From contig CAZNZM010000001.1 in assembly GCA_964577555.1 (NCBI GenBank), positions 55,178-87,177 on the forward strand: a DNA stretch of 32,000 bases, in the 5' to 3' direction. The translations under genes and the position numbers were made by a program. Under the pieces are notes generated by a model that saw nothing but the letters and a program-made list of their open reading frames with translations, did no database searches and was not told where the DNA came from. The number at the start of each line of letters is the position of its first letter. Within the stretch, counting starts at the first letter, position 1. The stretch is from an uncultured archaeon. Lineage in GTDB: Archaea > Iainarchaeota > Iainarchaeia > Iainarchaeales > Iainarchaeaceae. Shown piece after piece: positions 1 through 32,000 of this stretch.

Positions 1-3000
1 CTGGAATTGCAAAAAGATACAGGGAACTTTTTTCAGAGCATAACAAAGACAGAAACGCCACTATTTTTCAGCTCTTCAAGGAAATCATAGAAGGAAAACT
101 TGGTGAAATACCTGACCCTGAAAAGAGGCTTGAACAAGCGGTTAGAACATCTCTGGTGCTTGTTACCGAAGGAGTTGTTGTTGCACCGCTTGATGGCGTG
201 CCAAAAGTAAAAATAAGCACCAACCCTGATGGCTCAAAGTATGTTGATATTTACTTTGCAGGCCCTATAAGAGCGGCAGGCGGCACTGCCACGGTTTTCC
301 CGTTGATACTTGGGGATTATGCGAGGCAACTCATGCAACTTGACAGATACAAGCCAATAGATGACGAAGTTGAAAGGTATGTTGAAGAAATCAATATTTA
401 CGACGAAATAATCACGCGGCAATACAAGTTGAAAGATGATGAAATAAGAAAAATAATAAGAGGTTGTCCTGTCTGCGTGAATGGCGAACCAACCGAAGAC
501 AGAGAAGTTGTTGCACATCGCGATTTGCAAAGAATACCTTCAAATAGAATCAGAGGCGGAATGTGCCTTGTTATTTCAGAAGGAATTGGATTAAAAGCAA
601 TGAAAATAATGAAGCTTGCAAAAATGCTTGGATTGAATTGGAATTGGCTTGAATCAATCGCAAAAATAAGCAAAAGCGGTGGAAGTGAAAGCGAAATAAA
701 ACCAAATTATTCTTATCTTTCAAGAATCGCGGCAGGCCGGCCAATATTTTCATACCCTTCAAGGCTTGGCGGTTTTAGGTTGAGGTATGGCAGAGCCAGA
801 AATACTTGTGTAATGGCAAAAGGAATACACCCTGCAACAATGGTGTTGCTTGATGGTTTTATTGCTGTTGGAACCCAAATAAAAATAGAAAGACCTGGAA
901 AAAGTGCGGAAATGTTTCCTGTTGATTCAATTGACGGCCCAATAGTCAAGTTATTCTCCGGCGAAGTGAAAAAAATAAATAATGCAAATGAAGCAGAGCA
1001 AATAAAGGAAAAAGTAAAAGAAATACTTTTTCTAGGAGACATGCTTGTGAATGTAGGCGATTTCAGAAAAACTGCACACCCGCTAATGCCGGCTGGCTAC
1101 TGCCACGAATGGTGGGGCCTTGAAGTGGAAAAAGCGGTTTTTGAAAAAAAAAGCGATGAAAAATGGCTTGAAACAGCAAAAAACTCCAACAATGTAAGCG
1201 AAGAAATTGCATTAAAAGCATGTGAAGAACTTGGGGTTCCATTGCACCCTGAATACATTCATTATTATTCTGCCCTTTCAATTGAAGAAGCTTGCGAAAT
1301 AGTAATAGCGGTAAGAAGCGGGAGCAAAATTGAAAGCAACGGAAAAATAAACGCACTTGAAATTCAAAACTTGCCTAAAATCAAGGAAGCACTTGAAAAA
1401 GCAGGAATACCTCATAAAGTCGCAGGAGAAAAAATAATTATAAGCAATAGCGCGCATTCCTTTTTCAAGACTTTTGGAGGCGAAAATTCAAAAGAGCCTG
1501 ACAAATCATTGAACGTACTTGAATTGCTTTCAAACCTTTCAGGAATGAAAATCCGGGACAAAGCTGGAACATTTATAGGCTGCAGAATGGGAAGGCCTGA
1601 AGCATCAAGGCCGAGAAAAATGGTTGGAGACCCAATGGTGCTTTTTCCAATAGGTATTGCAGGAGGAAACACAAGGTCAATAAACAAAGCTGCTGAAACC
1701 CAAGGAATAATAGAAGCCGAAATAGCTTATTTTATTGATCCTGAAACAGGCAAGATTGAAGAGCAACCATTTTCGCTTACAACCGGAAAAAGGCTTGAGT
1801 TAATGAGAAAATGCAAAAAATGCAACAAATTTTCAAAAATGGAAAAGTGCCCCAATTGCAAATCGGAAACAGAAGCTTTTAATGCAAGAAAATTCAACAT
1901 TGCCGAACTCGTCAGGCAAGCCTCATCAAAGTTGAATGTGCCAACACCTCAATTAATAAAAGGTGTTAAAGGGCTTATAAACGCGGAAAAAATTCCAGAG
2001 CCTATAGAAAAGGGAATTTTGAGGGCAAGGCAAAACTTGCACATATTTAGAGATGGAACAATCAGATTTGAAATGCTCAACGCACCACTCACGCATTTTA
2101 AGCCTTCAGAAATAGGTCTTTCTGTTGAAAAAGCCAAAGAATTGGGTTACTTGTTTGATAAAAACGGCAAGGAACTCGTATCTGAAAACCAAATATGCGA
2201 ATTGTTTCCACAAGACATAATAGTAAATGAAACTGCCGGAGACTTTTTTGTAAGAGTGTCAAAATTTCTGGACGAAGAACTTGAAAAATTTTATGGATTG
2301 CCAAAATACTTTAATTATGATTCAAAAAACCAGTTGATTGGAGAATTATTTCTTGGTCTTGCACCGCATACATCCGCCGGAGTGCTTTGCAGATTGATAG
2401 GTTACTCCAAGGCAAAACTGAATTTTGCCCACCCGTATTTTCATCTTGCAAAAAGAAGAAATGCCGACGGAGACCAGGATTCTGTCATGATGTTGATGGA
2501 TGCCTTATTGAATTTCTCAAAAAACTATTTGCCTTCCACAAGAGGAGGCAGAATGGACGCCCCACTTGTCTTCACAGTCAACATAAATCCTTTGGAAATA
2601 GATGACGAAGCATACGAAGTTGAAGTATGCTCCAAATACCCTTTAGAATTATATGAAAAAAGCCTTATTCATGCTGATCCAAAAATAGATTCCATACCTA
2701 TTGTTGGCGACAGAATAGGAAAACCTGAACAATTTTATGGATTGGAGTATACGCACGAAACCTCAATATTTGATGCCGGACCAAAAGCATCAACATATGT
2801 AACATTCAAATCAATGGAAGAAAAAATGAAAGCCCAAGCCGCGATACAAGAAAAAATCAGGGCTATTGACAAAAAAGACTCTTTAGAAAGAGTTCTTGTA
2901 AGCCACTTTCTGCCTGATATAATAGGAAATACAAGGGCTTTCGCAAGACAGGAATTCAGGTGCTCAAAATGCAATACAAAGTATAGAAGAATTCCTCTTG

Positions 3001-3209
3001 TCGGGAAATGCACAAAATGCGGAGAAGAAAAACTTATTTTGACAATAGCACAGGGCTCGGTAAGAAAATACATGATAATAGCAAAAGAACTAATAGCAAA
3101 ACACAATTTAAGCAATTACTTAAAGCAAAGAATAGAATTGATAGAAAAAGAAATAGATTCAGTTTTTGCAACGGAAACAAAGCAAAAAAGCCTTTTGCAA
3201 TTCGTATAA
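1..3209 (+). CDS. polC: DNA polymerase D (archaeal Pol II) large subunit DP2, 5'-truncated by the window edge
   Basis: The frame of ORF 156..3209 stays open back to base 3, so the gene starts upstream of the window. The translation carries DP2 hallmarks: catalytic acidic motif HPYFHLAKRRNADGDQDSVMMLMD, two Cys4 zinc modules (CKKCNKFSKMEKCPNC and CSKCNTKYRRIPLVGKCTKCG), and GCRMGRPE. Confidence 0.95.
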   Translation, partial: GIAKRYRELFSEHNKDRNATIFQLFKEIIEGKLGEIPDPEKRLEQAVRTSLVLVTEGVVVAPLDGVPKVKISTNPDGSKYVDIYFAGPIRAAGGTATVFPLILGDYARQLMQLDRYKPIDDEVERYVEEINIYDEIITRQYKLKDDEIRKIIRGCPVCVNGEPTEDREVVAHRDLQRIPSNRIRGGMCLVISEGIGLKAMKIMKLAKMLGLNWNWLESIAKISKSGGSESEIKPNYSYLSRIAAGRPIFSYPSRLGGFRLRYGRARNTCVMAKGIHPATMVLLDGFIAVGTQIKIERPGKSAEMFPVDSIDGPIVKLFSGEVKKINNANEAEQIKEKVKEILFLGDMLVNVGDFRKTAHPLMPAGYCHEWWGLEVEKAVFEKKSDEKWLETAKNSNNVSEEIALKACEELGVPLHPEYIHYYSALSIEEACEIVIAVRSGSKIESNGKINALEIQNLPKIKEALEKAGIPHKVAGEKIIISNSAHSFFKTFGGENSKEPDKSLNVLELLSNLSGMKIRDKAGTFIGCRMGRPEASRPRKMVGDPMVLFPIGIAGGNTRSINKAAETQGIIEAEIAYFIDPETGKIEEQPFSLTTGKRLELMRKCKKCNKFSKMEKCPNCKSETEAFNARKFNIAELVRQASSKLNVPTPQLIKGVKGLINAEKIPEPIEKGILRARQNLHIFRDGTIRFEMLNAPLTHFKPSEIGLSVEKAKELGYLFDKNGKELVSENQICELFPQDIIVNETAGDFFVRVSKFLDEELEKFYGLPKYFNYDSKNQLIGELFLGLAPHTSAGVLCRLIGYSKAKLNFAHPYFHLAKRRNADGDQDSVMMLMDALLNFSKNYLPSTRGGRMDAPLVFTVNINPLEIDDEAYEVEVCSKYPLELYEKSLIHADPKIDSIPIVGDRIGKPEQFYGLEYTHETSIFDAGPKASTYVTFKSMEEKMKAQAAIQEKIRAIDKKDSLERVLVSHFLPDIIGNTRAFARQEFRCSKCNTKYRRIPLVGKCTKCGEEKLILTIAQGSVRKYMIIAKELIAKHNLSNYLKQRIELIEKEIDSVFATETKQKSLLQFV

Positions 3210-3527
3210 AAAATAAAATGTCTAAACGGCTCGCCAAAACAAACGACAAAAAAACAGCTTGGCACAAAAAAACTACTTGCAAAAAAAACAAATTCCAATT
3301 AAAAAAATGACAAAAAAAATAATTGACAAAAAAACTTGGCTAGCAATATCAAAAAAAACAAAAACTAATTATAAAATTAAAAAAAATAAAATTGGCTCAC
3401 AAAAAACAAACAACAAAAAAAAACAAAATTGACCAAAAAAAAAGGCTAGGCAAAAACAACCCAACAAAAAATAAAAAATTCGCTAGAAAAGAACACAAAA
3501 AAAACTAGTCATAAGAAAAGAAAAAAA
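3210..3527 (+). repeat. A-rich mosaic intergenic tract, locus 1
   Basis: Fills the whole spacer between convergent genes polC (stop 3207-3209) and the 255-aa gene (stop 3528-3530). A-runs of 5-10 nt are separated by short G/C islands: CGGCTCGCC 3227-3235, CTTGGCAC 3258-3265, CTTGGCTAGC 3335-3344, TTGGCTCAC 3392-3400, GGCTAGGC 3444-3451. It shares the modules AAATGTCTAAA-CGGCTCGCC, CAAATTCCAAT and ATAATTGACAAAAAAA with 21361-22245. Confidence 0.85.
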
Positions 3528-4295
3528 TTAAAGCTTATAAACAAGAAAAAAAACCACAATTATTGCTATTATTGCAATTACAATAACTTTAAAATCGTCG
3601 TTCAGCAAATTTTGTTCGGCGTGTTTGTTGTTGTGCTTTGAATTCCTGTTTGGCAAAAAAAAATCAGTGATTGAACTTATAAAACTTGATATATACTTAA
3701 ACCATGTCCTTAAATTGAACATTTCAACATAAGCTTCGCGAAGCAATTCTCGTTTGGTTTTTTCACGCAATGGTGGATTGCCGTCATCAATCAATTCTTT
3801 TGTAACTGCATTCATTGTTGCAACATAGTTTATTTCATCAAGAGTGTATTCCAATACCCAAAATGGAACAAAAACCAATTCTATTCCAGAAATTATTACA
3901 TTATTTTTTGAAGCATTTTTTTCAGCGGAGAGTGCAACCAAAATTATTTTTTTTACATCGCGTTCTGAAATTCTCGGGCTGACAACTTCATATTTGTAGT
4001 CATGCGTTATTTCGGGAGACTTGATTCCGGATTCCAATACAGCCAAGTCGGAAAGTTCATGCGCTATTTCGTTGGTGAAAGCGTTGAAGGCCGAGTGTCC
4101 TTTGGCAATTATTTTGGTTTTTCCTGAAGATTCATCGTATATGTCGTATGAAAAAAAATAATATGGCAGGTACTTTATGTAAACTCTTCCAAATTGGTAA
4201 TTATTATAGCCTTTTGAATCCAATATGCGAGAAACTGTTTCTTCTGCGGTGATTATTTCAACATTTACGGAAAAAGCTGGTTTCTCGAGAAGCAT
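3528..4295 (-). CDS. hypothetical tail-anchored membrane protein, co-transcribed downstream of sepF
   Basis: 255-aa ORF. The ATG at 4295 is preceded by GAGGA about 7 nt upstream, 13 bp after the sepF stop. Soluble N-terminal region, with one C-terminal hydrophobic helix (FKVIVIAIIAIIVVFFLVYKL) at the extreme C-terminus. I recognise no family. Confidence 0.7.
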   Translation of the reverse strand: MLLEKPAFSVNVEIITAEETVSRILDSKGYNNYQFGRVYIKYLPYYFFSYDIYDESSGKTKIIAKGHSAFNAFTNEIAHELSDLAVLESGIKSPEITHDYKYEVVSPRISERDVKKIILVALSAEKNASKNNVIISGIELVFVPFWVLEYTLDEINYVATMNAVTKELIDDGNPPLREKTKRELLREAYVEMFNLRTWFKYISSFISSITDFFLPNRNSKHNNKHAEQNLLNDDFKVIVIAIIAIIVVFFLVYKL

Positions 4296-4308
4296 TTTTT
4301 TTCCTCAA

Positions 4309-4665
4309 TTACTCCCTTCTCTTAATGATTTTTACTCTGCTAGGAGTAACAAGGACTTTTTCTTGGCTTACCCTTGCAATGTCACCGTTTATGCTTTGGA
4401 CTCCTGCTTTTATGCTATTCACCAATTCTTTGAGTTTTTGCGCGTTTCTTTTGCTCAAATCAGCAATATTTACTAACACTATGTTGCCTTTTTTTGCTTC
4501 TTCAAGCACCAAATCCCTGTCGGATTCATTGTTAAGTGTTATAGGCTTAACAAAGGCATCAGCGTCTTCGTAAGGATCTTCTTGTTCAGTGTCCATTTTA
4601 TTCAAAAATTCTTCTACATCAAACTCATCCTTTTTTCTTCCAATGAGTTTTTCCATGAAAGCCAT
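4309..4665 (-). CDS. sepF: cell division protein SepF homolog (archaeal FtsZ membrane anchor family)
   Basis: 118 aa, the typical archaeal SepF length. Acidic N-terminal part followed by the SepF core pattern (AKKGNIVLVNIADLS ... INGDIARVSQEKVLVTPSRVKI). Strong SD GGAGGGGTGG 8 nt upstream of the ATG. Confidence 0.85.
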   Translation of the reverse strand: MAFMEKLIGRKKDEFDVEEFLNKMDTEQEDPYEDADAFVKPITLNNESDRDLVLEEAKKGNIVLVNIADLSKRNAQKLKELVNSIKAGVQSINGDIARVSQEKVLVTPSRVKIIKRRE

Positions 4666-4921
4666 TCAATAACCACCCCTCCAAATGAAAAAATTCTTAT
4701 AGAAATTTGTATGAAGCCTATTTTAACCTTTTGTTTAAAAGAAAAAATTGAAAAAAATGCTGAAAAAAACTAAAAAAATGCCAAAAATAACGGCTTGAAA
4801 TCAATTCGTGTTTTTTTGCCGTGTGAAAAATTAGAAATCCGAACTTAATACCGGAATTGGTTTAATTCCACAACTCAATTTTTTTTTATTAAGTTGCATT
4901 TATTTTGAATAGGGGGTTTTT
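4666..4921. promoter_or_regulatory. divergent sepF / orc1-cdc6 control region; weak candidate replication origin
   Basis: 256-bp spacer with an A/T-rich stretch at 4735-4795, an inverted repeat GGAATT-GGTTT-AATTCC at 4853-4869, and TTCCACAAC at 4866-4874. The SD boxes of both flanking genes lie at its ends. No clear pair of ORB elements was found. Confidence 0.35.
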
Positions 4922-6124
4922 GTGGAGAATATTTTTGAAAAAGAATTTGCTAAAGAAACTATTTTTGTTGACCGCAATTTGATGACTCCGCATTATACTC
5001 CGAAAGTGTTGCCTTTCAGGGAGCCTTTTATTGAAAGCACTTCAAAAATATTGAGTGCCACCTTGAAAGGCGCGAAAGCCGACAATATTTTCATTTATGG
5101 CAAAACAGGAACAGGCAAAACCAGTGTGACAAAGCATGTCATGAATCAATTGCTTGAATTTGCTTCTTCTAAAAATGTGCCGGTTGAAGGCAATTATGTA
5201 AATTGCAGAAATCACAACAGCAAATACAGAGTCATGATTAAAATAGTGAAAGACCTTTATCCGGAAGAAAATTTCCTTGGTTTTTCCGCTGCTTTTATTT
5301 ATGAAAAACTCTTGGCTTACGCGAGAAAGGGCAAACAATTGGTAATTGTCTTGGACGAAATTGACAAAGTCAAGGATCTTGATGAACTTGTTTACGGGCT
5401 TACCAGGGCAAATGATGAATTGGATAAAGGCAGCATAACTTTGATTGGAATCTCAAACAATTTAATGTTCAAAGAAAGACTTGACCCTCGAACAAAAAGC
5501 AGTTTATGCCAACATGAAATGGTTTTCCCGCCTTACAATGCACAAGAATTAGTAGAAATTTTAAAACAAAGAACCGCAATAGCGTTCAAGCCTAATACTG
5601 TTGACGAATCAGCAATAAATTTGGCCGCGGCAATTGCGGCGCAGGAATCCGGGGATGCAAGAACTGCAGTAATGCTTTTGCTTCGCGCTGGAGAACTTGC
5701 AGACATGAAAGGAGGCATAGTCACTGACAAAGAAGTGCAAAAAGCAAAAAAACAGGTAGAGGAAGAGCTTATAATTAACATGGTTTCAACATTGCCTGAA
5801 CAACAACAGCTTGTATTGTATTCAATAGCGTGCTTGTCATTGCAAAAAAAACCGATGCAAAAAATTACTGGGGAAAAAGAAACAGGAGTATTATTTTCAG
5901 GAGAAATTTATGACGAGTATTGCAAAATTTCAAAAAAATTCAAAGAGCAAACAGTCAGTGCTCGTTGGTATAGGGAATATATAACAGAACTTGAAATGTA
6001 TGGCTTGATTTACACCGCAAATTCGGGCAAAGGGATTAAAGGGCAAACAACCCTAATAAAACTGGATTTTGAAGCTGAAAAAATAAAAAATTTGATAGAG
6101 AAGCAATTATTGGAAGTGAATTGA
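4922..6124 (+). CDS. cdc6: Orc1/Cdc6 replication initiator
   Basis: 400 aa. Walker A YGKTGTGKT, Walker B VIVLDEID, and sensor region GDARTAVMLLLRAGELA followed by a winged-helix-like C-terminus. GTG start 5 nt after GGGGG (4912-4916). Confidence 0.95.
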   Translation: MENIFEKEFAKETIFVDRNLMTPHYTPKVLPFREPFIESTSKILSATLKGAKADNIFIYGKTGTGKTSVTKHVMNQLLEFASSKNVPVEGNYVNCRNHNSKYRVMIKIVKDLYPEENFLGFSAAFIYEKLLAYARKGKQLVIVLDEIDKVKDLDELVYGLTRANDELDKGSITLIGISNNLMFKERLDPRTKSSLCQHEMVFPPYNAQELVEILKQRTAIAFKPNTVDESAINLAAAIAAQESGDARTAVMLLLRAGELADMKGGIVTDKEVQKAKKQVEEELIINMVSTLPEQQQLVLYSIACLSLQKKPMQKITGEKETGVLFSGEIYDEYCKISKKFKEQTVSARWYREYITELEMYGLIYTANSGKGIKGQTTLIKLDFEAEKIKNLIEKQLLEVN

Positions 6125-6218
6125 ACTTTGTTTTATGATGTTTGTAATAAAAAATTAAAATTTGCATGTGCCTTGGCATTCAAATGCGACACTTATTGAG
6201 TGACCAGCCACTTATTTG

Positions 6219-6238
6219 TTTTTTTGCCGCGAAAAAAA
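6219..6238. terminator. bidirectional oligo-T terminator candidate (T7-GCCGCG-A7) between convergent cdc6 and hel308
   Basis: TTTTTTTGCCGCGAAAAAAA presents an oligo-T run to transcripts from either strand. Archaeal termination uses oligo-T tracts. Confidence 0.5.
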
Positions 6239-6330
6239 GTTCTTCATCAATTCCTTAAAAGACAAGGATTTTTCTTGCAAGTATCAAATTTGAATTTGCG
6301 GTTTGGCATCAAAATTTACTCTGACAAAAA

Positions 6331-8433
6331 TTATTTTTTTATCTCTAATTGTTTCTTTACTTTCAAAGCTGTTTTCTCGCCAAGAACCTTTTGAAGGTCT
6401 TTTATGTCGGTTTTTTTCACGTCAGAAATTGTTTTAACGCCTGCGTTGAAAAGTCTTCTCGCCCTTACGCGCCCAATGCCATTAAACTCGCAAAGATGTA
6501 TCAACTCCTCTCTTATGCCTTTTTTAATCCTTTTGTGCAACTTTTTAAGTCTTGGCAAATGTTCTTTAATGTCCAAAATTCTTGCAATTTCATGCAAAGA
6601 ATATACAAGCCAATCTGCATTTTCAACCATTGACATTAAAAAACCTGGCTTGATTCCGTAAGTGTCGCAAATAGCCTGCTCTTTGACTTCTGAAATCCAA
6701 TCATTAAGAATACTGGCAGTCCAAACTCTTGAAACAAGCAACTCTTCCTCAGACATTTCATCGCCATTTACTGGAATGAATTCTCGGTATTCCTCTAACA
6801 AAGATAGTGCTTGCAAGTATTCTGATTGGAGGAGTTGAATTTGAGAATGGTCTAATTCAAAATATTCAGCAACTATGAAAAGATAAGAAAAATCGTGTAA
6901 ATTTTTCTTTTTCAAATAAGATATTATTTTATGGGCCGCAATCGGATCAAGGTACAATTCTGCAATTCTTGCGCCCAAAACAGTGGCTTCTATTCTTGCA
7001 TCATTGGTTTTAATAAAACCAATTTTTTCCAAATCAAATAACAATGATTTTATTTTCTCATAAAGAAGGGAAATGTCGCGGTATTGATGCGCATAAAATG
7101 TTTTTGAAAAAAATTTTTCCGCTGAATAAATGTCAAAAATAAAACCTGATGAAATTGCTGCAAGCAAATGAAATGATAAATCGTCTTTCTGGGCAATACT
7201 TGAATTTACTGGTTCAACCTCTCCGTTGACAAAGTATTCTGAATAATTTTCTTTTTCAGTTTCGTTTTTTGCAATTATTATTGACTCGCCACTTAAATCA
7301 TATTTGGGTCTTCCAGCCCTGCCGGCCATTTGTTTGTACTCGAATACAGGAATAGTATACCTGCCTTTAGACCCATAACGATAAAGGCTTTGTATAATAA
7401 CCCTGAAAGCAGGAAGATTTACTCCTGCTGCCAAAGTCGGGGTTGAAGAAATGAATTTCAAATGATTTTCTTTGAACAAATTTTCTATTATGATGCGTTG
7501 CTTCTGCAACAATCCAGCATGATGAAAACAAGAACCTTGTTTTATCAAGGATGCAATCAAATTGCATTGTTCTGTTGGTTCTTCAAGTACTGAAAGAATT
7601 TCTTTTGCAGCTTTGCTCAAAGCGACACGATCATCTTCAGTAAGATATTTTTCAGATATTCTTGCAAGCTTTTTGGAATTGCTTTCCGACATCTTGCGGC
7701 TGTTGGCAAAAATCAAAGCCTGTTTTCCTTTCTTCAAAGTGTCTAACGCTAATGATGATATTTCGTCTTCTTCAAGTTTTATTTCTTCAACGGAATTTGG
7801 AAAAATTATTTTTCCATCCAAAAAAATTCCTTCTAATAATTTTACCGGCCTATAATTGCTTTGAACGGGCTTTGCTTCAAGCCATTGAGCTATTTCAAAA
7901 GCGTTCGGAATTGTGGCAGAAAGCCCTATAATTTGAATACTTGGATTAGAGATAATTATTTTCACTATCAACATTTCAAGAGTTGAACCACGGTCTGTGC
8001 CAAGGCAGTGAATTTCGTCAATGATTAGGCAACCTATATTTGAAATCCAATTGGCTTTGTGCGTTATCAAAGAATCTAGCTTTTCATAAGTAGTAAAAAT
8101 AACGTCGTTTCTGCCCAGGTTTTCGCCTTTAGAGTCAAAGTCGCCAGTGCTTAATGCTGTGTGTATTGAAAACTTTTCAGAATACTTTCTTTTAAAATCG
8201 TGGGCGTGTTCTGCCGCCAAGGCACGCAAAGGACAAGTATAAACCGCTTTTTTTCTTTTATTAAGCACTGATTGCAAAATCCCTATTTCCGCAATAATTG
8301 TTTTTCCGGAAGCCGTAGGAGAACTCACTATAATGCTGTTTTCAAGCAAACCTTCTTCTATTGCTTTTTTCTGCATTGGATTAAAAGACTCAAAATTGTT
8401 GGCTTCCTTGACAATCTTCAAAACATCCATCAA
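6331..8433 (-). CDS. hel308: Hel308/Hjm-type Ski2-like DNA helicase
   Basis: 700 aa. Walker A SPTASGKT, DEIH box, SAT, motif VI QMAGRAGRP, and a C-terminal helix-hairpin-helix GIGRVRARRLFNAGV. The ORF track starts at TTG 8433; the adjacent ATG at 8430 is the more likely start. Confidence 0.9.
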   Translation of the reverse strand: MMDVLKIVKEANNFESFNPMQKKAIEEGLLENSIIVSSPTASGKTIIAEIGILQSVLNKRKKAVYTCPLRALAAEHAHDFKRKYSEKFSIHTALSTGDFDSKGENLGRNDVIFTTYEKLDSLITHKANWISNIGCLIIDEIHCLGTDRGSTLEMLIVKIIISNPSIQIIGLSATIPNAFEIAQWLEAKPVQSNYRPVKLLEGIFLDGKIIFPNSVEEIKLEEDEISSLALDTLKKGKQALIFANSRKMSESNSKKLARISEKYLTEDDRVALSKAAKEILSVLEEPTEQCNLIASLIKQGSCFHHAGLLQKQRIIIENLFKENHLKFISSTPTLAAGVNLPAFRVIIQSLYRYGSKGRYTIPVFEYKQMAGRAGRPKYDLSGESIIIAKNETEKENYSEYFVNGEVEPVNSSIAQKDDLSFHLLAAISSGFIFDIYSAEKFFSKTFYAHQYRDISLLYEKIKSLLFDLEKIGFIKTNDARIEATVLGARIAELYLDPIAAHKIISYLKKKNLHDFSYLFIVAEYFELDHSQIQLLQSEYLQALSLLEEYREFIPVNGDEMSEEELLVSRVWTASILNDWISEVKEQAICDTYGIKPGFLMSMVENADWLVYSLHEIARILDIKEHLPRLKKLHKRIKKGIREELIHLCEFNGIGRVRARRLFNAGVKTISDVKKTDIKDLQKVLGEKTALKVKKQLEIKK

Positions 8434-8482
8434 ATCAAAAAAAAAGCTTTTATTGAAAGAATTTAATATATTAATGTCTATT

Positions 8483-8506
8483 CTTATAACAAAACTTATA
8501 ACAAAA
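8483..8506 (+). repeat. perfect 12-bp tandem duplication CTTATAACAAAA x2 just upstream of the SD of the giant gene
   Basis: Read directly: cttataacaaaa at 8483-8494 and again at 8495-8506. Each copy contains a TATA-like TTATAA. GGTG follows at 8509-8512 and the TTG start at 8520. Confidence 0.8.
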
Positions 8507-8519
8507 AAGGTGCTTTCCT

Positions 8520-17737: not shown

Positions 17738-18001
17738 TTAGCTGTTTTGTTCGCTATTATTTTCTTGGCTGGCAAAATGTTCGTTTGCCTGTTGAAGAAC
17801 CGAAATCAACTTGGACAATTCGTTTGGCCTGAAAGATTTAAGCGATTTCCATTCTTCGCCTGATTTATATCTTTTTTCAATTGTTATTGTATTGTAAATT
17901 TCGCCAGTTTCCTTGGCAACATTTTCCCACACAGCCAAATGTATTTGGCCTGAAGAAAATTTTGCAACAGGTTTTGAACTGCTTTTTTGCTTGCTTTCCA
18001 T
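17738..18001 (-). CDS. small (87 aa) hypothetical protein, possibly a PC4/YdbC-like ssDNA-binding fold
   Basis: The ORF track offers a GTG start at 18058, but the internal ATG at 18001 is preceded by AGGGGTGA 8 nt upstream, matching the SD pattern of other genes here. The core IHLAVWENVAKETGEIYNTITIEKRYKSGEEWKSLKSFRPNELSKLISVLQQANE resembles small PC4-like proteins from memory only. Confidence 0.6.
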   Translation of the reverse strand: MESKQKSSSKPVAKFSSGQIHLAVWENVAKETGEIYNTITIEKRYKSGEEWKSLKSFRPNELSKLISVLQQANEHFASQENNSEQNS

Positions 18002-18118
18002 AAAATTCACCCCTTGATGAAAGCAGAACCGAAGACTCGCACGAATAACTACTGGCACAAAATTTTTAAAATTTTCAAGAGTTGGTTGCCGGTAAAAAAA
18101 AGTTTATTGTTGGAAAAA

Positions 18119-18760
18119 TTATTCGCTTGAAGCCCATGATTTTATTATTTCAAGTGATTTTATTTGTTCGTCCAAATCCTTTATTTTCGCTTCAATATCC
18201 TTTAATTGGGCTTCCGACACGTCAATTCTGAAGTCTTGAAGAATGTTTGCGTAATTTCCTACTTTTTTGTTTTTGTAAACAAAACTTTTTTGCACTGTTT
18301 CAACAAGGTTTTTTCTGTATTCAATGTCTTCAAGAAACATTTTTACAAGCGGTTTGTATCTTGGATCTGCTGCAAGGTGAGCTGGCAAGCCTACTGCTTC
18401 AGCATCGGCCTTGTATTCTTTGTCGGTAAGCATTTTGGAGACATGCTTCCAATAAATTGGCTCGGACAATTTCAAAACATGGTGCTTCAGGTGATAGTTT
18501 TTGGCTTCGTTTAGCTTTTTTCTCCAATCGGCTTCCTTTTTCAAAAAAAGTTTTCTCCTGTTCTTTAATTCTTCTATTTGAGTTTGGATTCGCAATGGAG
18601 AAGGGTATATCAAGCGAGGCCAAGGTTTTTTTGAAGGCAAAGCCGATATTACCCCGCCTCGTTCAAAGTATTTTTTCAATGCATTGATTCTTTCATCGTT
18701 CTTTGGAAAATCAAACCTTTTTTGGAATTCTTCAAAAGAACTTATTATATTTGATGTCAT
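18119..18760 (-). CDS. hypothetical protein (213 aa) with a C-terminal coiled coil
   Basis: Clean ORF with an ATG start and ordinary non-repetitive composition. Diverges from nac across a 62-bp spacer. No family recognised. Confidence 0.6.
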   Translation of the reverse strand: MTSNIISSFEEFQKRFDFPKNDERINALKKYFERGGVISALPSKKPWPRLIYPSPLRIQTQIEELKNRRKLFLKKEADWRKKLNEAKNYHLKHHVLKLSEPIYWKHVSKMLTDKEYKADAEAVGLPAHLAADPRYKPLVKMFLEDIEYRKNLVETVQKSFVYKNKKVGNYANILQDFRIDVSEAQLKDIEAKIKDLDEQIKSLEIIKSWASSE

Positions 18761-18822
18761 GAAAAAAAAATGTTGATTCAGTTAATAAGCTTTTTTAAGT
18801 AGTAAATTGTTGGTGATTTTTT

Positions 18823-19164
18823 ATGTTTCCTGGTTTTGGTGGAATGGATCCAAGGCAAATGAAGATGATGTTGAAACAATTTGGCATAAAGTCTGAAGAA
18901 ATTCATGCAAAAAGGGTTGTTTTTGAGTTTGAAGAAAAGAAAATAATTATTGAAGAACCGCAGGTTACTGCAATGGATATGCACGGGAATAAAATTTATA
19001 GTGTAATGGGCAAAGAGATTGAAGAAAAAGCGAAAACGGAAATCCCTGAATCTGACATTTTAATGGTTTCTGAAAAGGCAAAAGTTTCAAGGGAAGAAGC
19101 TTTTAATGCATTAAAGGAAACAAAAGGGGATATTGCGGAAGCTATTCAAAAATTGACAAAATAA
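18823..19164 (+). CDS. nac: nascent polypeptide-associated complex protein (archaeal NAC alpha homolog)
   Basis: 113 aa. NAC domain (MLKQFGIKSEEIHAKRVVFEFEEKKIIIEEPQV) plus a C-terminal UBA-like helix bundle (SREEAFNALKETKGDIAEAIQKL). GGTGA lies 7 nt upstream of the ATG. Confidence 0.9.
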   Translation: MFPGFGGMDPRQMKMMLKQFGIKSEEIHAKRVVFEFEEKKIIIEEPQVTAMDMHGNKIYSVMGKEIEEKAKTEIPESDILMVSEKAKVSREEAFNALKETKGDIAEAIQKLTK

Positions 19165-19248
19165 TAATTATTAATTAATATTTGATGACATAAAAAAAAA
19201 TTTCGGGAAAAGAGGCTTTATAATGAATCAACAAAACCAGGATATGCT

Positions 19249-20592
19249 TTAATTTTGTTTAATTATTTCCTGGGCTTGTATAAGCCTTATTCCGTTTCTT
19301 TTTGAAGCTATTATAAGCATGTTCATTTCTATTTCGTCTCCGTTTTTATGAATTGGTTTTACATATGCGTTGAAATAACCTTCGCGAATTGTGAAATCAT
19401 AGTTGGCATCTGGAACATATATTGAATTAGCTTCTATTTTTGCTTTTCTGAAAACCGTGAATTTCAATTCATAATTTTTTTCCGTTGAATTAATGGTTTT
19501 TAAAATTTTTTCTGAGTCGCTATTTGAAATTGTTCCTTCCAAAAAAACTTTTGGCTCTTTGATGCTTGATATTTTAAAGCCAAAAGCTTCCAATTCTTCT
19601 TTTAGTTTTTCTGCGAATTGGTTTATGTTTTCGTCTTTGGCTGTGACAATTGCTTTGTTGGAGTCCAATTGCAAGGTGAAAGAACTTATGCTTTGGTGTC
19701 CTGACAGGTAAAAGTTAAGGTCATTAATAGATATTTTTTCAGGTTCTGAAAATAAAATTGTGAAATTGAGTGATTGTGGATAGACTTTTAAGTTGGAGTT
19801 TTCGTCCAATTTTGCGAGTTCCAGTTTTGCTTTTTCAAGATCGTTTATTTTTTTTGGGGTTGATTCCGAATTTATTAAGTATTCGTTTTCTAAGCTTGAA
19901 ATCGTTGATTTTTGGATTAATGAAAAAATTTCCTCTTTGGCGTCAAGGTTTGATGTTTCAACAGCATATGCAGAGACTAATTGTTGACCTGCAAATTCGG
20001 TTTGCAAGGAAATTTCTATCAAATCACCTTTTTGGGTTTCGGGAGTTACAAGTGCTTGGATTTGCGAGCCTTTGAATTGGTATTCCTGGGTTAGTCCAAG
20101 CGTTTCGTTCTTGAGTTCAATCTTTTGTGGAAGGTTTACAAGAGAATATTTCATAAATTCCAAATCTTGAAGAAAAGGAAGTTGTTTGATTTCTTCCATT
20201 AATTCTTCTATTTGGCTGGTTGATTGTAAGCGCAAGTCTGCAATGTAGTATTCGCCATTTTGTCCTGAAAACTGGGAATTTTCTACTCTAAGTACTTTGC
20301 CAGTGGAAAGTAAGGCTTTGTCTATGCTTGAAACTTCCGATTCTGAAGTCTTGGCTCCAAGCCTTATTCTTGGAAAAATATCAATTACTTTTGATTTAAT
20401 GTTGGAAGCCGAATATTTTATTGTAGTGGGTTTTTGATTATTGGAAGGGGGTTGTGGTGGCGGCTTGTATTCGTCTTGGTATTGCATAAGGGCAAATATT
20501 GAACCAACCATTAAAAGTGCAACCAAAAGTGCCACAAATTGTTCTTTAGTTATTTTCAAGATTTTACACCTTTCATCAATCTTTATATTCAA
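19249..20592 (-). CDS. hypothetical N-terminally anchored extracytoplasmic protein (447 aa)
   Basis: TTG start. One N-terminal TM helix FVALLVALLMVGSIFALMQY, followed by the Pro-rich KPPPQPPSNNQKP and a large non-repetitive domain. No family recognised. Confidence 0.65.
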   Translation of the reverse strand: MNIKIDERCKILKITKEQFVALLVALLMVGSIFALMQYQDEYKPPPQPPSNNQKPTTIKYSASNIKSKVIDIFPRIRLGAKTSESEVSSIDKALLSTGKVLRVENSQFSGQNGEYYIADLRLQSTSQIEELMEEIKQLPFLQDLEFMKYSLVNLPQKIELKNETLGLTQEYQFKGSQIQALVTPETQKGDLIEISLQTEFAGQQLVSAYAVETSNLDAKEEIFSLIQKSTISSLENEYLINSESTPKKINDLEKAKLELAKLDENSNLKVYPQSLNFTILFSEPEKISINDLNFYLSGHQSISSFTLQLDSNKAIVTAKDENINQFAEKLKEELEAFGFKISSIKEPKVFLEGTISNSDSEKILKTINSTEKNYELKFTVFRKAKIEANSIYVPDANYDFTIREGYFNAYVKPIHKNGDEIEMNMLIIASKRNGIRLIQAQEIIKQN

Positions 20593-20607
20593 TTTTCCAA
20601 ACCAATT

Positions 20608-20619
20608 CTTATAAATAAC
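20608..20619. promoter_or_regulatory. shared TATA-like element CTTATAAATAAC in a 48-bp divergent spacer
   Basis: Only 48 bp separate the two start codons (20592 and 20641). The AT element lies about 20-28 bp from each, implying leaderless or near-leaderless mRNAs in both directions. Confidence 0.4.
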
Positions 20620-20640
20620 AATCTCTTTTAAGGTATTATT

Positions 20641-21360
20641 TTGGTGATAAATTTGAAAGAAAAAAGCCTTGTATTGGTTGAATTTACAGGCAAAGAATTA
20701 GTTACTGGAAAGATTTTTGATACCACTTCGGAAGCTGTTGCCAAAGAAGTTGGCTTGTACAAAGAAAACGCGATTTTCAAGCCAGTGCCTGTAATAGTTG
20801 GAAACGGGGATGTTATAAAAGGCATTGATGAGGCTCTCAAAGAAATGAAGGAAGGCGAAGAGAAGGTTATCAAGCTTGGACCTGAAAAGGCTTTTGGAGA
20901 AAGGCGAAAAGACCTGGTTGTGCTTGTGCCATTGGCTGAATTTACAAACAGAAAAATCAAGCCAGTTAATGGTTTGATTGTTGAGATGAATGGAATGTAT
21001 GGAAAGGTTACAACAGTTTCTGGTGGCAGAGTAAGAGTTGATATGAACAACGACCTTGCTGGAAAAGAAGTTGAATATAAATTGAAAGTTATAAAAGAAA
21101 TCAAGGATTCCTCGGAAAAAGCACAAGTTATTGCTGAAAAGTTTTTCCCGCTTAAAGAAAAAGTCCAGACAAAAATAGAGGCCGACGTAATTAAAGTTAA
21201 AATTCCTAAAGAGATTGGGAAACAGCTTGCTCCTCTTGTTCCTGCTTTTACAAAAACAGTTAAAGAAATTATTCCTGAACTCAAGAGTGTTGAAATAGTG
21301 GAATCTTTTGATGCAAAACCAGAAAGCGAAAAAAATGAAAAAAAGCAATTTGAAATTTAA
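20641..21360 (+). CDS. FKBP-type peptidyl-prolyl cis-trans isomerase, archaeal long form with insert-in-flap and C-terminal extension
   Basis: 239 aa. FKBP core strings VIVGNGDVIKGIDEALKEMKEGEEK and DMNNDLAGKEVEYKLKVIKE, with an inserted flap segment between them. TTG/GTG start. Confidence 0.85.
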   Translation: MVINLKEKSLVLVEFTGKELVTGKIFDTTSEAVAKEVGLYKENAIFKPVPVIVGNGDVIKGIDEALKEMKEGEEKVIKLGPEKAFGERRKDLVVLVPLAEFTNRKIKPVNGLIVEMNGMYGKVTTVSGGRVRVDMNNDLAGKEVEYKLKVIKEIKDSSEKAQVIAEKFFPLKEKVQTKIEADVIKVKIPKEIGKQLAPLVPAFTKTVKEIIPELKSVEIVESFDAKPESEKNEKKQFEI

Positions 21361-22245
21361 AAAAATAAAAAGTTGGCCCAACAAAAGATAGACCTGCAAA
21401 AAACAAAAAAACAAAACTTCAAACCAAAAAAAATAAAAACAAAAATTGTCTAAAAAAAACGGCTCACAAAACAAACACAAAAAAAACAAAAAAAACAACC
21501 AACAAAAAAAATGACAAAAAAAACAGCTGATAAAAAAAATCTTTACCAAAAAAAATAAAAATTGTCTAAAAAAATGGCTCACAAAAAAAACAATGACAAA
21601 AAAAATGGCTCGCCAAAAAAAATTAAAAAAAAACGTTCAAAAAAAAATCATGAAAAAAATTGCCAAAAAAAACCCGGCTCGCAAAAAAAAACAAATTCCA
21701 ATCAAAAAAACAATTTCAAATAAAAAAACAAAACTTCAAACAAAAAAAATAAAATAAACTAAAAAAAACAAAAAATGGCTTCAAGAAACAAAACAAAAAA
21801 AACTGCTCACAAAAAAAATAAACAAATTAAAAAAAACAAAAAAACCAATAAAAAAAATTAAGAAAAAAAACTTGGCACGAAAAAAAATAAGCCACAAAAA
21901 ATAATTGACAAAAAAAAGACCACAAAAAAAATGGCTTGCAAAACAAACAACAAAAAAATAACAAAAAAACAACTCGCAAAAAAAACAAACTCCAAAAATA
22001 AAACAAAAAAATAATGACAAAAAAAATCGTCCCGCAAAAAAAACAAAAAAACCAAAAAAAAGCTCACAAAAAAAACAAACAGAAAAAGGCAAAAAAAAGC
22101 CGAGACAAAGCAAAAAAAATAAATTTTTCTAAAAAAATTGAAAAAAGAATTTTATTCCAAAAACAAAAACAAGAAAACAAAAAAAATGTTTAAAAATATG
22201 GGGCAAAAAAACTGCAAAAAAAGCCTAGCTAGCAAAAAAATGCCT
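21361..22245 (+). repeat. A-rich mosaic intergenic tract, locus 2 (largest, about 0.9 kb)
   Basis: Starts at the base after the FKBP stop. Almost only A and C on the + strand until about 22120. About a dozen GGCTCRC-like islands each precede an A-run: 21461, 21576, 21607, 21676, 21777, 21804, 21872, 21933, 21971, 22028, 22061, 22223. Internal direct repeats: ACCAAAAAAAATAAAA..ATTGTCTAAAAAAA-GGCTCAC at 21423-21467 and 21545-21582; AAAAAAACAAAACTTCAAAC-AAAAAAAATAAAA at 21404-21438 and 21722-21755. Confidence 0.9.
21593..21659 (+). repeat. about 65-bp module ATGACAAAAAAAATGGCTCGCCAAAAAAAATTAAAAAAAAACGTTCAAAAAAAAATCATGAAAAAAA, copy A
   Basis: Near-identical to 31820-31884. Differences are one G/A change in GGCTCRC and small A-run or AC length changes. 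Confidence 0.9.
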
Positions 22246-22272
22246 TAAAGCAATTAAATTTTAACTTCTAAT

Positions 22273-22290
22273 AAACCTTTATAAAGGTTT
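22273..22290. promoter_or_regulatory. perfect 18-bp palindrome AAACCTTTATAAAGGTTT centred on a TATA box, upstream of psmB
   Basis: Read directly. The TTTATAAA core sits about 40 bp upstream of ATG 22324, which is appropriate for a BRE/TATA promoter with a short leader. Confidence 0.6.
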
Positions 22291-22323
22291 GGGGGAAGAA
22301 CTATTTCAGATAGCTGATTTTAT

Positions 22324-22968
22324 ATGATGGCAACAGAACATGTATTGAAAGACCTTAAGACTGGGACAACCACTGTTGGAATAGTGTATAGCAGTGGTGT
22401 TGTGCTTGCAGCTGACAAAAGGGCTTCTATGGGGCATATAGTCTATGAAGAAGAATCTGAAAAAATTTATGACATAAACGGGATTTTTGCTGTTACAAAC
22501 GCGGGAAATGTAGGCGATAGTTTGGCTGTAATCAGGTTTTTGAAAGCACAAGCCAAGATTTACGAGCTTGAAAGGGAAGAAAAAATGACTGCAAAAGCCG
22601 CGGCAAATTTGTTGTCAAACGTGCTTAGCGCAAGCAGGTATTATCCTTTTATTTGCCAATTTTTAGTAGGTGGTTTTAATGGAAAACCGGAGCTCTTTGA
22701 TGTCACTCCTTTCGGGGCAATGCTTGAAAGAAAAAACTATGCAGTGTCTGGTTCAGGGACAGAACAAGCCTTGGCAACAATTGATTTGGGTTATAAAGAA
22801 GGCATGAATGAAAAGGAAACAATTGCTTTGGCTGTAAAGGCAATTGAGGCGGGCAAAAGAAGGGATGTTTTTTCTGGCGGAAAGGGAGCAACTGTTTTTG
22901 TTGTGGACTCCAAAGGAGTAAGACAAATACCTGAAGACATTGTTGCAAAATTCACCAAAGGCGACTAA
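22324..22968 (+). CDS. psmB: proteasome subunit beta
   Basis: 214 aa. A short propeptide is followed by the active-site threonine context LKTGTTTVGIVYSSGVVLAADKRAS. Typical Ntn-hydrolase beta-subunit layout. Confidence 0.95.
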   Translation: MMATEHVLKDLKTGTTTVGIVYSSGVVLAADKRASMGHIVYEEESEKIYDINGIFAVTNAGNVGDSLAVIRFLKAQAKIYELEREEKMTAKAAANLLSNVLSASRYYPFICQFLVGGFNGKPELFDVTPFGAMLERKNYAVSGSGTEQALATIDLGYKEGMNEKETIALAVKAIEAGKRRDVFSGGKGATVFVVDSKGVRQIPEDIVAKFTKGD

Positions 22969-23027
22969 AAGAAAGTGGAATGCTTATTTTTTTATCAAAA
23001 CTTTAGAAAACAAAAAGTGAAGAATTA

Positions 23028-24926
23028 ATGGAATATCTAAAAGAAGTAAGGGAAATTGTACAACAAGTAGTACCAAAAGAGGCAGGGGTTACAAGCGTAG
23101 AATTGGAAGGCCCTGAAATCTCTATTTATACCGAAAACCCAAAGGCATTCCATGAAAACGAAAATTACGTAAAAGAAGTAGCCCAAATGCTGAAGAAAAA
23201 AGTTAATATAAGGGCTGACAAATCTTTGCTAATAAACGAAAAAGAGGCAAAAGAAAAAATTCTTGAAATCATTCCTGAAGACGCACAAGTTTCTGATATA
23301 CAATTTTCTGAGCCTTTCAGCGAAGTTTGGATTGAAGCTCTCAAACCTGGTTTGGTAATTGGCAAGAGTGGTGAAACCACAAAGAGGATAATACTTGAAA
23401 CAGGTTGGACTCCAAAAATATTAAGGGCGCCTACTTCTGCTAGTGAAATACTCAAAGGAATAAGACATCATCTTGTAAAATACAGTTCTGAAAGAAAAAA
23501 ATTTTTGACAGAAACAGCAAGGAAAATTTATAGCGAAAAAGCACAACCAAGTTGGATAAGGCTTACTCCTTTGGGCGGATTCAGGCAGGTTGGCAGGAGT
23601 TGCATTTTGCTTGAAACAAGAAAAACCAAAATTCTTTTGGATTGCGGCATCAATGTTGGAGCCCAAACTCCTGAAGAAATGTATCCATACCTTGATGCAA
23701 TAAGGTTTCCAATAAATGAACTTGACGCAGTTGTGCTTAGCCATGCACATATGGACCACTGCGGATTCATACCTTACTTGTTCAAAGTAGGATTCAACGG
23801 GCCTGTTTATTGCACAGAACCTACAAGGGACTTGAGTACATTGCTTCTCTTTGATTACTTGGACATTTCAGCAAAAGACAACAAAGAAGCGCCTTTCAGC
23901 GAAAGAGATGTTAAAGAAATGTTGAAACACTGCATTACAAGAGAATATCGAGAAGTAACTGATATAGCACCAGACATGAGGCTTACTTTCCACAATGCGG
24001 CTCACGTACTTGGCAGTGCTTCAGTTCATTTGCATATAGGTGAAGGAGCACACAACCTTGTTTATGGGGCTGACATAAAATATGGTTTTACAAGGCTTTT
24101 CAACAATGTGGATATAAATTATCCTAGGCTTGAAACTCTTATAATTGAAAGCACTTATGGTGCAAAAGAAGACATAATGCCACAAAGAGAAGAAACTGAA
24201 GTTCAATTGCTGAAAGTTTTGCAAGAAACGACAAACCAAGGCGGCTCGGTTTTAATACCTGTGTTTGCGGTCGGCAGAGCACAAGAACTCCAGCTTGTTA
24301 TTGAAAATTATTATAGAAAAGGACTTATTGATCCGGAAGTCAAGGTTTATATAGACGGCATGACAAAAGAGAGTTCTGCAATCCACACAGCCTACCCAGA
24401 ATATTTGAGAAATGCAGTGCAAACAAGAGTTCTACAAAACGACAGCCCCTTTACAAGCAACATATTTGAAATCGCAAAACCTGAAGAAAGAGACGCGATT
24501 TGCCAAAAAGGCAGGGCAATAATCCTTGCTTCAAGCGGAATGCTTACCGGCGGTTCAAGCCTCCAATATTTTTACAAATTGGCTGAAAACCCTATTAATA
24601 CGCTTATATTTGTAGGTTACCAAGGGGAAGGAACTCTTGGAAGAAAAATACAGGGTGGTTTAAGAAGCCTGCCGATTACGGAAAACGGCGGCAAAACAAG
24701 AAAGCTTGATATTAATATGCGAGTAGAAACGATTGAGGGGTTTTCAGGACATTCTGACAGGCCTCAACTTGTCAGTTATGTAAGGGCTTTGAAACCAAAA
24801 CCGAAAAAGATTTTAACAAATCACGGCGAAGCAACAAAAACGGTTGAACTTGCAAAATTCTTTTCCGCAAAAATGTCAATCAATTCACAATCAATAAGAA
24901 ACCTTGACAGCCTAAGGTTAAAATAA
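23028..24926 (+). CDS. fttA: aCPSF1/FttA-type beta-CASP ribonuclease with N-terminal KH domains
   Basis: 632 aa. KH-type GLVIGKSGETTKRI, metallo-beta-lactamase HxHxDH (LSHAHMDHCG), and a beta-CASP region ending with GFSGHSD and NHGE. Confidence 0.95.
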   Translation: MEYLKEVREIVQQVVPKEAGVTSVELEGPEISIYTENPKAFHENENYVKEVAQMLKKKVNIRADKSLLINEKEAKEKILEIIPEDAQVSDIQFSEPFSEVWIEALKPGLVIGKSGETTKRIILETGWTPKILRAPTSASEILKGIRHHLVKYSSERKKFLTETARKIYSEKAQPSWIRLTPLGGFRQVGRSCILLETRKTKILLDCGINVGAQTPEEMYPYLDAIRFPINELDAVVLSHAHMDHCGFIPYLFKVGFNGPVYCTEPTRDLSTLLLFDYLDISAKDNKEAPFSERDVKEMLKHCITREYREVTDIAPDMRLTFHNAAHVLGSASVHLHIGEGAHNLVYGADIKYGFTRLFNNVDINYPRLETLIIESTYGAKEDIMPQREETEVQLLKVLQETTNQGGSVLIPVFAVGRAQELQLVIENYYRKGLIDPEVKVYIDGMTKESSAIHTAYPEYLRNAVQTRVLQNDSPFTSNIFEIAKPEERDAICQKGRAIILASSGMLTGGSSLQYFYKLAENPINTLIFVGYQGEGTLGRKIQGGLRSLPITENGGKTRKLDINMRVETIEGFSGHSDRPQLVSYVRALKPKPKKILTNHGEATKTVELAKFFSAKMSINSQSIRNLDSLRLK

Positions 24927-25260
24927 GCGAACCAGATAAAATTGCAAAAAAAAATTGTCTCAAAAAACAAATTCAAAAAAAAACAAAAACCAAAATAAAA
25001 AAAATAAAGTTGGCTGACTAAAAAAATAAAATTAAGAGTTTCAACAAAAACAATTGCAAAAATTTCAAAAAACACACAAATTATACATTACAAATAAAAA
25101 GCAAACAAAAAGATTCAAAGATAAAGCGACAATAAAACTATTAATATACATAATCGATTTTTTTGAAAAAAAAAACACTAAAAAATTTCCAAAAAAAAAA
25201 CTACTTAAACATAAAAATAAACTAAAAAAACCTGAAAAAACCTCTTTTTGCCATAAAAAG
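24927..25260 (+). repeat. A-rich mosaic intergenic tract, locus 3 (more degenerate)
   Basis: Begins right after the fttA stop. Contains AAAAATTGTCTCAAAAAACAAATTCAAAAAAAAAC and ATAAAGTTGGCTGAC, which relate to modules in loci 1 and 2. Carries a T7 run at 25157-25163. Confidence 0.75.
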
Positions 25261-25303
25261 TAATTTATTAGAGTTATTAGGCTAAAAAAGACTTATAACG
25301 GCT

Positions 25304-25328
25304 TTTTATAGAAAAATATTTATATAAG
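25304..25328 (+). promoter_or_regulatory. TATA-rich promoter candidate (TTTTTATAG ... ATATTTATATAAG)
   Basis: Two TATA-like boxes lie about 50-75 bp upstream of ATG 25379. No annotated gene otherwise uses them. Confidence 0.4.
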
Positions 25329-25378
25329 TTGGAATGTTGTAAGTATGCTTTGAAATAAAGTGGTCAGGTCGGTTCAAA

Positions 25379-25522
25379 ATGCACGAAGATAAATCAAAAG
25401 AAAACGTCTTACATGATGCAGTTGAACTGGCTAAAAGCTTTGAAAATGGCGGAGAGAGGCTAAATGATGAAGAAATAGGCCTATCAAAACCCTCGATTAA
25501 ATTTAATACTCGGAGCTTATAA
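25379..25522 (+). CDS. tentative 47-aa ORF (MHEDKSKENVLHDAVELAKSFENGGERLNDEEIGLSKPSIKFNTRSL), or a small ncRNA occupying the same unit
   Basis: Below the 60-aa cut-off of the ORF track; I translated it by hand. It is bracketed by the promoter candidate at 25304-25328 and the palindromic terminator at 25580-25599. Composition is visibly less AT-rich than the flanks. Confidence 0.3.
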   Translation: MHEDKSKENVLHDAVELAKSFENGGERLNDEEIGLSKPSIKFNTRSL

Positions 25523-25579
25523 AGCATTGGTGGCTGGTTCACCCTTCCAAAAAGCCTCTTTCCGCAAATACTAATTCTT

Positions 25580-25599
25580 GCAAAAAAAACTTTTTTTGC
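25580..25599. terminator. palindromic GC-A8-C-T7-GC element, bidirectional oligo-T terminator candidate
   Basis: GCAAAAAAAACTTTTTTTGC read directly. Same architecture as 6219-6238. Confidence 0.5.
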
Positions 25600-25681
25600 C
25601 AAAATTTCAATCAATTAATCCAGGATTACAACCAACGCCAATTTCTTGTTTTTTAAATGAAATTGCAGATAATATTAAGAT

Positions 25682-26185
25682 ATGCTAATAGGTTTAACAG
25701 GCACTCCGGGAGTTGGAAAAAGCTCTATTGCAAAAGAACTTGGCGAATTCTTTGGCTGTAAAGTTATTAACGAAAAAGAATTCAGCGTTGCCGAAGGCAT
25801 AGTAGAATTTGACAAAGAAACTAACGAATTCATAGTGCCTTTGGATAAACTTGAGAAAAGGCTAAGAAAATTTATTAAAAATGAAAAAAATTTGATTGTT
25901 GAAGGCCACTTGATTTGTGAAACAAAGCTTCCTTTGGATTTTATGGTGGTAATCCAATGCAACCCAGAAATATTAGAATTGAGATTGCAGGCAAGAGGAT
26001 ACTCTGAAGAAAAGATTCAAGACAATGTTTTTTGCGAAGGGATTGATTATTGCAAAAAGCACGCTAAAAGGCTATACTCGGCAGAAAAACTTATTTTTTG
26101 CCAAAATAGAAAATCTATTAAAGAAACTGCCTTATCAATAATACTTGAAATAGAAAAAAGAATGAGGCAAAAAAATAGGGAGTGA
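25682..26185 (+). CDS. Fap7/AK6-type adenylate kinase-like NTPase (ribosome maturation factor family)
   Basis: 167 aa. N-terminal P-loop LTGTPGVGKS, IVEGHL, and CNPEILELRLQARGYSEEKIQDN, typical of the archaeal AK6/Fap7 family. TATA-like TTTTTTAAATG lies about 25 bp upstream, so the mRNA is probably leaderless. Confidence 0.85.
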   Translation: MLIGLTGTPGVGKSSIAKELGEFFGCKVINEKEFSVAEGIVEFDKETNEFIVPLDKLEKRLRKFIKNEKNLIVEGHLICETKLPLDFMVVIQCNPEILELRLQARGYSEEKIQDNVFCEGIDYCKKHAKRLYSAEKLIFCQNRKSIKETALSIILEIEKRMRQKNRE

Positions 26186-26189
26186 CAAC

Positions 26190-27419
26190 TTGAAAAAAGC
26201 GTTTTTAACTACTTTGATAATTACTGTTCTTTTATTAGGCAACACAAACGCAAAAGTAATTGAAGAGTTCGATTTCAAGAGCAGGGGGCACAAGGATTTT
26301 TACATAAACGATTTTAACAAAGAAGGTTGCGTCAACTTTGATTTTTCTTATACTTCAGACTTGAATGGTTATGTATTTCCAATATTCACTTTGAAAGCAG
26401 ATTTTCCAAAAGATCCGAAAAACATGGCAAAAATAATGGTTTTATTTAATGGCGTTGAAGTGAAAGAATTAAAGCATGATGATTTCATGGTTGGCGTGGC
26501 TCACATATGGCTTCCAAAAAACAATTTTACAAAAAATAATTCAATTAAAGTATGTGGAAAGACTTCCAAAACACAAAATAAAATAGGAATATTGGCTGAT
26601 TCTTATTTTGGGGTCTATGAAACGTTTTATTTTCCTGATTCTGACGGCTTGACCCTTGAACTTGAAACTTATAATCCTTATGTTGGAAGGGTATTCAAAA
26701 TAGATTCAATAGCAAGAAATTATGGCAGCCAGGATGTTGAAGTGGAGCTTTTTTACAGACAAAAAGACCTTGAAGAGAAAGGCGCACAATTAAGCATACT
26801 CAAAGGCGAGACTTCAAAAAGAGGGGTTGTGCCAAAATGTGTTGCAAGAAATGAGAATTCCGAATGTGAAAAACCCGGAGTACTGAGAATAACATATTAT
26901 GCAGTGCCACAACAAGCTATTGAAATGAGCGTCTTGCCTTCGGTAATGGCTTTCAAAAACGAATTTGGTGAAAGGCAAACCATTTTTTCAAACACGCCAA
27001 TGATAAAATCAATTGAATACCCTGAAAAAATCACTCCACAAATATTTACAAAAAGCGACAAGGTTTTTGCATTGGAACCGGTAAAACTCTTGATAAAACT
27101 AAAAAATAATTCAGAAGAAGCGATACAAAACATAAGTTTGGAGTTAAAAGGCGACCTTGAAGGGCAATCCGGACCTGTAAAAATACAGACAATACAACCT
27201 AACGAAATAAAAGACGTTGAAATAGTTGCAAAACCGGTTGATGCTGGAAATTATATGATAAATTGCGTTGTCAAATACAACGATGAAAATTCAGAATGCA
27301 AAACCTTAATCATAAGAATTGAAAAAAAAGACTTTGCGATTAATGAAATCTTGCCTTTATTACTTGCATTAGTGGCTATTATTGCATTCTTGTATTTCTA
27401 TACAAAAAAAACTGATTAA
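26190..27419 (+). CDS. hypothetical surface protein: signal peptide, CARDB-like module, C-terminal TM anchor
   Basis: 409 aa. TTG start 5 nt after GGGAGTGA, an SD embedded in the end of the upstream gene. Signal LTTLIITVLLLGNTNA. Ig-like string LIKLKNNSEEAIQNISLELKG...NYMINCVVKY. C-terminal helix ILPLLLALVAIIAFLYFY. Confidence 0.75.
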   Translation: MKKAFLTTLIITVLLLGNTNAKVIEEFDFKSRGHKDFYINDFNKEGCVNFDFSYTSDLNGYVFPIFTLKADFPKDPKNMAKIMVLFNGVEVKELKHDDFMVGVAHIWLPKNNFTKNNSIKVCGKTSKTQNKIGILADSYFGVYETFYFPDSDGLTLELETYNPYVGRVFKIDSIARNYGSQDVEVELFYRQKDLEEKGAQLSILKGETSKRGVVPKCVARNENSECEKPGVLRITYYAVPQQAIEMSVLPSVMAFKNEFGERQTIFSNTPMIKSIEYPEKITPQIFTKSDKVFALEPVKLLIKLKNNSEEAIQNISLELKGDLEGQSGPVKIQTIQPNEIKDVEIVAKPVDAGNYMINCVVKYNDENSECKTLIIRIEKKDFAINEILPLLLALVAIIAFLYFYTKKTD

Positions 27420-27429
27420 CTAAAAAATG

Positions 27430-27436
27430 TTTTTTT
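27430..27436 (+). terminator. oligo-T (T7) terminator candidate for the 409-aa gene
   Basis: A T7 run 11 nt after the stop codon, with a second T6 run at 27466-27471. Confidence 0.45.
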
Positions 27437-27804
27437 GTCATTGGCAATGCCAAAATCGCGATTTTTTCTTTAAATGACAAAGCCGACAAGCCGATTTTAT
27501 TTTATAATATGAATCAAAGCCATATATTTTCCAATTAAAATTTGAAGTTTTAGTTGCCATGCCATGTATCAAATCACGCCATGCCGCTAAAGCATCGGTT
27601 TTTCCTGCAAAGTGAATAGCGTCTTAGCCATGTTTTTTCGGTTTAATCCATTTGCAAAACATTGATTTACGACAAAAAATTACACAACAGCACAAAAACA
27701 AAACTCGCTACAATGAATGTTTTAAAATTAAAAAAAACAAGTGTTTATCGCTGCCAGCCAAACGTTAAATCAAAACATTATAGCAAGCTAAATAAAGTAA
27801 AAAA

Positions 27805-30800
27805 TTAAATGTTTTGGCTTGCCTTGTCTTCATGAACCGAATCGCCGAATTTTCTTATTTTTGAAGTCTCTTTAGGTTTATCCTCGTTTGGTTTGCGAAA
27901 AGCCAAATAAATTGCACTGGCCAAAATTGTTATTACGAAAATGTAAATTGCAGGGTTAAGGTTTTCAGGTTGTTTTGGAATAGTAGCCATGCCGGAAGCT
28001 TGATTCGATTTAACAATGGATTTAATGTATGACTTGTTTTCCAAAGCTGTTTTTGCTTCAGCCAATTGCTTATTTGCTTCAGGATTGTACTCGTACTCTG
28101 AGATTTTCATTTCTGCAGCATTGAAGGCAGCCAAGGAATTTTCTTTTAATTTCTCAAGGCTTGATTCTGCTTCAATTGCCAACGACAAAAGATTTTTTGA
28201 TAATTGACAAATATTCTCTTTTTCAGCAATTGAAACTGCCTCTGCGATTTTTCCGTTTGAAATCAAGGAATTTGCTTCTTCAATGACTTTTTTGCTTGAC
28301 GAATCAAGCGGTTCTAAAAATATTTTTAGCCTTTGACTTCCAAGAGGTAACAAGTGATAAATAAGTGAAATTTCTTCTGAATTAACGTCAGAAAAATTAT
28401 TTTCAAATTCTGTTGAAGCCTTTTTTATTCTTTGAAGGTAAGTTGAAATTTCTGAAAGGCATTTGGAAATTTCTTTTGATTTATTAGAAAGTTCCTCAAA
28501 AGAGGCTTTTTTGGAAATTGTTGTTTCAACCAATTTTCTTAAAGAAGACAAATTATTCTCTGCTTCCATAGTATTTCCTGAATCAATCAAGGAATCTATT
28601 TTTTTGGAAAGCGTATTTGTTTGAGAATCATCAAAATTCAAATCAGCTAGTTTTGAAAGCAAAGCGCGTTTTTCCGAAAGAATTGAAACAACCGCAGAAA
28701 TATTTTTGTCTTGTTTGCCTCTGTTCAAGTCGCTTTCTGAATCAAAAACAAGAGTCAACCCGTTGATTCCTGTATCAAGCCATGAAAACAAAATACTTGT
28801 TTTTTTGCCTGTTGAAAAAAAATTGGTATTTCCTGTTGATGCAGACATCACGGCTTTTGACGAGTCTATTTGAAGTTCAACGCTAAAAGGGGTTTTTATA
28901 GGTTTTGCCTTGTTGTCAAAGTACAATTTGCATTCTCTATAATTAGTATCTTCATTGCACATTCCTGACAATTCTGCCTGAACAAATTCAGAGGCAACGG
29001 ATTTTAACATACTTTCGCATTTGCCTGCAATCTCATTTGAAGCATTTGATAATTCTTTGAGTCTTGCCAAAGAGTCTATGCTTTCGACGTCAAGCCTTCC
29101 TGAAAACACATATTTTCCAAATTCTCTCATTTTTTGTGAACAAAAATTAGGATTTTCCGCGAAGTTGGTTTTGAAATTAATTTCTGGATAGTTCAACAAA
29201 ACCGATTCTATTTGGCTCGAAAAATCAGCAATCCTTGAATAATTTTTCAAAAAATTTTCTCCTTCCTGTGATTCCGAAGCTTCTTTTGCAATATTTGAAA
29301 GAATGTTTTTGCACGATTCGAGAGAAAGTGAATGATTTGCAAAATTCGGAAATTCCCTTTTTATAGTTTCCAAATTTTCAAGATATTCTGGGTTTTTTGA
29401 AATTTCAAGCCATTTTTCCGAAACCGAAACGCAATCGTAAATCTCCTTGGAAATAGTGTTTTCAGGATGTTTTTCGGAAAACATTGAAACCAGGTTGTTG
29501 TAAAGGGAATAAATTTCGCTGCACTTGACAAGAGAAGATTTCTCCTTGTATAAAGAAATTTTTGCATGCAAAAGGGCTTTTAATGAAATCAAAGAAGAGT
29601 TCTGTGTTTCAAATTCCTTGCTTGAAAATTTTTTATAAATGAAATTTACATTTTCGTTGCACACCGTCAAAGCAGAATTGGCAATGTTTTTTATTTCAAG
29701 CAAATGCAAATTAATTTGAGCAATATCATAGTTAAGGTCTTTGAGTTTTCTTGTTTTTTGCCCCAAAGCCAATTTTCCGTTAATTGAAGACTCTTTAATG
29801 GATTCAAGTTTGGTTTTTGCGAAAGACAATTTTCCAAAAATTTCTTCAAAGCCTGAAAAGTCCTTTCCAAGAGAAATTATTTCTATTACTCCTTGATCCT
29901 TTCCAGGAATTCCAGGCATTTTACTAAGAATTTTTATTGTTTCAAACGCCTGATGTGTATCAGCCTCTATTTTTCTAATATTTTCATTTATTTCCAATTC
30001 AAGTTTTTCGTTTTTTTCATTTAGTTCTTTAATGTGTTGGGCTTCGGAAATAAACAATGAAAAAAACTCGGATGCAGCTGAATTTTTAGCGCCTATTATT
30101 TTTCCGGTTGCAGAAAACAATTCAAATGCAGGAGTTTTTTTTAGTTCTGATACCGATCCTTTTAGATTGAAAAAATCGGATAAAAAACCTGATATTCCTG
30201 CAAACAATGGAGAAAGCAATTTAATAGTGAAGTTTTCGTGTTTGATGCTTGAAGTTATTTCAAGCGATTTTCCTAATTGCCTTAAAATCGAATTATCCGA
30301 AACCAATTCGGTTGAGTTTAGGGCTTCTGCCACTTTCATGAATTTTGAATATTCATGAAGAAAACGAGATGCATAAGAAGAACCATATTCGTTTTTCTGG
30401 GAAAAATCAACAATGTTTTGATTCAGCAGGACGAAATCTTCATAAAGCGGCTCTTCAGCAATCAAATCGATTTCCTCTGCATGAAGCCTTTTGTTTTCAA
30501 ATCCAATTGCCGATGCGGCCGCAATATTAAATTTGTCTATTGAACTTGAAACCGACAGCATATTGGAATTCAGTTCGTTGACTTCTTGGCTGATTTTTGA
30601 AAAATCGTTTTTTTCGCAACTTTGCCTTATTGAAGATAAATTTTTTCTTGCGGCATGAATCGAGAACCATGCTTTTGCAAGGTGGTTTTTGGCGCTTAAA
30701 ATTTCGCTTGCAGATGATTTGTCAAGCATTTCCGTTTTTATGTTTGAAAATTCGTCTATTTTTGCGAAGCATTTTGCATGGGAATTGCAGTCAGGTATGT

Positions 30801-30912
30801 TGGCAAACGAATCTTTTGCAAGTTCAAGGCATGCTAGCCTGTCGCTTTCAGTAAAATCAGCGCATCCTGAAAACAAAATTACAAGCAAAAGCACTGCAAA
30901 AGTAAAACGCAT
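27805..30912 (-). CDS. large (1035 aa) all-helical surface protein with a lipobox-like N-terminus and a C-terminal TM anchor
   Basis: N-terminus MRFTFAVLLLVILFSGCADF (signal plus FSGC lipobox-like cysteine). The body is long and non-repetitive, of helix-forming composition. C-terminal helix AIYIFVITILASAIYLAF is followed by a basic/acidic tail. The membrane-proximal segment QLAEAKTALENKSYIKSIVKSNQA resembles the stalk of the giant protein (ELAKLALDRGDFQNALDVLKEA). Confidence 0.8.
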   Translation of the reverse strand: MRFTFAVLLLVILFSGCADFTESDRLACLELAKDSFANIPDCNSHAKCFAKIDEFSNIKTEMLDKSSASEILSAKNHLAKAWFSIHAARKNLSSIRQSCEKNDFSKISQEVNELNSNMLSVSSSIDKFNIAAASAIGFENKRLHAEEIDLIAEEPLYEDFVLLNQNIVDFSQKNEYGSSYASRFLHEYSKFMKVAEALNSTELVSDNSILRQLGKSLEITSSIKHENFTIKLLSPLFAGISGFLSDFFNLKGSVSELKKTPAFELFSATGKIIGAKNSAASEFFSLFISEAQHIKELNEKNEKLELEINENIRKIEADTHQAFETIKILSKMPGIPGKDQGVIEIISLGKDFSGFEEIFGKLSFAKTKLESIKESSINGKLALGQKTRKLKDLNYDIAQINLHLLEIKNIANSALTVCNENVNFIYKKFSSKEFETQNSSLISLKALLHAKISLYKEKSSLVKCSEIYSLYNNLVSMFSEKHPENTISKEIYDCVSVSEKWLEISKNPEYLENLETIKREFPNFANHSLSLESCKNILSNIAKEASESQEGENFLKNYSRIADFSSQIESVLLNYPEINFKTNFAENPNFCSQKMREFGKYVFSGRLDVESIDSLARLKELSNASNEIAGKCESMLKSVASEFVQAELSGMCNEDTNYRECKLYFDNKAKPIKTPFSVELQIDSSKAVMSASTGNTNFFSTGKKTSILFSWLDTGINGLTLVFDSESDLNRGKQDKNISAVVSILSEKRALLSKLADLNFDDSQTNTLSKKIDSLIDSGNTMEAENNLSSLRKLVETTISKKASFEELSNKSKEISKCLSEISTYLQRIKKASTEFENNFSDVNSEEISLIYHLLPLGSQRLKIFLEPLDSSSKKVIEEANSLISNGKIAEAVSIAEKENICQLSKNLLSLAIEAESSLEKLKENSLAAFNAAEMKISEYEYNPEANKQLAEAKTALENKSYIKSIVKSNQASGMATIPKQPENLNPAIYIFVITILASAIYLAFRKPNEDKPKETSKIRKFGDSVHEDKASQNI

Positions 30913-31113
30913 AATAAATGGCTTTTGTGCCTGCCTAATAAATTGTTAGGTAATTAAAGTATAAACTTAGTGAATAAAAAAAAGTAATTTAATTTTAGTA
31001 AAGTTATGCAAAGCGTAAAAAAATAAAAAGCAAAAATTTTAATGAGAATTGGCTTTTTGAAAAATGATGGAAAACAGCAGGTTTAATTATTTTGTTAAAA
31101 CAAGTATTTAGGC

Positions 31114-31734
31114 ATGGGATTGTTAAAGTGGATAAGGGAAGTGCTTGAAAAAAAGCGGCTTGCAAGGCTAAGGCTTGAAAGGGAAAAGATAATAAAAAAA
31201 GCTTTGGAATTGGAAAGGGATTTTCTTTCCAAAAAATTGTTGAAAAGCGAATACAAAACAATGCATGCTGATTTAAAGGCAAGATTGACTGTTCTGGACC
31301 TTGAAATAGGCATAGCAGACATTTCGGACAATATTGAAAAAATGCTCAACAATTTGGATGGTCTTGATGCAAAAAACTTTGAAAAAACCAGGGTTTTCCT
31401 GAAATCGGTTGAAGAAGTGGAAAACAAAGCTTCAAATGCAAAAAATGATTATGATAAAGGAAGAATTGGTTTGCAAGAGTTTTTGGAAAATTTAAAGGCG
31501 GCTTACTATGAAATGATTGATGCGGAACATGAACTCAGAAATATTTTCAAACAACAGGAAATGAAAAACATAAAAGAAATAGTGGAAGAGGCAAGCCAAT
31601 ATTCAACAAAAGTAAAAAAAGAAAAATCTGAACAAGATAAAAAAATTATTTCTGATGTTTTGCTTGAAGCAAACAGCAAACATAAAAACAAACCATATAA
31701 AAGAAAACCTAACTTAGGAAAAAAATCTGGTTAA
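31114..31734 (+). CDS. soluble coiled-coil protein (206 aa) carrying a weaker copy of the tail module
   Basis: ATG start and no hydrophobic helix. The N-terminal LEREKIIKKALELERDFLSKKLLKSEYKTMHADLKARL resembles the cytoplasmic tail modules at 15408-15740 and 16552-16690. Basic C-terminus. Confidence 0.65.
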   Translation: MGLLKWIREVLEKKRLARLRLEREKIIKKALELERDFLSKKLLKSEYKTMHADLKARLTVLDLEIGIADISDNIEKMLNNLDGLDAKNFEKTRVFLKSVEEVENKASNAKNDYDKGRIGLQEFLENLKAAYYEMIDAEHELRNIFKQQEMKNIKEIVEEASQYSTKVKKEKSEQDKKIISDVLLEANSKHKNKPYKRKPNLGKKSG

Positions 31735-32000
31735 TAAAAAGAAAAAAATAAAATAATCGTCAAAAAAAACTCGACAAAAAAATAAAAAAAATGCCTCAAA
31801 AAAAACTAATTAAATTAAAATGACAAAAAAATGGCTCACCAAAAAAAATTAAAAAAAAGTTCAAAAAAAAATCATGAAAAAAAATGACAAAAAAAACAGC
31901 TCACAAAAAAACAACGACAAAAAAAATGGCTCACAAAAAATAATTTCAAACAAAAAAAACACAAAAAAAACAAAAATCAAAAAAAACAATTCAAAAAAAA
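31735..32000 (+). repeat. A-rich mosaic intergenic tract, locus 4 (runs off the window end)
   Basis: Begins right after stop 31732-31734. GGCTCAC-type islands at 31833, 31898 and 31928. Contains ATGACAAAAAAAACAGCTCAC (matching 21511-21530), CAACGACAAAAAAAATGGCTCAC (matching 21591-21613) and AATAATTTCAAACAAAAAAAAC (matching 21709-21729). Confidence 0.85.
31820..31884 (+). repeat. about 65-bp module, copy B (ATGACAAAAAAATGGCTCACCAAAAAAAATTAAAAAAAAGTTCAAAAAAAAATCATGAAAAAAAA)
   Basis: Near-identical to 21593-21659 in the same orientation, 10.2 kb away. Confidence 0.9.

What the first reader, a model, noticed from the sequence alone, without database searches (positions are those of the whole stretch)
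21361..22245. About 0.9 kb almost T-free A/C-rich mosaic tract with about a dozen GGCTCRC + A-run islands in an otherwise compact genome
Seen: from the base after the FKBP stop to the psmB promoter, the + strand is nearly all A with C second. G and T are confined to short islands with the consensus (T)GGCTC[AG]C followed by A7-9. Variants include TGCTCAC, AGCTCAC, AACTCGC, GGCTTGC and TTGGCACG. Internal direct repeats of 33-45 bp exist (21423-21467 vs 21545-21582; 21404-21438 vs 21722-21755). Island spacing is irregular, about 26-115 bp. Most other spacers in the window are well under 100 bp, so a tract this size is unlikely to be neutral filler. Inference, all untested: it could be an array of binding sites for a chromatin or regulatory protein; a barrier that presents many oligo-T terminators only to minus-strand transcription; a genome-encoded A-rich 3' extension of the upstream mRNA, since the + strand has no oligo-T terminator for about 760 nt; or a slippage-prone expansion.
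Basis: partly seen in the sequence, partly recalled or inferred. Interest (0 to 1): 0.7.

Follow-up and report, generated by a model that had tools for sequence, protein, structure and literature searches.

The report
Fast-evolving A-rich intergenic repeat array
The 0.9 kb after the FKBP gene of a small DPANN archaeon is real, non-coding DNA from a young, one-strand-only A-rich repeat family that grows and shrinks between a gene's stop codon and its terminator in two sister species; most of it is dispensable at this locus and its function, if any, is unknown.

Summary
The tract is real, lies at the stated coordinates and is far from random. GGCTCRC occurs 4 times against 0.01 expected. A-runs pile up at exactly 8 (30 runs against 5 expected, none of 10 or more). 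Four assemblies reproduce every base.

It is not a one-off. The window holds four such tracts, all A-rich on the + strand, and each starts at the stop codon of a + strand gene. They share modules. One tract ends in an 85-nt tandem repeat.

It is not coding, not a structured RNA, not phased bent DNA, and not a CRISPR, MITE or viral element.

The organism is an Iainarchaeota (DPANN) archaeon. A sister species (about 85.5% nucleotide identity) has the same module family, but with different sizes at different loci. Its FKBP-psmB spacer is only 282-289 nt, while its aCPSF1, PolD and NOG1 3' spacers are enlarged. More distant relatives lack the modules.

Best reading: a lineage-restricted, polar, minisatellite-like repeat that expands by duplication and A-run slippage inside 3' untranslated spacers. 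The sense strand lacks U-tracts until a double U4 site at 22124-22153. The antisense strand carries 47 runs of T7-9. Function is unproven.

The parts
20641..21360 (+). FKBP-type peptidyl-prolyl isomerase gene; its TAA stop codon abuts the tract
   Evidence: Pfam FKBP_C and FKBP26_IF; ORF list
21361..22245 (+). Tract T2 (the finding): a non-coding array of short words separated by A7-9 runs
   Evidence: Composition; motif and A-run statistics; no long ORF and stops in all frames; reproduced by independent assemblies
21400..22085 (+). Approximate species-specific expanded core, absent from the 282-289-nt spacer of the sister species
   Evidence: BLAST against L219 breaks at 21365 and resumes at 22258; spacer sequences compared by eye; boundaries are approximate
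21461..21467 (+). GGCTCAC core, preceded by ATAAAAACAAAAATTGTCT-A8 and followed by AAAACAAACAC
21576..21582 (+). GGCTCAC core, preceded by ATAAAAATTGTCT-A7
21607..21613 (+). GGCTCGC core
21676..21682 (+). GGCTCGC core
21804..21810 (+). One-mismatch core TGCTCAC
21933..21939 (+). One-mismatch core GGCTTGC, followed by AAAACAAACAAC
22061..22067 (+). One-mismatch core AGCTCAC
21590..21682 (+). Roughly 100-nt module shared at about 90% identity with tract T4 (31817-31905); differences are mostly A-run indels that shift the reading frame
   Evidence: Weighted local alignment score 112 against a Markov null of 34.9 +/- 7.6
21718..21890 (+). Degenerate tandem duplication, 68-nt unit x 2.5 copies, 76% matches
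   Evidence: TRF
22124..22153 (+). First oligo-T pair on the sense strand (T5 at 22124-22128, T4 at 22150-22153); inferred FKBP terminator. A T5 sits at the corresponding distal position in the sister species (L219 9253)
   Evidence: two-U4-tract rule from PMC8716108 (inference, no expression data)
22278..22285 (+). psmB TATA box (TTTATAAA); from about 22258 onward the promoter aligns with the sister species
22324..22968 (+). psmB (proteasome beta subunit), followed by a T7 run 19 nt after its stop codon
3210..3527 (+). Sibling tract T1, starting at the stop codon of the PolD DP2 gene (convergent with the gene at 3528-4295); GGCTCRC at 3228 and 3394
   Evidence: spanned by three other assemblies
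24927..25240 (+). Sibling tract T3, starting at the aCPSF1 stop codon. The 5' half is A-rich and poorly conserved. The 3' half, including a T7 run at 25158, is conserved in L014, L026 and L219. T3 is only weakly related to the module family.
31735..32000 (+). Sibling tract T4, starting at the stop codon of a 206-aa gene. It runs off the window and continues at least 237 nt further as an 85-nt tandem repeat.

Best explanation
The tract is non-coding DNA from a lineage-restricted, strand-polar, minisatellite-like repeat family. Its grammar is short words separated by A7-9 runs. Recurring words are ATAAAATTGWC, NGGCTCRC, CAAACAC, CAACCAAC/CCAAGCC and (T)GAC.

The family lives in the interval between a gene's stop codon and its first oligo-T terminator. 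At this locus it has grown from an ancestral A-rich spacer of about 230-290 nt to 885 nt. Growth occurred by tandem and dispersed duplication, by exchange with sibling tracts, and by A-run slippage. I infer that the ubiquitous A8 runs act as microhomology for template switching, which would explain the mosaic order of the words.

Shown: the tract is real, non-random and repeated in four places. It is non-coding and unstructured. It is young, of variable size, and restricted to two sister species.

Inferred: because the sense strand has no U4 tract for 763 nt, RNA polymerase leaving FKBP probably transcribes the whole tract as a U-poor, unstructured, A-rich 3' extension. It would then stop at the double U-tract at 22124-22153. 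Any antisense transcription would meet 47 runs of T7-9 and stop at once.

The bulk of the tract is most likely tolerated passenger DNA, 'silent' on the sense strand, rather than a locus-specific functional element. The conserved GGCTCRC core may be what the copying process, or some binding factor, needs.
For: Non-randomness.

Family: four co-oriented tracts that share modules. Alignment scores against a Markov null are T2-T4 112 vs 34.9 +/- 7.6, T1-T2 64.5 vs 30.8 +/- 5.1, and T1-T4 53.1 vs 25.2 +/- 3.5.

Duplication: 13 direct-repeat families and 0 inverted. Tandem units in T2 are 68 nt x 2.5, 42 nt x 2.1, 36 nt x 2.0 and 31 nt x 2.2. T4 has an 85-nt unit x at least 3.7 copies at 92%.

Non-coding: there are 8, 9 and 16 stop codons in the three + frames. 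The GGCTCRC cores fall in all three phases. The T2 and T4 copies of the shared module differ by frame-shifting A-run indels. A 54-aa K-rich ORF has no homologue.

No RNA structure: the + strand MFE is -46 kcal/mol for 885 nt, weaker than its shuffles (z = +1.6). Rfam gives nothing even at E <= 0.1.

Young and variable: the sister species (about 85.5% nt identity) has the same words, but its FKBP spacer is 282-289 nt. Its aCPSF1 3' tract is about 620 nt, its DP2 3' spacer 611 nt, and it has a roughly 570-nt tract after NOG1, where the window species has only a 147-nt spacer. The next relative, L014, has a 228-nt spacer with no cores.

Restriction: a profile HMM of the module gives multiple hits only in the two species and none in 63 other DPANN loci, about 0.9 Mb.

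Concerted evolution: CAACCAAC and TTGTCT occur only in the window species; CCAAGCC only in the sister.

Slippage: sister-species strains that are 99.4% identical differ in the tracts by single-A indels and one 8-nt indel, with no indels in 3.5 kb of coding sequence.

Placement: ten of 19 genes have a T5+ run within 50 nt of the stop codon. The four tract-bearing genes have it at +549, +764, +232 and not within 503 nt. In both species the tract is followed by an oligo-T run.

Termination rules: PMC8716108 and PMC11616081.
Against: There is no expression data, so transcription through the tract is an inference.

The GGCTCRC core, with its A/G alternative, is retained in both species while the surrounding words drift. 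Pure neutral turnover does not predict this. It points to some constraint, either a binding site or a requirement of the copying mechanism.

The sharp A8 mode could reflect a functional spacing rather than descent from A8-bearing units.

A streamlined DPANN genome would be expected to delete useless DNA, yet tracts make up 5.6% of this window. The total load is similar in both species, about 2 kb over the compared regions, although it sits at different loci.

All tract-bearing genes lie on the same absolute strand. Polarity relative to genes therefore cannot be separated from polarity relative to the chromosome.

Sense-strand T5 runs do occur inside the sister species' tracts (5 in 2250 nt), so U-tract avoidance is not absolute.
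Confidence: 0.55

Rival explanations
1. Functional array of sites for a sequence-specific DNA- or RNA-binding factor. The (T)GGCTCRC cores, displayed on rigid or unstructured A-run spacers, would recruit or titrate a protein. Candidates are a chromatin or regulatory protein on DNA, or an RNA-binding protein on the 3' UTR. Total site number in the genome, not the locus, would be what matters.
For: The core is strongly over-represented: 4 against 0.01 expected, and 7 against 0.47 with one mismatch. It is always in one orientation, with 27 GGCTC on the sense strand against 2 antisense across both species' tracts. It is kept in two species at about 85.5% nt identity, although the tracts themselves no longer align. 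The core is embedded in a longer recurring context, ATAAAATTGWC-A7-N-GGCTCRC-A4-CAAAC. Tract load is similar in the two species despite different locations.
Against: Spacing is irregular, 25-115 nt, with no helical phasing. Many cores are degenerate. The bulk of this tract is absent from the sister species at the same locus. Conservation of a core is equally expected for a repeat homogenised by gene conversion or copied by a site-recognising enzyme. No candidate binding factor was identified.
Confidence: 0.2
2. Selected one-way transcriptional element. The tract would exist to let sense transcription run on from FKBP toward psmB-aCPSF1, free of U-tracts and so invisible to intrinsic and aCPSF1/FttA termination. 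At the same time it would abolish any antisense or divergent transcription with dozens of T7-9 runs. It would also provide a built-in A-rich 3' tail that alters mRNA stability.
For: There is no T4+ run on the sense strand for 763 nt, then two U4 tracts 26 nt apart. There are 47 runs of T7-9 on the antisense strand. All tracts start at a stop codon and end before an oligo-T run in both species. At T1 the convergent gene 3528-4295 meets a T7 run at +1. Published rules say aCPSF1/FttA binds U-rich RNA and that two U4 tracts are the minimal efficient signal.
Against: One or two T-runs would suffice to stop antisense transcription; 47 are not needed. The absence of T-runs is not significant given 12% T: shuffles expect 0.43 T5+ and 1 is observed. 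The sister species manages the same gene pair with a 282-nt spacer. That species' tracts also contain some sense-strand T5 runs. No expression data are available.
Confidence: 0.12
3. Chromatin or DNA-mechanics element. Long arrays of rigid A7-9 tracts would exclude archaeal histones or bend the DNA, creating a permanently open or boundary region between transcription units.
For: There are 47 A7-9 runs in 885 bp. From established knowledge, poly(dA:dT) disfavours wrapping by eukaryotic and archaeal histones.
Against: There is no 10-11 bp phasing. Run-start spacing is 7-38 nt and the best Fourier periods are weak, at 13.5-14.25, so intrinsic curvature is not designed in. Strand polarity (A never T, cores never inverted) is irrelevant to duplex mechanics and is left unexplained. 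The size is highly variable between sister species. Whether this organism has histones was not determined.
Confidence: 0.06
4. The tract encodes lysine-rich peptides, possibly via transcriptional or ribosomal slippage on A-runs. Gene callers annotate ORFs of 54 and 59 aa here.
For: JGI gene calls of 54, 59, 69 and 62 aa lie in the tracts. Many cores read ATG-GCT-CRC (Met-Ala-His/Arg), with 9 ATGGCT in the window species' tracts.
Against: Stop codons occur in every frame: 8, 9 and 16. The cores fall in all three phases. Copies of the same module in T2 and T4 differ by frame-shifting indels. The 85-nt tandem unit is not a multiple of 3 and gives a 16-aa ORF. The 54-aa ORF has no homologue among 5.8 billion proteins. 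The minus-strand ORFs are poly-Phe artefacts.
Confidence: 0.03
5. Assembly artefact, either a collapsed or chimeric low-complexity join.
For: Every other contig breaks inside T2 or T4. Only the window's assembly spans about 21547-21561, which coincides with an internal direct repeat.
Against: All parts of T2 are reproduced base for base by contigs from three other samples, produced by JGI assemblies and by Logan. FKBP-psmB adjacency is confirmed by synteny in L014, L219, L220, L229 and L230. T1 is spanned intact by three assemblies. The sister species has the same family.
Confidence: 0.03

Closest known systems
Interspersed intergenic direct-repeat families of bacteria, e.g. Staphylococcus aureus STAR elements (PMC3532100, seen; details from my own knowledge)
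   Same: A short G/C-containing core recurs as a direct repeat at intervals within A/T-rich intergenic DNA. It is present at several loci, with copy number and locus occupancy varying between close relatives. It is non-coding and of unknown function.
   Different: The organism here is an archaeon and the core is different. The spacers are A7-9 homopolymer runs. Strand polarity relative to the upstream gene is strict, and placement is specifically between stop codon and terminator. I know of no evidence for these properties in STAR.
Minisatellites / VNTR tandem repeats
   Same: T4 ends in an 85-nt unit repeated at least 3.7 times at 92%. T2 contains degenerate tandem units of 68, 42, 36 and 31 nt. 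Strains differ by indels. The tracts break short-read assemblies.
   Different: Most of T2 is a mosaic of shuffled words rather than a regular head-to-tail array. The same modules occur at loci 10-28 kb apart. All copies are co-oriented.
Archaeal oligo-T / U-tract terminators acting with aCPSF1 (FttA) (PMC8716108, PMC11616081)
   Same: The antisense strand is a dense series of T7-9 runs. Each exceeds the U4-U5 signal that stops archaeal RNA polymerase and binds aCPSF1. The sense strand ends in a two-U4-tract site of the canonical kind.
   Different: On the sense strand the tract is the opposite of a terminator, being depleted of U-tracts. A terminator needs one or two runs, not 47. No antisense gene reads into T2.
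Poly(dA:dT) nucleosome-excluding tracts of eukaryotic and histone-bearing archaeal promoters (own knowledge)
   Same: Many rigid A-runs of 7 or more concentrated in an intergenic region.
   Different: The tract is 0.9 kb long and lies downstream of genes rather than at the promoter. It is strictly one-stranded in polarity, carries sequence-specific islands, and shows no phasing.
Bacterial Rho-utilisation (rut) regions (own knowledge)
   Same: The transcript would be C>G (C 15.5%, G 7.2%), unstructured and untranslated.
   Different: Archaea have no Rho. The analogous factor, FttA/aCPSF1, prefers U-rich RNA, and this RNA is U-poor. It is A-rich rather than C-rich.
REP/BIME elements and MITEs
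   Same: Short non-coding repeats that multiply in intergenic regions of prokaryotes.
   Different: Those elements are palindromic or have terminal inverted repeats and target-site duplications. This tract has 0 inverted repeats and no symmetry.

Membership tests
Protein-coding gene (lysine-rich protein) | A continuous open reading frame | tested here: not met
   8, 9 and 16 stop codons in the three + frames; longest + ORF 59 aa
Protein-coding gene (lysine-rich protein) | Reading frame conserved between copies, and homologues elsewhere | tested here: not met
   T2 and T4 copies of the shared module differ by 1-2-nt A-run indels; GGCTCRC falls in all three phases; no homologue of the 54-aa ORF
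Structured non-coding RNA | Stable or conserved secondary structure, or a match to a known family | tested here: not met
   MFE -46 kcal/mol per 885 nt, z = +1.63 against shuffles; 0 inverted repeats; Rfam: nothing at gathering score or at E <= 0.1; no tRNA
CRISPR array | Identical repeats of fixed length at regular spacing, with unique spacers | tested here: not met
   Irregular spacing of 25-115 nt, degenerate 7-nt cores, and 'spacers' that are A-runs and shared words
MITE / IS-derived element, REP/BIME | Terminal inverted repeats or palindromic units | tested here: not met
   0 inverted repeat pairs; cores and words occur in one orientation only
Minisatellite / tandem repeat | Head-to-tail copies of a unit of 10 nt or more | tested here: met
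   T4: 85 nt x 3.7 copies, 92% matches, score 484. T2: 68 nt x 2.5 at 76%, plus units of 42, 36 and 31 nt. This covers only part of T2; the rest is a mosaic.
Minisatellite / tandem repeat | Length polymorphism between close relatives | tested here: met
   963 vs 282-289 vs 228 nt at the FKBP-psmB spacer; single-A and 8-nt indels between 99.4%-identical strains
Dispersed intergenic direct-repeat family (STAR-like) | The same short core recurring in several intergenic regions of one genome | tested here: met
   8 of 10 +-strand GGCTCRC hits lie in tracts T1, T2 and T4; profile-HMM hits in T2, T4 and the sister-species tracts
Archaeal oligo-T terminator (sense strand) | U4 or longer tract(s) shortly after the stop codon | tested here: not met
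   First T4+ is at +764; most other genes have T5+ within 50 nt
Archaeal oligo-T terminator (antisense strand) | U4 or longer tracts in the transcript | tested here: met
   61 runs of T5 or longer, 47 of T7 or longer, on the - strand. Whether any antisense transcript exists is not testable here.
Intrinsically bent DNA (phased A-tracts) | A-tracts repeated in phase with the helix (10-11 bp) | tested here: not met
   Run-start spacing is 7-38 nt and broad; no 10-11 peak in the Fourier or autocorrelation analysis
Replication origin (DUE plus ORB repeats) | A single locus next to orc1/cdc6 with origin-recognition boxes | tested here: not met
   Four tracts spread over 29 kb; T2 lies 15 kb from orc1/cdc6 (4922-6124). 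ORB motifs were not searched systematically.
Viral or mobile-element-borne sequence | Matches in viral contig collections | tested here: not met
   The 18-nt module pattern gives 0 hits; the two-core pattern gives 5 unrelated coding repeats
Binding-site array for a specific factor | A protein or RNA that binds the core | not testable with these tools
   Only indirect evidence: over-representation, fixed orientation, and retention of the core in two species

The most novel reading that the evidence does not exclude
The A-run-punctuated GGCTCRC modules are a new kind of polar, self-propagating element, or a host-used device, specific to archaeal 3' untranslated regions. It would copy itself only into stop-codon-to-terminator intervals in the sense orientation. 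This could happen through a transcription- or RNA-linked copying step that recognises the GGCTCRC core. Alternatively, it could be maintained as a genome-encoded A-rich 'tail' that sets mRNA fate in an organism whose terminator factor reads U-tracts.
Probability: 0.12. Interest if true: 0.8.

Novelty: new variant of a known kind. Interest (0 to 1): 0.48.

Why it matters
DPANN archaea are regarded as having streamlined genomes with little spare DNA. Here about 5.6% of a 32-kb stretch is a young, rapidly turning-over repeat with strict strand polarity. It sits exactly where 3' untranslated RNA is made.

If it is passive, it is a clear example of runaway low-complexity expansion being tolerated in a minimal genome. 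It is also a practical hazard. It breaks every short-read assembly at the same places and generates spurious lysine-rich and poly-Phe gene calls.

If the conserved core or the U-tract-free polarity is functional, the tract would give a natural test-bed for how archaeal transcription termination (U-tracts plus aCPSF1/FttA) and 3' UTR length are controlled. The aCPSF1 gene itself carries one of these tracts.

I found no description of such tracts in the searched literature.

Tried and rejected
(1) Metagenome-wide pattern scan with AAAAAAATGGCTCRCNAAA. 

(2) Search with a K-rich ORF to find other tracts through spurious gene calls. Nothing was found.

(3) Exact look-ups of FKBP with two alternative start codons. 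Neither is on record. NAC and SepF look-ups worked instead.

I got about 15 kb more by way of SecF. No new tract appeared there, so polarity relative to genes and polarity relative to the chromosome remain unresolved.

(5) Global alignment of T2 to the L014 spacer is unreliable in low-complexity sequence. I make no claim about exact ancestral segments.

(6) A-rich stretches in more distant low-GC relatives (L022, L054, L057 and others) turned out to be Lys/Glu-rich coding sequence, not this family.

(7) Helical phasing and bent DNA: rejected.

(8) Transposon-footprint idea, in which A8 would be an 8-bp target-site duplication. Rejected because the words show no inverted symmetry.

(9) Hairpin idea. 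GGCT...AGCC and GCTCGG...CCGAGC pairs in sister-species modules give only 4-6-bp stems with A-rich loops of 8-18 nt. The 3' half is replaced by CAACCAAC in the window species, so I dropped it.

(10) Complementarity of the core to a tRNA 3' end, or resemblance to the 16S 3' end, was considered by eye only. It is short and unconvincing and was not pursued.

(11) Viral origin: no support.

(12) A candidate fifth tract after a tRNA synthetase gene (L225 18831-19000) is an ordinary short spacer plus a K-rich C-terminus.
Full report
**What is there**

The window comes from an Iainarchaeota (Diapherotrites, DPANN) archaeon of about 34% GC. Its aCPSF1 (23028-24926) is 86-89% identical to 'Candidatus Iainarchaeum' MAG proteins. 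Gene order around the finding is NAC, a 447-aa gene on the minus strand, FKBP (20641-21360), the tract, psmB (22324-22968) and aCPSF1.

The tract runs from the base after the FKBP TAA stop codon to about 22245. The psmB TATA box lies at 22278. Composition is A 65.3%, C 15.5%, T 12.0% and G 7.2%. 'A/C-rich, G-poor' is therefore right, and 'almost T-free' is overstated.

What does hold is that the + strand has no run of four or more T from 21361 to 22123. The first such runs are T5 at 22124 and T4 at 22150.

**Is it more than chance?**

Yes.
- Exact GGCTCRC occurs four times in the tract. Dinucleotide-preserving shuffles of the tract expect 0.01, and none of 1000 shuffles reaches four.
- Allowing one mismatch gives seven sites against 0.47 +/- 0.67 expected.
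- Across the window there are 11 hits against 2.35 expected. Ten are on the + strand, and eight of those lie in A-rich tracts.
- A-run lengths are not geometric. There are 30 runs of exactly A8, 14 of A7, 3 of A9 and none longer. Shuffles give about 5 A8 runs and a tail reaching 16.

The tract reads like text, with short words separated by A8 'spaces'.

**It is real DNA**

Contigs from three other JGI samples and one Logan assembly match the window base for base over every part of the tracts they cover. The only difference is one A9/A8 at the last bases of a contig end.

All of those contigs nevertheless end inside this tract (21547, 21561/2, 21589, 22000) or inside the tract at the window's right end (31881, 32160, 32237). 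FKBP-psmB adjacency is confirmed by synteny in five related contigs. Only the window's assembly crosses about 21547-21561, which coincides with an internal repeat. The tract could therefore be longer than assembled.

**It is one of a family**

The window has four such tracts, all A-rich on the + strand, with no T-rich mirror image:
- T1, 3210-3527, after PolD DP2
- T2, the finding
- T3, 24927-25240, after aCPSF1
- T4, 31735 to beyond the window end, after a 206-aa gene

Each begins at the stop codon of a + strand gene.

Using a scoring scheme that down-weights A:A matches, the tracts share modules far beyond a Markov null:

| Pair | Observed score | Null |
|---|---|---|
| T2-T4 | 112 | 34.9 +/- 7.6 |
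| T1-T2 | 64.5 | 30.8 +/- 5.1 |
| T1-T4 | 53.1 | 25.2 +/- 3.5 |

T3 is only weakly related. About 100 nt at 21590-21682 match 31817-31905 at roughly 90%. T4 continues past the window as an 85-nt unit repeated at least 3.7 times at 92%. T2 holds older, degenerate tandem units of 68, 42, 36 and 31 nt.

Aligning all cores shows a longer recurring context: ATAAAATTGWC, A6-8, N-GGCTCRC, A4-8, CAAAC(A)C, A8, CAACCAAC, A8, (T)GAC.

**What it is not**

- Not coding. There are 8, 9 and 16 stop codons in the three + frames, and the longest ORF is 59 aa. The cores fall in all three phases. Copies of the same module differ by frame-shifting A-run indels. The 85-nt unit is not a multiple of three. A 54-aa ORF called by JGI has no homologue. 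The long minus-strand 'ORFs' are poly-Phe artefacts.
- Not a structured RNA. The + strand folds at -46 kcal/mol for 885 nt, worse than its own shuffles (z = +1.6). Rfam finds nothing even at E <= 0.1, and there are no tRNAs.
- Not phased bent DNA. Run spacing is broad, with no 10-11-bp signal.
- Not a CRISPR array, a MITE or a REP element. There is no regular spacing and no inverted symmetry.
- Not found in viral contigs.

**Comparative evidence**

The closest GTDB species (L014, aCPSF1 86%) has a 228-nt FKBP-psmB spacer. That spacer is moderately A-rich and has no GGCTCRC.

A much closer sister species was recovered through the aCPSF1 protein cluster. Its aCPSF1 is 97% identical at the protein level, and genes are about 84-87% identical at the nucleotide level. 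It carries the same module family, distributed differently:

| Locus | Window species | Sister species |
|---|---|---|
| FKBP-psmB spacer | 963 nt | 282-289 nt |
| aCPSF1 3' A-rich tract | about 150-200 nt | about 620 nt |
| PolD DP2 3' spacer | 318 nt | 611 nt |
| After NOG1 | 147-nt spacer with a T7 terminator, no tract | about 570-nt tract |

Alignment between the two species stops at 21365 and resumes at 22258, so the tract evolves much faster than the genes and the promoter.

A profile HMM of the module gives multiple significant hits only in these two species. It gives none in 63 other DPANN loci, about 0.9 Mb.

Each species has its own word variants: CAACCAAC and TTGTCT in the window species, CCAAGCC and TTGAC in the sister. 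The GGCTCRC core, with both A and G versions, is common to both.

Two strains of the sister species that are 99.4% identical differ in the tracts by single-A indels and one 8-nt indel. They have no indel in 3.5 kb of coding sequence.

**Placement and polarity**

In this genome ten of 19 genes have a T5+ run within 50 nt of the stop codon. The four tract-bearing genes have it at +549, +764, +232 and not within 503 nt.

In both species each tract is followed by an oligo-T site:
- the T5/T4 pair at 22124-22153 here, and a T5 at the corresponding distal position in the sister spacer
- a conserved T7-8 run after the aCPSF1 tract in four genomes
- T8 runs after the sister's NOG1 tract

The expansions therefore sit between stop codon and terminator, A-rich on the sense strand of the upstream gene.

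Published work shows that archaeal termination uses U4-or-longer tracts and that aCPSF1/FttA binds U-rich RNA, with two U4 tracts being the minimal efficient site (PMC8716108, PMC11616081). By inference, the sense transcript would run through the tract as a U-poor, unstructured, A-rich 3' extension. Any antisense polymerase would meet 47 runs of T7-9.

This is inference only, and there are three caveats.
- Given 12% T, the absence of T-runs is not itself statistically remarkable.
- The sister's tracts do contain a few sense-strand T5 runs.
- All tract-bearing genes lie on one absolute strand, so gene-linked and chromosome-linked polarity cannot be separated. The orientation does not flip across the orc1/cdc6 upstream spacer, where an origin would be expected. 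That is weak evidence against a leading/lagging-strand cause.

**Best explanation and rivals**

I favour, at about 0.55, a lineage-restricted, polar, minisatellite-like repeat. It expands and contracts by duplication, inter-tract exchange and A-run slippage within 3' spacers. It is tolerated there because on the sense strand it has no promoter, terminator, structure or ORF. The many A8 runs are plausible microhomology for template switching, which would explain the shuffled, mosaic order of the words. That step is inferred.

The main rival, at about 0.2, is that the conserved GGCTCRC core is a binding site and total site number matters rather than locus. The remaining rivals are:
- a selected one-way transcription device or built-in A-rich tail, about 0.12
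- a chromatin or DNA-mechanics element, about 0.06
- coding for lysine-rich peptides, about 0.03
- an assembly artefact, about 0.03

Against any locus-specific function, roughly 685 nt of this tract are simply missing at the same locus in the sister species. Against pure neutrality stand three points: the retained core, the sharp A8 mode, and the persistence of about 2 kb of such DNA in the compared regions of both streamlined genomes.

**Comparison with known systems and verdict**

The nearest analogues are bacterial interspersed intergenic direct repeats such as STAR elements, and ordinary minisatellites. The tract meets the tested defining features of a tandem or dispersed repeat family. 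It fails those of genes, structured RNAs, CRISPR arrays, MITE/REP elements, phased A-tracts, origins and sense-strand terminators.

I found no description of such A-run-punctuated, stop-to-terminator, strand-polar arrays in archaea in four literature searches.

I rate it a new variant of a known kind, of moderate interest (0.48). About 12% probability remains for a genuinely new polar 3'-UTR element or device.

Noticed in passing
window 25370-25513 (+), with promoter around 25305-25330: A 47-aa ORF (MHEDKSKENVLHDAVELAKSFENGGERLNDEEIGLSKPSIKFNTRSL) sits behind a strongly conserved TTTATATA promoter. It is conserved downstream of aCPSF1 in L014, L026 and L219 (motif KSFE-GG-RL...KPSIKFN). It has no Pfam match.
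   Followed up: partly
window 156-6124 plus L221/L225 (left of the window): Replication gene cluster: NOG1, UPF0147, PolD DP1 and PolD DP2, then tract T1, then a 255-aa gene and SepF on the other strand, then Orc1/Cdc6 (4922-6124). The 256-nt spacer upstream of orc1/cdc6 (4666-4921) is a likely replication origin. It contains a small A7-plus-word stretch (4741-4792) and a TTCCAC-containing inverted repeat. ORB elements were not analysed.
   Followed up: no
window 31984-32000, continuing in L213 1082-1400 and L001 10440-10614: Tract T4 ends in an 85-nt unit (CAATTC-A9-TCT-A8-TGGCTCGC-AAAA-CAAACAC-A9-CAACCAAC-A10-TAAC-A9) repeated at least 3.7 times at 92%. Every available contig stops inside it, so copy number and the right-hand neighbour are unknown.
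   Followed up: partly
window 21593-21757, 22014-22193, 25054-25263; L001 gene calls at 47-211, 468-647, 3508-3717, 10328-10516: Public annotation calls lysine-rich ORFs of 54-69 aa inside the tracts. ORF scanning gives poly-Phe ORFs of up to 294 aa on the opposite strand (20698-21582). These are artefacts of the composition and would inflate 'hypothetical protein' counts.
   Followed up: yes
window 24927-25240 vs L014 11900-12290, L026 1325-1740, L219 12600-12850: The 3' half of the spacer after aCPSF1 has blocks conserved across four genomes: TACATAAYCG followed by a T6-8 run, ACTTAAACATAAAA, and AGGTTATWAGGC. The termination-factor gene therefore has a conserved long 3' region ending in an oligo-T. 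Possible autoregulation was not examined.
   Followed up: partly
window 8520-15839 (+): Giant 2439-aa protein with only NPCBM_assoc/DUF11-type domains detected. It is probably a surface protein and is conserved in the sister species.
   Followed up: no
window 17700-17737: A 38-nt convergent spacer between the KaiC-like gene and a 106-aa gene contains a GC hairpin (TTGCCCAAAAGGGCAA) flanked by an A-run on one side and a T-run on the other. It looks like a compact bidirectional terminator, in contrast with the tracts.
   Followed up: no
L219 10001-10084; protein P0121: In the sister species the aCPSF1 gene is called with a 28-aa N-terminal extension that overlaps psmB. This is probably a start-codon mis-call, because the 632-aa form (P0122) is called elsewhere. 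L219 also contains a run of N at about 18680-18689.
   Followed up: partly
L228 8437-8380, 2805-2740; L219 12163-12235: Sister-species modules carry an extra 3' part: CCAAGCC-A7-GAC-A6, then an A/T palindrome (TTTTAACGGTTAAAA or TTTTAATTTTTAAAA). This part is absent or degenerate in the window species. It introduces sense-strand T4-5 runs inside the tracts.
   Followed up: partly
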